Under the pieces are notes generated by a model. It was not told the origin of the DNA and ran no database searches. It worked only from the letters and a program-made list of their open reading frames with translations. Made by a program: the position numbers and the translations under genes. Below, piece after piece: positions 1 through 64,000 of a stretch of DNA of 64,000 nucleotides (positions are counted from its first letter, which is position 1; each line of letters begins with the position of its first letter). This DNA is from Candidatus Bathyarchaeia archaeon (lineage in GTDB: Archaea; Thermoproteota; Bathyarchaeia; 40CM-2-53-6): positions 704,001 to 768,000 of the forward strand of contig JBEKFP010000001.1 of the NCBI GenBank assembly GCA_050013255.1. The letters run 5' to 3'.

Positions 1-297
1 TTCATTTTCACGTACATTGGGCCAGTTATTTTTGGAATCAATTACCTCGGCTTCAGCCAAAAATCGCTAGCCGCGGTGGGAATGCAGTTCGCGAACTCTT
101 CGCAGGTGCTTTGGGCGATGCTCCTCTTCACGAGCATCTTCAACGGCTTGCACGCCGCCTTCTCCGTGGTAATCCCATGCTTGATTTTCACGCCCTTGAG
201 TTTGAAGGTTCCTGAAATCGCCTCAGGCCATCCTTGGATTAGCAAGTTCACATCCCACTAGCGAAACGTTCCCCACTGAAACTGCACGGTCCTTTCC

Positions 298-1224
298 TTG
301 ATCGTTGCCTTAGCAGGAGGAGTTGGAGCAGCAAGATTCCTCGAAGGCCTAATTCGAGTAATTCCCCAGAAAGAAATCACGATCATAGGAAACGTCGGCG
401 ATGACATCAACGTCTACGGCCTCCACGTCTCCCCAGACTTGGACATAGTCACTTACACACTCGCCGGCCTTTTCGACAAGAGAAAAGGCTGGGGCTTTCG
501 AGGCGACACATTTCATTGTCAAGCGTTGCTTCGAAAGTACGGTTTCGAAACCTGGTTCAACCTGGGCGACCGCGACCTAGCAACCCACATCTATCGTACG
601 GAAGAACTTCACCGAGGCAGGCGGCTGTCGGAGGTTACTGCAGACCTAGTTTCGCGTTTGGGGCTTCGAGTGAAGCTGCTTCCTGCAAGCGACGATCTGC
701 TCCAAACATACGTACTTTCTGGAGGTCGACAAATGCACTTCCAAGAATATATGGTAAGACGAAAGACGAAGCCAAAGGTTCAAGGAGTAGTTTTTCGCGG
801 CACTGAATCCGCCAAGCCAGCAAAACATGTTGTCGAATCGATTGCGAGAGCAAGGGGCATCATTGTCTGCCCAAGCAACCCGATTGTTAGCATCGGCGCA
901 ATCCTCGCCGTTCGTGGCATCAAGTCCGCGCTCAGGAAAACTACGGGGAAGGTTGTTGGAATCAGCCCAATCATTGGCGGTAAGACAGTGAAAGGGCCAG
1001 CTGACAAATTGATGAAGGCAGTGGGGATCGAGGCGAGTGCACTTGGAGTAGCCGAATGTTACAACGGTTTCTTGGACACGCTCATAATCGACCGCCTCGA
1101 CAGGGAACTTGCACCAGACATCAAAGCCACCGGAGTTAAACCGATTGTAACGAACACGCTCATGAAAACAATGGCTGACAAAGTTCGTTTGGCGAAAGTT
1201 GCAATAAGTGAATTCAGTCGTTGA
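298..1224 (+). CDS. cofD: 2-phospho-L-lactate transferase (F420 biosynthesis)
   Basis: N-terminal LAGGVGAARF, GLHVSPDLD, WFNLGDRDLATH, CPSNPIVSI and KGPADKLM motifs; TTG start. Confidence 0.95.
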   Translation: MIVALAGGVGAARFLEGLIRVIPQKEITIIGNVGDDINVYGLHVSPDLDIVTYTLAGLFDKRKGWGFRGDTFHCQALLRKYGFETWFNLGDRDLATHIYRTEELHRGRRLSEVTADLVSRLGLRVKLLPASDDLLQTYVLSGGRQMHFQEYMVRRKTKPKVQGVVFRGTESAKPAKHVVESIARARGIIVCPSNPIVSIGAILAVRGIKSALRKTTGKVVGISPIIGGKTVKGPADKLMKAVGIEASALGVAECYNGFLDTLIIDRLDRELAPDIKATGVKPIVTNTLMKTMADKVRLAKVAISEFSR

Positions 1225-1886
1225 AAACTCGTTCACGTCAAGTGGGGCGTGTAGATGCTATAGTCCCCTTGAACGTTCTCAGAAAATCGAAAGCACGACT
1301 TTCACCCATCCTTAGGCCGGCTGAGAGAGAGCAATTAAGTGTTGCAATGTTGAAAGACGTTCTCTCCGCCTTGCGGATGGCGAAGCGGATTCATTCGGTA
1401 ACAGTTGTTAGCGCCGATAAGGGCGTGCGTAGAATCTGCAAGCGTCTCGGGGCTAGTTTTCTCTGGGAGGGGAGAAGGCGTGGCCTCAACAGGGGGGTCA
1501 AGTTAGCTGTTAGACATGCTCAGCGGAGAGGTGCTTCCTCCGTCCTTGTGATTCATTCGGATCTCCCGCTTCTCAAACCACTGGAAATTGACACGTTCCT
1601 CAAGCGGTCCGAGGGATGTTCAGTGGCGCTTACACCATCCAAAGACCGTGATGGAACTAACGCCCTGCTCATGAGTCCCCCACAGGTGATCCGCCCAGTC
1701 TTTGGCAAAGACAGCTTCCGCAAACACCTGTCGCTGGCCAGGAGGAGAAAAGCCCGCAGCAGAGTGTTGCTGTTCAATGGCATTGGTTTCGACGTTGACA
1801 CGCCAAGGGATCTCATTGAGTTGATGCGGCGGCCGTTGCGGAATGAAACCGGCCGAGTCCTACGAATGTTTCGAAAACCGACTTAG
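1221..1886 (+). CDS. cofC: 2-phospho-L-lactate/PEP guanylyltransferase (F420 biosynthesis)
   Basis: IVP..KSKARLSP, AMLKDVL, HSDLPLL, GTNALL, FGKDSFRKH and FDVDTPRDL motifs; overlaps the cofD stop. Confidence 0.92.
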   Translation: MKTRSRQVGRVDAIVPLNVLRKSKARLSPILRPAEREQLSVAMLKDVLSALRMAKRIHSVTVVSADKGVRRICKRLGASFLWEGRRRGLNRGVKLAVRHAQRRGASSVLVIHSDLPLLKPLEIDTFLKRSEGCSVALTPSKDRDGTNALLMSPPQVIRPVFGKDSFRKHLSLARRRKARSRVLLFNGIGFDVDTPRDLIELMRRPLRNETGRVLRMFRKPT

Positions 1887-1948
1887 CGGTGCACCGAAAG
1901 ATACTCAGGGCAAAACAATTTAGAGGCAAGCGGGTGAGTTTGGGTGGG

Positions 1949-3311
1949 GTGTTTGAATTAGCATCGCCTAGGGAAAGCCACGATAAAGTGCTCCAGCTTC
2001 TGGAGCAGCATACTAAGTGGTTTTCAGAATCAATTCCGCTGATTGCATCGGAGAACGTTCCCAGCCCCGCGGTTCGCGAAGCTATAGTTTCAGACTTCGG
2101 GAATCGCTACGCGGAATAGGCTTAAGCCGATCAGGCTTAGGCCTCCGTAGGGATGGGTTGGGGAACGCGTATACGCGGGCTGCGTATACATAGACCAAGT
2201 TGAGAGGCTCTGCATAGACCTAGCAAAGGACCTATTCCGGGCCGAATTCGCGGACGTTAGGCCAGTCTCTGGGGTTTGCGCAAACCTCGTGGTTTACACC
2301 ACTTTCACAAACCCCGGCGACCGCATGCTCGCTTTAGCTATACCAAACGGCGGCCACATCTCGAGTGGGCGCAAAGATTTCTCGGGAACTGCAGGCTCGG
2401 TCCACGGCTTGGAAGTAGAATACTTTCCCTTCGACCGTCATGAAATGAACATCGACGTCGACAAGGCGAAGCAGAAAATCGAGAAGATGGTCAAGGAGGA
2501 GAATAAGCCGCCCAAACTTGGGATGTTTGGTGCAAGCCTCTTCCTCTTCCCCCAACCCCTGAAGGAGCTAGCTGAGTCATTACATAATGTTGGTGCGACC
2601 GTCGCCTACGACGCGGCACATGTTGCGGGGCTCATTGCGGGAGGAATCTTCCAAGACCCACTGAGGGAAGGTGCCGACGTAGTATGCCTGAGCACCCACA
2701 AAACGCTCTTCGGCCCGCAGGGAGGGGCGGTACTCTCCTTCGAGAAATACGCGGAGCAAATCAAGAAGGCAACGTTTCCGTCAAACACGAGCAACCACCA
2801 CCTGCATCACCTAGCTGGGAAAGCGGTTGCTTTCGCGGAAATGTTAGAGTTCGGAAAACAGTACGCTAAGCAAGTTGTGGCTAATGCCAAAGCCCTGGGT
2901 CAAGCGTTGCATGAACGAGGCCTTAACCTTCTGGGCGAGCACAAGGGTTTCACTGAGTCGCATCAAATCGCAGTCGACGTATCCAAGTATGGCTTGGGGG
3001 GAGACATGGAGAGAGCACTTGAAAGCGCCAACATAATCGTCAACCGCCAACTATTACCCGGGGACATTCAAGCGGGAAGGCACTACCAAAACCCAGGCGG
3101 CATCCGCATCGGCACCTCGGAAATCACCAGGATCGGGATGAAGGAGAACCAAATGGTCGAAGTGGCTGAGCTAATCAAGAGAATCGTCATCGACAAGCAG
3201 GACCCTAAGAAAGTGAAGGCCGATGTGCTAGAGTTTAGGAAAGATTTCCAGAAGGTTCACTACTGCTTCGAGAGCGCAAAGAAAGCCTACGAATACATCA
3301 AAGTACGGTAA
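1949..3311 (+). CDS. glyA: Serine hydroxymethyltransferase split by a 34-nt intron (exons about 1949-2116 and 2151-3311)
   Basis: LIASEN..DFGNRYAE in one frame joins GWVGERVYAGC..GGHIS..YDAAH..STHKTLFGPQGG..GIRIGT in another when 2117-2150 is removed; start uncertain (TTG 1940 or GTG 1949). Confidence 0.95.
2117..2150 (+). other. Archaeal BHB-type mRNA intron in glyA
   Basis: TAGGCTTAAGCCGATCAGGCTTAGGCCTCCGTAG; 11-bp intron stem, 4-bp central helix GCGG/CCGT, 3-nt bulges AA|T and AG|G whose cut sites restore YAE-GW exactly. Confidence 0.85.
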
Positions 3312-3328
3312 TTGGTGGTTCGAGGATA

Positions 3329-4108
3329 ATTACGAATCCTAAGGTCACCGTCATAACTGGAGCGAGTAGCGGCATAGGTGCCGCACTAGCGAAAGAGCTG
3401 GGGGCCGGGGGCCACCGGCTAGTTCTCGGAGCCCGCCGAGAAAAGGAACTGAAAAATGTCGCAGCACATGCTGGAACTGAAGCAATCCCAGTCGTCACGG
3501 ATGTTACTCGCCGGCGGGACGTCGAACATTTACGCGATGTTGCAATTGAGAAATTCGGTCACGTTGATGTTTGGGTGAACAATGCGGGCCGCGGCTCTGG
3601 GAAGATTGTGATGGAGTTGACGGAGGCGGAATTGGATGAGATGATTGCTGTTAACCTGAAATCCGTTTACTATGGGATGCAGGCCATCGTTCCGCATTTT
3701 CAGCAGAGGGGCGAGGGACACCTCATCAACGTATCCTCCTTCCTGGGAAGGGTTCCTTTGGCAACCTACCGGTCCGCCTACAATGCGGCTAAGGCGGGGG
3801 CGAATATGCTAACCGCAAATCTGCGCATGGACCTGAGGACGAAATATCCACGGATACATGTTTCATTAGTTTTGGCGGGGTTCGTTGATACCGATTTTCA
3901 CAAAGTCGCAGCCACCCCTTTCCCCGTAAAGGCGGGAACCCGCGTCGGCGAAGCGGTGGTTCAATCCGCTGAAGAGGTCGCCGAGCAGATCGCATCCCTC
4001 ATAGAGCATCCAGTCGCGGAACTCTACACCAACCCAGGCCTCAGAGATCTTACGGTGCGATACTATCAAGACGTAGGCGCATTCGAAGAACGAATGGGCC
4101 AAAGATAG
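3329..4108 (+). CDS. Short-chain dehydrogenase/reductase (SDR)
   Basis: Frame is open upstream of the called ORF: ITNPKVTVITGASSGIG...VWVNNAG...YNAAK; no ATG/GTG/TTG before the TGxxxGIG motif, so probably an ATT/ATA start. Confidence 0.85.
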   Translation: MTNPKVTVITGASSGIGAALAKELGAGGHRLVLGARREKELKNVAAHAGTEAIPVVTDVTRRRDVEHLRDVAIEKFGHVDVWVNNAGRGSGKIVMELTEAELDEMIAVNLKSVYYGMQAIVPHFQQRGEGHLINVSSFLGRVPLATYRSAYNAAKAGANMLTANLRMDLRTKYPRIHVSLVLAGFVDTDFHKVAATPFPVKAGTRVGEAVVQSAEEVAEQIASLIEHPVAELYTNPGLRDLTVRYYQDVGAFEERMGQR

Positions 4109-4139
4109 TCTATCAACTTAGACGGCTCTAGATTGTTGT

Positions 4140-4712
4140 GTGGTTTCGATGCCGGTTCTACGCCCAGGGGAAGTGTACAAGGAGGTTGTTTTGAGGGATG
4201 GTAGGAAGGCGGTTCTTAGGGTTCCTGAGTGGGGTGACCTGGACGACTTCCTAGGTTTGATAAACGGGTTAGTTGACGAACACGCCGACATTCTAAGAAG
4301 CACACACTCTACGCGGGGTGAGGAGGTTGAATGGTTAGCGGACCGGTTGACCGCGATAGAGAAGGGCAGCCTCATCGCGTTAGTTGCGGAAGTGAACGGG
4401 AGGGTTGTTGCAAGCTCGGACGTCGCCCAGAGGACTCCGGAAAACCCGCAACACAATCATGTTGGAGTCCTTGGCATCGCCATCCTCAAGACCGCCAGGG
4501 GGCTTGGGCTCGGAAAAGTGTTAATGGATTCACTCCTTAAACTCAGCAAAAAAGCAGGTTTGAAAATAATAATCCTGGACATGTTCGCCACTAACAAGGT
4601 GGCAAGGCGCCTATACGAAAAGGCCGGATTCGTAGAGGTCGGGAAGATACCTAAAGCCATCAACCAACACGGAAAATACATTGACCTGATCCGGTTCGCC
4701 ATCGAAACCTGA
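4140..4712 (+). CDS. GNAT-family N-acetyltransferase
   Basis: HVGVLGIAI..RGLGLGK..N..A..LYEKAGF motifs. Confidence 0.9.
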   Translation: MVSMPVLRPGEVYKEVVLRDGRKAVLRVPEWGDLDDFLGLINGLVDEHADILRSTHSTRGEEVEWLADRLTAIEKGSLIALVAEVNGRVVASSDVAQRTPENPQHNHVGVLGIAILKTARGLGLGKVLMDSLLKLSKKAGLKIIILDMFATNKVARRLYEKAGFVEVGKIPKAINQHGKYIDLIRFAIET

Positions 4713-4738
4713 AAGCAGATTTGACTATTAATTTACGT

Positions 4739-6310
4739 CTAGAACAGTTTGTCTTTGTCCATGAGCACTTCGCCGTCTGAGTATCTCTGGCCGTACATTT
4801 TCCTGATGATGAGAAAACGCCTGGTCCTCTCCGCTAGTGGTTTTTCGAATATTTCAATTACTCCGTCGAAGAAGTCGATGATACTTTGCGTTTCCTCCTT
4901 TGTTGTGGTCAAGGGGTTGAGGGTCGCTATGATCGTGAAACCCTCAGCCTTGCGTTTTCCGACAAAATCCGTTAACCACCTCCGGGTTAGGACGGACTTA
5001 TGGCGAAGCAACAAATCAGATAAAATATCTATGATCATAATCCGCTTGGTGGCCTTTTCCTTTGCGATAACATCCTTGAGGGCTAGAGCCAATGATATGT
5101 TGGCGTCGTTAAAGTTCTCAAAGCTCGGTATCTTCAACAGGTTCGGGCCATGGATGATTCTGTCCGCCTGCGGGGATAAGGCGTAGAACCCGTTCGGGTA
5201 CCTAGACGTCAGGTCCTCGGTCCTGCCGATATCATTCGAGAGAAAAATCGCTAACTTTCCAGATGATAAGGCTGAGTTAACGACTCTCCTCAGGAGCAGG
5301 TCCCTCTCATCATAAGATGGAGAGACGATGACGACACCGAATTTTTCAGGGATGCCCCCACCCAACGCCTTGTCCAAGTCCGCGTAACCCGTCGAGACGA
5401 TTGTTGGTGCTTGAACGACCTTTGGCGGGACGATGGTCTTTGCGGGAACGATGGGTTGCGGTGAAACGGTGTCTTTCCTAGGTACTTGAATCACTGCTGG
5501 GCGTGGTGGATGCTCCTCTATCCTCCTTTCCTCTTTCAAGGTGGCTCGTGGGTGTTCCTCTTTCAATTTGGCGGCAAGAGATGGCTTTCTTCTTCTCGCG
5601 ACAACCAAGACACCGGCGACTATCGCGACCGCAGCAGCTACGAGCAAACCTAAGCTCCCAAACGGAAGACCGACCTGGCCAACTTGGGGAATCGTTGATG
5701 TCAAAATCAATAACTTGGTCGTGGATTCAGTAGCATTACCGTATGACGCAACCAACGTTGTGACGGCTGTCCGTATTGACCAGGCGCCCGCAACGAATCC
5801 AGGACTAAAATTGAACATCCATGCAATGAATTGTCCGGCCTCAGGGGCAACCCAGTCTCCCTGACCGGCGACACCTTTTTGGTGGTACAGCGCTTGGAAT
5901 TGGAAGGTGGGCGCTGTGCCTTCACTGTTACAGCCGGCATTATCGGCCTTAGCAAAAGCGGTTGTGATGTAGAAATCAGACGGAAGAGTGCCAAAATTAG
6001 TCCAATTTACATGAAAACTCTGCGCCGCGATTGCATTAAACTCGATTTTTTGATAGGGTTTTGATAGGGCTCCAGATCCGCAGGTACTGAGGTCGAACTC
6101 AATCGGTCTGGAACCTTGACTACCGAGATAGCCAGACGTGGTCTCTGTAACGTAACTGGTTGTAGCAGCGTAGGTGTACAGTACCGTGGTCGTGGCTTGG
6201 GTTGTAGAGGTTACGTAACCCTGGCCCGACACCTTTGGCGGCATAGCACTGAGTGCTGGAAGCAGAGCTAGAATCAGCAGAAGAGCGAAAGCGATGCGGC
6301 ACCAGTGCAT
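4739..6310 (-). CDS. Membrane-anchored KaiC/RAD55-like (RecA-fold) protein with extracellular domain; Walker A degenerate
   Basis: Signal peptide, ectodomain, TM helix plus RRRK, Pro-rich linker, then STGYADLDKALGGGIP; P-loop reads SPSYDERD; ends FDGVIEIF..IRKMYG. Confidence 0.8.
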   Translation of the reverse strand: MHWCRIAFALLLILALLPALSAMPPKVSGQGYVTSTTQATTTVLYTYAATTSYVTETTSGYLGSQGSRPIEFDLSTCGSGALSKPYQKIEFNAIAAQSFHVNWTNFGTLPSDFYITTAFAKADNAGCNSEGTAPTFQFQALYHQKGVAGQGDWVAPEAGQFIAWMFNFSPGFVAGAWSIRTAVTTLVASYGNATESTTKLLILTSTIPQVGQVGLPFGSLGLLVAAAVAIVAGVLVVARRRKPSLAAKLKEEHPRATLKEERRIEEHPPRPAVIQVPRKDTVSPQPIVPAKTIVPPKVVQAPTIVSTGYADLDKALGGGIPEKFGVVIVSPSYDERDLLLRRVVNSALSSGKLAIFLSNDIGRTEDLTSRYPNGFYALSPQADRIIHGPNLLKIPSFENFNDANISLALALKDVIAKEKATKRIMIIDILSDLLLRHKSVLTRRWLTDFVGKRKAEGFTIIATLNPLTTTKEETQSIIDFFDGVIEIFEKPLAERTRRFLIIRKMYGQRYSDGEVLMDKDKLF

Positions 6311-6372
6311 GAAGACGCCTTGCTATCGATTCGCATTTAATTCTTGGGACAGACGAGACGTCAGGCTATAAC

Positions 6373-7035
6373 TCATGGCATGTTCTTGGTTCTTTCCGAG
6401 TTGGGCATTCGGACCTTCAGGATTTTGAATCCTAATTGGACTGCTGGGCCTATGGCGAGGGCGGATACTAGCGTTCCGAGCCATGCGGGCCCCCCTAGCA
6501 ACCAACCGACCACGACCACGCTTATCTCGATTATTGTGCGCGCGATTCGCACGCTAGTTTTCCCGAGGCGTGACAGCGCGAGCATCAAAGTGTCCCTCGG
6601 CCCAGCCCCAGCGTTCACTCCAATGTAGATCGCGGTCGCAAATCCCATGATCAAAACGCCGAGGAGCAGGTATCCCAACTGAACGAGGACGGAACCGGGA
6701 ACAAGCGGAACGTAGGGCCTCAGGACGTCGACCCATACGCCGATGAAGATCATGTTCGCGACCGTCCCCCAACCCAACGGCTCTTTGAGGGCTACGTCGA
6801 CGAGAATTATGATGAACGCGACGCCAATGTTGGATTCGCCAAGCGTGATCGGTAAATGGTACGTTAACGCCATTTGGAGAACGTCCCAGGGGTCCAAGCC
6901 TAGGCTCGCCTGAACCATCACATCAATCGCCAACCCGAAGAGCAGAAAACCAATTTGAATAACGAAGAAGTCCCAGGCGAACCGCCTCCAACCCACCCAA
7001 CTGAACTTGAAGAACCTACTGTTCATGGTTCGCAA
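6373..7035 (-). CDS. YczE/YitT-family membrane protein
   Basis: LGLDPWDVL, GWGTVANM, GAGPRDTLM and GGPAWLGT motifs; hydrophobic. Confidence 0.85.
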   Translation of the reverse strand: MRTMNSRFFKFSWVGWRRFAWDFFVIQIGFLLFGLAIDVMVQASLGLDPWDVLQMALTYHLPITLGESNIGVAFIIILVDVALKEPLGWGTVANMIFIGVWVDVLRPYVPLVPGSVLVQLGYLLLGVLIMGFATAIYIGVNAGAGPRDTLMLALSRLGKTSVRIARTIIEISVVVVGWLLGGPAWLGTLVSALAIGPAVQLGFKILKVRMPNSERTKNMP

Positions 7036-7159
7036 GTCTGAACACCTGCCCGCAGAGTCTCCATTCTTCCATGGCGCATTGTCCGTTAGGTTTCGTATGG
7101 GGGCGCCTTCCAGCTGTGTTCTTCATATAGATGTGCCAGTCTTGGTGGGAGCGGTTCCC

Positions 7160-7678
7160 TTGGGTTCCCGCATCTTGCTCTGCATCTGTTTGATTGCAGG
7201 AGTACTGCTCATGATGATTTCAAGTTCCAATGTCGCGGCGCAAAGCTGCCAAAAGGTGACCGTTTCATCCAATTATCCTGAGCAGGCCGCTCCGAAAGAA
7301 CAGGTACAAGTGACTACGACCATAGCCGGCTCATGTACCTCGGGCCCCGAAGACTACTTCTCGGTGAGAGTGGATGTTACGGATCGTGTTTCCAAGGCTC
7401 TACTCTCATCGAACAGCGGTCCGATAGGCTACAGTACCACCAATTTCTCAGTGAACGTACAGAATTCAGTGACAACGCCAACAGGCAATCTGACGTGGCT
7501 AATAGAAATCGATAGTTACCTGATTATAGACGCGCAGGAATCCCATTTGAATTCAACAACAGGCAGGATTCAAGTTGGCAGCACGCCCATACCTGAATTC
7601 CAGGCCGCCCAACCGATCGTACTCCTACTAGCATTAGCCGCAACATTAAGCCTGAACCGACGGAAACTTCCCAAATAA
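7160..7678 (+). CDS. Secreted protein with PEF-CTERM-like sorting signal
   Basis: Signal peptide; C-terminal PIPEFQ followed by a hydrophobic helix and RRK; start estimated at TTG 7160. Confidence 0.7.
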   Translation: MGSRILLCICLIAGVLLMMISSSNVAAQSCQKVTVSSNYPEQAAPKEQVQVTTTIAGSCTSGPEDYFSVRVDVTDRVSKALLSSNSGPIGYSTTNFSVNVQNSVTTPTGNLTWLIEIDSYLIIDAQESHLNSTTGRIQVGSTPIPEFQAAQPIVLLLALAATLSLNRRKLPK

Positions 7679-7816
7679 CGCGGGGGGCCAACTTTTCCGC
7701 GGACTGTGCGCCTTGAATCGCTTCCTCACATGCCCTGCCTTCCTGAGGAAGAATAAGGCCGAATCCCAAATTCGATCAGCTCGTTTTCTTACCTAAACGA
7801 ACTGGCAGAAAACATC

Positions 7817-7860
7817 TGTGCGCACCATTAGCCCCGCACACACTATCCTAACACAAACGA
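7817..7860 (+). repeat. Dispersed intergenic repeat, copy 1
   Basis: TGTGCGCACCA..CCCGCACACAC..CTAACACAAACGA resembles the reverse complement of 18910-18964 and 20426-20475. Confidence 0.5.
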
Positions 7861-7906
7861 AAATTTCTTTAGAGAAGATTCACGATAGTTACTCGAAGAT
7901 GATGAA

Positions 7907-8544
7907 ATGGCACCTAATCCTTTGAGGATAGGACAATCGAACTTCGGAAGTTCTGTGACGCAGCTGACTTCAAGCATCGCTGGATATCCTGCCCTGGAGG
8001 TAGATAACCCGAGCCCCAAGAGTGGTCAGGCCATCCTGGGATTATCCACAGCAAAAAGCGGAGACAACACTGGTGTGTATGGGCAGTCCGACTCGACCGG
8101 TGGAACAGGAATTCTTGGAATTGCGATCTCAGCAAGCGGCCTGAGTTTTGGCGTACGGGGTGAGGCATTTTCCACCGAGGCATAGCGGTCCGTGGGGTTG
8201 CAAGCGGAAAAACTGGCGCGAATTTCGGCGTTCATGGTGCAGCCCTGTCAAAGAAAGGGGCTGGCGTTTTGGCAGAGCACATGAAGAAAGGAGACGCTCT
8301 GCACTGCGAAGGTCACGCGATGCCGACCACTGACAACAAGTTCAATCTAGGTGATTCGAAGAGGCGTTGGAGACACCTTCACGCGAAAACCATAACGTCC
8401 GGCGACCTCGTATTCGATAACGGTGTAAAAGCCACCGAGGACGGAAACGGACTTGCCTTCACCAATGCGAAAGGAACAAAGATCGCGCGATTGGACTCCA
8501 AGGGTAATCTACACATTAAGGGAAGAGTAATCAAAGACCTCTAG
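7907..8544 (+). pseudogene. Frameshifted Gly-rich beta-repeat protein (GVxG repeats; adhesin/fibre-like)
   Basis: Adding one G at about 8178-8180 (GAG GC ATA to GAG GGC ATA) joins 7907..8185 with 8269..8544 and continues the GVYG/GILG/GVRG/GVHG repeats. Confidence 0.7.
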
Positions 8545-8942
8545 CACTCAAGGTCAATTCGCCTAAGATCCCGACGCTAACATTCAGTTGAATCAAACCA
8601 AAACGAAGTAGTCGAGAGCGCAACGTAACCTCCCGTATTTTTCTAGCGCGCACACACTGAATTTCACGCAGACCAATCGGTCGTACTCCTCCTAGCCTTA
8701 ACCGCAATATTGGGCCTGTACCGACGGCAGCTTCACAACTGACGCGGGGAAGATGGCGTTTGTCCGTATCTCGTTCTTCAGGTGGTTTGACGATTCGCTG
8801 CTGCGAGTAGCTTGGCAAGAAAGTGGGTAGAAAAGGGCGAGGAGTTCGCTTGATTCTACTAGGCCTTAGGGCGTTCGAAAGACACATTACTTTATACCTG
8901 CAAATTCCGAAACACGTTTCGAACACTATCGGCGCAGGCAGA

Positions 8943-10340
8943 ATGGATAAGTTAAAACCTAGAGCATTTGTTTCGTTTCTTTTGCTTCTAGCAATATGCA
9001 TTTCATTATTGTCTATACCAAACGCGAACAGTCAATCAGCCGCGGTAACGACCACGACTACTATTGAGCAGCCTCCCTCGGGTCAGTGTGCCGAAATTTC
9101 GCTTGCTTTCTCAGCGCGAGCAGGCCAGGAATTAGCGGGAACATTTTCGTCGGATGCATCAATCAGTTTCTACATTCTATCCCCGGCAGATTTTGATGCC
9201 ATCAGAAATCCAAATTGCAGTCTTCCATCAAGCGCAAGACCACTTTACAGCCAAACGAACTCAGTCGGCCATGATAATCCATACCGCACCCTAGTCTTCC
9301 CGTCCAACGGAACTTATTACATCGTTTTCGTCCTCCTAAACAGCAGCCAGGCTGAGCTCGCCAGTGGTTTTGCAACTGTTGAAGTGAGCTTCCCAGCTTC
9401 CACAATTTTCATCACGACCGAAGCCTCTTACACGATAAGCTCATCTAGCATAATCGTAAGGACAACTCAAAGCACAACTGAAAGCGCGACGGTTGCGTCC
9501 ACCGGCCCATCTTTCGGAACGTTCGGACTGATCGGATTGGTTGTTGCGGTGGGTCTGATAGCTTCAGTCATGGTGTTCATGAAGCGAGGAAAGTCACAGA
9601 CAGGGCAGAAAGTGGTCCTGAAACAGGAGACTGTAAAGAAAGAAGTTAGGCCTGAAAGCCCGCAGCCGAAACCGGGCCCGGCGGGACAGAATATCTCCAC
9701 AGGCTATCCCGAACTAGATACCATGTTGGCCGGAGGCCTTCCGCTCGGGCTTAGCATAGTTCTGACGGGCCCACCCTGCGATGAAAAAAACCTGATTCTC
9801 AGCCGTTTCTTGGAAACGAATCTGATATCCGGCCGCGAATGCATTTTCATTTCAACCTCACTTGACCGCGTTCGCGAAATGCTTTCGAAACACAAGAACC
9901 TCCATGTAATCCTCTGCAACCCGCAAGCTGAAACCATCGCTGCTCCCTATCCGGAAGTCGTCAAAATCAAAACCGTGGACAGCCTGATTCAGATCAATTT
10001 GGAATATGACGTCGCGGCGGGTGGTTTGAGTTCAGGAAAATCAGCAATTCTTTGCTTGGAGATCTTGGATGACGTGCTTCTTGAGCACCACGCGGCAACG
10101 AGGAGATGGCTCATGGACATTCTGGGGAGGGGCAAGGGAATTCAAATGACCTGCTTGGCGACGCTTAATCCGGCAATGCACTCCACACAGGAATTACAAG
10201 CCATTCTGGAAACATTCGACGGCCACATCGACCTGTACGAGGCCGCGGTCCAAGGGCGACCAAAACTAATCCAAGTCAGAAAGCTTGGGGGACGAACGTT
10301 CCTTGACAGCGAAGTACGCGTAGAGAAAGACCGAATATGA
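8943..10340 (+). CDS. Second membrane-anchored KaiC/RAD55-like protein; Walker A degenerate
   Basis: Signal peptide, ectodomain, TM plus KR, STGYPELDTMLAGGLP, P-loop GPPCDEKN, FDGHIDLY..VRKLGG; paralog of 4739..6310. Confidence 0.8.
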   Translation: MDKLKPRAFVSFLLLLAICISLLSIPNANSQSAAVTTTTTIEQPPSGQCAEISLAFSARAGQELAGTFSSDASISFYILSPADFDAIRNPNCSLPSSARPLYSQTNSVGHDNPYRTLVFPSNGTYYIVFVLLNSSQAELASGFATVEVSFPASTIFITTEASYTISSSSIIVRTTQSTTESATVASTGPSFGTFGLIGLVVAVGLIASVMVFMKRGKSQTGQKVVLKQETVKKEVRPESPQPKPGPAGQNISTGYPELDTMLAGGLPLGLSIVLTGPPCDEKNLILSRFLETNLISGRECIFISTSLDRVREMLSKHKNLHVILCNPQAETIAAPYPEVVKIKTVDSLIQINLEYDVAAGGLSSGKSAILCLEILDDVLLEHHAATRRWLMDILGRGKGIQMTCLATLNPAMHSTQELQAILETFDGHIDLYEAAVQGRPKLIQVRKLGGRTFLDSEVRVEKDRI

Positions 10341-10517
10341 AAACTAACCAGCACACGCCCTTCGAAGCCGAGCAACCAATCTCAACTGTACATACCGCCT
10401 TTGTTATTGCAATATTGCAGATCTAATTCAAAAAAATACAGATCGAAATTTTTTTCGAGTTACACGGGCCCGAAAAGGATCCTTCGGTCATCACTGTTGT
10501 AAGAGTAGAATACTCTA

Positions 10518-11846
10518 CTAAGTCGTAGCCTCTGATGCAATCCGTGCATCAGTAGATGACGTAAGCTTTGCTGTACCTGAATGCGTTGTGAGAAATACGA
10601 TCTTGTCGGTACCATCGCGACGGCGCACAACGTGCTTCCTTGATTCCAACTTACCCAACAATCTGCTCATGGCCCATCCATCGACATCAAATTGGCTAAT
10701 GAGCTCACTTTGTTTTTGTGGACCGTTTTCCTGCAAATACATTATTACTTGGACGGCTAACGTCCTGAGTTCACTATGTTTTGGAAAGAGCCCATGGAAC
10801 TCCAATTCCATGTCTTCAGCCAATCTATCTAACGGAACTGACTTCTTGACAGTCTCCGTATCAATTTCCTGAGATCGGTCTGGCCTTTCCCAGAAATCCA
10901 AGGTTAGCTGAATATATCTGAGAAATCTTCTGAAGATCCCTCGACTCATGCGCGCAAGCGTGAGAAGCGCGTCCTCGGAGAACGGGTAAGTTGTCTCGAA
11001 TTCGAGCCGATAGGCGTCAACCATTTTTTCAGGATTCATGGGTCTGAGTTCAAACTGCCTCATCTTGTCCAGAAAATAGTGGTCTCGAAACATCTCCTTT
11101 TGGATAGCTACAACGATTGTTGCTGTGCTTCCTGCGCCAACGAGGTTGTTCCAAAACCAGTAAATGCCCTCGAAATCGCTATCCATCCGCCGTTTGTCTG
11201 TTTTCGAATAATCCGACGTGTCGATAAGAATGACGTGCGAGCTTAGAAGCGTCTTCAACCAAGTGTCACGTCGTAGCTTCTCAGTGGCAGCCTTCCCAAT
11301 CATCCTCTCCGCCCATAGTATGCCAGAAATCCCCTTTTCAATCTGCATCAGTCTGTCGACAACGTATCGTTGAACGCCTTCCTGGAACTCGAGGAACCTA
11401 TAGAAATCTGCCCCGTTCATCGTGTCGGAACAACTTTGAAGCTCCCCCAACAAAGCCGATAAGTATCGGGGAAGAAATTCGTCGGTCGCTTCATGAGTGA
11501 AGTTCAGAAGACTCGAAAAAAGTTCCTTCTCATTACGCCACTTGAAGATGACCCTCGACGAGTCCAATGAAAATGGTATGCCTGCAAAAAGCGCCTTAAG
11601 GGCGGTACTCTTCCCCACCCCTTGCTGCCCAACGAGACCAAACAACCCACGTCTACCCGAAGCGAATTCACGAGCCATGCTCTCCAGAACGTCGGGAACA
11701 ACGTAGGAATAACGAAGAGAATCTGGATCGCGAGTTTCACCGGCAAGCTGACTAGCCCAGTATCGAATTCTATCCACAGGAACGAGCTTCCTCAAATCGA
11801 CCGCCAAATTCCTCGGCGAACACTCAAGCACAGTCGAGAATATCAC
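10518..11846 (-). CDS. P-loop/AAA-type ATPase with C-terminal winged-helix domain
   Basis: Walker A GQQGVGKS, Walker B-like ILIDTSD, helical lid SRGIFRRF, C-terminal QSEL..AMSRLLGKLE..V.RR.DG wHTH. Confidence 0.75.
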   Translation of the reverse strand: MIFSTVLECSPRNLAVDLRKLVPVDRIRYWASQLAGETRDPDSLRYSYVVPDVLESMAREFASGRRGLFGLVGQQGVGKSTALKALFAGIPFSLDSSRVIFKWRNEKELFSSLLNFTHEATDEFLPRYLSALLGELQSCSDTMNGADFYRFLEFQEGVQRYVVDRLMQIEKGISGILWAERMIGKAATEKLRRDTWLKTLLSSHVILIDTSDYSKTDKRRMDSDFEGIYWFWNNLVGAGSTATIVVAIQKEMFRDHYFLDKMRQFELRPMNPEKMVDAYRLEFETTYPFSEDALLTLARMSRGIFRRFLRYIQLTLDFWERPDRSQEIDTETVKKSVPLDRLAEDMELEFHGLFPKHSELRTLAVQVIMYLQENGPQKQSELISQFDVDGWAMSRLLGKLESRKHVVRRRDGTDKIVFLTTHSGTAKLTSSTDARIASEATT

Positions 11847-12017
11847 CGGAGTCTGAATAGTCAGTGAGATGAGTGAAAGTGCTCAGCAAACTTCTTGCGC
11901 TATATGAGACGGGAAACTTACTCTTCGGAAGTCTGAGGAGAGGAGCCGACATGACGACTAGCCATCCACACAGTACGCACCAAGCCACGAGACTACCCCG
12001 CCCTGCACAGCGCAATT

Positions 12018-12097
12018 GTAGGCTCGTAATTCAAGTACGCGAACCCGATCTTGCGAATACAAGAGATTGCCTGGTTCAAATTTGGCTGCCCGCACCA
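12018..12097 (+). pseudogene. Decayed tRNA-like sequence (insertion target)
   Basis: Residual cloverleaf: TCTTG/CAAGA stem, T-arm GCCTGG-TTCAAAT-TTGGC, acceptor 3' strand TGCCCGC plus ACCA; several mismatches, isotype not assignable. Confidence 0.5.
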
Positions 12098-12104
12098 CCA
12101 TACC
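12091..12104 (+). repeat. Left target-site duplication (14 bp)
   Basis: CGCACCACCATACC directly abuts the left TIR; 13/14 match to 17312-17325. Confidence 0.9.
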
Positions 12105-12178
12105 GGGGATATTACATAGGGCTCATTTTCTGATGGCCACGTGGAAAAGGCTTAGGGGACGTGGAAATCCACATGTAA
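12105..12178 (+). repeat. Left terminal inverted repeat
   Basis: GGGGATATTACATAGGGCTCATTTTCTGATGGCCACGTGGAAAAGGCTTAGGGGACGTGGAAATCCACATGTAA. Confidence 0.95.
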
Positions 12179-12204
12179 CCACGTTGTCAAGTTTGAGAAA
12201 CCAA

Positions 12205-12729
12205 TCAGATGCACGAGGGTTCGAGCAAGGGGGGCATAGTACCATAGAGTCCAGAAATGGCAACTGCGGTCAACCAGAGACAGTTTAGCGAATGCTGCTG
12301 AGAAAGAACTAACGCAGTTATTGACTTACCCATCCCGGCTTGCACAGCAGGGTCGCTTTTCGTTATCTTATCAAGATCGACGTGAACCCACATGTTACGG
12401 TAGTCAGTTCTGATCTTGTTCAACACACACGCTATCTGCGAAGTGATCACATTCTTAGAACCTGAGTAGCTGATTGACTCCTCCCACTTCATTCCTTTCG
12501 CTTTATTCTTGCCCATTCCATGATCTAGGCAATAGAATCTATGTGCAGGTTCCGCACAAGTTCCACTGACGATGGCCGCGGAAGCAAACATTCCACTAAA
12601 GTAAGCCTGAGTCACCTGGTCCCAGAGTTCATCTACAACGACATCAATTGATGGACCAAGCTTGAGGCCCTTGATGTTGGACTCCGCCTGGCTAGGGTTT
12701 ACCTGAGAAACGAGTTGTGTCGAATCCGT
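12205..12729 (-). CDS. DUF4145/HEPN-like protein, possibly with a damaged 5' end
   Basis: Frame open to 12729: ELWDQVTQAYFSGMFASAAIVSGTCAE ... LNKIRTDYRNMWVH (Rx4H); nearest ATG (12733) is out of frame. Confidence 0.55.
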   Translation of the reverse strand, partial: TDSTQLVSQVNPSQAESNIKGLKLGPSIDVVVDELWDQVTQAYFSGMFASAAIVSGTCAEPAHRFYCLDHGMGKNKAKGMKWEESISYSGSKNVITSQIACVLNKIRTDYRNMWVHVDLDKITKSDPAVQAGMGKSITALVLSQQHSLNCLWLTAVAISGLYGTMPPLLEPSCI

Positions 12730-12824
12730 TCATCTCGTCTTGTTAGAGAGCCAGCTACTTAATACTAGGCCGCGGGAAATTTCACGCGTCTGAAGCATTC
12801 CACAACGATAAAGGAGAAAGCGAT

Positions 12825-15800
12825 ATGGAGAGCAAAGAAATAGTTCCCAAGTCATATCATTTCACAGATCCAACTCAAGAATGGATCTACAAGAAACTGC
12901 TACTTCTAGTAGGCCCTGGTCCAGCCTTATTCTATCAAGATGCTTGTTCCATCATGGCAGAGTCTATTGCTCTTCAATCAACAACCCACTTAGTGGGGCA
13001 TCTCCTTCGCGAGATCGAGAGTGCGCTCCGGGATGTGTTGGAGCCGATAGTGGTACATATCACTCCTGCGCACGATAAAGACGAATCTGCCAAACACAAG
13101 GCCGAGATACTCGCAATTCTTAGCTACTTGGACATACCGGACTCTGATCCCATCGCAGTTGCGTGGATGAAGCTAGCCGGTAGAGGATCAGACTATGCTC
13201 TTCACGCGCGAGCCCATCGCAGAGATCTCTCAGCACCGCGTCCGATTGATCAGGACTTTGTTCGCTTTTGGGATGATACTCAGATGATCCTAAAAATTGT
13301 ACTCGACAAATTTGAGACGCATTATGCGTCCGTATTTGACATCCTAGACAAGACACTCGTTACGAGTAGTCCGAGTATTGCTGACATAAAACAACTCCGA
13401 GCGCATGTACCCAATAACATGGTCACATGGAGCTACTTTTTCGGCAGACTTCAAAGCACAAAATGGCTGAGTCAGCTGAAACTGGCAGGATTCTTTGATG
13501 CTCCGCCTGATCCTCAACTTGATGACGAAAAGAAAACGATCAGGATGATACTATGGCCTCAGTCACAATATTTGGCCAGGATAGCATCAGAGAGCCCAGT
13601 TGAGGTTGTTAAAATTATCCTCGATATACCAGAAACAGAGAATCTCTTTGTTCATTCTGACCTTGTTGACGCAGCTCTAGCGATGCCACCGGTCCTCGCA
13701 GCAGAATGGGCAAAGAAGGAAATAGACTGGATCGAGAAGCGCGATAGGATCAACTTCCTGTTACCACAGAAGCTAGGCGAGTTGATCGGACATCTGGCAA
13801 GAGGCAAACAAGCCGATGCAGCCCTTGAGCTAACCAGATCTTTGCTAGGCACATTCTCCTCGGAGGATGAGAGAAAAGGTATTTCTCCGTTGGAGCCACA
13901 AGCTCGACTTGATACATGGCATTACGCGCAAATCCTCCAGACGGCAGTTTTGGACCTTATAGCAGCAGCGGGAGAAAAAGCGCTCGTCCTGTTCTGCGAG
14001 CTCCTCGAATCGGCAATTCAGACGTATGTAAAAAGTAGCGGTCCTGAGGATTACTCCTATCTGTGGAGGCCAGCGGTCGAAGACAGTGAACAGAACCTTC
14101 TCTCAGATCCGAAGGAATTGTTGGTGTCCGCTGTTCGCGATTCAGCATTTCAGATTATCAAAATGGACTTGATACGCCTGCCGGCGATTGTAGGTCAATT
14201 AGAGAAACGAAAATGGCTGATTTTCCAACGCATAGCTCTTCACCTATTGCGGACATTTCCATCTGGCTATGATACTCTGATCGCAGAGTGGCTCGCAGAT
14301 CAACTCAAGTTCGGTAACCTTGGCCTTTGGCATGAATACTCGCTACTTGCCCAAGATCATTTTGGTGACCTGTCCCTTGAGGACCAAGACAAGATCCTCA
14401 AATGGATTGGCGATGGCCCTGATGTCAAGAAATTCAATGCTATGGAAGGAAACCGCACAGGCAAGGCTCCATCTAAAGAAGAGATCGAGCATTATGTGAA
14501 GCGTTGGCGGTTGACATATTTAGCATCCATTCATAGTTCATTGCCAGAAAAGTGGATAACTCGTTACGATGAATTGAAGAAGGAGCTAGGCGAACCAGAA
14601 CATCCGGAATTCTTGATATACAGTGGTGGGGGTTTCGGCCCTACAAGTCCAAAGAACGCCCAAGAATTGCAGTTGATGAGTGCCGCGGAAATCGTGAGTT
14701 TTTTGAAGACTTGGCATCCTAATGGCGGATTTCTTGCATCTTCTCCAGAGGGCCTTGGACGTGTATTGTCTGGAATTGTGTCTTCAAATCCAGCCCGTTT
14801 CGCGGAGGTAACTAACCTATTCCGAGAGATTGAACCAACCTACGTTCGGGCTTTACTCACAGGTCTCCGTGAAGCGGTTAAGCAGAAGCATTCCTTTGCT
14901 TGGGCTACAATTCTTGAGCTTTGCCAATGGGTAATGGAACAACCTCGCACCATTACGGATCGAAAGGATAATTTCGAGTCCGACATGGGTTGGGTATGGA
15001 CGAGGAAGACTATCGCCGATCTGCTCTCCGCAGGTTTTGAAACTGGTCCCGGCGAGCTACCATATGATCTTCGGAACAAAGCGTGGAACGTGCTTGAGCG
15101 GATTACTGAAGACCCTGATCCCACTCCGGAACAAGAAAAGGCGAACTATGATACTCCGAATATGAATCCTTCTGAACTATCCATAAACTCAGTTCGCGGA
15201 GAAGCAATTCATGCGGTTGTACGCTACGCACTTTGGGTGAGACTACATCTGGAAAAGGAAACAGATAGCGAGCAACGTGTTGCACACGGATTTGATGAAA
15301 TGCCTGAAGCACGAGCAGTTCTAGACGCGCATCTCGATCCCGCGCGCGAATCTGCTTTAGCAATAAGGGCCATTTATGGGCAATGGTTCCCATGGTTGCT
15401 TCTACTCGATAAACGGTGGGCCTTTTCCAAGGTTTCCTCGATTTTTACACATGAGGCCAATCTCCGAGATTTCCATGATGTTGCGTGGGAGGCGTACCTT
15501 GTCTATTGTCCTCCATACAACAACGTCGTGGATGTGCTTCATGAAGAATATGCGGAAGCCGTAGAGCGGCTTGGCGAGGCTGTATCCAAATGGCGCTACA
15601 TCGGTGCCGACCCGAGGGAACGGTTAGCAGAACACCTAATGATACTATACTGGCGCGGAAAGTTAAACCTGACAGACGTCATTCTACGACGCTTCTTTGA
15701 AAGAGCCTCCGATAACACGCGCGGTCATGCCTTGTCCTTCGTTGGACGAGAGCTATCCAACGTCAAAGAGGAAATTCAAACTTCAACACTCGAAAGGCTG

Positions 15801-16229
15801 ATGATGTTATGGGAACACAGACTTGAAACCTCTGAGTTGTCGAAAACAGGATCAATCAAAGTAAGGGAACTGGCGGCTTTCGGTTGGTGGTTCGCCTCGA
15901 ACAAGTTCGATAACAAATGGGCACTGACCCAGTTATCGGCAATTCTAATGCGTGTAGATCAAGTGGAAGCTGAACATCAGGTCATCAAGCGCTTGGCATA
16001 TCTCGTTCCAAAGTTTCCAGAGCAGGTGATCCAATGTCTTTCCCTAATGATCACAGAGAGCAAGGGATCCTTGCTCGTTCTTGCTTGGCGTGAGCAGGTG
16101 CGTTTAATTCTTGGCGCTGGCGCCAATAGTGAAAATCCCAAAGCACGTGAGAACGCTGTAATTCTGATCAATCGACTAACTGCGCTTGGACATTTGGAGT
16201 TCCGGGACTTGATAAACAAGACTAGCTGA
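12825..16229 (+). CDS. 1134-aa protein: N-terminal HEPN-like putative nuclease plus long alpha-helical, Trp-rich region
   Basis: Long ORF with AAGGAG upstream; HLLREIESALR..LHARAHR N-terminus; no P-loop seen. Confidence 0.7.
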   Translation: MESKEIVPKSYHFTDPTQEWIYKKLLLLVGPGPALFYQDACSIMAESIALQSTTHLVGHLLREIESALRDVLEPIVVHITPAHDKDESAKHKAEILAILSYLDIPDSDPIAVAWMKLAGRGSDYALHARAHRRDLSAPRPIDQDFVRFWDDTQMILKIVLDKFETHYASVFDILDKTLVTSSPSIADIKQLRAHVPNNMVTWSYFFGRLQSTKWLSQLKLAGFFDAPPDPQLDDEKKTIRMILWPQSQYLARIASESPVEVVKIILDIPETENLFVHSDLVDAALAMPPVLAAEWAKKEIDWIEKRDRINFLLPQKLGELIGHLARGKQADAALELTRSLLGTFSSEDERKGISPLEPQARLDTWHYAQILQTAVLDLIAAAGEKALVLFCELLESAIQTYVKSSGPEDYSYLWRPAVEDSEQNLLSDPKELLVSAVRDSAFQIIKMDLIRLPAIVGQLEKRKWLIFQRIALHLLRTFPSGYDTLIAEWLADQLKFGNLGLWHEYSLLAQDHFGDLSLEDQDKILKWIGDGPDVKKFNAMEGNRTGKAPSKEEIEHYVKRWRLTYLASIHSSLPEKWITRYDELKKELGEPEHPEFLIYSGGGFGPTSPKNAQELQLMSAAEIVSFLKTWHPNGGFLASSPEGLGRVLSGIVSSNPARFAEVTNLFREIEPTYVRALLTGLREAVKQKHSFAWATILELCQWVMEQPRTITDRKDNFESDMGWVWTRKTIADLLSAGFETGPGELPYDLRNKAWNVLERITEDPDPTPEQEKANYDTPNMNPSELSINSVRGEAIHAVVRYALWVRLHLEKETDSEQRVAHGFDEMPEARAVLDAHLDPARESALAIRAIYGQWFPWLLLLDKRWAFSKVSSIFTHEANLRDFHDVAWEAYLVYCPPYNNVVDVLHEEYAEAVERLGEAVSKWRYIGADPRERLAEHLMILYWRGKLNLTDVILRRFFERASDNTRGHALSFVGRELSNVKEEIQTSTLERLMMLWEHRLETSELSKTGSIKVRELAAFGWWFASNKFDNKWALTQLSAILMRVDQVEAEHQVIKRLAYLVPKFPEQVIQCLSLMITESKGSLLVLAWREQVRLILGAGANSENPKARENAVILINRLTALGHLEFRDLINKTS

Positions 16230-16234
16230 AGCCT

Positions 16235-17083
16235 ATGAAGACAGGTTATTACTATTTCGCGATAGAACCGCTGGTTGAAAAATATGAAGATGTGCCAGAA
16301 GTAAAACCGCTGATCTCAGTACCTGTTAAGACGAGGTCGAAAACATTCGAAGTCTCATTCTTTGCCTTGGGCAACCAACTGCACATGCTTAGGGTTGCAG
16401 TTCCGGACCTGGTCGAGGATAGGATTTCAGAAGATGACGCAAAGGTTGTTCAGACCCTAAAGGAACATGCTCTCTCAGTGTTACGCATAACGTACGACCA
16501 TGGTGTCAGTATGTTTCCAATCCATTGGTGGAGCTTCGCTGAGGAAGGAAAGGAATACAGAGCGAGCATTTCGATACGGGAGCAAATACAGGAAACATTC
16601 CGCATCAATGCGAGAAACATACGGAACGTTTTCGTGAGTACCTTTCCGCTGAGATATCAGATTACGCTCATATCGGATTCGCAGGATAGGAGAGTCCCAC
16701 TACAGTATCGATACCTGTCACTTTACAAGATACTCGAACTCGAGTTCAAGGTAGGTGGCAAATGGAATCGAATGGCTCTCAACGAATTCTTGTCTAGATT
16801 TGAGAAGGAGTTCCACAAACTTCACGACGAGAAATGCATGCTGGGGAATTATGTGCATCGCTTGCGAGACAAATGTGCTCACTTCAAGACTGGAAAGGGC
16901 ATTATTGGCGTTACTCAGCTAAGGGGCAAAGATACCGAAGAGGTTACCAAATTCCTACCATTTATGACAGACATGTGCTCAACCCTTCTAAACGAGAAAT
17001 ACCAAGACAAAGGATTCTCTATCGTAAAAGCACAACAGTATTCCGAGTTCTTAGCGAGAGGGCAGGACGTACCCATTAACTAA
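16235..17083 (+). CDS. HEPN-domain protein (ApeA/MauJ-like)
   Basis: YRYLSLYKILE helix and RDKCAH (Rx4H); 5 nt after the preceding stop. Confidence 0.65.
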   Translation: MKTGYYYFAIEPLVEKYEDVPEVKPLISVPVKTRSKTFEVSFFALGNQLHMLRVAVPDLVEDRISEDDAKVVQTLKEHALSVLRITYDHGVSMFPIHWWSFAEEGKEYRASISIREQIQETFRINARNIRNVFVSTFPLRYQITLISDSQDRRVPLQYRYLSLYKILELEFKVGGKWNRMALNEFLSRFEKEFHKLHDEKCMLGNYVHRLRDKCAHFKTGKGIIGVTQLRGKDTEEVTKFLPFMTDMCSTLLNEKYQDKGFSIVKAQQYSEFLARGQDVPIN

Positions 17084-17237
17084 ACTTGCCAACCACGTGG
17101 TCATAGTCGGGATCTAGCGTTGCTGTAGATTTCCAGAGACCTTCCATTTCGAACTCTCTCTTTGAGATACCAGAATGTATTCCTCTGAGAAAGAATTTCC
17201 ACATTTGATCTCTCTCACTCCGGGTGCGGGTCGATCC

Positions 17238-17311
17238 TTACACGTGGATTTCCACGTCCCCTAAGCCTTTTCCACGTGGCCATCAGAAAATGAGCCCTAT
17301 GTAATATCCCC
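17238..17311 (-). repeat. Right terminal inverted repeat
   Basis: Reverse complement of 12105-12178 with one mismatch. Confidence 0.95.
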
Positions 17312-17325
17312 TGCACCACCATACC
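17312..17325 (+). repeat. Right target-site duplication
   Basis: TGCACCACCATACC directly abuts the right TIR. Confidence 0.9.
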
Positions 17326-17440
17326 CATCTCCTCGCTTCGCTCGCCCTTGCTACGCTCTACCACTCGCTCCCAACCCCTCTCCCTCCCACACGTAGACAA
17401 AATCATGAAATCACACACTCAGGAAATAGCACACAAAGGC

Positions 17441-18244
17441 CTACGAACCATTGTCCAATTCGCTTTCGTAATCTCTGTAACCGGCACGTCTCTCGTCAAG
17501 TCGTTCCTTCAGTCTGTGCCGCGAGCGCCACTTGACATACGACTTGTCAATCCATCTGCGCGAGGCTTTGGGGAGTCCAGCTGCCAACTCCCTGTGGCTA
17601 AGGGCATTCATCGGCAACCACCAACTTGCTCCACTTCTCCCAACCAAACCATCCACAACACTTTCGGCTGCGCTGGCAAACCAATCTAAGGTGTGGATTC
17701 TAAGAAACGTCCTATACTGATAGGCCAATTGCCGCAGCTTCTTTTGTGCCATTGATGATAATTCATTTCGGCGCCCCATGAACAACAATCCGAACGGGTG
17801 CTCTATACCAGGCATCAGCTCTTCTGCATACTCCCTGTGGTCGTCAACCCAAGTATGCCAGTTTCTTATTTGACCGATAGCATGTGTCAAACGAGCGGAC
17901 GGATCGCCTTCCCTATTGAAAAGGTGGAAATGCGGAGGTTCAATCTCTGCCAACGACCATTCAAGACCAAGGCTGCCTGCGTCAAACCAAACAAAATCAA
18001 TCTCGTAATCGCTCCCAAGTCTCACTTTCGAATAGAGCGGAGAAGCGCCGCCTAAGCGAATGAATCCGTTGAAGAAGTAGCTATGAGAAGCCAAGAATGA
18101 GTGAATACTTTGCTCGCTTGCATTCGAGTCCAAAAGCTTGATGTACCTTTTGATGTCTTCCTTCACTTTCTGTCCAGTTAGCGCTCGCACTTTTGGATCG
18201 ATGGTTTCATCGTCTGTATCCGTCATGATGTCCTCGGTCGACAA
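17441..18244 (-). CDS. Shedu/DUF4263-type anti-phage nuclease domain protein
   Basis: EQSIHSFL..KVRLGSDYEIDF..EIE.P...LF....PSARLTHAIGQI..W..LFMGRR..IHTLD pattern. Confidence 0.75.
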   Translation of the reverse strand: MSTEDIMTDTDDETIDPKVRALTGQKVKEDIKRYIKLLDSNASEQSIHSFLASHSYFFNGFIRLGGASPLYSKVRLGSDYEIDFVWFDAGSLGLEWSLAEIEPPHFHLFNREGDPSARLTHAIGQIRNWHTWVDDHREYAEELMPGIEHPFGLLFMGRRNELSSMAQKKLRQLAYQYRTFLRIHTLDWFASAAESVVDGLVGRSGASWWLPMNALSHRELAAGLPKASRRWIDKSYVKWRSRHRLKERLDERRAGYRDYESELDNGS

Positions 18245-18398
18245 TCTTAGACCTCCAAAGACGACATGCGGACTAGCTTCACAGCAGTAGCGTTATAGAC
18301 CTTACACGAGCCGCGGCAATTGGCGTAGGTGCGTTCATGGTACTTGTCGGACTTGTGTTGGTTTCGGGAAAGATTCGCATTGGTGACATTACTTTCGA

Positions 18399-18824
18399 TT
18401 AACCAAATACTCTTGAAATGATTACGGCGGCCACAAACACTTCTCCGACAAAAGCTCCGACATACAGTAATGTGAACACAGCATCGAGGAGCTGTAATGG
18501 CGCGACGATCCCGTACTTGAGGAATGTGAGAAGAAATCCGGAGGCTAGGAACATGAGCGCAACTCCCAACCCCAACTTCTCGGCCTTTTGTTGTACTCTG
18601 GTTAGCCCTGCCAAAGCGCCGAGGAGACCTGCAGAGGCGGCGAACAGGGTTATTCCCAAAGGAGATAGCTCAAGTAATGGGAGATTTGAATTTGTAGGCG
18701 TAAATGGCCTCGGAATCTGCAAAAACCAATTGAGGTTCCAATAGGTGAGCCAACACGCCAAGGCCGTCGCTGCCAGAATCAGTAGTGTCAACGTTGCGGG
18801 AATCTCAGTGCGCCAATTCTTCAT
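18399..18824 (-). CDS. Hypothetical 4-TM membrane protein
   Basis: ATG with GGAGGGG upstream; four hydrophobic segments. Confidence 0.6.
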   Translation of the reverse strand: MKNWRTEIPATLTLLILAATALACWLTYWNLNWFLQIPRPFTPTNSNLPLLELSPLGITLFAASAGLLGALAGLTRVQQKAEKLGLGVALMFLASGFLLTFLKYGIVAPLQLLDAVFTLLYVGAFVGEVFVAAVIISRVFG

Positions 18825-18909
18825 GAGCTACCCCTCCGCCTAACTGCGATTCGCTCTGCCCTTTCATATAGATTCCAAGTATTCGGCAAAACCCTCGTAG
18901 CAGGTAGAG

Positions 18910-18964
18910 TCGTTTGTGTCGTTAGAAAGCGTGTTGTTGTGGGTAGGCTGGTGTGCACACACAC
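18910..18964 (-). repeat. Dispersed intergenic repeat, copy 2 (inverted)
   Basis: TCGTTTGTGTCGTTAGAAAGCGTGTTGTTGTGGGTAGGCTGGTGTGCACACACAC. Confidence 0.6.
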
Positions 18965-19027
18965 GACGAAACTGTAGCACTAAATATGCCCAGGTTTCAA
19001 GATAGACAGCCGCGTTGAGGTGTTCTC

Positions 19028-20410
19028 GTGAGAATTGAGCCGCGACTTGAGTTACTGATACTGATTGCTGTTTTCTTTCTCATCCTTGTGCCTAATGTAC
19101 GCGCTTTCACTTTCGAGCCTCAAGTAGGCGTTTGGGGGGACGATTCCTCAAGAGGAAATATGGGAGTGTCTGTCGAGATTCGAACCCATATCTACCCTAC
19201 GAATCCGGGGGACTTCCAGTATTTCTGGGTTGGTGATAACCTGAACAATGGTGCGTTCATTCAGTTCGGCTACATTTACGAGCCGGGATATTATTGCTTG
19301 AATGGCCAGACGGTTGGCGGGAAGTTCACATGTCTAGGTGATTCCGATCACATTGGAGGGTCGGATGCGCGTTGGGAATGGCAGTATTGGCCCAATAGTA
19401 ATGTTAATGACTTCTCTTATGGAAAAGGACCAGCAAACTCGGCCGGACTTGATGGGACATGGCACAAGTATTCAATTGAGCCGAACACTAGAGGAGGTTG
19501 GAGTTTCGTACTTGATGGTCGAGAGGTCTCGTACGTTACAAATGTGTGGACCCGATCCAAGGACGCAGCGTATTTTGTGGCGGAGAAGGGCAGCAATACG
19601 TACGCAACGCTTGGCCGATTAGGGCCAGTCGAATTTAGAAACCTAGCGTACCTCAAAGACGATGGCTGGCACTATGCAACAACGCTGTCTGCGCTGGTAG
19701 GGTGCGCTGTAAACACAAATTGCAACATCAATATCCCCTACGGCGTAATGTCGGAGGGCGCAGGTATTGTGATCGCAGGGAGCGGGATTCAGCGACCGAG
19801 CGACCTCGATTTGTTATGGACTGGGGTTGTTGGTGGCGTGACGTTGACTCTTGATCTGCCGAATAATGTTACTGTCAGAATAGATGACCAGTTTATGCGA
19901 TCTGGTTATTCTCAGCTGTCTCTTTCACGAGGACCGCATACGATCGAGGTACCTCAAGATTCCGCCATCGATTCGAATAACAGGCTTAGGTTCGACCATT
20001 GGAGTGATGGGTCAGTTTCTTTGAATCGGACGTTTACGTTAAACTCTGACACAACACTCAAGGCAATCTATGTTACGCAACACTGGCTAACTATCAATTC
20101 AGTTGTGCCCATGAACGGTTCAGCGTGGTATGACGAAGAATCAACCGTATCTTTCTCGAAACCGACTTCAATCCTGATTCATGCTGACCTCGGAATCCTA
20201 GGTGGTCAGTGGACATTTGACGGATGGTACGAGGACGGAGTCTATTTAACGAGTTCAACCAGCAGTTCCATTGTTATGGATAGACCGCACACTTTGCAAC
20301 TTCACTGGCATCAGAATTACGCAATTCCCCTTGCGATTGTGGCACTTCTGGCTCTGGTGGGTTTTGTTACGGCCTTGGTAGTCAAAAGAAGACGTGAGAA
20401 GTCAGAATAG
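19028..20410 (+). CDS. Secreted, C-terminally anchored protein; possible G1/neprosin-like peptidase domain plus beta-repeat stalk
   Basis: Signal peptide; FWVG..FIQFG and FVAEK motifs; FDHWSDG/FDGW repeats; TM plus KRRR. Confidence 0.6.
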   Translation: MRIEPRLELLILIAVFFLILVPNVRAFTFEPQVGVWGDDSSRGNMGVSVEIRTHIYPTNPGDFQYFWVGDNLNNGAFIQFGYIYEPGYYCLNGQTVGGKFTCLGDSDHIGGSDARWEWQYWPNSNVNDFSYGKGPANSAGLDGTWHKYSIEPNTRGGWSFVLDGREVSYVTNVWTRSKDAAYFVAEKGSNTYATLGRLGPVEFRNLAYLKDDGWHYATTLSALVGCAVNTNCNINIPYGVMSEGAGIVIAGSGIQRPSDLDLLWTGVVGGVTLTLDLPNNVTVRIDDQFMRSGYSQLSLSRGPHTIEVPQDSAIDSNNRLRFDHWSDGSVSLNRTFTLNSDTTLKAIYVTQHWLTINSVVPMNGSAWYDEESTVSFSKPTSILIHADLGILGGQWTFDGWYEDGVYLTSSTSSSIVMDRPHTLQLHWHQNYAIPLAIVALLALVGFVTALVVKRRREKSE

Positions 20411-20425
20411 CGAGGCGCGCCTAGA

Positions 20426-20475
20426 GTGTGTGTGTGCGCACCACTGATACCACAACAACACTTTCGCTCGCAACG
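20426..20475 (+). repeat. Dispersed intergenic repeat, copy 3
   Basis: GTGTGTGTGTGCGCACCACTGATACCACAACAACACTTTCGCTCGCAACG, inverted relative to copy 2. Confidence 0.6.
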
Positions 20476-20610
20476 GTGTTGGTGACCGTTTCCGTATCGG
20501 TTGTCATGACACTTCTTGGACATGTGCCCCCCATGTGTGACAAGCAGCTCTGTTAACCCTAACTGGTTCTCGATATTCTTCCGCCACTGAAATTCAAGCC
20601 GTAGATTCGC

Positions 20611-21348
20611 GTGCGCAAGAGGTTTTATTCTACTGAGACATCAAACTCAGTTCGGAATGTGCATAGGTTGAGAAGGACATTATACACTTTAGCCAGTTTC
20701 TTCCTTCTTTCATCAGTTCTTGCCTCGGCTGCGGCCCAAGGGTTCCCAATATCTGTGAATCTCGGTACTGCGCTTCCTATGCCAATTGGCCAGACCAACA
20801 CTGTCGCGGTCACGGTTGAGGACATCGTGAACAGCACAGTACAGTTAACTTTCGTTGGGCTTCGGTTTGAATGGGATCTCCCAAACAATTTCTTCATTGG
20901 AGGGAACAGCGAGAAGGGGGCAGTTCTTGCGGCTGGGGAGCAAATCACGTATTCGATATCTGTTGTAGTTCCTGCCAACGTTACGCCCGGCACCCACAAG
21001 CTCAGTACCTACGTCACTTACCGTATGCTGAACCAGAAGAATTCGACAGGCGTCGAAGCTGGGTGGTGGGTGGCGGACATACAATTTGCCTACTCTCAAA
21101 CTCAGCAAAGCCAAACTGCAACTGTGACTGGACCGCAACAAAGTTTCAACGCTGAAACCATTGGGGTATTAGTGGCTGTGGTTGCAATAGGGCTGTTCCT
21201 GGAACGTGGCCGAATCAAACGTCTCATTGGGAAATTCCGAGCGACAAGCCCCGCCCCAGCGCAACCTGAGGGCGAACCCCCTGTCGGCGAGAAACCTCCC
21301 GTAACTGAAAACCCCCCTGTAGTCGAGAAGAAAGAGGAAGATCTCTAG
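20611..21348 (+). CDS. Membrane-anchored Ig-like surface protein
   Basis: Signal peptide, beta-rich domain (VGLRFEW..VP.NVTPG), TM, Pro/Glu tail. Confidence 0.65.
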   Translation: MRKRFYSTETSNSVRNVHRLRRTLYTLASFFLLSSVLASAAAQGFPISVNLGTALPMPIGQTNTVAVTVEDIVNSTVQLTFVGLRFEWDLPNNFFIGGNSEKGAVLAAGEQITYSISVVVPANVTPGTHKLSTYVTYRMLNQKNSTGVEAGWWVADIQFAYSQTQQSQTATVTGPQQSFNAETIGVLVAVVAIGLFLERGRIKRLIGKFRATSPAPAQPEGEPPVGEKPPVTENPPVVEKKEEDL

Positions 21349-21382
21349 AACCCCGAACAAAGGACCCGAGGGCTTCCTCGCA

Positions 21383-21991
21383 ATGAAGGGAATTCTAGGA
21401 TTGAACAAAACAAAAACACTGTTACTTTCGTTCGCTGCGTTGTTGCTACTCTCGTCCCTCGGTCTAACCCTGCACCCTGTCATAGGACAAGAACAACAAC
21501 AATTAGATTTGAGTTGGACATTCGATTACAGCCCGCTTGTCTCCGGGGTCGCCAATTCGCTTCACCTACGCATCCTCAACACAGCGCTTGCCCCAGTTCG
21601 AGTGTTATCAGTGGGCATCAGATTCCCGTGGATGAACGCTGATACCTATCTTTCAACAGGAAGCCCCCAAACCCTCGTGGATCTTCCCTCAGGTCAAGAA
21701 GTTAGGTACACGATTCCCTTTCAAATTCCCGTCGACGTGTTGACGGGAAGGTACTCGATGGATACGCTCCTGCAATACCAAATATTCCAGACTGCCCAAT
21801 GGGCCGGGCCTGAATCAATCGCGTACGTACTTGATGTGGTCGTGTTTGGCCGAACAACATCATATTCATTTAGCTTCGATCCCTCTGACGGCCGCATTTA
21901 TTCCGCCGTCGCACTCATCACCCTTGTTGGATGGTACTTGCCGAAGAAGTTGCGACACAAGGCGAAGGGTCAAGGATGCACCTCAGACTAA
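21383..21991 (+). CDS. Membrane-anchored Ig-like surface protein (paralog of 20611..21348)
   Basis: Signal peptide, VGIRFPW..IP.DV..G, C-terminal TM. Confidence 0.65.
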   Translation: MKGILGLNKTKTLLLSFAALLLLSSLGLTLHPVIGQEQQQLDLSWTFDYSPLVSGVANSLHLRILNTALAPVRVLSVGIRFPWMNADTYLSTGSPQTLVDLPSGQEVRYTIPFQIPVDVLTGRYSMDTLLQYQIFQTAQWAGPESIAYVLDVVVFGRTTSYSFSFDPSDGRIYSAVALITLVGWYLPKKLRHKAKGQGCTSD

Positions 21992-23127
21992 GAGACGCCC
22001 TTGCTTTAACGACTGTTACCTACCTTCTCTGCGTATCAGCCAAGATCCTTTACCCGCAATCCTACACCGACATCTTGTTCGTATACTACGCTTTCGTTGT
22101 TCCGACCAATAATGGTATTCCATATCACGACTATTCGGTGTTCACCGCATCCGCAGGGTATGTGTATTCTGCAATACCATCAATACTAATTTGGGTAAGC
22201 GGGCACGCTCCAAACGTTGAATCCTTCCTAGCCACAATGGCTTTTCTGACATACTTCTTCGTCATCGGCATCGTATACTTTCTTTACAGGATCTGTGCTG
22301 AGTTTCAGATTGATCGTGGGAGAATCATCGCATTCTTCGCTGTTACACCATCATTCCTGGTATTGTCCTTCTACAGTTGGGATATTACCGCAGCGTGTTG
22401 CGTAGTTGCGGCGCTATACTATGCCCTCAAAAAGAAGGCACGGCTTACCGGATTCTGGTTGGGTTTAGGATTTGCAGCGAAGGCTTTTCCTTTACTCCTC
22501 TTACCAGTATTCTTGAAAGAGGCACGAACGTGGTCCGATCGTTTCGAAATGTTATCTACAGCTGCCTTGGGTGTGATATTGCCCAGTCTGCCATTCATGA
22601 TCATAGACTTTCATGGGTGGTTCTTTACAGCGCTCTATCCATCAGGCGGAACGAGATGGGGTGTCTATCTCGAGAACAGTATTTGGCTCGTGGTCAGTTA
22701 CTACCAGACGGTCCCAGGCTGGTTAATCGCAGCAGCGACATGGTCTCTCATTCTATTGGCAATTCTCCACGTTACTTACTCTAGGTACTCTCTCATAATG
22801 AAATTGTGGCTCATCGAGGCAGCAACCATTCTCATTTTCCCGTCGTATCCCCCCCAGTTCAATGTTTGGCTGATCCCTCTGTTTGCTCTAAACCCTGTCT
22901 TTCCCCTCATCCCGTTCTTAGCGTTTGATTTTCTTAACACAGCGATCATTCTCTCTTGGTTCACTGTTGATCCATCCCAGGCATGGGGCCCGGTCTGGGA
23001 CATGTTCTTGGCAAGAATAGTCATTTTGGTACTCTTGTTAATATGGGCTGCTCGAAGATCAATCAAGGATCAACCGTTCTCATTACACAATCTCATGTCA
23101 CGAGAACCTCCTCCCCACGTAGAATGA
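21976..23127 (+). CDS. GT-C fold glycosyltransferase (GT87-like)
   Basis: Multi-TM; SWD, GLGFAAKAFPLLLLP, ENSIW and PQFNVWLIP motifs. Confidence 0.75.
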   Translation: MHLRLRDALALTTVTYLLCVSAKILYPQSYTDILFVYYAFVVPTNNGIPYHDYSVFTASAGYVYSAIPSILIWVSGHAPNVESFLATMAFLTYFFVIGIVYFLYRICAEFQIDRGRIIAFFAVTPSFLVLSFYSWDITAACCVVAALYYALKKKARLTGFWLGLGFAAKAFPLLLLPVFLKEARTWSDRFEMLSTAALGVILPSLPFMIIDFHGWFFTALYPSGGTRWGVYLENSIWLVVSYYQTVPGWLIAAATWSLILLAILHVTYSRYSLIMKLWLIEAATILIFPSYPPQFNVWLIPLFALNPVFPLIPFLAFDFLNTAIILSWFTVDPSQAWGPVWDMFLARIVILVLLLIWAARRSIKDQPFSLHNLMSREPPPHVE

Positions 23128-23268
23128 GCGAAGAACTCGGTCGATTATCAATTTGACTTCTTTTGTTCAGACATTTGTTTCTTCTTACGTTATCAACGGA
23201 ATCGGGAAGATCTGCAATTGACTCGGTTGCAAGCTATGTGCCGTAAGCGTAACGTTGAAGATTCAAAT

Positions 23269-24237
23269 TCATTGGTTGCCTAAAGTTTTCGTCCATGCTA
23301 CAGTTCGCGCGAGGCCGGTTTCAAGATCAACGATCGGTCGCCAACCGGTTGCCAGAATCTTTGAAACGTCAGGCACCCTCCTCTGTACGTCTTGGGCGAA
23401 ACTGGGGAGTTGTTTGATCGCAAATTTTTCCTTCCTTTCGCAAAGTCTCCATATTATCCTGGCCAGTTCCAGAACAGACGTCTCGATTCCGCTTCCGATG
23501 TTGAAATCCGTATTGTTGAATCTCTCAGTGAGGTATATAATTGCGTCAGCGATGTCGTCCACGTACGTATAGCTTCTGGTTTGTGTACCGGATCCCAGAA
23601 TTTCAAGCGGATGTTGTTCTGACATAATCTTCCGAATCAGATCAGGAATCACGTGAGCGTAGCCCACGTAATCTCCAGCCATTTCACCAGGACCATACGC
23701 GTTGAATGGTCTGATTATAAGGTAAATGATGCCATATTGCTCATGGTAAGTTCGTGCGATGTACTCTGCGACGAGTTTGGAGAAACCATACCCGCTCAAT
23801 GGTGGTGCTGTGTTCTCTAAGGCTGACTCTGGAGTTGGAAACATTGTGGTCCTTTCAAAAACCATGGATGATGATAGGCACACAACCTTCGTGTCAGTAT
23901 TTCTGGCCGCATCCCAAATATTGAAATTCATTATAGCGTTATCACGTAGGCTCTCTGCTGGCATCTTGTGAAAGTACCCTATTCCGCCTATTCTTGCAGC
24001 AAAGTGGAAACAAATATCCACATCCTCCATAGAAGTCTTCGCTGTCTCAAAGTTCAAAACGTTTCCCTTCGAGAACACTATTTTCTTGGAAACCTCTTCC
24101 AAGTTTCTAGCGAATCCTTTGGACATGTCGTCAACAACAAATACGTTTGCTCCCAGACTCACGAGTTTTCTCACCATTCTATGTCCAATGAACCCCGCAC
24201 CTCCGGTAACTAGGATTCGTTTATCGGTCCACTTCAT
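23269..24237 (-). CDS. NAD-dependent nucleotide-sugar epimerase/dehydratase
   Basis: TGGAGFIG, YGFSK, RPFNAYGP and G.QTRSYTYVDD motifs. Confidence 0.92.
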   Translation of the reverse strand: MKWTDKRILVTGGAGFIGHRMVRKLVSLGANVFVVDDMSKGFARNLEEVSKKIVFSKGNVLNFETAKTSMEDVDICFHFAARIGGIGYFHKMPAESLRDNAIMNFNIWDAARNTDTKVVCLSSSMVFERTTMFPTPESALENTAPPLSGYGFSKLVAEYIARTYHEQYGIIYLIIRPFNAYGPGEMAGDYVGYAHVIPDLIRKIMSEQHPLEILGSGTQTRSYTYVDDIADAIIYLTERFNNTDFNIGSGIETSVLELARIIWRLCERKEKFAIKQLPSFAQDVQRRVPDVSKILATGWRPIVDLETGLARTVAWTKTLGNQ

Positions 24238-25526
24238 GCCTTACCAAACTTCATGTAAGTCGTCTTCTTGAAATCTGACTGACGAAACATGCCCCAAACG
24301 TCATAGATTATTCTAGCTCCTGATTCATCTATCGTAGGGGCCAGACACTCAAACTCTGGATGATTTGTCGCCAATATTACTGCGTCAGGCCTTGCCAAGG
24401 CCGCTCCCAACGTTTGAGTGCCCTTCACGTGAGGATCATGAATAACGACCTCTGCTCCATAAGCTCGCAATATGTCGACGAGTTTAGCCGAAGGCGATAA
24501 TCTTATGTCATCGCTGCCCGCTTTAAACGCCAAACCTAGGACCGAGATTTTGAGTTTGTAAAGTGGTCCTAATGGACCGGACAAAGATTGAACAATATGC
24601 TGTGGCACGGCCTCGTTTAACTTCCACGCGGTAGAAACTATGCTGCTGAAAGTCGTACCGTTGTCGAGTAGGAACCCGTCTTTCCCAAGACACGGACCCC
24701 CCGCAAGTCCAGGTTTAGGTATTTTAGCTCGCCCATATCCCTCGTTTGCAATTCTCACAATTTCATGCGCGTCTTCCCCATACTTCTCGGCCCATATTGC
24801 AAACTCGTTCGCCAGTGCAAAATTTACGTAGCGGAAAACATTCGTGAACAACTTCGCCAACTCCGCACCAGTTGGAGTTGTTACAAGAATCTTCTTTGTC
24901 GGGTTGATCTTGCGAAATAGCTCTGCCGCTATTTCTGCGCTGGCATCATCTTCTGCTCCCACAATCTCAGGCAGTTCATAGAGCTCGCGGTGCGCTTGTC
25001 CCTCAAGAATTCGTTCCGGGCAAACGGCGAGGGCGAAATCGCGCCCAAGCTGAAGACCAGTCTCCTTCGTCAGCATTGGAAGCACTATTGACTTCATTGT
25101 GCCCGGCACAGAAGTTGATCTGAGCAAGATTGCTTTATGTCGCAGATCGACAAGCAAGAGTTCACGGATAGCCGAATAGAGTTGCGAATAGTCGAGCTGG
25201 TATTGATTTCCAGTAGGTGTTCCAACTGTTACTATTATGATGTCTGATTGCTTGAAGCTATCGCTAGTTGATGTTGAAGCCGTAAGCATCTTGTTTCTTA
25301 CGATAAGATCAAGCCAACCTGCCATTGCTGGGTAATAAAACGGCATTTTCCCTTCCGCAATTGATGCAGTTCTTTGCTCGTCAACATCTACTGCGATTAC
25401 TCTAATCCCTGAACGAGCAAGGACGATGCAAAGCGGGAGCCCCACACGGCCTGCGCCTATTACGCTCACTACTGCAGTTCCGTTCCGTATTCGTGCTGGA
25501 ATTTCACTCAGCATTTTCATCACCAA
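24234..25526 (-). CDS. Nucleotide-sugar dehydrogenase (WecC/Ugd family)
   Basis: GAGRVGLP, VGTP, RSTSVPG, CPERILEG, AELAKL, GGPCLGKD and GLAFK..SDD.R.SP motifs. Confidence 0.92.
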   Translation of the reverse strand: MVMKMLSEIPARIRNGTAVVSVIGAGRVGLPLCIVLARSGIRVIAVDVDEQRTASIAEGKMPFYYPAMAGWLDLIVRNKMLTASTSTSDSFKQSDIIIVTVGTPTGNQYQLDYSQLYSAIRELLLVDLRHKAILLRSTSVPGTMKSIVLPMLTKETGLQLGRDFALAVCPERILEGQAHRELYELPEIVGAEDDASAEIAAELFRKINPTKKILVTTPTGAELAKLFTNVFRYVNFALANEFAIWAEKYGEDAHEIVRIANEGYGRAKIPKPGLAGGPCLGKDGFLLDNGTTFSSIVSTAWKLNEAVPQHIVQSLSGPLGPLYKLKISVLGLAFKAGSDDIRLSPSAKLVDILRAYGAEVVIHDPHVKGTQTLGAALARPDAVILATNHPEFECLAPTIDESGARIIYDVWGMFRQSDFKKTTYMKFGKA

Positions 25527-26244
25527 TGCCGCAATAGGTTACTAGTGTTTGATAAGTCTCTAATAACGCGATTGAACTGAGAGATGCGAATTTCTGCAGG
25601 AAGCCAAAAGGCAGCACAGACACTTGCCTCTGTTGTGATAGCGGTATGCAAGGGTTCACCACAGCGAACGCTTCGTGTAATCGATCACGCCTACTTCGGA
25701 TGGAGCCGAGCAGAATTTAAAACGGAAGATTGAGATACAATTGATAATTCTGAACCTCAACTCCCGGAAGGTTTCGTGAGGGCGACCTAGCCTGGGCTTG
25801 GATGTACTCAAAACCGCAGCGGAAACGTCAGAAGGTAATTCTTGGCCGCGTTTCCATTCGTGACGATTACATCGGTCCTGAATTATGTTGGTGAATTGTA
25901 GGGACCTAGTGACTTAATTGGCCTGTTACATGGGACTGGGTGAAGGGAGAAGAATCCCATTTCCACGCAAATTGGTATGATGTATGGTCCATCGATGATT
26001 ATGCGCTGCAGTCCATGGAACGGTGTCTCCTGCAAGATGCTCATTTCCAGAGGAAAACGTACAATCACTAAGCTTCTTAATTCCGAACCGGAATACGGCT
26101 GAAGCGATCATGCAGGGCCCCTCTCGGGATGGAAACGGCTCGGGATAGTGAGTGCCAGCCTCTGTAATTTCACGCTAGTCAGCAAACCTGTGAAATATTT
26201 GTTCCAGTAAATGATTGATGATAACACTTTAGCCTAAGTCCTAA

Positions 26245-27729
26245 TCAGAGTCTGCCGGCGAGATGACTGGTTATCTTTCGGGTAGCATATGCTAGGCTCC
26301 CAGCTGCGATGATTTTACGAATGCGCCTAGGGTGAAGCAGTTCTCGAAGCAGTACGCTTGTATACCATTTCTTGAGAGCGGTTTTATGAAGTTCCTCAAT
26401 TTCACCTGTCGAGAGTTGGGGGTAATTGAGAACCGAGAAGTTCCCGCCATCATACATGGTCCAGTCTGTTGTGGTTAGCCATCCGTTTTCCTTGGCTTGC
26501 ATATAGAATGGTGTTCCTGGGAATGGCGTGGCTATCGAGAACTGCACGCTGTCTGTATCCAAACTCTTCGCGAATTTTATTGTCCTGAGTATATCCTCTC
26601 TAGTCTCGCCCGGCAGCCCAATTATATATGTCGCGTGGGTCCATATACCTAATTTCTTACACCATTCAGCGAAGGTCTTGGTTCTCTGAGCATTGACAAA
26701 ATGCTTCCGTATAGCGTTAAGTGTCGTTGCGTTAGCTGACTCGACGCCGAACTTCAAGCCTACGCAACCTGCAGTTGACATTTGTTTCAATGTTTCTTGA
26801 TCCAACGTTATGTCTCCCATGCCTGCCCAAGGCAAATCAAGACCTCTCTTTCGAATCTCATCGCAGAATAGCCTCAGGCGCTGTCTATCTACTGCGAAGG
26901 TGTCATCATCAAAGTAGACCTGTCTAGCACCATACTTTTCCGACACGGCTACCATTTCATCAACAATGGAGGTAGGATGCCTCTTACTGTAATAGGACGT
27001 ATCGCCATACATTACCCTGATAGGCATACAGAACGAACATTTGTAGGGGCAACCACGAGAAGTCAGCATCTGAACACATGGCTTCCCTGCGACTTCAAAA
27101 TCATGATACCACTGCACCTTGAAGTCATCCCTGTCAGGGTAAGGTAACTGATCAAGATCAGCCAAAGTGGAATTATGTGCGTTCGAGCGGTTCGTGATCA
27201 CTTGAGCCTCTCTGCGATATGCAATTGAATCAACCAAAACTGTTCCTTTGCCGTTCTGCTGCTCGAATCGGACGAAATCCCGGAAACTTTGCTCATACTC
27301 CCCGAGCATGCAGTAGTCGATGTAAGGATATTCCATCAGCACGTCGTTTGCCAGCGCCGTCACGTGTCCACCTGCTAGGACTATTTTGCAGCCTATGCGA
27401 GTTTTGATTTCGGATAGCAACTTCATTGTTGGCGGAAAACTCACGGTCGGGACATCTACCAGAAGGATGTCAGGAGAAAAAGCAGAAACCGACTGGATGA
27501 ATTCTGAGGCATCTAGATCCATGGCGCACGCGTCAAGTCCGACGACCTCATTGGTCGGATCTTGCTTGAGGAGCGAGGTTGCGTAACCTAGACCGAAGGG
27601 GTAGGGCTGATAATGTTCTTTTACGTGCTTTGGAATGAAGAGGCTAAAGCTCCATCTGCTTCCGGACTGAATGAAGTGCCTTTTGGGATCATCCATGTAA
27701 GCAGGCGGATTCGCTAACATTACTCGCAT
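26245..27729 (-). CDS. B12-binding radical SAM protein
   Basis: N-terminal B12-binding region (YPFGLGY..GGHVT..GEYE), SRGCPYKCSFC, FDDDTF, GVES, IIGLPGET, ATPFPGT. Confidence 0.9.
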   Translation of the reverse strand: MRVMLANPPAYMDDPKRHFIQSGSRWSFSLFIPKHVKEHYQPYPFGLGYATSLLKQDPTNEVVGLDACAMDLDASEFIQSVSAFSPDILLVDVPTVSFPPTMKLLSEIKTRIGCKIVLAGGHVTALANDVLMEYPYIDYCMLGEYEQSFRDFVRFEQQNGKGTVLVDSIAYRREAQVITNRSNAHNSTLADLDQLPYPDRDDFKVQWYHDFEVAGKPCVQMLTSRGCPYKCSFCMPIRVMYGDTSYYSKRHPTSIVDEMVAVSEKYGARQVYFDDDTFAVDRQRLRLFCDEIRKRGLDLPWAGMGDITLDQETLKQMSTAGCVGLKFGVESANATTLNAIRKHFVNAQRTKTFAEWCKKLGIWTHATYIIGLPGETREDILRTIKFAKSLDTDSVQFSIATPFPGTPFYMQAKENGWLTTTDWTMYDGGNFSVLNYPQLSTGEIEELHKTALKKWYTSVLLRELLHPRRIRKIIAAGSLAYATRKITSHLAGRL

Positions 27730-27973
27730 GGGATTTTCCTAGCGTGTGCCTTGTTCGCTGCCATAAATAGTCCATACGGTATAAGAGTGTTGGCGGAGTC
27801 CAGCGGATAATGTATTGCGGAACCCCAGGACTTTGTTCCTATCCTTTCGCCTTTCGCGATTCAATGCATCTGTGACTGACATGAATGTGACTGAAAATCT
27901 AAAGGGACTACTTAGGATCAAGTGCAACCATTAATCGATCTAAAAGGGTGGCTACGTTGATTAGGGCCTGATA

Positions 27974-29146
27974 ATGATGAGGGTCCTTATCGCGTCTAAC
28001 GAGCTTTATCCTATTACCGGTGGCGCAGTGGGAACGCTTTACATTGGACGAAAATTCTCTGAAAGAGGACATGAAGTCACTCTGACGGGTCCCCTCCACT
28101 CTGAGAGAAGCAAAGCCGAAAGAGAGCTTGGTTTCAAGGTGATCCCGTTTAATCTACCTTTCCAGGTCTCGAAATTTGTTCCAATTAGGGGACCACGGTA
28201 TCTCGCATATGCTTTCAGTTTCATTCCCCATTTCCTTAAGCTCGCTCCATTCTTCGACTTCATTCTGATAAGAAATTGTCTAGTGGGGTTGTCGGGAAGT
28301 TTCGCTAGTATTATCCGAAGGTCGGGCTGCATGGCGATCAGCCTCTCGGATTTGCTTGCGGGGTTCCTAAAAGAGGACCCTTTCTACCCGAAGTTCTTAA
28401 GCGATATTTTGCTCCTCGCCGAGAAGCAGATTCCGAAGTCTTTTCCGCTTGTTTTTGTTGTAAGCCCCTTGATGAAGAGAGAGTTGACGCGAGCAGGTGT
28501 TCCTGCTCAAGTCATTGAGGTAACTTTTGACGGAGTAGATGTCAACAGGTTTGACCCTAACATTGAACCGGCGGTCGTCTTTGATAAGCCAACCGTGATT
28601 TCGTTTGGTTCGCTTGATTGGCATCACGGTGCGCATTTGCTGATTGATATTGTCAAGGAGGTACAGAAGCGTCAAGACGTTCAATTCATGATCGTCGGCG
28701 GCGGACCCGCGTATCCGTACCTCGCGAGGAAACTAAAAGGTCAACCTTATGTTCTAATGACCAATTTTGTCCCGTACGGGAGCCTTCCAAGCTACATCGC
28801 TTCATCTGATTTGGGAATAATTCCTTATCCCAAAAACTACTCACTCGATTTAGTCCTCACACTGAAACTCCTTGAGACTCTATCTATGGCACGACCCGTA
28901 GTCTGTTCAAACCTGGCTAGTGTGAAAGAGGTTTTCGGCGGATATGAATTTCTGAAAATCGGTGAAGACTTGAAAACCTTTGCTGATCGAATTCTTGAAA
29001 TCATTAATCTCCCAAGAAGTGAAAGGAAAAGGATAGGACTGAGAGGAAGGGAACTCGTAACGGACAAATTCTCTTGGGATGTTGTGACCACTGCGATGGT
29101 AACGAAATGCGAGAAATTGTTCTTGGAGTCTAACAGAACAGGATAG
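27974..29146 (+). CDS. GT4 glycosyltransferase
   Basis: GG..., GVDVNRF, IVGGGP and LKLLETLSMARPVV motifs; C-terminal FSW. Confidence 0.88.
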   Translation: MMRVLIASNELYPITGGAVGTLYIGRKFSERGHEVTLTGPLHSERSKAERELGFKVIPFNLPFQVSKFVPIRGPRYLAYAFSFIPHFLKLAPFFDFILIRNCLVGLSGSFASIIRRSGCMAISLSDLLAGFLKEDPFYPKFLSDILLLAEKQIPKSFPLVFVVSPLMKRELTRAGVPAQVIEVTFDGVDVNRFDPNIEPAVVFDKPTVISFGSLDWHHGAHLLIDIVKEVQKRQDVQFMIVGGGPAYPYLARKLKGQPYVLMTNFVPYGSLPSYIASSDLGIIPYPKNYSLDLVLTLKLLETLSMARPVVCSNLASVKEVFGGYEFLKIGEDLKTFADRILEIINLPRSERKRIGLRGRELVTDKFSWDVVTTAMVTKCEKLFLESNRTG

Positions 29147-29169
29147 GACCCCCTAAACGACTTTGATGC

Positions 29170-29480
29170 TCACACTTCAGGCCTCTTGGTAAACTACACG
29201 ACTCGACTTCCCTCAAGAAAACGCTTTACTCTCGATCAACGCAGGCTCTAAATAATCGCATGCCATTCGACTGCTCCTCAGATTTCTACTACCTCGTTTG
29301 GTTTAGCGTCAGGCTTGAGAATCCAGTCGTGACCTCGATGACATTACCTTGCTTCCGTCGAGTTCCTTGAGCCTTCGCGTAATATCTTCAAGGAAGCCAT
29401 CGTTATCATACATGAGCTGGCCATCGTAGGTCATATCTAACAAGATTGGGAGATCTGTCCTCTTCAGGAGTAAGAAAGTT
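29170..29480 (-). pseudogene. Decayed MNT-HEPN toxin-antitoxin remnant
   Basis: PILLDMTYDGQLMYDNDGFL..RLKEL, frameshifted to WILKPDAKPNEVVEI* (stop 29278-29280), then MACDYL.. decaying; typical archaeal MNT C-terminus and HEPN N-terminus. Confidence 0.55.
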
Positions 29481-29490
29481 GATGGCCGAG

Positions 29491-30801
29491 TTACGACGGG
29501 ATCTGTTTGAAGGGAAAATACCAAGCGAAACCAACTAACACGAGTAGAACGTAAACGACTACGACAGCTCTTGGAATATGCTTGTTGCTAAACATTAGAG
29601 CGATGCCGCCCGCCACAGCAGGCACTGTATTCTGGAAATAGAAGATGTACGAGATTCTGTGGCCGATGTATGAAAGCGGGAAGAAGGGGAAGTATGTGGC
29701 CGCGAACCAGCAGAGCAGGAAGAGCGCGAGCTGGCTGTTTCGTTGGTCGTAGCGGTAGAGCGCATATGCCATGGCTGGAATGGTCAGGTAGATGATGAAT
29801 GGGTTCATGGCCCCCCAGAAAGATATGGTTTGGTAGGTGACGCCCCCCGAGGTCACGCTTACTCCGAGGTATTGAATCGGGACCTGGTTGAGGAGCCAAT
29901 CAAGCGGCTGACTCTCAATACCCGTCGGCACTGGTCGAACTAGCGCAAGCGTATACGTGTAAATGAAGCGAATGTGTTCAAAGGGGTTACTCCCACTCAC
30001 GAAACGATCTAGAGCAAACAGGAGTACAAATCCTGTTGCGGCATAATAGAAACCAAAGGGCAGCAACCATTTCAGCTTCGGGACAAGTACAGACCTCCAC
30101 TTCTTCACTAATTCACTCGGCCGCACATCCCTAAGCAAGTGAAAGATTGCGATCGCAAGAAAACCGTAGAATCCCCCTATTTTAGTAAGGGTGCTTAGCG
30201 CGAGGGCTACCGCAGAGAGTTTAGTGCGATCCCAGAAGTACAGATAGAAACCCAGCAGCATGAATGCCAAGGTGAAAATGTCGAGGATGGCAACTCTACT
30301 ATCAACGAAAATTAGGTTATCGAAGCTGAACAGAAAAGTAGCCAGGAAAGAGTATTTGCCATTCTTCGAAATCCTCTTCATCAGGAGGTAGAATAGAAGA
30401 ATCGAAAGTGACCCCATAATTACGCTCGGGAGGCGCCAACCCCAAGCGTTGTCGCCGAGTATTCGCATCGAGGCTGCGATAATCAACTTAGCTAGCGGCG
30501 GATGTTCCTGGTTCGGATCTGTACCGGGGAGTGCGTTAGGGTACGGTATCCTCGATGGGTCCGGTCCTTGAGGCCATCCCAACAGGTTCCTTGCCACGTT
30601 CACATAATAGTACTCGTCAAAGATCAGTGTCCCACCAGTGCCATACCCACCTGGAATGTCAAGCCACACGACTCTCAAGGCGACTGAGACAAGTAGCAAA
30701 ACGAGAAAGTATCTGTCCCATTTGTACCCCAAGCTCAAGTCGAAGAACTTTCCTTTTGTCTTTGATTTCTCTGTCCCGGTGGTTTCTTGCGAAGTTTCCA
30801 T
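29491..30801 (-). CDS. Dolichyl-phosphate-mannose:protein mannosyltransferase-like (PMT/GT39)
   Basis: IFDEYYY, EHPPLAKLII, WGWRLPS, SRVAILDIF, S.PLDW and R.SYIFYF motifs; multi-TM. Confidence 0.85.
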   Translation of the reverse strand: METSQETTGTEKSKTKGKFFDLSLGYKWDRYFLVLLLVSVALRVVWLDIPGGYGTGGTLIFDEYYYVNVARNLLGWPQGPDPSRIPYPNALPGTDPNQEHPPLAKLIIAASMRILGDNAWGWRLPSVIMGSLSILLFYLLMKRISKNGKYSFLATFLFSFDNLIFVDSRVAILDIFTLAFMLLGFYLYFWDRTKLSAVALALSTLTKIGGFYGFLAIAIFHLLRDVRPSELVKKWRSVLVPKLKWLLPFGFYYAATGFVLLFALDRFVSGSNPFEHIRFIYTYTLALVRPVPTGIESQPLDWLLNQVPIQYLGVSVTSGGVTYQTISFWGAMNPFIIYLTIPAMAYALYRYDQRNSQLALFLLCWFAATYFPFFPLSYIGHRISYIFYFQNTVPAVAGGIALMFSNKHIPRAVVVVYVLLVLVGFAWYFPFKQIPS

Positions 30802-31259
30802 AATTGATCCGCATTTTCTTTTGTCAAACTAAGTAATGTCTCGAATCACGGTTTACACTCTATTTATGACATTCGGGTGTAATGGCATCTTGCATGAAGC
30901 TCCAGAAACAGTCGGAACAACTAGAGAGAGAAACGATTAGGTCTGGTGCACTAGCGGGAGAAAGTGGTCAGCCTTCCTCATATGAAAGCAGCTATTCTTT
31001 TGCCCATCCCATAATCTTGTTTATGATTATTTCTTCGATTGCCGCACGAAAGAATGACTACGATAAGGGTGGCACCTCAAGCCTCAGGTCCCTGTTTGAC
31101 GGCCTACCTATGAAAACTGCCAGCAAAGGAATTGTTGTCGTTACACCTGGCGGTAGGAGAAGTTTCGGATTCGTGTCGATATCTCCGGAAACTTGGTTAT
31201 TATCAAGTCTAGGAGAGGAAAAGGCCTAATTGCAGGGACACACACAACCATCCACTCCG

Positions 31260-31284
31260 GCCAGTTCAAGCTGAGTAACCGTGC
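31260..31284 (+). promoter_or_regulatory. Conserved leader shared by two mucin-like genes, copy 1
   Basis: GCCAGTTCAAGCTGAGTAACCGTGC, 24/25 identical to 33627-33651; ends in the GTG start. Confidence 0.6.
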
Positions 31285-32918
31285 AGACCAGCTCTAACGA
31301 GAAACAAGAGCGTACTGTTAACAACAATGCTGCACGGTATGCTATGTACGCTGCGATAGTTGTCGCAGTTATTCTGGTCGCGGTGTACCTGAACCCTGTT
31401 CCTGCGGCATACTCTCAAGATTGCACGGCAATAATTGCTGCCACTACGACGGATACTGTAAGCAACACCTACGTGTTCACTTTCACTGTGAATCCTTGCG
31501 AAACCACAACTCAGACAACTACTGAAACCACAACTCAGACAACTGGTGAAACCGCAACTACGACTGCTTCCACTGAGACGGTTACGGCTACTGCGACTGC
31601 GTCTACTGCAACTGTGACCGCGACGGAGACAGCTTCCACCGCAACAGTTACAGCTACTGAGACTGCTTCAACAGCAACGGTGACTGCAACAGAGACCGGC
31701 TCTACTCAAACGGTAACCGCTACTGAGACTGGTTCCACTCAGACGGTTACGTCTACTACGACTCCGACTACGACTGCGGCTACTGTCACGACGACGCCAA
31801 CTCAGACTGCGTCTACTGTAACTACGACTCCAACTGAAACCGCTTCGACTGTGACGACGACTCCAACTACGACTGCTTCTACTCAGACTCTGACGGCTAC
31901 TACCACTGGTTCCACTCGGACAGTCACCGCGACAACCATAGCTACAACGACGGTGACAACCATAGCTACAACGACGGTGACAGCACTTGTGCGCACAATT
32001 GTTGTGTCAACAAGTACAAGCTCCACGACTGTTACGACACTAGTAACACAGTCTGTGACTATTACTACTATTACTAATACGGCAACTCGCAGTGTGGTTG
32101 TTACCACTACGACGGTTTCTACCCAGTCCGTGACCGCGACAAAAACAATTGCAACTCAACAAGTCGTATTTACTACGATAGCAACAACTCGGTCTTTGAC
32201 CGCAACTAACACTGTAACTCAGTCTGCAACTGTAACTAACACCGTGACTCAGTCTGCGACGTCGACTACGACTGGGTCCACGGCTACGGTGGCTTCGACT
32301 ACTACGGCGTCTACTGAGACTGTGATTTCCACTACCACAGCTCCAACTGTGACGACGACGCCTACTCAAACTAAGTCTGCGACAATCACAAACACTGTTA
32401 GCGTTACCAATACTAAGACCGCTACGGCGACAATTACTAACACTAAAACTTCAACCCGATCCGCTACGACTACAAGTACCACAACCGCGACTGCGACCGC
32501 AACTAAGACTACAACTCAACCTGCAACCGTGACCAGTACTCAATCGGTTACGATAGTTGTCGCGGCTTCTACGGTTACGGTGACTCCAACTCATACTGCG
32601 GCTACCGTGACCACAACACCCATAACGACCGCCCCTACCGCAACTGTGACCAATACTAAGACTCAATCTGCAACTGTCACTAGCACTCTATCTGCAACCG
32701 TAACGAACACTAAGACTACATCTGCAACGGTTACAGTGTTAGTCATAGGTTCTACGATTACCCAGACTGCTTCGGCAACGGTCACGAATACCGCGACGCT
32801 GACCACAACGGCGTCTACCGAATCCGTCACATTGACTACGACCGCTTCGGAGACTGTTACTACGACTCCGGGTTCCACTGTAACAGTTACAGAAACCACC
32901 ACGGTGACAACTAGCTAA
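31281..32918 (+). CDS. Thr-rich mucin-like surface protein
   Basis: N-terminal hydrophobic helix then about 470 aa dominated by Thr/Val/Ser/Ala; no C-terminal anchor. Confidence 0.8.
   Translation: MQTSSNEKQERTVNNNAARYAMYAAIVVAVILVAVYLNPVPAAYSQDCTAIIAATTTDTVSNTYVFTFTVNPCETTTQTTTETTTQTTGETATTTASTETVTATATASTATVTATETASTATVTATETASTATVTATETGSTQTVTATETGSTQTVTSTTTPTTTAATVTTTPTQTASTVTTTPTETASTVTTTPTTTASTQTLTATTTGSTRTVTATTIATTTVTTIATTTVTALVRTIVVSTSTSSTTVTTLVTQSVTITTITNTATRSVVVTTTTVSTQSVTATKTIATQQVVFTTIATTRSLTATNTVTQSATVTNTVTQSATSTTTGSTATVASTTTASTETVISTTTAPTVTTTPTQTKSATITNTVSVTNTKTATATITNTKTSTRSATTTSTTTATATATKTTTQPATVTSTQSVTIVVAASTVTVTPTHTAATVTTTPITTAPTATVTNTKTQSATVTSTLSATVTNTKTTSATVTVLVIGSTITQTASATVTNTATLTTTASTESVTLTTTASETVTTTPGSTVTVTETTTVTTS
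31551..31925 (+). repeat. Coding tandem 33-bp (11-aa) repeats
   Basis: TATETASTATV-type and TTTPTxTASTV-type units with synonymous divergence. Confidence 0.75.
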
Positions 32919-33205
32919 ACAACAACCGCTTGAAGCGGCGGATGCGCGCCTCTCCGTTTCCTCTTTGAAGATAGGGCTCGAGCTATCCAGAAATCCTCAA
33001 AGGCTCTACGTGCTTGGTGGGACAGGCTTAGAGAAAAAGTCATGCTAGCTCTGTGACTTTCTCTTGAATAATCTTCCAGGCTAACGCTGTGTCTTCCCGC
33101 GTGGTCTTCAGGTTGCGGATGGCAAATCGAATTCGGAATCTTCCTCTCAGCATAGCGTGATTTCTTGAACTGCGTTTGTGGCATGGTGAATGAATGTGAC
33201 GTACT

Positions 33206-33337
33206 ATGATGATCACTCCGACCGAGACTGCGTCCATAGTCACTACGACTACAACTGTAACAGCGGCTGCGACGATGATGAGCAGGGAGACTCATACTAC
33301 CACTGAAACCGTTATAGTGAAAATCACGAGCACTTAA
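33206..33337 (+). pseudogene. Short Thr-rich mucin gene fragment
   Basis: MMITPTETASIVTTTTTVTAAATMMSRETHTTTETVIVKITST*, resembling the neighbouring repeats. Confidence 0.4.
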
Positions 33338-33626
33338 CTGCTAAGTTCCTGTATCGCCCTCCTTTGAGGCGCTGCGTAGGTCTGGGATAGAAGAATTTTC
33401 GAGCCTGATTCAAGCTTAGGTTAACCCTCAAGTATCGGAAGAAGCCCGCCCTGGTTTGAACGCTCATTATCCCCCCGTTTTTCTCAATCTACCTCTAATA
33501 TGCGGTCGTGGATCCGTTGCTGCGTTGCTGTATATTGGGGGAAGGATGCGCGCCTAGGCTAGATGCCTTCTTACATGGAACTCAGATAATGACTAAATGC
33601 AAGGACGCATACTAGCGTTCATTTAC

Positions 33627-33651
33627 GCCAGTTCAGGCTGAGTAACCGTGC
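33627..33651 (+). promoter_or_regulatory. Conserved leader shared by two mucin-like genes, copy 2
   Basis: GCCAGTTCAGGCTGAGTAACCGTGC. Confidence 0.6.
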
Positions 33652-34685
33652 CAGAAAACACTGTCGAATCGCAACAAAGCGTTCCGGCTAGAGGTAATGC
33701 CGCACGGTACGTCGCGTACGCAGTTTTGGCGGTAGCGATCACAGCTTTCATTATCGGATTTCTTGCCACGCCAGGCTTCTCACAAGGGTTAGGGGTCAAC
33801 GCTGTTGTAACGACCGTGACGCAAGCAACCACGGCAGTAACCACTGTGACTATTAGCACGACTCCGGCCACTACCGTAGTTTCTACGGTTAATACGCCGG
33901 TAACGACGCTAACTATTCCGGTGACCCTAGGCACCACAGTTACAACGATTATAACAGTAGTTTCTCAGCCCACTATTGTTTCCATCGTGGTTTCTCAGCC
34001 TGTTACTGTGCAGATCGTCGTATCGCAGCCCGTCACTCTGAGCACCATAATAACGGTAACCCCAGCTACCACAACTACGACTCAGCCGACCACGGTAGCA
34101 ACGACGACGACCACAACTACGCAGACAACGCCAGAGACGACTTTTACGCCAACTACAACGGCTCCGACAACTACCGTTACGCCAACCGCAACCGTGTTTA
34201 CAACAACTACGACGACACTTACAGCAACCGCGGTTCAACGCACGATCTCTGTGTCAACGAGTATGAGTGCTACGACTGTCACGGTTAGGGTAACTCAGTC
34301 TACGACTATTACTACTACCTTGCCTCGCACTGCAGTTGTCACGGTTTCAACTCAATCCGTGACAGTCCTAAGAACAGTTGCAACTCAGCAGGTGGTGTTT
34401 ACGACAACGGCCGCAACTAAACCTGTGACTGTAACCAGCACTTCAACTATGACTCAATCTGCCACTCGCACTGTGAATGTAGCCACCATAACAATTGCCA
34501 CAACTACGCAAACCCAAACACAAGTCGCAATAACCTTCACACTCACCACGGCTACTCAAACTCAAACTCAAACAGCCGCAACCGTGACCTATACGACAGT
34601 CACAAATGTCAGAACTCAAATTGTGGCTACGATCACGTACACTACCACTACTGTAACCGGAACTATCACTTACGTCACGACATAA
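33648..34685 (+). CDS. Thr-rich mucin-like surface protein (paralog)
   Basis: Shares NAARY plus TM and the VxRTIxVSTS..VSTQSVT..ATQQVVFTT core with 31281..32918. Confidence 0.8.
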   Translation: MPENTVESQQSVPARGNAARYVAYAVLAVAITAFIIGFLATPGFSQGLGVNAVVTTVTQATTAVTTVTISTTPATTVVSTVNTPVTTLTIPVTLGTTVTTIITVVSQPTIVSIVVSQPVTVQIVVSQPVTLSTIITVTPATTTTTQPTTVATTTTTTTQTTPETTFTPTTTAPTTTVTPTATVFTTTTTTLTATAVQRTISVSTSMSATTVTVRVTQSTTITTTLPRTAVVTVSTQSVTVLRTVATQQVVFTTTAATKPVTVTSTSTMTQSATRTVNVATITIATTTQTQTQVAITFTLTTATQTQTQTAATVTYTTVTNVRTQIVATITYTTTTVTGTITYVTT

Positions 34686-35178
34686 GCAAAGGCTGAATAT
34701 CCCCGAATTCTACGCGCCGCATAGCCAGAAGGTTTACTCTCATCATTCGGTACGCTCGAATCCTCTCGGTCGCGCTCCAGTCGAAGCGCAGTCTGCATAC
34801 GAATATTCCCAAAGGAAACCATTAGCTGGTCCCTGTAAACGCTCGGTGGCACTGAATCCCTAAGGTTAGTAGTAGTTGTGTTGCACAAAACAACAGTTAA
34901 ATAGAAAGCCTGACTCCATTCGAGGAGGAAGGAAGGGGCAATCCAACGCGGAGATCAGGAATGAGCGAATTCGGACGAATTTTCGGCCAGGGGATTGGTT
35001 TCGGGTCGATTCTGATTACTAGCTCTGCTGTTTCATCCTCTTTTCATCAACATTGCACTCTTAGGGAAGGGAAATTATACAAGATGGTGTCAGCAAGGCA
35101 AAGTAACCCATTACTTCCTTGCCTGAGTTTGTTTGGGTACGCTATTTCATTGAGGTTTACTAGGGGAAATTTGGATCG

Positions 35179-38100
35179 TTGACAAAGCGTAAGGCCAAAT
35201 CATCTAGGAATCGTAAGGTCAACCCGCTATTCCTACTACTCCTGCTCGCTACGGCGTTTATTCTGGTCTTCTCAACGGTACAAATTCCCGTAAGCGCAGT
35301 ACAGATTTCGCTGTCGCCCCCGAACGGCCCTATTGCGACTCCTGTCACAGTAAGTGGTAGCGCATTCTCAGCTCTTGATAATAGCTGTACTATAACAAGC
35401 GGTACGTCCGGGCTGATAGCTCCAGGTTATGGATGCTCCATAACGCTAGGATCGGGAACCGTAAGCGGCACATTCTCGGTGGGTCCAGGCATCGGGCCTG
35501 GGGGTTACACGGTTACTGTGACTGGCTTCGCCTCCGGCGTCCAGAAGGATTCTGCGTCCTCAACCTTCACTGTGCTTCAACCGACAATTACCTTAACGCC
35601 TCAGTCGGGTCCGACCGGTACAGTTGTAAACGTAAAGTCGGGGGGCGTTAAGTTCAGCGTAGGGGAAACGGGTTGTTCTATTACCAGCCTACCGGCGAGT
35701 TTGACGAATCCTCCGCCGTCAGCTTGTTCGGTTTCAAGCGGAACTGTAACTGGGCAATTTCAAGTGAATGGCGCCGCAACGCCGGGATCCTACGAAGTCG
35801 ACGTTACGGGAACGTCTAGCGGCGCTATCGCTTCAGCTATCTTTACGGTCACGTCAGGGGCAACTGTAATCTCCGTCACTCCGACGGACGGCCCAATCCA
35901 CACGCAGGTAAAACTACAAGGAAGTGGTTTTACTTCTATTGACACGAGTTGCCAAATCACCGCATCACTTGCAAATCTCATCGCGGCGAGCCCTGCACCA
36001 ACTTGCAGCATGGGTTCTGGAAAAATGACCGGAACATTCTACGTTGGTGTCGCTGTAGTCGCTAACACTGGTGCCGTGATCACAGTTACCGGGACGCCTG
36101 GTGGCGACTCTGCTAGTGTGGCTTTCACTGTCGACGGAAGCCCGGTAATCGGCTTTACACCGCCATCTCCAGCGCCTACTGGCACGACAGTCGTGGTAGG
36201 CATAACCGGGGGTCAATTCAGTAGCGGTGACACAATTACTACACCTACGTGCACAATAAGCGCCAGCCCGGGCGGGCTCTTCAGTTCTTCTGCATGTGCC
36301 ATAGGGTCAGGGGGCACCGTATTGAGTGGCACATTCTTCGTTGTCGCTAATGTCGCGTCGGGCAGCACATATACCGTAACGGTGAAGGGTACCCTAGGCG
36401 ATTTCGCATCAGCGACTTTCACCGTTGCTCCTCCTCCATCTGGGGCCGCGATATACCTCAACCCCTCAGACGGCCCTGTAGGTACCGCGGTGACAGTTAC
36501 GGGTACAGGGTTTCCAAGTCAAGATCCAACCTGCACTCTAACATCTTCCGCTCTCCTCTTCTCTTCTTCACCGACGCCTACCTGCAGCATTAGCTCAGGT
36601 AAGATCACTGCTTCATTCAAGGTTGCCACCGGCGCCACTCCATTGAATAATCCATTTACGGTTACGGTCACCAGCAGCAGCGGGGCGGCTGCCTCACAAA
36701 GTTTCATAGTTGACCCGACTCCGATATTATTGCTTACAGGTCCTACGTCCCCGGGTTCCACGGTGCTGGTTAGCCTTGGTAACCCCCCTGCATTTAGCAG
36801 CGGTGACTCTTCTTCCTGCACAATTTCCTCAAGTCCTGGTGGTCTTTTCAAGTCGTCCGCTTGCTTCCTATCGCAGGGCCCACCGCAAAGTTTGGCGGGT
36901 ACTTTCTTTGTTGTCGCCAACGTCGCAACGGGCAGCACCTATATCATTACAGTTAAGGGTTCATTGGGTGACAGTGGTTCAAGTGCCAGTTTCACCGTGA
37001 CGTCTACGACTGGGCCAATATTGGTTGTTACGCCATCAGATGGCCCAAGGGGGGCGAAGATCACCGTTCAAGGAACTGGCTTCTTAAGTATAGACACGAG
37101 TTGCATCATATCTTCAACTTCTGCGGGATCGACGCCCAATATTATCACCTCGCAAAGTTGCAGCGTATCAACAACCACCGGCGTAGTCAGCGGCTCATTC
37201 ATAGTCCTCTCCGGCGCGGACCTGACAGGAAACCCATATACTATCACTGTAACTGGCAGTAGCGGCGACCTCGCGTCCTTTACACCTTTCACCGTCGACT
37301 CAACTCCAACTCTAGCGTTTTCGGTTGGGCCACCCGCCACTCCTGGCACAACTGTTCAAGTATCCATTGCGAATCCTCCTGCGCAATTCAGCAGTGGGGA
37401 CACCTCCTGCTCGATCAGCTCTCTGTCTTCCGGTTTGTTCGCCAGTTCGGCTTGCCGTATAGGATCGGCGGGAACTGATTTGACGGGTACCTTCTTCATT
37501 GTAGCCAGCGTTCCCAGTGGGAGCAGCTACACGGTTGTTGTTACAGGCAATTTAGGTGACACCGCAACAGGGACCTTTTCCGTCACCGTTGGATTATCAC
37601 TTACACTGACTCCCTCGTACGGTTCTCCGGGAGACAAGATTTCGATTGTAGCCAGGGGTCTGCTTGTGACCGACACGTCCTGCAGCATAACATCAAACAA
37701 TGGCGCTAATGGTGCTCCTCTAATAACCTCTCCCGCATGTTCCATCAGCGCTGGAACCGGAACGGGAACGTTCATCGTGGGTCCAACCGCTACTGCTGAT
37801 AGTACATGGACGGTAACTGTGACGGGCAACCCGGGGGGTGACTTAGTCCCCACAGGTTTCACAGTTGTCCCAACGATAACCATCACACCTACAAATGGCG
37901 TCGTCAGCACGCCCGTATCATTTACCGGATCCGGATTCGACAGCTCGACTGCAACGGCTTGCACTGTGTCAATCCTGCCAGTAGTCGCTTTTACAGCCCC
38001 CGGCCCCGGTTGCAATTTTGTTGTCCCGCCTCCTAACGGGAACGGCCAGGTCACTGGCACTTTCACGATTGCCCCAGGGGCGCCTGCAGGTACTTATGTT

Positions 38101-38805
38101 ATCACTGTAACTGATAATTCCATTTTTGCTTTTGCAGCGTCGGCAAGTTTCACCCTTGGTACGCCAATTGCGCAGGTTACGATTTCACCGAATGTTGCTC
38201 TGCCGGGTACTACCGTTGGGGTCTCCGGTTTCGGGTTTAATGGAAATGATGCGAGCTGCACGATTTCCCCGATAGCCGGCGTCATAGCGAGTGCGCCATG
38301 TAATATCTCTGGAGGAACAGCAGGGGGGTCCGTGACCCTTTCCCCGACGGCGCCTGCAGGTACATACCTCATCACGGTTACTGGAAATCTTGGGGATTTT
38401 GCTTCGAACTATTTGGTGGTCATCCTTCTGACTGGGACTCTCACTTCGATAACGACAACATCCACAACAAGCATTACAAGCACAACTTACACAACCATGA
38501 CAACCTCCACTTCTCAATCGCTTACATTCACAACTTTCACTTTCACAGGTATCTCGACGGCGGTCAGCTACGCCCTAACTACACAGACCTTTACGGGTGA
38601 GTCCACGGCCGCGATGATTTCGACGACCACGTCGATATTCACATCTGTTCAAGCCACCGTAACAACGGTAGCAACGACGACTAGCACGCTGGGTCAGGTG
38701 ATTCGGCCTGTGTTTGGGTCAAACCAAACGGCTTATGACGTCGTGGGTTTGATTGCGGTGTTTATGCTGCTCGGGTCGATGGTTCTTAGGAGGTTAGTCT
38801 TTTGA
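35179..38805 (+). CDS. Large surface glycoprotein with about 11 Cys-paired Ig-like repeats, Thr linker and C-terminal TM
   Basis: Signal peptide; about 95-aa units DxxCxI..CS..GxFxV..YxVTVTG..GDxASxxFTV; TM plus RR. Confidence 0.85.
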   Translation: MTKRKAKSSRNRKVNPLFLLLLLATAFILVFSTVQIPVSAVQISLSPPNGPIATPVTVSGSAFSALDNSCTITSGTSGLIAPGYGCSITLGSGTVSGTFSVGPGIGPGGYTVTVTGFASGVQKDSASSTFTVLQPTITLTPQSGPTGTVVNVKSGGVKFSVGETGCSITSLPASLTNPPPSACSVSSGTVTGQFQVNGAATPGSYEVDVTGTSSGAIASAIFTVTSGATVISVTPTDGPIHTQVKLQGSGFTSIDTSCQITASLANLIAASPAPTCSMGSGKMTGTFYVGVAVVANTGAVITVTGTPGGDSASVAFTVDGSPVIGFTPPSPAPTGTTVVVGITGGQFSSGDTITTPTCTISASPGGLFSSSACAIGSGGTVLSGTFFVVANVASGSTYTVTVKGTLGDFASATFTVAPPPSGAAIYLNPSDGPVGTAVTVTGTGFPSQDPTCTLTSSALLFSSSPTPTCSISSGKITASFKVATGATPLNNPFTVTVTSSSGAAASQSFIVDPTPILLLTGPTSPGSTVLVSLGNPPAFSSGDSSSCTISSSPGGLFKSSACFLSQGPPQSLAGTFFVVANVATGSTYIITVKGSLGDSGSSASFTVTSTTGPILVVTPSDGPRGAKITVQGTGFLSIDTSCIISSTSAGSTPNIITSQSCSVSTTTGVVSGSFIVLSGADLTGNPYTITVTGSSGDLASFTPFTVDSTPTLAFSVGPPATPGTTVQVSIANPPAQFSSGDTSCSISSLSSGLFASSACRIGSAGTDLTGTFFIVASVPSGSSYTVVVTGNLGDTATGTFSVTVGLSLTLTPSYGSPGDKISIVARGLLVTDTSCSITSNNGANGAPLITSPACSISAGTGTGTFIVGPTATADSTWTVTVTGNPGGDLVPTGFTVVPTITITPTNGVVSTPVSFTGSGFDSSTATACTVSILPVVAFTAPGPGCNFVVPPPNGNGQVTGTFTIAPGAPAGTYVITVTDNSIFAFAASASFTLGTPIAQVTISPNVALPGTTVGVSGFGFNGNDASCTISPIAGVIASAPCNISGGTAGGSVTLSPTAPAGTYLITVTGNLGDFASNYLVVILLTGTLTSITTTSTTSITSTTYTTMTTSTSQSLTFTTFTFTGISTAVSYALTTQTFTGESTAAMISTTTSIFTSVQATVTTVATTTSTLGQVIRPVFGSNQTAYDVVGLIAVFMLLGSMVLRRLVF

Positions 38806-39869
38806 GTAAGGCGAAGCAGGGAAGGCATCTGCACTCCGTAGTCCTGCAGCTGGCCGTAGTGATCGTATCCGTATTGGCTCTATCCGCGCTTGTCACTTCA
38901 CCCGCGACTGGAGTTTTGGGGCCCTTCAGTCTTACTACGCCGCCTCCCACGACAACGTTTTCCACGAGTACGACTACTACTAGTACGTTTTTCACAACGT
39001 CGACATCGACTCCTGTGACATCCACTTCTTTCACATCGGTAACGTCTACAAGCACGTTCGTCTCGTCCAGCTCCTCGTTCACTTCCACGCAAACATTGAC
39101 GAGTACTTCTTACAGTTCATCATCGGTCTACACGAATACTGTTACAACCCCCACAACGACCACTACGACAGCTATTCAACCCTTCACTACGACGGCAACA
39201 TCATTCATCACGAGCACGGCTCTTCCTTCTGTTGGTTGCCCCGTGGCTTTCGCTACGTCTGGTACTCCCTTGGAGCCTTATGCGAATTTCCTTAGGGGCT
39301 TCCGTAACAATCAAATCCAGAACACAACAGCGGGGCGCATGTTCATGCAAACCTTCAATGGTTGGTATTACAGTTGGGCGCCTTCAGTCACTTATGCCGC
39401 AGCTAAGAACAGTTTATTCCTTGATGTGTTGCGGGTGGGCGTTTACCCACTCATCGGAATCCTATACGCAGCCTACTTCTCCTACGCCGTCGTATCGCCC
39501 ATAAGCGCCGAGGCGGGTGTCCTAGCGGCGGGCGTGGTTGCGGCCTCGCTGATAGGCCTAGTCTACATAGCTCCGGTTGCGTACGTGAGTCTACGGCTGG
39601 TTCGGCGCCGAACAAAATTCCTGACGCTCGCGAAGGCACACTTACTCCCAGCCTACGGATGGGTCGCTGCTAGCGCCTTAATGATTGGCTTCGCATACGT
39701 GTCCGGGTCCGCATTGTTGATGGGTCTAGGAACGGCCAGTCTGACGCTATCAATGCTCAGCGTTGGAAGTTTTCTCGGTGCCCTAGCTTTGACTTCAGCT
39801 CAATTCCCAGTCGTAAACCTACATGCCAAGGCCTTCGCAGTCAGACGTATGGCTCGACCGCTACACTGA
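38802..39869 (+). CDS. Ser/Thr-rich protein with CFI-box-CTERM-like domain
   Basis: GCPVAFATSGTPL..LRGFRN..T.AG..FM..FN.WYYSWAP pattern followed by TMs. Confidence 0.75.
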   Translation: MSKAKQGRHLHSVVLQLAVVIVSVLALSALVTSPATGVLGPFSLTTPPPTTTFSTSTTTTSTFFTTSTSTPVTSTSFTSVTSTSTFVSSSSSFTSTQTLTSTSYSSSSVYTNTVTTPTTTTTTAIQPFTTTATSFITSTALPSVGCPVAFATSGTPLEPYANFLRGFRNNQIQNTTAGRMFMQTFNGWYYSWAPSVTYAAAKNSLFLDVLRVGVYPLIGILYAAYFSYAVVSPISAEAGVLAAGVVAASLIGLVYIAPVAYVSLRLVRRRTKFLTLAKAHLLPAYGWVAASALMIGFAYVSGSALLMGLGTASLTLSMLSVGSFLGALALTSAQFPVVNLHAKAFAVRRMARPLH

Positions 39870-40040
39870 AGGATTAGGCAAAACCGTCTTTCTTTACCTG
39901 TTTCATCAAATGCTCTCGAGCCAGCTGGATACGCACGTACTCTTCCTCCAGCCCATTGTCGAGGGGTTGGAGTTGGTCTAGGTCCCAAATTGCTTCCGTA
40001 AGTTTTTGGATGATGATTCGAATTCGGTCGTTTCTACCCG

Positions 40041-40577
40041 TCATTTGACTATTGATTCCAACGGGACGTACGTGTCCGTGTCATGGACGGCTGGCATTTT
40101 GGCGATTCGGTTTTCGACGATGCTTGCTATACGTTGTGGGGGCGGGTTGATCATGCTCTTTTCGACTTCGAGCTCGGCGAGTACGTCCGCTTTCCCAAAG
40201 AGCAAGTAGACGCCGCGCACTTCTGGGACTTCGAGTAGTTTGCGCATCAGTTCTTGGGATTTGCCTGCGTCGCTGGAGACGAAGATGAAGCCTTTGGCGG
40301 TGGGGCGTTCGATGGCCTGCGTTGGGCGGAGTTCTGATTCGATTGGTATGATTGTTCTCGTGTCGATAACGTCTCCGGCCTTCCTGATCTTTTCGGTAAC
40401 GAGTTCCACGACTTTTCGACGGGGGTCCAGTTCGGTTTCTGTGGATTCTAAGGCAACGAGGAGGTCGAATTTGCCTGTGATGAGGTGGATCTCTACGACT
40501 TCGGGCAGGTCCTTGAAGCGGTTCCGGACGTCTTTCTCCTTGCCCGGTTTCGTTTTCACTAGGAGGAAACTTCTCAA
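40041..40577 (-). CDS. Tandem Lrp/AsnC ligand-binding domain protein without HTH
   Basis: Two copies of FxxV..GK..PEV..ITGKFDLL/LFGKADVL..DTxT; start estimated at TTG 40577. Confidence 0.8.
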   Translation of the reverse strand: MRSFLLVKTKPGKEKDVRNRFKDLPEVVEIHLITGKFDLLVALESTETELDPRRKVVELVTEKIRKAGDVIDTRTIIPIESELRPTQAIERPTAKGFIFVSSDAGKSQELMRKLLEVPEVRGVYLLFGKADVLAELEVEKSMINPPPQRIASIVENRIAKMPAVHDTDTYVPLESIVK

Positions 40578-40868
40578 ACCAATCACAAGCTGAGCCTTTT
40601 CACAGAGCTCTTGAGGCAGTGGCGTCATATAAGTTAGCCCGTACAGAAATTTGTTTTCAATATTCTTTCATCATATTAGCTTTGATTTTTCCTAGATTCT
40701 GAGTACCAGGGTTGTTCCATTCCCTTCATGGAAGAATGTTTGTGGACTCGTTGGTTTGCTCATTCGAGTTGTAAATCGGAGAAGTGATTGAGTCGGTAGT
40801 TAATCTATCCAATGAGCCACGGTCAGTTAAGTTTTCACACCTTAAAAGCAGACAAATTCGTCAGCCTC

Positions 40869-41276
40869 TTAGTGAATTAGGAGGGAGTCTATGGAGAGTG
40901 GGCCGGCCCCTAGTATTAGGAGGGCGAGTCCGAGCATTAGGTATGTTATGTCAATCTCGTAGGAGTTCTGTCCCATGTAAGGGGCCTTTATCTTCTTTCT
41001 CTTCAGGATAATTGCGCCCGCCATCTCCAACGCGATGAAGAACCCGACAATCGGTACAAGGAAACCTATGATTAAGGATAGGCCACCGAAGAACTCCAGA
41101 ATGATGGCTAAGTAGGTTAAGACCGCTGGGACGCCGAGGCTCTTAGTCCATTGCAGGGTCTGCTGCCTACCCTTACCGATCTTAGGATAACCGTGTGCAA
41201 TAAAATTGGCCCCCACCCAAATCCTCAACAATAATGCGAGCCAACCAGTGTACGGCAAGAGGAGCCATCCACTCAA
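40869..41276 (-). CDS. DoxX-family membrane protein
   Basis: LLLRIWVG..FIAHGYPK, EFFGGL and GAGPLSID motifs. Confidence 0.88.
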   Translation of the reverse strand: MSGWLLLPYTGWLALLLRIWVGANFIAHGYPKIGKGRQQTLQWTKSLGVPAVLTYLAIILEFFGGLSLIIGFLVPIVGFFIALEMAGAIILKRKKIKAPYMGQNSYEIDITYLMLGLALLILGAGPLSIDSLLIH

Positions 41277-41387
41277 CGCATCTAAACCTCCATGTTCTCG
41301 TAAAGGTTCGATGTAGTGTAGTGATGCGTGTGCGGCGATATGTACTTGGCGTTAGAAACGTGAGGAGGGTGCCACTGCTCTTGGTGG

Positions 41388-41681
41388 TTACTTCTTAATG
41401 TTTTGCAGTCCTTTCTGGAGGTCCGCTAATTCCATGACTGGTTCGAAGTCGAGCTTGCAGTTGAACATCATCCAGAGAGGTTCGGCGATGGTTGCTATCA
41501 TATCCGCGCTTTGCAGGTTCACTATCATGTAGATCCCCCTCTCCCCATCTATGGAAGAGAAGTAGACTGCATCCGGTTTGATTTGGTTCAGAACGCCTTC
41601 GAGTTTCTTCGGAAAGCTAGGGTCTTGCAGCAGTTTGTTTCCGTATTCCGTTGGCATATGCAATCGAAGTAGGAATTTCAT
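41388..41681 (-). CDS. Small conserved hypothetical protein
   Basis: ATG start; IKPDAVYF..GERG..AEP..PVM..DL pattern. Confidence 0.7.
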   Translation of the reverse strand: MKFLLRLHMPTEYGNKLLQDPSFPKKLEGVLNQIKPDAVYFSSIDGERGIYMIVNLQSADMIATIAEPLWMMFNCKLDFEPVMELADLQKGLQNIKK

Positions 41682-41833
41682 GGCGCATCTAGGCGGCGAA
41701 TCTACGGCTCACGTTATTATGGGTTACGTCATTTCGCGTCGCCGTCTTTGTTTCTTCGGTTTCATGGTTGGAGAACAGGCCCACTGCTTAAAGCCGGTCG
41801 AGTTTGATTTTCTTCGCGGTTCGGGGTTCATGG

Positions 41834-42385
41834 TTGAAAGTTGTTCTTGGTGTTACTGGTGCGTCAGGCGTTGTTTATGGCGTAAGCCTCGCATCAGAAT
41901 TAGCTAAGGCTGGAGCTGAGTTAACCATCATCGTATCGGACGCCGCGAAACAGGTTCTAGCAGCTGAGACACGGGACGGGTTGAAACGGTTGGAGGGCCA
42001 CGGTAGGCTGCTAACGGAACATGACATCGACGCTGATATCTCCTCAGGGTCAGCGAAGACAGATGCGGTCGTCGTCTGCCCCTGCTCCATGAAGACCCTT
42101 GCCGCCATCGCCAACGGGTACGCGTACAACTTGATTTGCCGAACGGCGGACGTGGCGATTAAGGAACAGCGTAGGTTGGTTCTTGTTGTGCGGGAGATGC
42201 CGCTCAGTGCGATTCACTTGGAGAATATGCTGAAGCTTGCGAGGTTGGGCGCAGTGATTCTACCCGCCAGCCCCGGTTTCTACCATGAACCCAAAACAGT
42301 GAACGACATGGTGGGCCATGTGGTAGGGAAGGTGTTGGATGTGCTGGGCGTCGAGTCGGAGCTTTACAAGAGATGGGCGGGTTGA
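41834..42385 (+). CDS. ubiX: Flavin prenyltransferase
   Basis: GVTGASG, SSGS, PCSMKTLA, R.ADV..KE.R.LVL..REMP and P.PGFY motifs; start estimated at TTG 41834. Confidence 0.95.
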   Translation: MKVVLGVTGASGVVYGVSLASELAKAGAELTIIVSDAAKQVLAAETRDGLKRLEGHGRLLTEHDIDADISSGSAKTDAVVVCPCSMKTLAAIANGYAYNLICRTADVAIKEQRRLVLVVREMPLSAIHLENMLKLARLGAVILPASPGFYHEPKTVNDMVGHVVGKVLDVLGVESELYKRWAG

Positions 42386-43674
42386 GCTTCAGAAAATGGG
42401 TTGAAAAGCTTAGGGCCAACGGGAAACTGACCGAAGCCAAGAAACCCCTCTCAAGCCACCTCGAAGCCGCAGCCTTCATCAAAGCCCTAGAACCGAAACC
42501 AACCCTACTCCACGTGCAGGACTGTGAAATTCCTGTTGCCGCGAACATTTGCGCCTCCCGCAGCCTCATAGCCGAATACCTGAACATTCAACCCAGCCAA
42601 ATTGTTGCAAAGCTGCTCGCAGCCATTGAACATCCAACTAAGCCGCAACGGATCGACAACCCCTCTTGTTTCGAAGTTTCTGAAAAGCAGGTGGACTTGA
42701 ACCGGTTACCGCTTCTCCTACACGCGGAGAAGGATGGGGGCAAGTACATCAGCTCGGCAGTTATTATCGCCCGCCACCCTGAACTCGGCCAGAACGTCAG
42801 CTTCCACCGCCTCATGCAGATTGGCAAAGATGAATTGGCGATAAGGATCGTTCCGCGGCACCTGCACACTTTTCTAGAGAAAAGCAAAGGCGACCTCCCG
42901 ATTGCAATCTGCATTGGAAACGCGCCGAACGTTCTCTTGGCAGGAGCCTGCTCCGTCGAATTGGGGAGGGATGAACTTGAGATCGCAAATAGCCTCGAAC
43001 CGTTACGGGTCGTCAAGTGCGCTGAAGCAAACTGTTACGTCCCAGCGGAAGCTGAATTCGTGCTCGTTGGGAGGATTACTGACAAGGTGCATGAGGAAGG
43101 CCCCTTCATCGACCTAACCGAAACCTACGACCTAGTTCGCTCACAACACGTCGTGAAAGTAGACCGCCTATACCACCGTGAACGGCCAATTTACCACGCA
43201 CTAGTCCCCGGCGGCCTAGAACATAAGATGCTGATGGGCACGCCACGCGAACCCACAATCTACCGGGAGGTTTCCAAAGTATGTGACTGCGCCGATGTGT
43301 TCATCACGCCCGGGGGCGCGTCGTGGCTCCACGCGATTGTGAAGATACGGAAGAGGCGGGAGGATGATGGGCGGATGGCGATTGAGGCAGCCTTTCGAGG
43401 CCACGCCTCCCTGAAGCACGTGCTGATCGTTGATGAAGACATCGACCCCACCGACCCGATGGATTTAGAATGGGCCTTTGCAACACGTTTCCAGGGCGAC
43501 CGCGGACTCGTAATCAAGGCTGGAGAAACAGGGTCGTCCCTAGACCCCTCAGCGGACCCAGAAACTAGGAGGACAACAAAGGTTGGTTTCGATGCGACGA
43601 AACCGCTTGAAGTGAAGGGCAAGAATTTCGAGAAAGCTAAGTTTCCTGAAGTGGATTGGAGAAAATTCACCTAG
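42373..43674 (+). CDS. UbiD-family decarboxylase; probable anhydromevalonate phosphate decarboxylase
   Basis: DGGKYI, SFHRLM, EGPF.D, EHKMLMG, VDEDID and SLDPS motifs; clustered with ubiX and AcnX genes. Confidence 0.9.
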   Translation: MGGLSFRKWVEKLRANGKLTEAKKPLSSHLEAAAFIKALEPKPTLLHVQDCEIPVAANICASRSLIAEYLNIQPSQIVAKLLAAIEHPTKPQRIDNPSCFEVSEKQVDLNRLPLLLHAEKDGGKYISSAVIIARHPELGQNVSFHRLMQIGKDELAIRIVPRHLHTFLEKSKGDLPIAICIGNAPNVLLAGACSVELGRDELEIANSLEPLRVVKCAEANCYVPAEAEFVLVGRITDKVHEEGPFIDLTETYDLVRSQHVVKVDRLYHRERPIYHALVPGGLEHKMLMGTPREPTIYREVSKVCDCADVFITPGGASWLHAIVKIRKRREDDGRMAIEAAFRGHASLKHVLIVDEDIDPTDPMDLEWAFATRFQGDRGLVIKAGETGSSLDPSADPETRRTTKVGFDATKPLEVKGKNFEKAKFPEVDWRKFT

Positions 43675-43689
43675 CGAGCCGGAAACACG

Positions 43690-44880
43690 ATGCACCTAAC
43701 CAACCAAGAGGAGAAGATGCTTGCGGGAGAGGCAGGGTTCGCGGTACAGAAGAGCATGCAGATCCTTACGGCGTTGGGCGAAATATTTGGCGCCGACAAG
43801 ATGATTCCGATTTCCTCGGTGCAAGTCGCTGGCGTGTCATACTACAACCTCGGCGACGCAGGCCTAGAATACTTAGAAAATTTAGCCGGTAAAGGCGCGA
43901 AGGCTAGGGTGAAGACGACGTTGAACCCTGCTGGCATGGATTTGGAGAATTGGCGTGAACTCGGAATCGACGAGGAGTTCGCGGGGAAGCAAGAACGAGT
44001 GATCCGGGCTTTTATGAAAATGGGGGTAACCCCTTCTTGCACTTGCACCCCATACCTCGTTGGTAACGAGCCTGGCCGCGGGGACCACATTGCGTGGAGT
44101 GAATCTTCCGCTGTCACCTACGCCAACTCAATCCTCGGCGCATTGACGAATCGCGAAGGGGGACCGAGCGCGCTAGCCGCGGCGATTACTGGGCGGACGC
44201 CTTGCTACGGCATGCACATTGAAGAAAACCGCAAGCCCCAAGTCCACGTCAAAGTCGACGCCAAGTTGGCCGCCGTCCCAGATTTTGGAGCCCTCGGCTA
44301 CGTCGTCGGGAAGAAGATTGGACCGAAGATTCCATTGTTCGAAGGAATCGAAGGCGCGCATGTTGAGCAACTCAAGAGTTTGTGCGCCTCTATAGCGACC
44401 TACGGTGGGACAGCCCTCTTCCACACCCACGACGCAACCTACCACCAAGAGGAAGCACCCACGGAAGTCCTCACAATCACGCGGGCCGACATCGAAGGAG
44501 CGCTTCGTGCACTGAATGATGAAACAGCGGAGGTTGACTTCGTCGCGCTCGGATGCCCCCACTGCACATTAGATGAGATCAAAACAATCGCAGGCCTCCT
44601 AGAGGGTAGGAAGGTGACAAGGGAGTTTTGGATTTGCACAGCCAGGCAGACCATGAAGGAAGCGGAGAAGATTGGTTATGCGCAGAAAGTTCGCGCGGCC
44701 GGAGCGAAATTTGCATGCGACACATGCATGGCCGTAGCACCACTCAAAGGGCGTTTCAGCGTTCTAGCCACCGACTCCGCGAAGGCATGCTACTATGGGC
44801 GTGGTACGAACGATTTCAAAACCCACATCGGAAGCGTCGAGGAGTGTGTTAATGCGGCGGTGACGGGAAAATGGAGTTAG
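43690..44880 (+). CDS. Aconitase X large subunit; probable phosphomevalonate dehydratase large subunit
   Basis: TTLNPAGMD, CTCTPY, AWSESSA, NREGG, GCPH, DTC and TDSAK motifs. Confidence 0.9.
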   Translation: MHLTNQEEKMLAGEAGFAVQKSMQILTALGEIFGADKMIPISSVQVAGVSYYNLGDAGLEYLENLAGKGAKARVKTTLNPAGMDLENWRELGIDEEFAGKQERVIRAFMKMGVTPSCTCTPYLVGNEPGRGDHIAWSESSAVTYANSILGALTNREGGPSALAAAITGRTPCYGMHIEENRKPQVHVKVDAKLAAVPDFGALGYVVGKKIGPKIPLFEGIEGAHVEQLKSLCASIATYGGTALFHTHDATYHQEEAPTEVLTITRADIEGALRALNDETAEVDFVALGCPHCTLDEIKTIAGLLEGRKVTREFWICTARQTMKEAEKIGYAQKVRAAGAKFACDTCMAVAPLKGRFSVLATDSAKACYYGRGTNDFKTHIGSVEECVNAAVTGKWS

Positions 44881-45275
44881 TGCGGGGCAGAAAAATATCA
44901 GGCGGAACGGCGGAAGGCCTAGCACTCGTCTCGCATGAAGCCATTTCGTTCTTCGGAGGAGTCAACCCGGATACGGGGGTAATTACGGAGAAGGGGCATG
45001 AACTTGAAGGGACAACGATGAAGGACCGAGTGCTCGTCTTCCCCAACGGAAAGGGGTCCACGGTTGGATCCTACACCTTGTACAGAATGAAGAGAAATGG
45101 TGTTGCCCCTCGGGCCATCATAAACGTGGAATGCGAACCTATCGTCGCAGTTGGCGCAATCATATCCGAAATTCCCACCGTCGACAGGTTGGAGAGAGAC
45201 CCGTTGACTCTCTTTCAGAGCGGGAGGAGGCTCAAGGTTGACGCTGACAGGTCGGTTGTAGAAGTCTCGGATTGA
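44871..45275 (+). CDS. Aconitase X small subunit (DUF126); probable phosphomevalonate dehydratase small subunit
   Basis: ISFFGGVNP.TG and GKGSTVGSY motifs. Confidence 0.92.
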   Translation: MELVRGRKISGGTAEGLALVSHEAISFFGGVNPDTGVITEKGHELEGTTMKDRVLVFPNGKGSTVGSYTLYRMKRNGVAPRAIINVECEPIVAVGAIISEIPTVDRLERDPLTLFQSGRRLKVDADRSVVEVSD

Positions 45276-45566
45276 AGGTTCATGCCTGAAGCAGCATTTC
45301 CCCTTCATCTCTCCCTGGAAGTAGCTATATTCAGTAATGTTTCGTAGGTAATCTATGCAAACACAGGTTTTAGTTTCCAAAGCATGAACTTCCCGTGGTT
45401 TAGATGGACCTACAAGATCGTGAATGTTCCGGAGACCGCTGCCCACAGTGCACAATGTGCGGAGCTCTACCCTACCAAGCCTGTGCCCATTGCTCCATCG
45501 AAATGATGAATGCCTGTTTAAGCAACGGTTAGTTCATTGGCCTGTGCAATGTTCTGAGGCTGTGTT

Positions 45567-47477
45567 TTGTCGAAGACTGAGAGTTCTAGGATTGTGTACC
45601 CCCCTAAATTGAAGCGGATGCTCACCCGAGCTTTAGACGACCCGGAAGGGTTTTGGGGGGAAATTGCTTCCGAGCTTCACTGGTTCCAACGTTGGGATAA
45701 TGTCTTCAAATGGGATTTCCCGAATTTTTCATGGTTCAACGGCGGAGTCACGAACCTAGCCTACAACTGCCTAGAAAGAAACATTGAGCTAGGCAGAGGG
45801 AACAAACTTGCCATAATTTGGGAGAACGGAGAAGGCCTTCCAAGACGAACCTTCACGTACAGTGAACTTCTGGCCGAAGTGAAGAGGTTTGCAGCAGCCC
45901 TGAAATCACTCGGCGTCAAGCACGGCGACCGAGTCACCATCTACATGCCCATGGTCCCCGAAGCAGCAATAGCAATGCTTGCATGCACCCGAATCGGGGC
46001 CATTCACTCCGTCGTTTTCGGAGGATTTGGATTTGGAGCGTTAGCGGACAGGATCGAGGATGCGGAATCAAGACTCGTGGTTACTGCGGATGTGAGCTAC
46101 AGGAGAGGGAGCGTTGTCAAACTCAAGGAAGTTGTAGATGAAGCTCTCAAGTCACGCCAAAGCAAAGTCGGAAAAGTCGTCGTGTTGAAGCGCGGCGAAA
46201 AATCACCACCGATGACGCCTGGAAGAGACCTGTTCTGGGACGAAGCGCTAGAGAAAGGCCGAGATGCTAACGCTGAGGTTGAAAGGATGCGGGCGGATGA
46301 ACCCGCATTTATACTTCACACATCGGGAACCATGGCCAAACCCAAGGGCACCGTTCAACCGCATGGTAGCTACCAAGTCTACATTTACGCGATGGGCAAA
46401 TGGGTCTATGATATGCGGGAGCACGATGTCTGGTGGTCCACGTCGGACGTAGGTTGGATTGTGGGCCACAGCTACGTCGTCTACGGCCCCCTCCTCTTCG
46501 GCTGCACTACGATAATGTACGAAGGGCTTCCGGACCATCCTACCCCAGATATATGGTGGCAACTCCTCGAGAGGAATAAAGTAAGTAAGCTTTGGATTTC
46601 CCCCACCGGCGTACGTGCCCTAATGAAATACGGCGACGAGTACCCCAAGAAGCACGACCTGAACTCGCTAGGGCTGGTAGTCTGTGCAGGTGAAGTTTTG
46701 AACCCACCCGCGTGGGAATGGCTCCAAAAGAAAGTTCTCCATGACAGGATTCCCGTCGTCGACCATATGTGGCAAACTGAAACAAGCGGGCCCATAGTTG
46801 GTAACCCGATCGGAATCTCGCCTTTGCCAATAAAACCGGGTTCAGCAACAATTCCTCTTCCTGGAATCGACGCGGACATCGTAGATGAGGGAGGGAAACC
46901 TGTGGCAGTGGGCGTTGAAGGAACCTTTGTCATCAAGAGGCCGTTTCCGGGTTTGACACCGACACTCTGGCGCGATCATGAGCGGTACGTTGAGAACTAT
47001 TGGAACAAGTTTCCAGGCGTCTATACAAGCGGGGACGCAGCCCTGAAGGACGAGGACGGATACATCTGGTTCCTCGGCAGGGTAGATGAAGTAATCAAGA
47101 TCTCAGCACACAGAATTGGGACCATCGAGATTGAGAGCGCTTTACTTCAACATCCAACCGTCGCGGAAACAGCAGTTGTCGGCCGACCAGATCAACTGAG
47201 GGGGGAGACTGCGTGCGCATTTGTTGTTTTGAAAAGTGGAGTCGAACCGAGCGACGACTTGAAGCAGGCGTTGAGAGAATCCGTGAGGAAGACAATGGGC
47301 CCAATCGTAATCATAAGTGACATACACTTTGTGAGCAAACTACCCAAAACGAGAAGTGGCAAAATAATGCGTAGGCTCATCAGGTCGATTCTAATGGACA
47401 AGCCACTGGGTGACTTTTCGACGATCGAGGATGACAGCGCAATAGAAGAGCTAACCAGAACCGTGCATCAAGCGTGA
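45567..47477 (+). CDS. acs: Acetate-CoA ligase (AMP-forming)
   Basis: HSVVFGGF, HTSGTMAKPKG, DVGWIVGHSY, WQTET, GD..D.DGY.W..GR.D and PKTRSGKIMRR motifs. Confidence 0.92.
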   Translation: MSKTESSRIVYPPKLKRMLTRALDDPEGFWGEIASELHWFQRWDNVFKWDFPNFSWFNGGVTNLAYNCLERNIELGRGNKLAIIWENGEGLPRRTFTYSELLAEVKRFAAALKSLGVKHGDRVTIYMPMVPEAAIAMLACTRIGAIHSVVFGGFGFGALADRIEDAESRLVVTADVSYRRGSVVKLKEVVDEALKSRQSKVGKVVVLKRGEKSPPMTPGRDLFWDEALEKGRDANAEVERMRADEPAFILHTSGTMAKPKGTVQPHGSYQVYIYAMGKWVYDMREHDVWWSTSDVGWIVGHSYVVYGPLLFGCTTIMYEGLPDHPTPDIWWQLLERNKVSKLWISPTGVRALMKYGDEYPKKHDLNSLGLVVCAGEVLNPPAWEWLQKKVLHDRIPVVDHMWQTETSGPIVGNPIGISPLPIKPGSATIPLPGIDADIVDEGGKPVAVGVEGTFVIKRPFPGLTPTLWRDHERYVENYWNKFPGVYTSGDAALKDEDGYIWFLGRVDEVIKISAHRIGTIEIESALLQHPTVAETAVVGRPDQLRGETACAFVVLKSGVEPSDDLKQALRESVRKTMGPIVIISDIHFVSKLPKTRSGKIMRRLIRSILMDKPLGDFSTIEDDSAIEELTRTVHQA

Positions 47478-47505
47478 AGATTTCCTGACGCTTGGTTCGA
47501 AGTAG

Positions 47506-48609
47506 TCAAAGGATTGTTGCTGTCGATACGGAGTAGATTGGCGGCAACCATTGTGCCATCAACCGCCAAGCCTTGCCCTCATCGGTGCTGTGGAACAGGT
47601 GCCCCATGCGGGTGCCGACATACACGCCTGCCGGGTCCAGCTGATCGGTGGCCATGCCCTCTCGGTAGCAGCCTATGTACGCGTTTTGGTTCGGCAACCC
47701 CTTGATCCGTTTCTTCCATGATCTGCCGGCGTTCCCAGTTTCGTATACTGCGAATTCCTTGTTAGCGGCGACGCGGAAGAAATCCCCCTGCTCTGGAACA
47801 ACATAGAACCTTTCCGAATCGTGCGGGTGAACCGCCATCGGGAAACCGAACCCGCTTGGCAACCCCTCTGAGATTTCAACCCAATTTTCAGCAGCGTCCT
47901 CCGACCGGTAGACGCCGCAATGGTTCTGCTGGTAGAGATTGCTGGGTTTGTTTGGGTCCATGACGAGCTTATGTACACACTGGCCGAACTCTGGGTACTT
48001 TTCGGGGTGAAAGTCTGCGCGCACATTCCTGTTCTTCACATCCCAAGTTTGGCCTGCATCTTCTGATTTGAAGACGCCAACCGATGAAATCCCAACGTAC
48101 ATTCGCTTGTTATGGGACGGGTCGAGGACGATTGAGTGGAGGCAGAGGCCACCTGCGCCGGGTTGCCATTTCGGGCGAGTAGGATGGCTGTTTAGGTTCT
48201 CGTTGAGTTTCCAATTATCGCCTCCGTCATCGCTGCGGAACAGAGCGGCGGGTGCAGTGCCCGCGTAGACTACGTTAGGTTCGTCAGCGAGGCCCGGCTC
48301 CACATGCCAAACATTTTCAACTTTCATTTCAGAGCCTTCAGCGAACCTTGGGGGCGTCGTTGCGTTCTCCCAGGTCTTACCCATGTCCCTGCTCCTCTGC
48401 ACGGTCGGGCCGAAGTGGCCGCTGTTGACCGCGGCGTAGATTGTCCTTCCATCACGCTTGTCGAAGGCCATGTGGAAGACTGGGGAGCTCTCAAAGAATG
48501 GTCCCTTCATCTTCCATGCTCGTCTGCGTGAATCAGACTGAAGAATGAATCCTCCTTTCCTAGTTCCGAGCAGAACATGTACAGCTGTTCTACTTTTCTT
48601 GCGTGCCAT
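47506..48609 (-). CDS. BNR/Asp-box beta-propeller protein
   Basis: Repeated S.D.G.TW boxes; GGLCLHS, GQCVHK and QQNHCG motifs. Confidence 0.85.
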   Translation of the reverse strand: MARKKSRTAVHVLLGTRKGGFILQSDSRRRAWKMKGPFFESSPVFHMAFDKRDGRTIYAAVNSGHFGPTVQRSRDMGKTWENATTPPRFAEGSEMKVENVWHVEPGLADEPNVVYAGTAPAALFRSDDGGDNWKLNENLNSHPTRPKWQPGAGGLCLHSIVLDPSHNKRMYVGISSVGVFKSEDAGQTWDVKNRNVRADFHPEKYPEFGQCVHKLVMDPNKPSNLYQQNHCGVYRSEDAAENWVEISEGLPSGFGFPMAVHPHDSERFYVVPEQGDFFRVAANKEFAVYETGNAGRSWKKRIKGLPNQNAYIGCYREGMATDQLDPAGVYVGTRMGHLFHSTDEGKAWRLMAQWLPPIYSVSTATIL

Positions 48610-48618
48610 TGTAATCCG

Positions 48619-48894
48619 TCAACCCCCAGCTACGGCTGGTATGATATGCACCCGATCTCCATCTTTGAGCTTTGTCGTCAAACCTTCGCCTGAGCGAATG
48701 TCATGCTCATTCACGAATATGTTAACGTACCTTCTCACACCCTTTCCCTCGTCGACGATGAAAGCCCTCAGGCCTGGAAAGAGACCGTCGAGCTTCAGGA
48801 GTAGCTCATCAACGGTGGAAGCATTCAACCCCACCTCTGACTTGTCTTGGGTATACTGGCGCAGGGCGTGTGGAATACTTATGGTGACCTGCAA
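48619..48894 (-). CDS. MoaD/ThiS/SAMP ubiquitin-like protein
   Basis: VNIFVN..DIR..L.DGD.V.IIPAVAGG C-terminus; start estimated at TTG 48894. Confidence 0.92.
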   Translation of the reverse strand: MQVTISIPHALRQYTQDKSEVGLNASTVDELLLKLDGLFPGLRAFIVDEGKGVRRYVNIFVNEHDIRSGEGLTTKLKDGDRVHIIPAVAGG

Positions 48895-48968
48895 CGGGAC
48901 CCGCAGCAATTTCAGGTATCTCAGAGTACTTAAATTTCAACTGCGTTCGAAATGGTAACTGAAACGTG

Positions 48969-49949
48969 CTATGCTTTTCGGAGAACTTCTGGGTTAACGG
49001 GGTTTGGCGGCATTTCACCATTCAAGCCAGCAATTAGGTTGTCCACTGCCATCAACGCCATCTTAGTTCTAGTCGCTACTGAGGCACTTGCGATGTGAGG
49101 CGTGACAATCACATTGTCCAATGTCAGTAGGGGATGGTTCGTTGGGAGGGGTTCAGGTTCAGTAACATCGAGGGCTGCAAAAGCAATCTTGTTGTTGCGA
49201 AGCGCCTCATACAATGCCATGCTATCGACCAACTGCCCCCTGGCCGTATTGACTAGAACACAAGTCCGCTTCATCTTTCCCAGTTGTTCTTTGGCTATGA
49301 AGTGGTAGGTTTCGGGAGTTAGGTTTGCATGGAGGGATATGAAGTCAGATTCGGCGAGGATTCGGTCGAATTCCGTATATTCGATTCCTTGCGTGTTCTC
49401 GATTTCATTCCTGCGTGTTAGGTCATAGTACAGAACCTTCATGCCGAAACCTTTAGCGCGCCGTGCCACTGCGATTCCAATTCTGCCTAGACCGATGATT
49501 CCGAGTGTGGCGTTATGTATGTCCTGCCCGAGAAGAATCATTGGGCCCCAGGTTTTCCATCTTCCTGTTCTGACCTGTTTGTCTCCTTCCACGATGCGTC
49601 TCGCTGCGGTGGTCATGAGGGCTATGGTGAAGTCGGCGACAGTTTCTGTCAGGACGCCTGGCGTGTTGCCGATAACTATGCCGCGTTGAGTAGCGGCGAC
49701 AACATCAATATTGTCATAGCCAACCGCATAGTTGCTGATCACTCGCAACCTCAATGCCCGACCCAACAGTTCCGCGTCGATTTTGTCGGTGAGAAGGCAA
49801 AGCAAACCCTCAATGTCTCGAATGTTCTCAAGCAAGACCTCTCTTGGAGGTGGGCGTTCCTCTCCCCAAACCTTCGCGTCACAAGAAACGTTGATTCGAT
49901 CCATAGCCTCCTTAGGGAGGACTCTTGTTACGAAAACCCTAGGCTTCAT
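48969..49949 (-). CDS. gyaR: Glyoxylate/hydroxypyruvate reductase
   Basis: MKPRVFVTR, AVGYDNID, NTPGVLTE, GLGRIG, NTARG and PHIASA motifs. Confidence 0.88.
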   Translation of the reverse strand: MKPRVFVTRVLPKEAMDRINVSCDAKVWGEERPPPREVLLENIRDIEGLLCLLTDKIDAELLGRALRLRVISNYAVGYDNIDVVAATQRGIVIGNTPGVLTETVADFTIALMTTAARRIVEGDKQVRTGRWKTWGPMILLGQDIHNATLGIIGLGRIGIAVARRAKGFGMKVLYYDLTRRNEIENTQGIEYTEFDRILAESDFISLHANLTPETYHFIAKEQLGKMKRTCVLVNTARGQLVDSMALYEALRNNKIAFAALDVTEPEPLPTNHPLLTLDNVIVTPHIASASVATRTKMALMAVDNLIAGLNGEMPPNPVNPEVLRKA

Positions 49950-49956
49950 TTGACGG

Positions 49957-51108
49957 CTAGACCTTAGCGAGCGCTTCATTGGCCGCCGAAACGCCTGACC
50001 CAGTTTGAAAAGCGTAGCCTTGTTTCGTGAGTGAACCTTCAATCGCGGAAAGGGTGGACAGAATATCGTTCTTGTTCACATTACCCATATGCCCAACCCT
50101 GAAGGCCTTATCCTTCAATTGGCCTAAACCGCCTGCTATCACAACACCATACTCCTCCGCCATCAGCTTGCGAAATTCAGCATCCCGCACCCCATTAGGA
50201 TAATGTGCGACAGTGAGAGTGTTTGATGCCGCAGAATCTTCGCAGAGCAACCTTAAGCCAATTGCCCTCAGCCCTGCGCGAAACGCCGATGCCAACTTCG
50301 CGTGGCGCGCGAACCTCTGTTCCAATCCTTCTGAAAGTATCATCTTACAGCTTTGATGAAGCGCGTACATCATGTTAACCGCGGGCGTTGCGAAATATTT
50401 CGTCGGGTCTTGGAGAACAGGCATCCATCGCTTGATATCGCCATAATAGAAAGTTGGAAGAGTCTTCCGTTTCTCCCTGGCCTCTAATGCCTTCGAACTG
50501 AAAGAAATAACCGTCATTCCAGGCGGGATGGCGAGAGCCTTCTGAGAGCCCGTAAAACACACGTCGACTCCCCAATTGTCGACTTGAACATCCATTCCAC
50601 CCATCGAACAGACCGCATCGAGAACGAAGAGTACACCCCGGAGTTTTGCGAGCCCACCAAGTTCTTCTGCGGGGTTTGCGACGCCCGTGGACGTATCCAC
50701 ATGAACCGCGAGCAGAGCCTTGTATGAACTGCTCGAAAGTTTACGTTCAACATCTTCCTTCCTGACGGCGGAACCCCATGAAAGTTCAAGCCTATCCACT
50801 CTTGCCCCTAGGGTGGTGGCCACTTCTGCAAGCCTATCCCCGAAGTATCCACCGGATATAGCGAGAACTTTGTCGCCTGGCTCAAGTATGTTCGCGAGGG
50901 CGACTTCAGCGCCAAGAGTTCCTGACCCAGCCAAGGGAAGAATCAGACCCTTAGTTTTGAAGATGCGGCCAAGGTCCAAGATAGTTTCCTTGGCGATGTT
51001 GGCAAATGATGTACTAGTATGCGAGGCCGTGGGGCGAGCCATAGACCGAAGTACGATGGGGTCCACGTTTGTAGGCCCCGGAATCATCAGTAGGTCCCGT
51101 TCGTTCAT
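49957..51108 (-). CDS. Class V PLP aminotransferase (alanine/serine-glyoxylate type)
   Basis: LMIPGPT, GSGT, HVDTSTG, DAVCS, GSQKAL..PPG and FRVGHMG motifs. Confidence 0.92.
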   Translation of the reverse strand: MNERDLLMIPGPTNVDPIVLRSMARPTASHTSTSFANIAKETILDLGRIFKTKGLILPLAGSGTLGAEVALANILEPGDKVLAISGGYFGDRLAEVATTLGARVDRLELSWGSAVRKEDVERKLSSSSYKALLAVHVDTSTGVANPAEELGGLAKLRGVLFVLDAVCSMGGMDVQVDNWGVDVCFTGSQKALAIPPGMTVISFSSKALEAREKRKTLPTFYYGDIKRWMPVLQDPTKYFATPAVNMMYALHQSCKMILSEGLEQRFARHAKLASAFRAGLRAIGLRLLCEDSAASNTLTVAHYPNGVRDAEFRKLMAEEYGVVIAGGLGQLKDKAFRVGHMGNVNKNDILSTLSAIEGSLTKQGYAFQTGSGVSAANEALAKV

Positions 51109-51228
51109 TCTACGAAACCCTCGGGGGCGAGGGCGAGCATAGTGCGATTAAGCTTTTCCGCTTCTCTTTAGGGTCCGTGTTCCTAGAAGTTATCTTAGAG
51201 GCTTTAGAAACTATAAGCCTGAGTCGCC

Positions 51229-51771
51229 ATGCCGCTTTGGAACCTAGTTCTGAGTGGTTATCCGGGTTCTGGAAAGACGGTGCTAGCGCGGCGGCTGACC
51301 TCCGAAAACCGTAACTTCGTACGACTTAGCGTTGACGACTTGCGGAACATGTTCTTCAGCCCATTGGAACCCCCGAAGGAAGAGGAGTTCGTTTACAACG
51401 CTCTTGCCGCATTGCGCGACTTAACATTGAGAAACGGGCGGAGCGTGGTTTTGGATTCCACAGCGCCAAAGAACAGCACACGAGATTTTCTTCTGAACAC
51501 GAGAGTTGAAGGAGTCGTAACGCTCGTAGTACTCATGCTAGTAGAAAAGAACGAGCTAGAAGGCAGAAATCAGGAACGCGGCATGAAGGGTGTACTTGAC
51601 GCTTGGAATAAGGTTTGGGAAAACCCTTCACCATCAATACCTGTTATGAAATTTAGGAACAATTCGCTTACTGAATTTGAAACAAGCTACTACGTTCTGC
51701 AAGACCTTCTCAGGAGTAAAGTCAACCCATACAGACGCAGATTCCTAGGACACATCTACCCGAGAATCTAA
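51229..51771 (+). CDS. P-loop kinase (AAA_33-like)
   Basis: GYPGSGKT, S.DDLR and SVVLDST motifs. Confidence 0.82.
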   Translation: MPLWNLVLSGYPGSGKTVLARRLTSENRNFVRLSVDDLRNMFFSPLEPPKEEEFVYNALAALRDLTLRNGRSVVLDSTAPKNSTRDFLLNTRVEGVVTLVVLMLVEKNELEGRNQERGMKGVLDAWNKVWENPSPSIPVMKFRNNSLTEFETSYYVLQDLLRSKVNPYRRRFLGHIYPRI

Positions 51772-51878
51772 TCGTTCTGTAAACGGCTGAACTTCGGAAA
51801 GTTTTAGAGTCAAATTCCTGCTGAAAATCTAGCACACTATCCGAGACTAATATGGGCGATCTGAAATTGGTCTTAGGC

Positions 51879-51884
51879 TTAATA
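51879..51884 (+). promoter_or_regulatory. Putative TATA box for the tRNA
   Basis: TTAATA about 28 nt upstream of the mature tRNA 5' end. Confidence 0.4.
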
Positions 51885-51911
51885 CGTTCTTCAACATCGG
51901 ATTACGCGGGC

Positions 51912-52050
51912 GCCGGGGTAGCCTAGCTAGGTAAGGCGACAGAGCCCCCGGATAACCGGGACGTTGAACCTCGAGATCTGCAATTAGAATGGGCCAAGAT
52001 AGCTGTTGGTCCTCTGGGCCTCGTGGGTTCAAATCCCACCCCCGGCGCCA
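51912..52050 (+). tRNA. tRNA-Ser(CGA) with two introns (51943-51968 at 30/31; 51976-52000 at 37/38) and encoded CCA
   Basis: Acceptor GCCGGGG/CCCCGGC, G73, D-stem GCCT/AGGC, spliced anticodon arm ACAGC-CTCGAGA-GCTGT, long variable arm, GTGGG-TTCAAAT-CCCAC. Confidence 0.88.
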
Positions 52051-52290
52051 ACTCGCTTCAGCTGTCAGTACCATTGGGAGTCTCGCCTGCCGTCCTATTC
52101 GTCCTAGGCTTCGATCATTCTCTCTTAAGTTGGATGGGGCCTGATCCTGAAGGTTCCGCCTGAAACGAAGTAACTCAATTTTCACGTGTCGTAGGCTGGT
52201 GAGGGAACACACACAAAAGAAGCCGATCATAGGTCAGCAACTGTATCGACACATTAAATTACAATGACACGTTGCCAATGATGAGCTAGT

Positions 52291-52497
52291 TTGTTTCCAT
52301 ACAGCGTATCCCTGTTGCTTTTCTTTTTCGTTCCTCTAGCGATATGGAGCTACTTCTGGAAGATCGTGGGTCTCTGGTTCTCTGCGAAAAGCAACGAGAA
52401 AGTATGGTTTGTAATCTTTGTTTTCGTAAATCTGGTCGGTATTTTGGAGCTCTATTATTTGCACTCAAGAAAACGCTGGCCCTTCGCACGTCAATAG
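52291..52497 (+). CDS. Small membrane protein (DUF5652-like)
   Basis: IWS.FWK..GLW.SAK....WFV....VN.VGILE..Y pattern. Confidence 0.75.
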   Translation: MFPYSVSLLLFFFVPLAIWSYFWKIVGLWFSAKSNEKVWFVIFVFVNLVGILELYYLHSRKRWPFARQ

Positions 52498-52537
52498 CGA
52501 CAACACTCTGAGAGGCGGGGCTAGGAAAGATGGGTCT

Positions 52538-52960
52538 CTAGTCATCGAACCGGTTTGTCCTCATTTGCCTAGCTTCGAGCTTATCCCTTTGCAGCGCGTC
52601 TATCTCAATCAGCATACCGGGGGCGACGAATTTTGCTTCGATTGTAGTTCTCGTTGGAGGGTTTTCTGGGAAAAATGCCTTGTACACTTCATTCATCTTC
52701 TTGAAGTCGTTCGCATCCTTCAAGAAAACCGAGACCTTAACGACGTCACGAATTGAGAATCCGCCTGCTTCAAGAATTGATTTGACATTGTTCAGAACTT
52801 GGCGGGTTTGAGTTTCAATGTCGGATCCAGCGGACTGTCCCGTTTTCGGATCGGTTGGTCCTTGGCCGGCCACAAACAGCAGGTTTCCCACTTTGATGCC
52901 TTGTGAGTAGGGTCCCGCAGGTTGGGGAGCGTTGGAAGTTTTCACAAACTGTTTTTCCAA
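52538..52960 (-). CDS. ridA: RidA/YjgF reactive-intermediate deaminase
   Basis: AP.P.GPYSQ, AGQ, DVVK, MNEVY..FF, P.RT and IEIDA motifs; C-terminal tail atypical. Confidence 0.9.
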   Translation of the reverse strand: MEKQFVKTSNAPQPAGPYSQGIKVGNLLFVAGQGPTDPKTGQSAGSDIETQTRQVLNNVKSILEAGGFSIRDVVKVSVFLKDANDFKKMNEVYKAFFPENPPTRTTIEAKFVAPGMLIEIDALQRDKLEARQMRTNRFDD

Positions 52961-53066
52961 TTCTTACCACTTCATCGCATCTATTTTTTCCGCTTGAAGA
53001 GTTTTCCTTCTTGGAGCATCTTCGAAGGAATCTGCCGTTTTCACATGTGTGTGTTCGGGATTTATT

Positions 53067-53747
53067 CTATTCTTTTCTTTTCGATAGCATAACTGCCATG
53101 ACGCGAGCTTGGTCGCACGCATCTTCGCATCGGTCCGCAGTATGCTCTACAGCTTCCAAGAATTGGCTGAGCAGAATAATCGACCCCACATGTATCCCGT
53201 CCGTTTCGATATCTTTGAGGATGCCCCGTGATTTCTGGTGTAGGCCGTCAACTTTCTCCTCCAACCTTTCAACTTGGTCGGCCGCTTTCAGGGATTCGTC
53301 GGTCTTCCCGTCCATAAGTTTTTGCACAGTGTCTGTGACGTGCACTGTGGCTTCGGTAGTTGTGGAGCACATTTCCTGTAGAACGTCTTGAATCTGCTTT
53401 GGCATTTTGGAGAGGTCGAACATGACGAGGATGCGGCTTGCTTCGTGTGCCCAGTCGGTTATCCAGTCAAGCTGCCGGCCTAGCCGCATCAGGTTGACGC
53501 GGTCCTCGGACGGTAATTCTCCACGTGCGAGTTCCTCTATGATCCGCCTTCGCAGGAGGTCCGCTTCATGCTCCTTCTGCTCAAGCAGGTGGAAGTTCTT
53601 CCCTAACTCCTCCTGCCTACCATTGATAGCGTCTTGGATACATTTTCCGAGCAACTCGACGGTGACTGTGGTCATTCTCGAGTGCTCAAGAACTAGGCCG
53701 ATTGCCTTCACGGTTCGACGTGCCAACAACCAATTCTCTAATGCCAT
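53067..53747 (-). CDS. DUF47/PhoU-like phosphate transport regulator
   Basis: EHEAD, DWITD, LEEKVD and E..ADRCED..D motifs; GAGGTG RBS. Confidence 0.88.
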   Translation of the reverse strand: MALENWLLARRTVKAIGLVLEHSRMTTVTVELLGKCIQDAINGRQEELGKNFHLLEQKEHEADLLRRRIIEELARGELPSEDRVNLMRLGRQLDWITDWAHEASRILVMFDLSKMPKQIQDVLQEMCSTTTEATVHVTDTVQKLMDGKTDESLKAADQVERLEEKVDGLHQKSRGILKDIETDGIHVGSIILLSQFLEAVEHTADRCEDACDQARVMAVMLSKRKE

Positions 53748-53780
53748 CTCATTACACCTCAATAATCATGACTCAATGAA

Positions 53781-54878
53781 TTACTCTAGGCTGATCTCCT
53801 TCTCCAACCCTTCTTTTGGATAGTCGAATAATAGCATATGCGCATCGTTGGCAAGGAGTACGCTAACGCTCTCACCCACCCTAAACCCAGTGCTATATTC
53901 AGCGGTGGACTCTTCAGTAATTAATTCAATTCCCCCGTCAACCTCAACAACGTAACGATTGAGGTTACCCAAGAAGGTCACCTGCTTGATTACCCCCTTC
54001 CATCCTACCTCCGAGGGCGTCGTCAATGGGACAAATTCAGGCCGAATCGATACGATAACCCTTTGACCAACTTTTTTCCCAAACCCGGAAACTCTGATCC
54101 TGTGCCCTTTGATATCCACTACGCACTGCGAGCCGTTCGTCTCCAAAACTTTTCCTTCTAGAAGATTGGTTTCGCCAACGAAATTCTCTGTAAACAGGTT
54201 CTGCGGTGCAATGTAAATGTCGGAGGGCTTACCGACCTCAACAATTCGGCCACTTTTCATTACTACCACGCGATCCGCAATGGACAGTGCTTCTTCTTGG
54301 TCGTGGGTCACATGGATTACTGTCAGGCCGAGGTCCGAGGCCAGTTTCCGCAGCTCGTACCGTAAGTCTGCTCTGACCAGGGCGTCTAAGGCTCCGAGTG
54401 GCTCATCTAGGAGGAAGAGGTGCGATCCGGTCGCTATGGCTCGACCTACTGCTACTTTCTGTTGCGCTCCGCCGCTCAGCTCCCTTGGATAGGCTTTCGA
54501 GCGGTCTCGTATGTTCATGAGGTCTAACATTTCGTTTGTGACGGTTGTTATTTCAGTTGATTCCGCATGCCTAACCGCGAGCCCGTAGGATAGGTTATCC
54601 CTAACTGACATGTGTGGAAAGAGAGCTACATCCTGGAACACGTAGCCAATCCGCCTATCTTCGATTGGGGTTTGTTCAACGGATTTACCTTCGATGAGAA
54701 TTTGGCCGCTGTCTGGTTTGTTGATGCCTGCGATGCACCGGATCAGTGTACTTTTGCCGCAGCCGCTCGGGCCGAGTATGCACACGTACTCTTTGTCTTC
54801 AACGTGAAGTGATACGTCGGCTAACGCATGAATGTTGCCGTAGATTTTTGACACTCCAACCAAGTCCAGCTTTGGCAG
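53781..54878 (-). CDS. ABC transporter ATP-binding subunit (PotA/FbpC-like)
   Basis: GPSGCGKS, LSGG, LLDEPL and HVTHDQEEA motifs, TOBE tail; probable CTG start at 54878. Confidence 0.92.
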   Translation of the reverse strand: MPKLDLVGVSKIYGNIHALADVSLHVEDKEYVCILGPSGCGKSTLIRCIAGINKPDSGQILIEGKSVEQTPIEDRRIGYVFQDVALFPHMSVRDNLSYGLAVRHAESTEITTVTNEMLDLMNIRDRSKAYPRELSGGAQQKVAVGRAIATGSHLFLLDEPLGALDALVRADLRYELRKLASDLGLTVIHVTHDQEEALSIADRVVVMKSGRIVEVGKPSDIYIAPQNLFTENFVGETNLLEGKVLETNGSQCVVDIKGHRIRVSGFGKKVGQRVIVSIRPEFVPLTTPSEVGWKGVIKQVTFLGNLNRYVVEVDGGIELITEESTAEYSTGFRVGESVSVLLANDAHMLLFDYPKEGLEKEISLE

Positions 54879-54879
54879 A

Positions 54880-55986
54880 TTATCCTACCTCCAACTCGTT
54901 CCTCAAGCCCTTCGCTGGATACTCGAAGACCATGGCATCGCCTTCAAGGAAACCTACCTGCACTTCTTCGCCTACCTTGAACGCGTCGTCCTCGCTTTCA
55001 GCGAACTGCCGTGAGGCAATGATGTCACCGTTCGGAATGCGAATCAAGTACTCTTTGGAATTTCCAAGGAATCTGACGCCGCGAATCTCGCCTTTGAAGA
55101 CGTTTTCCATTTCAAGTCGGTCGCGAGATATTCGAATGCGTTCCTTTCTCAAAGCTAGGATAACTGGCGCGGTGAGTGTCAGGGTTGTTGACGGTGCTTG
55201 GACCGTGAGACCACCCCTTACGCTAATCAACGCGGTCTCTCCCACCGTGGTGTCTACCATTCCTTCCAGGAAGCTTGCCCCTCCGATCATGTTGGCCACG
55301 AAGATGCTCGCAGGTCTCCTGTAGACTCTGCGCTGTGGCCCGTAATCTTGGATTCTTCCGTTTCTCAGAACCATGATTTCGTCACCAACGCTCATGGCCT
55401 CATCTTGGTCATGGGTCACGTGTATGGCTGTGAAACCTGACTGTTTCACGAGGTCTCGAAGCTTGTGGCGAAGGTCCAATCTTAGTCGCGCGTCCAGTGC
55501 ACCGAGCGGTTCGTCGAGAAGCAGTAAGCCTGCCCCTGATGCTAACCCCCTTGCCAAAGCGACCCGTTGCTGCATGCCACCGCTAAGTTCGTTCGGTAAC
55601 GCTTGGGCTCGCCACGACAGTCTCACTAAATCCAATGCCTTAGAGGCAGTCTCTAGTGCGATGGAAGCAGGTTTGCCTCTAGCTAATGGACCGAAGGCTA
55701 CGTTCTGTAGCACGGTGAGATGGGGAAAGAGTGCGTACTGCTGTGGAACGTAGACGGCGTTTCGATCCTGCGCATTTACATTGTTGACAGGTTTTCCATC
55801 AAAGTAGATCGTGCCTTCGTCAGGTTTTAGGAGACCGGCCAAAAGCTTGAGCAGTGTTGTTTTGCCGCTTCCCGTCGGCCCGAGAACGCACAGGTATTGG
55901 CCGTCACTGACATCAAATGAAACCCCGTCCAAGGCCACAACTTTACCGAAGTTCTTCGTGACGTTGGCAAAGCTCACTCGGGGCAT
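54880..55986 (-). CDS. ABC transporter ATP-binding subunit
   Basis: GPTGSGKT, LSGGMQQR, LLDEPL and HVTHDQ motifs. Confidence 0.93.
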   Translation of the reverse strand: MPRVSFANVTKNFGKVVALDGVSFDVSDGQYLCVLGPTGSGKTTLLKLLAGLLKPDEGTIYFDGKPVNNVNAQDRNAVYVPQQYALFPHLTVLQNVAFGPLARGKPASIALETASKALDLVRLSWRAQALPNELSGGMQQRVALARGLASGAGLLLLDEPLGALDARLRLDLRHKLRDLVKQSGFTAIHVTHDQDEAMSVGDEIMVLRNGRIQDYGPQRRVYRRPASIFVANMIGGASFLEGMVDTTVGETALISVRGGLTVQAPSTTLTLTAPVILALRKERIRISRDRLEMENVFKGEIRGVRFLGNSKEYLIRIPNGDIIASRQFAESEDDAFKVGEEVQVGFLEGDAMVFEYPAKGLRNELEVG

Positions 55987-55989
55987 GCT

Positions 55990-57678
55990 CTATGCAATCT
56001 TCCTAGCTGAAATGCGGGTAGCGATCAGCCTAAGCATGACCAATGCGAGGAATGAAGTTGCTACCAGAAAACCGACTCCCAGTGCGCGTTCCGCCGGAGT
56101 CACTGCCACTGTTCCCCTAATCCAGCTAACTAGTAGTATGGGTGCGGTTTTGAGTGTTACAGCAACTGCGGACGTAGCACCCGTTTCGTCCACACTCCTG
56201 GTGAAGACTAAGATGGCTCCGGATAGCAAAGAATACTTTGTGAGGGGCAGCGTTATTTTTCGAAAGACTCGGAGAGGCTGGGCCCCTAATGTTTTCGCAG
56301 CGTCCTCGAGTTCGGGCGCTATTCCCTGAATCGAGGCCGCCATTGTACGAACGAAGTAGCTGTAAGTTATGGTGGTGTGGGCTAACACGATTACCCAGAA
56401 TTCTGGCAAAGTGCCCATGCTGCGCCAAAAGAAGTTCAACGAAACCCCTAGCGCAAGAGAAGGCACAATTATGGGGAGGTCGACGAGAGCATCAACAACC
56501 CTTGCCATCCTTGTCCCGAACCTGTTCCTCGCAATCAGGATAGCTACTGGCAAACCAGATACGATGTTAACGATGGTCGCTAAGACAGCTATCACATAAG
56601 AGAGGAACATACTCGACCAGAAAGCCTTCCAGGGCCCGACTCCGGCAAAGGCCTCAGTCGCCGTTCCTGCGGCAACAGCCTCTACTGCTGGTAAGGCGAT
56701 GAAAAGGCATGGAAGAAGGACGAATACTAGAAACACGATTAGGCTAATCGCATTCCTCGTTGCTACAACAGGTGACTTGCTTAGTTTTCTTTCAAGGTTA
56801 GGCCAAACCTTGAGCGGTGCAACTCTGATTCTCGGCGTGATGATTTTAATCAGTCCGAAAACTGTGAGCGACGAGACTATCATGATCGAGCTCGCGATAA
56901 CAACGGCTGCCGTTAAGCCTGATCCACGCACGTTGTTAATGAACACCGTTCCGTTCTCGAATGCTCCGGCCACAACTATAGTTGCCCCTGTTTCTGAGAG
57001 TGAACGCGCTAATGCCAACAGGAAAGCGGCCAATATACCGGGTCTAAGAATAGGCATCGTCACAGTTCGTACTGCAGTGAAAGCTGAAGCGCCGAGCGTT
57101 CGCGCGGCGACCTCGTAGGTCTCACGGTAGTTCAGAAATTCGCCAACCATTACGCGGACAATTACTGGAAATGAGAATGCGAAGTGGAGGAGCACAATCA
57201 GTATGACACCAGAACTCACAAAGCTCGTAGATCCGAATAGTTGTGCGAGACCCCCCGGGCTACTCCAGAACTCCAAGATTGAGAAACCCAAAGCTACAGT
57301 GGGAACTATGAATGGAATATCAGCAAGGCTATCGAGAATTGTTGTCCAATGCCCATGGCTTCTAACAATAAGCCAAGCCAACGGGATACCGCATAAAACA
57401 TCTAGAATTGAAACGACCAGTCCAATCACGAAGGACCATAATACGGCCCCTTCCATCCTTTTCAAAACAACAGGGCTCAAAGCCAAACTGGGAAGTGAAA
57501 ATAGTTGAACAACTATGCCTGCGATCGCGGGGGTTATTACGATTAAGATGAAGAAAATAACTGCAATCGAGTATACTCCCTTCGTAACAGCACCTCTAGC
57601 CGAGAAACGTTCCAAGATGAGAAGAAATCGCGCAGGAACCCTCGTTGAGTTGGCAGCCCTGGGTCGTGTGCCCTGCAC
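55990..57678 (-). CDS. Fused two-domain ABC permease (FbpB/ThiP-like)
   Basis: Two EAA loops (YEVAARTLGA, LEDAAKTLGA); multi-TM. Confidence 0.9.
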   Translation of the reverse strand: MQGTRPRAANSTRVPARFLLILERFSARGAVTKGVYSIAVIFFILIVITPAIAGIVVQLFSLPSLALSPVVLKRMEGAVLWSFVIGLVVSILDVLCGIPLAWLIVRSHGHWTTILDSLADIPFIVPTVALGFSILEFWSSPGGLAQLFGSTSFVSSGVILIVLLHFAFSFPVIVRVMVGEFLNYRETYEVAARTLGASAFTAVRTVTMPILRPGILAAFLLALARSLSETGATIVVAGAFENGTVFINNVRGSGLTAAVVIASSIMIVSSLTVFGLIKIITPRIRVAPLKVWPNLERKLSKSPVVATRNAISLIVFLVFVLLPCLFIALPAVEAVAAGTATEAFAGVGPWKAFWSSMFLSYVIAVLATIVNIVSGLPVAILIARNRFGTRMARVVDALVDLPIIVPSLALGVSLNFFWRSMGTLPEFWVIVLAHTTITYSYFVRTMAASIQGIAPELEDAAKTLGAQPLRVFRKITLPLTKYSLLSGAILVFTRSVDETGATSAVAVTLKTAPILLVSWIRGTVAVTPAERALGVGFLVATSFLALVMLRLIATRISARKIA

Positions 57679-57761
57679 CGTTCACTCAACCCAGCAAACT
57701 AGGCTTCAGACCACTTATGAACATGATGCGCTAAACCTGACATTAGAGATGGAAAACTAGG

Positions 57762-58664
57762 TTGGCGGGCATCATCCTGGTTACGGGGGCAGCTGGCAAG
57801 ACTGGACGAGCAATCATCACAGCACTGCTTGCAAGAAACCGGTCTGTTCGAGCCCTGGTTTATCGAGAGGAACAGGCCCAACCTCTCAAATCGGTCGGTG
57901 TTGATCAAGTAAAGGTTGGAGACATGCGTTCTGACGCTACAATCAGAGACGCTGTCCGGGGAGTCGAAGCGATTTATCATATCTGCCCCAATGTTGATCC
58001 CGACGAACTTTCAATTGGACGCACGATCATATCCAACGCTCGCGCTAGTGGCATAAGGCATTTCGTCTTCCATTCTGTTCTGCATCCACAAGTGGAATTG
58101 ATGCCGCACCATTGGTTGAAGCTCCGCGTTGAGGAAGCACTGTTAGAGTCGAACCTTCCATTCACAGTCCTGCAACCCGCGGCGTACATGCAGAACGTAT
58201 TGTCTCAATTGGAGGAAATGGTGGAGCGCGGCATATACTCCGTCCCATACTCTCCTGAAGCGCCCATGAGTTTGGTGGATCTTGACGATGTTGCACAAGC
58301 AGCCGCTACCGTCCTCTGCGAACCCGGCCACGTAGGGAGCATTTACGAGCTAGCGGGGCCGGAGGTCTTGACGCCACGTGAAATAGCGGCGGCCATTGGG
58401 AATCGTTTGGGAAGAGATGTGCGCGCGGAACAGACTTCTATAGAAAACTGGAGGCGCCAAGCTGAGGGCTCCGGGTTAGGTAGATACAGAATTGAAACCC
58501 TAGCCAAGATGTTCCACTACTACGATCGCTATGGTCTTTGGGCCAACTCACGAATTCTACGTAACCTGATCGGGCGCTCACCTACAACTTTTCATGAATT
58601 CATAGAGCGCACCCTACGCGAACGACAGTCTCAGAACAAGATCTTACGTTCAAAGGAATTGTAG
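57762..58664 (+). CDS. NmrA-like NAD(P)-binding protein
   Basis: ILVTGAAGKTG, YMQN, VDLDDVA and YELAGP motifs. Confidence 0.88.
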   Translation: MAGIILVTGAAGKTGRAIITALLARNRSVRALVYREEQAQPLKSVGVDQVKVGDMRSDATIRDAVRGVEAIYHICPNVDPDELSIGRTIISNARASGIRHFVFHSVLHPQVELMPHHWLKLRVEEALLESNLPFTVLQPAAYMQNVLSQLEEMVERGIYSVPYSPEAPMSLVDLDDVAQAAATVLCEPGHVGSIYELAGPEVLTPREIAAAIGNRLGRDVRAEQTSIENWRRQAEGSGLGRYRIETLAKMFHYYDRYGLWANSRILRNLIGRSPTTFHEFIERTLRERQSQNKILRSKEL

Positions 58665-58797
58665 AGACATGTCGGTGTTGGCAAACATGTCGCACCTTTA
58701 CATACATTCAGGCGCCTGCGGACGCTTTCCGAATACTCTCAAGGCCCTGCCTTGGCCGACCTTACCACCTCTCGGCGGGTGGGGTCATTTGGAGACA

Positions 58798-58826
58798 CCC
58801 CCCCTGGTGGGGGGGGGGGGGTGGGG
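58798..58826. repeat. C7-TGGT-G13 homopolymer hairpin
   Basis: CCCCCCCTGGTGGGGGGGGGGGGGTGGGG in an intergenic region. Confidence 0.7.
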
Positions 58827-59037
58827 ATACCCGCCCACCTTCTGTCTCGTTGTCTCATAGAGTTCGGGTGCATTACACTCAATCATTGAATGTGTATGCT
58901 GGCCAATACATTCGTGAACCAATTTGCCGTAGGCTATGTATGGCTAGCGATGTTCCCGCGAAGATTTGCCTCACCAATTTGAGATTGATTCTGGAGGCGC
59001 CGTAAAGAAAGTAAAGGCCGTATTCTGAATACGGCTC

Positions 59038-59310
59038 ATGCGCAAGCGTAAGGATGACGAGTTTTATCTTTACTTCATAGTCCGGTCAATGTTGATGGGT
59101 TTACTGGGCGCGTCAATATTCTCAGTGATTATATCGCTGCTGAACACTTCCCAGTTGCCCTATGTACTTTCCATATCGGCCGGGAGCTTCTTCATTGTAA
59201 TGTTCATCACCCGAGTGTTCGATAAGCAGATTAGAAGTTTGGTTGAAAAAATACTGGAGGAATTAGAGAAGTGGCCTGGAGCCAAGAACTTCCTTTTGAA
59301 ACACTTCTAA
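59038..59310 (+). CDS. Small membrane protein
   Basis: ATG start; two TM helices; charged tail. Confidence 0.65.
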   Translation: MRKRKDDEFYLYFIVRSMLMGLLGASIFSVIISLLNTSQLPYVLSISAGSFFIVMFITRVFDKQIRSLVEKILEELEKWPGAKNFLLKHF

Positions 59311-59357
59311 CGCTCTTCATTCCGTAGAGTCTCGCGTAGTGGTTGCTTCGGGACGAA

Positions 59358-59380
59358 GGGAAAAAGAAAGAAGCGGGGAG
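59358..59380 (-). terminator. Oligo-T terminator candidate
   Basis: CTTCTTTCTTTTTCCC on the minus strand just downstream of the APC gene. Confidence 0.4.
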
Positions 59381-59416
59381 GTTTAGCCGGCGTTGTTTTG
59401 CTTAGTCGAGTTGGGG

Positions 59417-61021
59417 TTATACTGGTGGGATTTCGTGGAATGCTAGTTCAATGTCGAGGCCGTGTTTCTTGTGGTAGTAGACGCTCGCGTAGTAGACTAT
59501 GAAGCAGCCGATGACGATTCCTAAGGCGATTCCTGCTCCCGTCAAAGTTGGAACAACGATCAATGGGTTGATCAAAGCCAAGTAACCTATGTAGAAGAAA
59601 GCGATGGTCGTCAGTAACCCTAGTATGCTAATGACGGGTACGCTGGCGATTTTCTTCCTCATCCACCCTGGAGCTGAATCTAACAGGTCCTTCTTTGTGT
59701 AGGGGAAGATTGTTGTCGCTATTCCTGGCACTACGAAGCAGAACGCCCAGAGGAATGTGCCTATAGTTTCCGCGGTAGGCCAGGAGGTGAACCAGTAGAG
59801 TGCGAAGATGAGTACTGACATCAGCGTTATGGTGATTATGGAAATGTGCGGTGTTCTGAACCGTTTGCTCACATCAGCCATCTTGGTTGGAATGATCCGG
59901 TCGAAGGACCATGCGAAGAAGTACCTACTTGGAATCCAGAAGTAGACGAACGGGGCTGTGAGGGAGCCCGCTAGCATTGTGAATAGCACTAGGAAGACTA
60001 GAAACTGGTTCGGGTAGGCGATAAGGGAGACCATCATGGGATAGGTCGGTGCGTATGGCAATACACTCGAGTAGGCGGCGGGGGCATTGGCCCAGAGGTA
60101 GCCCACCGAGTACATCCAGTTCTCACCGAGGTTATTCAACGTCAGCATCGCTGTAACGGACCAAATCACTATCCCTAGGATGAGCGAAAGTAGCAATGCA
60201 ATTGGAATCGCGCGCTTCACATTTTTCACCTCACCCGCTACTACGTTAGCGAAGTTCCCCCCGAGGAGGAACAGGGCAGCGAACGGAGCGCTAGCAATAG
60301 AGGCGGCCAAGGTGATGTTTGAAGGGGACCATCCCGATTGGGTTGCCAGTTTTGTCAATCCCCCATAAGTTGAGAACTGGCCTAGGACGCTGTCCCATTT
60401 AGCGGCGAAGGCTACTGGGTTCGTTGAACCTACGAAGCCCCACATCACAATAATTCCTATGACGGCTAGGGCCCATGCTACATAGAGGAAGCCTTTCACA
60501 GCTTTTGCCCCGACGATGGCAAGAATTGCGAAGCACACAGTGATTAGAACTGAAAGCCCGAACCCTCCCACCGGACTACTGAGATACGTACCTAAGGCAA
60601 TCAGGCCCTGCGAATTGTAGAGGAACCCCCAGATCGTCAACGCCGTTGATATCCCAGATGCGTAGGCGGCTGTCCCGCCGACGTACGCTGTGGCGAATAC
60701 TGAGAACATGTAGAGAAAGGACCAGGCGAACCCTATGGCCGGATGCATAATCCTTGCAACCCAGACGTAGTCGTTGCCGGACCTAGGCATTATGACGCCC
60801 ATAGCCCAGTAAATCAACATCAACAGAACGAATGGGATGCCGGTTAGGACTAGGGCCAATGGAAGGTTCGCGCCAGGGTTGAAGCCGTAATACCACGGGA
60901 ACTGAAGGATCGTGTAGGTGAGGGCGAAAACGGCGGCTGATGCGATTAATAGGGTGTCGAGTGTTCCGAATTCTCTGACTAAACCACTTGATGTTCTTGC
61001 GAAAAAGGTCTTTTGAGCCAT
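59417..61021 (-). CDS. APC-family amino acid permease
   Basis: F.R.SSGLVR, MPRSG.DYVW, AGEVK, SRYFFAWSFDR..P and F.EIPP motifs. Confidence 0.9.
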   Translation of the reverse strand: MAQKTFFARTSSGLVREFGTLDTLLIASAAVFALTYTILQFPWYYGFNPGANLPLALVLTGIPFVLLMLIYWAMGVIMPRSGNDYVWVARIMHPAIGFAWSFLYMFSVFATAYVGGTAAYASGISTALTIWGFLYNSQGLIALGTYLSSPVGGFGLSVLITVCFAILAIVGAKAVKGFLYVAWALAVIGIIVMWGFVGSTNPVAFAAKWDSVLGQFSTYGGLTKLATQSGWSPSNITLAASIASAPFAALFLLGGNFANVVAGEVKNVKRAIPIALLLSLILGIVIWSVTAMLTLNNLGENWMYSVGYLWANAPAAYSSVLPYAPTYPMMVSLIAYPNQFLVFLVLFTMLAGSLTAPFVYFWIPSRYFFAWSFDRIIPTKMADVSKRFRTPHISIITITLMSVLIFALYWFTSWPTAETIGTFLWAFCFVVPGIATTIFPYTKKDLLDSAPGWMRKKIASVPVISILGLLTTIAFFYIGYLALINPLIVVPTLTGAGIALGIVIGCFIVYYASVYYHKKHGLDIELAFHEIPPV

Positions 61022-61172
61022 TACATGATCACATCTTGTTTGCAGATTTTCAGTGAATCACGTGAATCGGTCAGGATATAAAATATTCCAAGCAAGAACC
61101 ATTCTTGGGAAAGGGTGCAATCGGTAGCAAAGAATAACTGGTACACGGCCAAACCGTTGCCAGTGCCTGGTC

Positions 61173-61952
61173 TTGGAAAAGCAAAACGGCCTCCCAGACT
61201 TCTTCAATGATGCCTTGGCGATAATTGAGGCTGCGGAACGAAAACAAATCGAGTTGAGGTTGATGGGTGCAACAGCGATTTACTATCGTTGCCCAAATTC
61301 AAGAAATTTGGCCGATGCACTGAGTAGGGTACTTACCGATTTGGATTTCATGACTTTGTCCAAGTATGTGAGGCATATTCCTGATTTGTTCGCAAGCCTC
61401 GGCTTCGAAGGGAATGAGAGGGTAAATGCCCTATACGGCCTGAGGCGGCAAATCTACGCTGATCCAAGAAATGGAAGACACATCGACGTGTTCGTCGACA
61501 AACTTACCTTCTGCCACGAAGTTGACCTAACCCGCAGATTGGAGATAGACCCTGTCACCCTCACGTTGGCCGATCTCTTCCTCGAGAAGATGCAGATCGT
61601 GAAGATTGGAGAGAAAGACGTGAAGGACACCACAATACTCCTTTGGGAACACGAACCGGGCGATCAAGACAAAGGAAGAATAAACGTAAACTATATCGCG
61701 AAACTGTTGGCGGATGATTGGGGATTCTACCATACTGTTACAACCAACCTAAAGAAAACGAGAGATTACGCGAACAGCCTCACACTCCTTAATCCAGAAG
61801 ACCGGAAAATGATAGAGAGCAGGATAGATGCGCTCTTGGACAAAATCGAGCGAGAAGGCAAGTCGATGAAGTGGAAGATGCGCGCGAAGGCTGGCACTAG
61901 AGTAAAATGGTATGACGACGCCGAGGATGTTGAAAATCGAATCGCGACTTAG
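61173..61952 (+). CDS. Conserved hypothetical protein, nucleotidyltransferase-like
   Basis: LRLMGA.AI..DLDF..IDVF..FCH..DL.L.K.QIV.I..KD..D pattern. Confidence 0.7.
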   Translation: MEKQNGLPDFFNDALAIIEAAERKQIELRLMGATAIYYRCPNSRNLADALSRVLTDLDFMTLSKYVRHIPDLFASLGFEGNERVNALYGLRRQIYADPRNGRHIDVFVDKLTFCHEVDLTRRLEIDPVTLTLADLFLEKMQIVKIGEKDVKDTTILLWEHEPGDQDKGRINVNYIAKLLADDWGFYHTVTTNLKKTRDYANSLTLLNPEDRKMIESRIDALLDKIEREGKSMKWKMRAKAGTRVKWYDDAEDVENRIAT

Positions 61953-61972
61953 CCACTTAGGATGATGCTTCG

Positions 61973-62923
61973 ATGACAACTAAGATTTTTTTTGCAACCG
62001 ACCTGCATGGGTCGGAGAAGTGCTTTCTGAAATTCGTTAACGCCGCCAAGTTCTACAAAGCCAATACGCTCATCATGGGCGGCGATATTACCGGCAAGAT
62101 GATTATACCAATCATTAAGGAACCCAACGGCAAATATCATTCGACATTCTTGGGAAACAAGCGTTCAGCGGGGAACGAAGAGGAGCTTCAGGATTTGCAG
62201 AGAGCCATACGGTTTGCCGGTTACTACCCATACATGACGAACCCACAGGAGATGGAGCAGCTTCAGACTGACGACTCGAGAGTGCAAGGCATTTTCAAAG
62301 AACTCATGCTGAACACGGTTAAGAGATGGGTTCAGCTCGCGGAGGAGCGATTGCAGGAGTCCGGCGTGAAGGTCTACATTACCGGCGGGAACGACGACAT
62401 AGCTGAAATCGAAGGCATAATCGGGAGTTCAAGTTACGTAATCGACCCCGAGGACAAAGTTGTAAATGTCGACGGTAAGTTTGAAATGGTTAGCACAGGC
62501 TGGAGTAACCCAACACCTTGGAAGACTGCGCGCGAATGCTCTGAAGAACAGCTTTGGGCTAAGATAGAAAAGATGGCGGGGCAGGTCAAGGATATGAAGA
62601 ATAGTATATTCAACCTGCATGTGCCGCCCATTGACTCTGGCCTCGACACCTGTCCCAAACTTGATGAAAACCTCAAGCCTGTAATCGCCGGAGGAGAAAT
62701 CGTAATGACCGGCGGTGGGAGCACTTCGGTTCGAAAGGCTATTGAAACCTACCAGCCGCTGTTAGGATTGCATGGCCACATCCATGAATCCAAGGGCTTC
62801 TTGAAGGTGGGCAGGACTCTTTGCCTTAACCCTGGAAGCGAGTATAGCGAGGGGATTCTGCGAGGCGCCCTAGTCGATTTGGATGATGGTGTCGTGAAGA
62901 ATTTCTTGCTCACACAAGGTTGA
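61973..62923 (+). CDS. Icc-related metallophosphoesterase
   Basis: DLHGS, GGDITGK, GNDD, HVPP, LHGHIHES and NPGSEY motifs. Confidence 0.9.
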   Translation: MTTKIFFATDLHGSEKCFLKFVNAAKFYKANTLIMGGDITGKMIIPIIKEPNGKYHSTFLGNKRSAGNEEELQDLQRAIRFAGYYPYMTNPQEMEQLQTDDSRVQGIFKELMLNTVKRWVQLAEERLQESGVKVYITGGNDDIAEIEGIIGSSSYVIDPEDKVVNVDGKFEMVSTGWSNPTPWKTARECSEEQLWAKIEKMAGQVKDMKNSIFNLHVPPIDSGLDTCPKLDENLKPVIAGGEIVMTGGGSTSVRKAIETYQPLLGLHGHIHESKGFLKVGRTLCLNPGSEYSEGILRGALVDLDDGVVKNFLLTQG

Positions 62924-62929
62924 CCAAAC

Positions 62930-63823
62930 ATGAGCCCATTAGCGCGAGATTTCATCGGTTACGGCGAGGCGGTACCGAAGGTTCGATGGCCCAAGGGAGC
63001 AAGGCTCGCGTTGACATTCGCAATCAACTATGAGGCGGGAGGCGAACACTCAGTCGTCTTCGGCGACCAGGGACCTGAAACCTTCGGAGAGTTTCCATCG
63101 TACGGAACCCCACCCAAGCGTGACTTGGCGATTGAATCCATCTTCGAATACGAGACACGAGTCGCAATATGGAGGGTTCTGAGAACCTTCAAGAAATACA
63201 ACGCAAAAGTGACTTTCTTCGCTACAGCAAAAACCTTGGAAACAAATCCGGGAGCAGGGAAGAAGATAGTCGAGAATGGGCATGAGATTTGCAGCCATGG
63301 TTACCGGTGGACCGAACACTTTACACTGACACGGGAAGAAGAGCGGGAGGCCATTCGCAAGGCCGTAGCCTTAATTGAGAAGGTGACTGGACATAGGCCT
63401 GTTGGCTGGTATTGTAGGGAACCCAGCGAGAACACAATCGAGCTTCTCGCCGAAGAAGGAGGATTCCTATATGATTCGGACGTCTACAACGACGACCTAC
63501 CCTATTACGTAAACGTTGGCGGCAAGAATTTCCTTCTGATCCCCTACACGCCGGACGTAAACGACTTTCACTACTTTTCCAACAGGTTCAGTAATTCTGA
63601 GGAGTTCTACCAATACCTGAAGGATTCATTCGATCAAATGTACGCTGAGGGGCGTGAGAGCCCGAAGATGATGAATGTAGGCCTGCACGTAAGAATATCC
63701 GGCCGGCCTGGGCGGACGGTTGCTGTGGACAGATTTCTCAAGTACGTGAAAGCGAAGCCTAAGGTTTGGATAGCCCGCAGGGATGACATTGCGAAATGGT
63801 GGCTAGCCAACTACCCTCCCTAG
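62930..63823 (+). CDS. Polysaccharide deacetylase family protein (PuuE allantoinase-like)
   Basis: RDFIGYG, WP.GARLA..INYE.GGE, HEI.SHGYRW, DDLPY and GLH.RISGRPGR motifs. Confidence 0.88.
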   Translation: MSPLARDFIGYGEAVPKVRWPKGARLALTFAINYEAGGEHSVVFGDQGPETFGEFPSYGTPPKRDLAIESIFEYETRVAIWRVLRTFKKYNAKVTFFATAKTLETNPGAGKKIVENGHEICSHGYRWTEHFTLTREEEREAIRKAVALIEKVTGHRPVGWYCREPSENTIELLAEEGGFLYDSDVYNDDLPYYVNVGGKNFLLIPYTPDVNDFHYFSNRFSNSEEFYQYLKDSFDQMYAEGRESPKMMNVGLHVRISGRPGRTVAVDRFLKYVKAKPKVWIARRDDIAKWWLANYPP

Positions 63824-64000
63824 CCCAAGTTATTCGGGCCGGAGAACCGCTCTCCTCGTTGTTTGCGGGGAGGGGCTTTCATGAGTCTTGCAGTAACTCT
63901 CGCAGCTTTTCGCTGTAGCCTCGTCGGCATACCCGAAACCGCAAGTTTCGCAGAGATACACGGTTTTTTGCAGATAACTGATTGTTAGAACCAACGAAGC

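What the first reader, a model, noticed from the sequence alone, without database searches (positions are those of the whole stretch)
2101..2165. BHB mRNA intron inside the conserved YAE|G motif of glyA (SHMT)
Seen: a 34-nt insert (2117-2150) begins with an in-frame TAG and shifts the frame. It folds into an 11-bp stem (AGGCTTAAGCC/GGCTTAGGCCT) on a 4-bp helix (GCGG/CCGT) with 3-nt bulges AAT and AGG. Cutting after the second nucleotide of each bulge restores NRYAE-GWVGER exactly. Known: EndA cleaves BHB motifs this way, and archaeal protein-gene introns are rare (cbf5 is the classic case). Inferred: a core one-carbon enzyme depends on the tRNA splicing machinery, possibly as a regulatory switch. 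Annotation pipelines would call this a pseudogene. The outer exon-exon stem is weak, so the motif is a relaxed BHB.
Basis: partly seen in the sequence, partly recalled or inferred. Interest (0 to 1): 0.85.

Follow-up and report, generated by a model that had tools for sequence, protein, structure and literature searches.

The report
tRNA-type mini-intron in archaeal glyA gene
The serine hydroxymethyltransferase gene of this uncultured Bathyarchaeia archaeon is interrupted by a 34-base insert shaped like a tRNA intron; relatives conserve its shape, so the mRNA is almost certainly cut and rejoined by the tRNA-splicing enzymes, a process so far described inside only one archaeal protein-coding gene (cbf5).

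Summary
Window 2117-2150 is a 34-nt insert between the codons for NRYAE and GWVGER of glyA. It folds as a 4-bp helix, two 3-nt bulges and an 11-bp stem. Cutting after the second nucleotide of each bulge restores the frame; Pfam SHMT positions 50|51 then join seamlessly.

Eighteen distinct orthologous loci from Bathyarchaeia MAGs carry 25-39 nt inserts at exactly this site. Lengths and sequences differ but the shape is kept: 89.8% of cells pair and 11 of 16 pairs show compensatory changes, including one exon-intron pair of the central helix. Exon 1 is under strong purifying selection (dN/dS 0.02-0.08). The exon codons that build the helix are frozen only in intron-bearing genes.

The genome encodes a two-subunit EndA and RtcB. 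The outer helix is a single conserved C-G pair, so the motif is relaxed.

No RNA evidence could be obtained, so splicing is inferred, not shown. The "regulatory switch" idea has no support.

This is a new member of a known kind (the cbf5-type pre-mRNA BHB intron), in a new gene and lineage. Earlier notes of this scan flagged this same stretch twice, and flagged other mRNA introns (EF-2, B12 mutase) elsewhere in this genome.

The parts
1934..2116 (+). glyA exon 1. The frame is open from 1889. Possible starts are GTG 1934, TTG 1940 and GTG 1949; the true start is not determined. It ends with the Glu codon GAA at 2114-2116.
   Evidence: Pfam SHMT positions 4-50. The last residue aligns with E. 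coli SHMT residue 57 (1dfo). dN/dS is 0.02-0.08 among intron-bearing relatives.
2110..2110 (+). Exon-1 C that can pair with G2152. This is the only conserved outer-helix pair.
   Evidence: C-G in 17/17 sequences. The Tyr codon is TAC in 18/18 intron-bearing loci against 37/83 intronless loci.
2111..2114 (+). 5' strand of the 4-bp central helix (GCGG, exon nucleotides).
   Evidence: The Ala codon is GCG in 16/18 intron-bearing loci against 10/83 intronless loci. The two GCC exceptions carry the compensating CGGT in the intron.
2115..2117 (+). 5' three-nucleotide bulge AA|T. The predicted 5' splice site lies between 2116 and 2117.
   Evidence: The cut rule comes from the BHB definition (PMC6379350) and from established knowledge.
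2117..2150 (+). 34-nt BHB intron. It begins with an in-frame TAG.
   Evidence: There is no other copy in the genome and no Rfam family matches.
2118..2144 (+). Inner (intron) helix of 11 bp, 2118-2128 with 2134-2144, and loop GATCA at 2129-2133.
   Evidence: Ten of the 11 pairs show changes on both sides across relatives.
2145..2148 (+). 3' strand of the central helix (CCGT, intron nucleotides).
2149..2151 (+). 3' three-nucleotide bulge AG|G. The predicted 3' splice site lies between 2150 and 2151.
2151..3311 (+). glyA exon 2 (386 codons plus the TAA stop). It carries the PLP-lysine motif STHKT.
   Evidence: Pfam SHMT positions 51-399, E = 2.7e-62. NCBIfam NF000586 scores 397.7 bits against a cut-off of 335.

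Best explanation
Window 2117-2150 is a genuine archaeal bulge-helix-bulge (BHB) intron inside the coding sequence of glyA (serine hydroxymethyltransferase) of a Bathyarchaeia archaeon.

In the primary transcript, the last exon-1 nucleotides GCGG pair with the intron's CCGT to form the 4-bp central helix. An 11-bp intron hairpin stacks on that helix. The 3-nt bulges AA|U and AG|G present the two scissile bonds.

The two-subunit (alpha/beta-type) splicing endonuclease encoded in the genome cuts after the second nucleotide of each bulge. RtcB then joins the exons and probably circularises the 34-nt intron. The result is ...GCG GAA|GGA UGG..., which reads ...N-R-Y-A-E-G-W-V-G-E-R... and encodes a full-length SHMT of about 440 aa. 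Unspliced mRNA would stop at the TAG that opens the intron.

Shown here: the anatomy; conservation of the site and covariation of the structure in relatives; selection on both exons; and the presence of the enzymes. Inferred: that cleavage and ligation really happen, and at these bonds.

The intron is old. It is shared, in recognisably similar form, by the window's genus, two other families of the order and one unplaced MAG, and it has probably been lost precisely several times.
For: 1. Anatomy. The SHMT profile joins at positions 50|51.

2. Same site in relatives. Eighteen distinct orthologous loci from independent MAG projects carry inserts of 25, 30, 31, 32, 33, 34 or 39 nt exactly between ...RYAE and GW.GER. 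Most of these lengths are not multiples of 3.

3. Shape. Every one of them fits H(4)-B(3)-stem-H(4)-B(3) with the in-frame cut. On alignment A2 (17 of these sequences), 89.8% of cells pair against 75.8% in shuffles (0 of 500 shuffles reach the observed value). Eleven of 16 pairs change on both sides, and partners slid by 1-3 columns pair only 32-47%. Central-helix pair 9-47 switches G-C to C-G in L021 and L057. There the exon Ala codon is GCC instead of GCG and the intron has CGGT instead of CCGT.

4. Frozen exon codons. The exon nucleotides that form the motif are fixed only in intron-bearing genes: Ala GCG in 16/18 against 10/83, and Tyr TAC in 18/18 against 37/83.

5. Selection. Exon 1 has dN/dS 0.02-0.08 at pS 0.43-0.69, the same as exon 2. 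It ends in the residue equivalent to E. coli Glu57.

6. Intronless relatives, including two from the same genus, read ...GCN GAR GGN TGG..., which is exactly the predicted junction.

7. Enzymes. Two EndA genes are present. One (190 aa) keeps the Y..H..K pattern and matches the catalytic half of the EndA models. The other (187 aa) lacks the His and matches the N-terminal half and the beta-subunit models. RtcB is also present. (alpha-beta)2 enzymes are the type reported to cut relaxed BHB motifs and cbf5 pre-mRNA (PMC6379350, and Yoshinari 2006 as cited there).

8. My genome-wide BHB-plus-ORF-joining scan picks out this site and the EF-2 site.
Against: - I obtained no RNA-level evidence. No spliced-form contig or protein closer than about 90% identity to an intron-bearing gene exists among what I searched.
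- The outer exon-exon helix is one conserved C-G pair (plus A-U in a few sequences), so the 3' bulge is not closed as in a strict hBHBh' motif.
- In this sequence the isolated-fragment MFE prefers a competing CUACG/CGUAG pairing.
- An out-of-frame BHB register with four Watson-Crick pairs (CGGA/UCCG) also exists.
- Three relatives have a G.A mismatch in the central helix.
- Three relatives (L027, L029, L030) show a frameshift in exon 2. These may be long-read assembly errors, or they may be real decay of the gene.
Confidence: 0.88

Rival explanations
1. The insert is a dead insertion: glyA is a pseudogene, or is expressed only from an internal start as a truncated protein, and no RNA processing occurs.
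For: In raw translation the gene is broken. Gene callers report only truncated ORFs. A second SHMT-like gene exists. Three relatives also carry frameshifts in exon 2.
Against: Exon 1 stays under strong purifying selection in all intron-bearing lineages, and synonymous sites are nearly saturated. The first in-frame start after the insert is GTG 2289, which would delete 46 highly conserved residues. The insert's structure, not its sequence, is conserved, with compensatory changes. The paralogue lacks the A-E-G motif and scores below the SHMT cut-off.
Confidence: 0.04
2. Translational bypassing (as in phage T4 gene 60): ribosomes take off at the Glu codon before the UAG, skip the hairpin and land at the Gly codon.
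For: In the window's genus a stop codon directly follows the last exon-1 codon, and a stable hairpin starts the gap.
Against: There is no matching landing codon: take-off is at GAA, and the sequence before GGA is CCGUAG. In other lineages the insert starts AAA, AAG or AGG, with no stop there. Covariation between exon nucleotides GCGG and the 3' end of the insert is explained by a BHB and not by hopping.
Confidence: 0.02
3. Split gene: exon 1 and exon 2 are translated as two polypeptides that assemble into SHMT.
For: Exon 1 ends at a stop codon in the window's genus. Split genes are known in some archaea.
Against: There is no start codon at or near 2151, and conserved residues begin immediately after the insert. 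Insert lengths of 25-39 nt leave no room for translation signals. In several relatives no stop follows exon 1 directly.
Confidence: 0.02
4. Assembly or sequencing artefact, or a repeated mobile element (MITE-like palindrome) that landed in glyA.
For: The insert is a near-perfect hairpin. The genome is a MAG with 8.55% estimated contamination.
Against: The same site is occupied in 18 distinct sequences from independent studies and assemblers. The 41-nt motif has no second copy in the 2.46-Mb genome.
Confidence: 0.01

Closest known systems
BHB intron in cbf5 (pseudouridine synthase) pre-mRNA of Desulfurococcales and Sulfolobales (Watanabe et al. 2002; Yoshinari et al. 2006; Yokobori et al. 2009, PMC2738675)
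   Same: A short BHB-type intron lies inside a protein-coding sequence. It occurs in lineages with a hetero-oligomeric EndA. The distribution is patchy, as expected from one old gain and several precise losses. Gene finders miss it.
   Different: The host gene differs (a metabolic PLP enzyme rather than an RNA-modification enzyme) and so does the lineage (Bathyarchaeia, from the titles of related MAG records; earlier scan notes say peat/soil). The introns share no sequence relationship. cbf5 splicing was shown by RT-PCR and in vitro cleavage, whereas here it is inferred.
BHB intron in the 5' UTR of Haloferax volcanii HVO_1309 mRNA (Schwarz et al. 2020, PMC7714728)
   Same: An mRNA is a substrate of the archaeal splicing endonuclease.
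   Different: That intron lies in an untranslated leader and does not interrupt a reading frame. Haloferax has a homodimeric EndA.
Non-canonical and multiple tRNA introns with relaxed BHB motifs (hBH, HBh') in Thermoproteota (Marck and Grosjean 2003; review PMC6379350)
   Same: The motif geometry is the same (4-bp helix, 3-nt bulges, cut inside the bulges), with a relaxed outer helix and the same enzymes. According to earlier notes of this scan, this genome's tRNA genes are heavily interrupted.
   Different: The host RNA is an mRNA. There is no mature tRNA body to help recognition, and the exon half of the motif is built from codons, which constrains synonymous sites.
IRE1/RtcB unconventional splicing of HAC1/XBP1 mRNA in eukaryotes
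   Same: A short intron in a coding sequence is removed by a protein endonuclease plus a tRNA ligase, and this changes the reading frame.
   Different: The endonuclease (IRE1) and the recognition motif (two stem-loops) are different, and that splicing is stress-regulated. No regulation is shown here.

Membership tests
Archaeal bulge-helix-bulge (BHB) intron, substrate of EndA | Two 3-nt bulges on opposite strands separated by a 4-bp helix | tested here: met
   GCGG/CCGT with bulges AAU and AGG. The same layout holds in all 18 distinct intron-bearing loci, three of which have one G.A mismatch. Central-helix cells are 95.6% paired.
Archaeal bulge-helix-bulge (BHB) intron, substrate of EndA | Inner helix h' closing the 5' bulge | tested here: met
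   An 11-bp stem. Ten of 11 pairs show compensatory changes across relatives.
Archaeal bulge-helix-bulge (BHB) intron, substrate of EndA | Outer exon-exon helix h closing the 3' bulge (strict hBHBh' form) | tested here: not met
   Only C2110-G2152 is conserved (17/17), and a second A-U pair occurs in a few sequences. The motif is therefore of the relaxed HBh' kind, which (alpha-beta)2 and epsilon2 EndAs are reported to cut (PMC6379350).
Archaeal bulge-helix-bulge (BHB) intron, substrate of EndA | Cuts inside the bulges give a precise, functional exon junction | tested here: met
   In silico only. The cut after the second bulge nucleotide gives NRYAE|GWVGER and joins Pfam positions 50|51. The same rule works in all relatives and matches the sequence of intronless orthologues.
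Archaeal bulge-helix-bulge (BHB) intron, substrate of EndA | Splicing endonuclease and RNA ligase encoded by the organism | tested here: met
   Two PF01974 genes, one catalytic-type (190 aa) and one beta-like (187 aa), plus RtcB.
Archaeal bulge-helix-bulge (BHB) intron, substrate of EndA | Spliced RNA and/or excised (circular) intron observed; cleavage by EndA in vitro | not testable with these tools
The junction-pattern scan of metagenome contigs found only distant intronless genes. No full-length protein closer than 93% to any locus was on record.
Serine hydroxymethyltransferase (Pfam PF00464; NCBIfam NF000586) | Full-length match to the family profile and the PLP-binding lysine motif | tested here: met
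   Exon 1 covers profile positions 4-50 and exon 2 covers 51-399. Exon 2 alone scores 397.7 bits against a cut-off of 335. The STHKT motif is present. The best solved relative is M. jannaschii SHMT, 4uqv.

The most novel reading that the evidence does not exclude
The glyA intron may be one of a set of BHB introns in protein-coding genes of this Bathyarchaeia clade. My own scan recovers EF-2, and earlier notes name EF-2, a B12-mutase subunit and perhaps pth2. On that reading, tRNA-type mRNA splicing is a routine, lineage-wide layer of gene expression and not a one-gene curiosity.

The intron has been kept across several families, and the window's genus places a stop codon at its first codon. 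This would then reflect a function, for example coupling SHMT output to splicing capacity, or acting as quality control, rather than neutral persistence.
Probability: 0.2. Interest if true: 0.85.

Novelty: new member of a known kind. Interest (0 to 1): 0.7.

Why it matters
For more than twenty years cbf5 has been the only archaeal coding sequence reported to carry a BHB intron. A 2020 experimental survey of EndA substrates still says so and adds only a 5'-UTR case (PMC7714728).

A second host gene, well supported by comparison, has three consequences. It sits in central one-carbon metabolism and in a different, environmentally abundant lineage.

1. EndA/RtcB-type mRNA splicing is not a cbf5 peculiarity.
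2. It offers a natural system in which codons must double as splice-motif nucleotides. The synonymous-site freezing seen here is a measurable signature of that.
3. It exposes a systematic annotation error. Of the 120 closest database proteins, 88 lack the contiguous exon junction, most of them truncated gene calls of 328-392 aa, and four are frame-shifted read-throughs. Metabolic reconstructions of Bathyarchaeia MAGs may therefore mis-score glyA.

It also gives a concrete target for RT-PCR or metatranscriptome checks.

Tried and rejected
- Spliced-junction scan. I scanned JGI metagenome contigs for the junction, allowing both GAA|GGA and GAG|GGA. It gave 23 contigs. The 8 that aligned to an intron-bearing locus were 72-77% identical, and the other 15 did not align at all; all appear to be distant intronless genes.
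- Protein database. The full-length (about 440 aa) hits are at most 93% identical to any locus. The one I traced (P0009) lies on a 5.1-kb multi-gene contig, so it is an intronless gene and not cDNA.
- Translational bypass, split gene, MITE or repeat, and assembly artefact: rejected as set out under the rival explanations.
- Alternative pairings. The MFE pairing CUACG/CGUAG and the out-of-frame BHB register 2118-2149 are present in this sequence but not conserved.
- Rfam: no family matches 1800-2500.
- Genome-wide scan. My first BHB plus ORF-joining scan was far too permissive (1176 hits). Tightened, it gave 40 hits. Of these, glyA and EF-2 are convincing. One that I inspected (C1:95831-95856) looks like the boundary of two adjacent glycine-cleavage genes, judging by sequence and from memory. 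The others I viewed had no recognisable junction.
- 'Regulatory switch': nothing I could compute bears on it.

Full report
**What is in the sequence**

The + strand of window 1889-3311 carries a serine hydroxymethyltransferase gene (glyA). It lies downstream of cofD (298-1224) and cofC (1221-1886). The reading frame that encodes ...SENVPSPAVREAIVSDFGNRYAE runs into TAG at 2117-2119. The conserved continuation GWVGERVYAGCVYID... starts at 2151 in another frame. The 34 nt between them (2117-2150) are therefore an insert.

Pfam's SHMT profile aligns positions 4-50 to the first piece and 51-399 to the second, with nothing missing and nothing duplicated. The last residue of exon 1 aligns with residue 57 of E. 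coli SHMT (1dfo). From memory, that is the conserved active-site glutamate.

**The fold**

- an 11-bp stem, 2118-2128/2134-2144, with loop GATCA;
- a 4-bp helix, GCGG 2111-2114 with CCGU 2145-2148;
- bulges AAU (2115-2117) and AGG (2149-2151).

The 76-nt piece folds at -33.1 kcal/mol, z = -3.5. The topology is that of a tRNA-type bulge-helix-bulge motif: two 3-nt bulges separated by a 4-bp helix (definition in PMC6379350). The exon supplies the 5' strand of the central helix and the intron supplies the 3' strand. Cutting after the second nucleotide of each bulge removes exactly 2117-2150.

Three caveats apply:
1. Three 34-nt excision registers all give A-E-G.
2. The MFE of the isolated fragment uses a competing CUACG/CGUAG pairing.
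3. An out-of-frame BHB register (CGGA/UCCG, removing 2118-2149) is also possible here.

A simple descriptor scan finds motifs with an inner stem of 10 bp or more at only three places in both strands of the window. The exact coincidence with the frame break is therefore unlikely to be chance. The comparative data below carry more weight, however.

**Relatives**

A search of 40 related genomes with the exon-2 protein, plus a scan of one genome per species, gave about 100 orthologous loci. In 18 distinct sequences an insert sits at exactly the same place, between ...RYAE and GW.GER. The insert lengths are 25, 30, 31, 32, 33, 34 and 39 nt.

Record titles place these genomes in Bathyarchaeia (for example archaeon RBG_16_50_20 and MFD02248.bin.2.56). 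The other Bathyarchaeia fetched, and all Nitrososphaeria, are uninterrupted. They read ...GCN GAR GGN TGG..., which is the junction predicted for the spliced RNA.

Every insert fits the same layout with the in-frame cut. On a 17-sequence alignment:
- 89.8% of cells form standard pairs, against 75.8% in column shuffles (0 of 500 reach the observed value);
- 11 of 16 pairs show changes on both sides;
- sliding the 3' partners by 1-3 columns drops pairing to 32-47%.

The most telling case is L021 and L057. There the exon Ala codon is GCC instead of GCG, and the intron has CGGT instead of CCGT. This is a compensatory change between an exon nucleotide and an intron nucleotide of the central helix.

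The competing pairings seen in the window's own sequence are not conserved.

**Selection**

Among intron-bearing genus members, exon 1 has dN/dS 0.02-0.08 with pS 0.43-0.69, which is indistinguishable from exon 2. Both pieces are therefore translated in their own frames.

The exon nucleotides that build the motif are frozen only where the intron is present. The Ala codon is GCG in 16/18 against 10/83, and the Tyr codon is TAC in 18/18 against 37/83. These sequences are related, so the P values overstate the case, but the direction is clear.

After 2151 the first in-frame start codon is GTG 2289. Starting there would drop 46 residues that are among the most conserved of the family.

**Machinery**

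The genome (2.46 Mb, 3 contigs) has two EndA-family genes.
- The 190-aa product keeps the Tyr-His-Lys pattern and matches the catalytic half of the EndA models, above the TIGR00324 cut-off.
- The 187-aa product lacks the His. It matches the N-terminal half and, weakly, the beta-subunit models.

This is the (alpha-beta)2 arrangement. That type is reported to cut relaxed motifs and has been linked to cbf5 pre-mRNA splicing (PMC6379350, citing Yoshinari 2006). RtcB is present as well.

**History**

On a protein tree of 65 orthologues, the intron occurs in 11 of 12 members of the window's genus clade, in two other families of the order, and in one long-branch MAG. The tree needs at least four or five changes of state.

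The inserts of the different groups still resemble each other (A[G/A]GC[U/C]U...AGC[C/U]U-CCG[U/C]). One old gain followed by precise losses is therefore the simpler reading, as was concluded for cbf5 (PMC2738675). The insert is not a repeat, because no second copy exists in the genome.

**What is not shown**

I have no RNA evidence.
- A junction-pattern scan of metagenome contigs found only distant intronless genes.
- Full-length database proteins are at most 93% identical to any locus and appear to be intronless genes.

Three relatives have a frameshift inside exon 2. One lies in a G-run and one is a 2-nt deletion. I cannot tell assembly error from decay.

A divergent SHMT-like paralogue exists (47% identity). 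It has NRYTSPERFY instead of NRYAEGWVGERVY and scores 307.9 bits, below the 335-bit cut-off. It probably cannot replace glyA, but this is inference. Nothing speaks to regulation.

**Comparison and novelty**

The mechanism is the one described for cbf5 in Crenarchaeota. In the papers I could search, cbf5 remains the only coding-sequence BHB intron, plus one 5'-UTR intron in Haloferax (PMC7714728). No paper links SHMT or Bathyarchaeia with mRNA introns. This is therefore a new member of a known kind.

Earlier notes of this scan (AI notes, used only as leads) had flagged this same stretch twice. They also reported BHB introns in EF-2 and in a B12-mutase gene of the same genome. My independent scan recovers the EF-2 site, with the junction peptide ...EQIRN|MGIIAHVDHGKTT.

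Public gene calls for close relatives are almost all N-terminally truncated or are frame-shifted read-throughs. This confirms the practical point about annotation.

**Verdict**

The BHB-intron reading is very likely right (0.88), on comparative rather than RNA evidence. The regulatory reading is unsupported.

Noticed in passing
G000:C2:307095-307122 (- strand; outside the window): My BHB plus ORF-joining scan independently recovers a 28-nt BHB insert (UCCG AA|U ... CGGA AG|A) near the start of EF-2. Removing it gives ...IANKEQIRN|MGIIAHVDHGKTT, a typical EF-2 N-terminus. Earlier notes of this scan report the same intron.
   Followed up: partly
L002:1282-2523 (+) = G000:C2, about 662.5-663.7 kb: An intact SHMT-like paralogue of 413 aa, 47% identical to glyA. 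It has NRYTSPERFY in place of NRYAEGWVGERVY (no A-E-G) and scores 307.9 bits, below the 335-bit NCBIfam SHMT cut-off. Most genus members also have it. Its function is unclear.
   Followed up: partly
G000:C1:110968-113778 (- strand): The RtcB ligase gene matches its profile in two pieces (positions 1-60 and 49-426). About 1.4 kb separates them inside one 1039-aa open frame, which looks like an intein-type in-frame insertion.
   Followed up: no
L029 (G018), L030 (G019), L027 (G013), exon 2 of glyA: Three relatives have the exon-2 match split by a frameshift: a 2-nt deletion at the equivalent of window 2750 in L029, and a 1-nt difference in a G-run in L030. This is either long-read assembly error or real decay of glyA in some lineages.
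   Followed up: partly
Database proteins P0028, P0029, P0041, P0049 and the 328-392 aa hits: Public gene calls for intron-bearing glyA are either N-terminally truncated or chimeric read-throughs. The read-throughs translate exon 1 out of frame through the intron (...LTSETATRNRTGLITQSPY|GWVGER...).
   Followed up: yes
window 34541-34581 (-) and 6967-7001 (-): Two other BHB-like hairpins with long inner stems (16 and 12 pairs, counting many G-U). They did not pass the ORF-joining filter and are probably chance or G/U-rich repeat structures.
   Followed up: no
window 298-1886 (+): cofD and cofC (F420 biosynthesis) overlap by 4 nt and lie directly upstream of glyA on the same strand. A short-chain dehydrogenase-like ORF follows glyA.
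   Followed up: no

Follow-up and report, generated by a model that had tools for sequence, protein, structure and literature searches.

Casposons, the proposed ancestors of CRISPR spacer acquisition, are defined as mobile elements that carry both Cas1 and PolB. Those of family 2 (AciBoo-C1 of Aciduliprofundum boonei; MetMaz-C1 and MetMaz1FA1A3-C2 of Methanosarcina mazei, casposase PDB 6OPM; and NitNCS1-C1) are commonly, but not obligatorily, inserted at the 3' end of a tRNA gene. They have a 14-nt target site duplication (TSD) that starts with CGCA, a TCAAAT leader 8 bp upstream of it, and terminal inverted repeats (TIRs) of 31-37 nt that start with GGG(G)ATAT (GGGATAT in M. mazei), with TCCCC at the 3' end. 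TCCCC is the end motif that is read by the A. boonei casposase (PMC6614799), and 5'-CGCA is the TSD consensus in M. mazei (PMC6977970, PMC4779613). Cas1-less or dead remnants beside a CGCA target, namely solo TIRs and inactivated tandem casposons, have been described in Methanosarcina (PMC4779613). Furthermore, engineered mini-casposons show that TIR-cargo-TIR units without a casposase can be integrated (PMC5137440, in vitro; PMC10359463, in vivo). We found no description of natural two-ended casposons that lack Cas1 in the literature that we searched (most subscription journals are outside its coverage), nor any casposase work on Bathyarchaeia. Among mobile elements more broadly, MITEs, minimal cassettes and defence-laden pipolins have kept their ends, lost their enzyme and carry defence cargo.

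Here we describe an element of 5,207 bp, from a peat Bathyarchaeia archaeon, that is very probably non-autonomous and derived from a casposon lineage of family-2 type in wetland Bathyarchaeia. It differs from non-autonomous transposon derivatives in general in that the enzyme is a Cas1 homologue and the targeting is sequence-specific. The element lies in a window of 64,000 nt (the whole stretch of DNA that we analysed), and its parts are as follows.

12073-12090, + strand: leader half of the landing site, a T-loop mimic (GGTTCAAAT); TCAAATT (12076-12082) stops 8 bp short of the TSD
12091-12104, + strand: left TSD, 14 nt, starts CGCACCA
12105-12178, + strand: left TIR, 74 nt, starts GGGGATAT; three ACGTG sub-repeats at TIR positions 33, 53 and 65
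12205-12723, - strand: cargo 3, a small DUF4145/HEPN-like gene with an RNxxxH motif, 5'-truncated
12825-16229, + strand: cargo 1, 1134 aa; N-terminal HEPN-fold domain at about aa 27-166 and Dsr1-like helical body at aa 184-1078 (predicted)
16235-17083, + strand: cargo 2, 282 aa; MauJ family, predicted C-terminal HEPN fold with an invariant R211-x4-H216
17238-17311, - strand: right TIR, 74 nt; the top strand of the element ends in TCCCC-3'
17312-17325, + strand: right TSD, 14 nt; first base T, not C

The first-pass annotation had reported the length, the 74-nt TIRs and the 14-nt direct repeat, and we reproduced all of these. The TIR pair has a single mismatch (73/74) and is the longest inverted repeat in the window; position 69 of the left TIR is off the family consensus. 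The two TSD copies agree at 13 of 14 positions, and agreement at this level at a fixed position would arise by chance with a probability of about 1.6e-7. They differ at the first base, where C is nearly universal among the right junctions of this TIR family. As the first-pass annotation stated, there is no Cas1, PolB, transposase or integrase within the 5,207 bp. We also found no cas1 remnant or other remnant of the casposon core inside the element, so its descent is read from its ends and its target. The locus is base-identical in seven further assemblies from the same population (those samples may be the genome's source), so it is not an assembly artefact; in the host assembly, the element is present in a single copy. 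The ACGTGGAAA repeats had been considered as origin-recognition boxes, but they are the TIR sub-repeats, which are found at both ends and across the family. (A sigma-70 promoter scan was uninformative; the host is an archaeon.)

Both target motifs of family 2 casposons are present at this site, with the TCAAAT leader at -15 and a TSD that starts with CGCA. The corresponding A. boonei casposase motif, TCAAATC, has the same spacing to the TSD (PMC6614799), and the leader is found at 37 of 49 left ends of the TIR family. In contrast to the tRNA genes that family 2 casposons commonly target, however, the site is not a tRNA gene: ARAGORN found none, Rfam has no match, and the folding z-score is -0.27. 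Instead, it belongs to a set of roughly 100 tRNA-3'-end mimics dispersed over the genome (101 sites, with a few real tRNA ends counted in, versus 3-4 in shuffled sequences), and it resembles the T-loop and acceptor end only. Thus, the "tRNA-like 3' end" of the first-pass annotation holds as mimicry but not as a tRNA gene. A paralogous single-copy site (G000:C2:279795) has its downstream flank in common with this locus.

The same ends bound a complete casposon. Ga0187784_10001700 (L206+L263) contains an element of 14,885 bp with 74-nt TIRs of the same family (59 of 76 aligned columns identical to ours) and a TSD that is identical at 14 of 14 positions. Its Cas1 (Pfam E = 2e-61) has the M. mazei casposase 6OPM as its best match in PDB (E = 1.4e-90), and it also encodes an HNH-like gene and a PolB of 866 aa, whose profile matches are weak (E = 2e-5), as expected for divergent casposon PolBs. 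The autonomous cas1-polB relative that the first-pass annotation proposed to look for therefore exists. The same core adjoins the TIR in L214, L271 and L185, and casposon-type PolB is found in L263, L214 and L271. As in family 2, the autonomous members encode a casposase with a C-terminal extension, PolB and an HNH protein, along with small conserved genes; our copy differs in lacking cas1, polB and HNH, and in having TIRs of 74 nt with three ACGTG sub-repeats rather than TIRs of 31-37 nt. Across this family, which is widespread, 82 of 83 distinct ends abut a 14-nt CGCACCA-N7 target. The "74-nt TIR" label does not strictly correspond to one casposase clade, as L186 and L187 are inside the clade and have no TIR in the DNA examined. 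We found no TIR of this family in viral contigs, and a joint search with the target and the TIR start against genome contigs gave mostly chance matches.

Cas1-less elements with the same TIRs and other cargo turned up as well, as the first-pass annotation had anticipated. Besides ours, four complete elements lack an intact Cas1 (G079, L236, L238 and L252), which makes five of the six complete elements in all. The G079 element (5,687 bp) has a C-terminal remnant of cas1 that is 61% identical to the L263 casposase, L236 retains a C-terminal remnant of PolB, and L238 and L252 have neither. This series, with a cas1 remnant, a polB remnant or neither, shows that the core was lost stepwise in relatives while both ends and cargo were retained. 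The first-pass annotation had our element replacing its core genes with immunity genes; because the autonomous parent likewise carries variable cargo, "lost core, kept cargo" is the better description. It had also taken the near-identical TIRs as a sign of recent insertion. Even with perfect TSDs (14/14 in four relatives), the two TIRs of a family member differ by between 1 and 15 bases, and our copy has already acquired changes in its TSD and in one start codon. Recency is therefore not supported, and TIR identity does not serve as a clock in this family.

Fold and profile matches make the three cargo genes defence-like, and they probably act against viruses; the first-pass annotation had described defence cargo and had missed the third gene. 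Cargo 1 resembles Dsr1 (defence-associated sirtuin 1) in its helical body (E = 1.6e-53 to the PADLOC profile, positions 305-1175 only). As the profile match begins at position 305, the SIR2 NADase part is absent, with a predicted HEPN-fold domain instead, and because the NCBIfam Dsr1 score is 23.6 versus a cut-off of 1400, cargo 1 is not Dsr1. In the predicted structure (model pLDDT 91.5), the best fold matches of the N-terminus are HEPN toxins (Z = 9.4, rmsd 3.2, 123 aligned; VIA-align), and the best match of cargo 2, whose top fold matches are mostly from the HEPN family, has Z = 7.7, where values of 7-9 are middling for helical bundles. Foldseek returned nothing for the N-terminus of cargo 1, and PDB has no sequence relative of this protein. 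Cargo 1 has 171 homologues, and its HEPN motif is non-canonical: A130-H131-R132 is invariant, and there is no arginine 4-6 residues before the histidine. Cargo 2 matches Pfam MauJ (E = 9.9e-7), and its R211 and H216 columns are invariant across 54 sequences; our literature search found no relevant paper that connects MauJ with HEPN. For cargo 3, the match to DUF4145 is faint (E = 0.096), and homologues are 77-83% identical. The TTG start codon of a homologue is TCG here, so the open frame begins at the GTG at 12615 and encodes 136 of 172 aa. A homologue of cargo 1 (55% identical) lies just inside a TIR of this family in L297.

Although the ends are those of a casposon, the host does not appear to encode the matching enzyme. 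Its assembly (3 contigs, which may be incomplete) contains no casposase of the cognate clade and no casposon-type PolB. It does contain two PolB-less casposases (C3:231179 and C1:1333417), both outside the cognate clade, and two solo TIRs of our family (C1:254421 and C2:744697); within 120 kb of these solo TIRs, we found no direct copy of their 14-mers with a TIR before it. The empty allele with a single 14-mer that the first-pass annotation proposed to look for was not found: no joint that skips the element is present in the contigs of four runs (contigs drop rare variants, so absence is not proven), nor is there one in 22 genomes of the genus, in which the flanks are not conserved.

What could have moved this element? 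The ends might belong to an IS or DDE transposon or to a tyrosine recombinase, with the casposon-like start being a coincidence. Indeed, L185 has a broken DDE gene 400 bp inward from its TIR, and L048 has an integrase fragment inside its own. However, cas1, HNH, the HEAT gene and part of a PolB are present in L185 too; among the 365 proteins inside 92 TIR ends, the recurring genes are cas1, HNH, PolB and a small conserved one, not DDE or integrase; and the fixed 14-nt TSD with casposase target motifs, present at all but one of the 83 ends, also argues against this explanation, to which we give very little credence. It is unlikely, if less far-fetched, that the element was moved by the resident PolB-less casposases, which share its target motif and would have had to accept its ends as well. 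In favour, neither enzyme is truncated and each has the catalytic E, H and E motifs; a perfect 14-nt TSD of our type flanks the C3 element; and five terminal bases suffice for the A. boonei enzyme (PMC6614799). But the residents are just 42-46% identical to the cognate casposases, and their placement within the cognate clade is rejected (p-AU = 3e-4 and 8e-52). The tips, moreover, are CGCCCC/CCGCC rather than GGGGA in the C3 element and in a close relative of it in G004.

With a casposon of the cognate clade as the source, the core could have been lost before or after insertion, and we view these as about evenly balanced. An autonomous casposon may have inserted here and then lost cas1 and polB by internal deletion, in which case the form without Cas1 has never moved and is a defence island that the host domesticated; we give this close to an even chance. 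It is consistent with a single copy that is fixed in every assembly seen, with a host that lacks the cognate casposase, with the TSD mismatch and the lost start codon, with the two solo TIRs in the host, with the partial remnants in G079 and L236, and with the solo-TIR decay known in M. mazei (PMC4779613). On the other hand, no trace of the core genes remains, five Cas1-less elements out of six would require many independent clean deletions, and the Cas1-less L236 and L252 have a common 3.6-kb module (87%) at different sites. The first-pass annotation proposed instead that a casposase-less derivative was mobilised in trans. A Cas1-less unit inserted as such, by a cognate helper casposon that was transient or has since been lost, is a real possibility that we put somewhat below even. 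In wild-type M. mazei cells, a mini-casposon engineered without Cas1 was mobile (PMC10359463), and near-identical inner ends are found at different sites with different TSDs: L204/L262 (97% over 855 bp), L002/L046 (a TBP-bearing end, 97%), and L311, which has the same TIR and cargo-3 gene (80%) in the other orientation. But each of these pairs includes at least one incomplete copy, and this assembly contains no helper. Thus, of the earlier proposal, the casposon ancestry stands, as the same TIRs bound a Cas1+PolB casposon with a perfect TSD; the movement in trans is more tentative, as the host assembly has no cognate casposase, the element is single-copy and no empty allele was found.

Under the preferred reading, a derivative of a casposon, casposase biochemistry suggests that the enzyme would have read the leader and the first bases of the TSD and attached both TCCCC 3' ends to the target with a 14-nt stagger, and repair of the gaps would then have produced the TSD. 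This copy probably arose by stepwise loss of the core, as in its relatives. With no cognate-clade casposase in the host assembly, the element is probably now an orphan that would move again only if such a casposase were supplied. Unlike the Methanosarcina remnants, both ends, the TSD and intact cargo genes persist, so the unit could still be a substrate. It may have been retained because its cargo encodes RNase toxins of the abortive-infection type, with the Dsr1-like body of cargo 1 as a putative phage sensor.

Non-autonomous derivatives exist in most transposon groups, which tempers the surprise at finding one here; what we add is this end family and its PolB-bearing parent. In contrast to the engineered mini-casposons, which are laboratory constructs, this is a natural family, and its series from complete casposon to partial remnants to enzyme-less two-ended cargo units indicates that the ends by themselves endure as a genetic unit. 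Cargo 1 is a candidate defence architecture, with a Dsr1-like body and HEPN in place of SIR2. The family also offers matched reagents (the L263 or L214 enzyme, the 74-nt end, a defined target, and natural substrates of 5-7 kb) that bear on whether casposition needs PolB and on whether casposases move cargo in trans, and a site-specific integrase with multi-kilobase natural cargo may be of interest as a tool. More tentatively, wetland Bathyarchaeia might run a casposase-driven network for cargo delivery, in which at least two casposase clades with different ends use one dispersed, tRNA-mimicking 14-nt site. Units with 74-nt ends that lack both Cas1 and PolB would then be moved in trans between sites and species, and would deliver defence modules (the new HEPN-Dsr1-like system, SIR2-TPR, Avs2-like, and type I RM) as well as genes for host functions (TBP and metal transport).

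The element (12105-17311; 5,207 bp) is framed by 74-nt terminal inverted repeats (TIRs), which differ at one position and form the longest inverted repeat pair anywhere in the window, and by a 14-nt direct repeat (13/14 identical; chance about 1.6e-7 at a fixed position). The first-pass annotation had described this bounded segment and had reported that it contains no transposase, Cas1, PolB or integrase, and our search of the element bore out both points. Measured against the family consensus, the mismatches in the TIR and in the target-site duplication (TSD) are each a CpG transition. Seven more assemblies have the locus without a single base difference, though they may come from the same samples as the genome; the runs containing the host are peat or wetland metagenomes.

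We found that these ends have an autonomous parent, which is the 14,885-bp casposon on contig Ga0187784_10001700 (L206+L263). This casposon has both TIRs and a perfect TSD (14/14). Among PDB entries its Cas1 (Pfam E 2e-61) best matches the Methanosarcina mazei casposase (6OPM, E 1.4e-90), and the match spans the whole protein with its C-terminal extension. Its PolB (866 aa) is matched weakly by both PolB profiles, and it also encodes an HNH-like protein and a HEAT-repeat protein. The same type of core adjoins a TIR of this family at three other loci (L214, L271 and L185). We recovered six elements in full, each with its two ends and a TSD:

L206+L263: 14,885 bp, autonomous
L236: 7,345 bp, PolB C-terminal remnant; SIR2 and TPR cargo
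L238: 5,753 bp, SIR2-like cargo
G079 (a related genome): 5,687 bp, C-terminal remnant of cas1, 230 bp inward of the left TIR
L252: 5,390 bp
Window 12105-17311: 5,207 bp, no cas1 and no polB

An intact casposase is missing from five of the six. The cas1 remnant in G079 is 61% identical to the L263 enzyme, and the cargo of that element, as read by sequence inspection, is a peroxiredoxin, a metal regulator and an ABC transporter. Copies with other cargo between TIRs of this family, which the first-pass annotation had proposed looking for, exist (G079, L236 and L238). Near-identical TIRs had also been taken as a sign of recent insertion, a reading that is not supported: TIR pairs differ by 1 to 15 bases across the family, and by 10 in the autonomous element despite its perfect TSD, so TIR identity does not date an insertion.

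Within the order, 12 of 105 genomes carry the TIR, and a metagenome search with an internal TIR pattern (flank excluded) gave 84 stretches that have it. The target motif, which is a T-loop-like leader, 8 nt, and then CGCACCA plus 7 nt, abuts 82 of 83 distinct TIR ends (49 left, 29 right, 4 ambiguous). In 37 of the 49 left ends the leader sits where expected, and 7 left ends come after another unit's tip. The 365 proteins encoded inside 92 ends include several families that occur repeatedly, namely Cas1, HNH, PolB, small core genes, TBP and defence-like modules. Transposases and integrases do not recur among them, and a lone broken DDE gene (in L185) lies in an element that also carries the casposon core. 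Of the three outcomes that the first-pass annotation had named as refuting its reading, two are therefore not borne out: that the TIR belongs to an IS or DDE transposase, and that no casposase-bearing element shares these ends. The host has two further TIR copies, both solo and each immediately behind a 14-nt target:

C1:254421, adjoining an Avs2-like gene
C2:744697, adjoining a TBP gene

The insertion had been placed at a tRNA-like 3' end. The tRNA-end-like motif is there, but we found no tRNA gene at the landing site, which is one of 101 dispersed motif sites in the host (3-4 in shuffles), a few of them real tRNA ends. The casposase of Aciduliprofundum boonei reads TCAAATC ending 8 bp ahead of the 14-nt TSD and TCCCC at the TIR 3' end (PMC6614799); in the window, TCAAATT lies at 12076-12082, 8 bp ahead of the TSD, and TCCCC terminates both ends. 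In M. mazei, TSDs start with CGCA (PMC6977970, PMC4779613) and the TIR with GGGATAT (PMC10359463). Judged from these motifs, the target geometry matches casposase biochemistry. At C2:279795 lies a paralogous site that has the 14-mer once and shares the downstream flank; it illustrates an unoccupied site without being an empty allele of the locus in the window. The check for such an allele, proposed in the first-pass annotation, saw none in the contigs of four runs or in 22 genomes of the genus.

How did the element come to lack its core genes? The TIR family is mobile: inner ends that are nearly identical turn up at separate sites whose TSDs differ, and in L311 the TIR and the cargo 3 gene lie in opposite orientation with another TSD. 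These relocated copies are incomplete and may have moved with cas1 or without it. We rate decay in place, with the core genes lost after insertion, as only marginally more likely than mobilization in trans by a cognate helper casposase. Mobilization in trans is feasible because an engineered Cas1-less mini-casposon moved in wild-type M. mazei (PMC10359463). The host itself encodes two full-length casposases whose catalytic motifs are intact, and its assembly lacks a casposon PolB. These enzymes are 42-46% identical to the cognate ones. In the tree they are split from the TIR-associated clade by a branch with 100/100 support, and placing either within that clade was rejected (p-AU 3e-4 and 8e-52). 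The casposon on C3 shares the TSD type, with a perfect duplication, but its tips read CGCCCC, which implies that two casposase clades use one target with different ends. That the resident casposases moved the element is therefore improbable, and the element is an orphan in this assembly.

The cargo consists of three genes:

12205-12723 (-): cargo 3, DUF4145-like, RNxxxH
12825-16229: cargo 1, 1134 aa, matching Dsr1 only beyond the SIR2 part
16235-17083: cargo 2, MauJ family, C-terminal domain with a HEPN fold and invariant R211-x4-H216

Cargo 1 scores far under the Dsr1 cut-off. The model of its N-terminal domain (pLDDT 91.5) is closest in fold to HEPN toxins (SO_3166, Z 9.4, rmsd 3.2, 123 aligned; RnlA and LsoA are also among the matches), with invariant H55, R62, H131 and R132 and the canonical upstream Arg missing. 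Its 171 homologues are mostly full length and unnamed; one is directly inside a TIR of this family (L297) and another is in a cassette with other ends (L299). Cargo 2 has an 85% identical paralogue at C3:225075, not within a TIR of this family. Cargo 3 has homologues at 77-83% identity, and an altered start codon leaves it 136 of 172 residues. The earlier assignment of defence cargo is upheld as far as the HEPN-fold and Dsr1-like/MauJ matches go; the defence function itself is predicted, from HEPN biology and neighbouring genes.

Several features lie around the element:

10518-11846 (-): AAA-like ATPase with a C-terminal MarR-type winged helix, left of the element
17326-17420: right-flank repeat, also following the landing sites C2:279795 and C3:226079
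17441-18244 (-): Shedu SduA_C nuclease-domain gene directly outside the right TSD (Pfam E 6.6e-12; PADLOC E 6e-24)
7821, 18931-18964 and 20428-20461: more landing-site or tip motifs
19028-20410: gene bracketed by two inverted motif copies

The right-flank repeat is possibly the end of another unit type; at C3:226079 it adjoins the cargo 2 paralogue in inverted arrangement. The left-TSD 14-mer recurs in the same orientation 49 kb downstream (C1:770468, 2.5 kb past the window end), preceded by a GC-rich tip of the kind seen in the C3 casposon, which is either chance or a larger nested unit.

Elsewhere, the C3 casposon (C3:228078-239057) is PolB-less, with a perfect 14-nt TSD and cas1, HNH and TIR-domain genes. 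Within C1:250055-254421, the Avs2-like gene (1407 aa) ends 70 bp from its solo TIR; in L268, a homologue with 70% identity is likewise found inside a TIR of this family. L201:3299-9500 has a type I restriction-modification operon between a TIR and a truncated cas1. An end variant starting GGGGATATAGGTAAG, nearer to the M. mazei TIR (L198:1343, L251:233, L220, L048:14708), occurs in tandem with the 74-nt family at common target sites. L053:13664-13745 (G054:C140) is an inverted double landing site, with two left-type junctions of the same 14-mer back to back, 80 bp apart.

The element looks like a family-2 casposon substrate; because cas1 and polB were sought and are absent, it is by definition no casposon. 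Its known neighbours are the solo-TIRs and inactivated casposon copies of Methanosarcina (PMC4779613), a thaumarchaeal casposon with HEPN cargo (PMC6563490), and engineered mini-casposons. In the literature searched, which excluded most subscription journals, we came across no account of natural Cas1-less derivatives that keep two ends. This analysis contributes a separate family of ends, the PolB-bearing parent of that family and the deletion series. The TBP gene is a recurrent cargo beside the TIR, at seven loci (C2:743967-744697, L042, L046, L048, L050, L248 and L269), and the TIR-proximal DNA is shared at 97% identity by copies from different species whose TSDs differ (C2:743967-744697 and L046). 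As cargo, TBP represents a mobile basal transcription factor.
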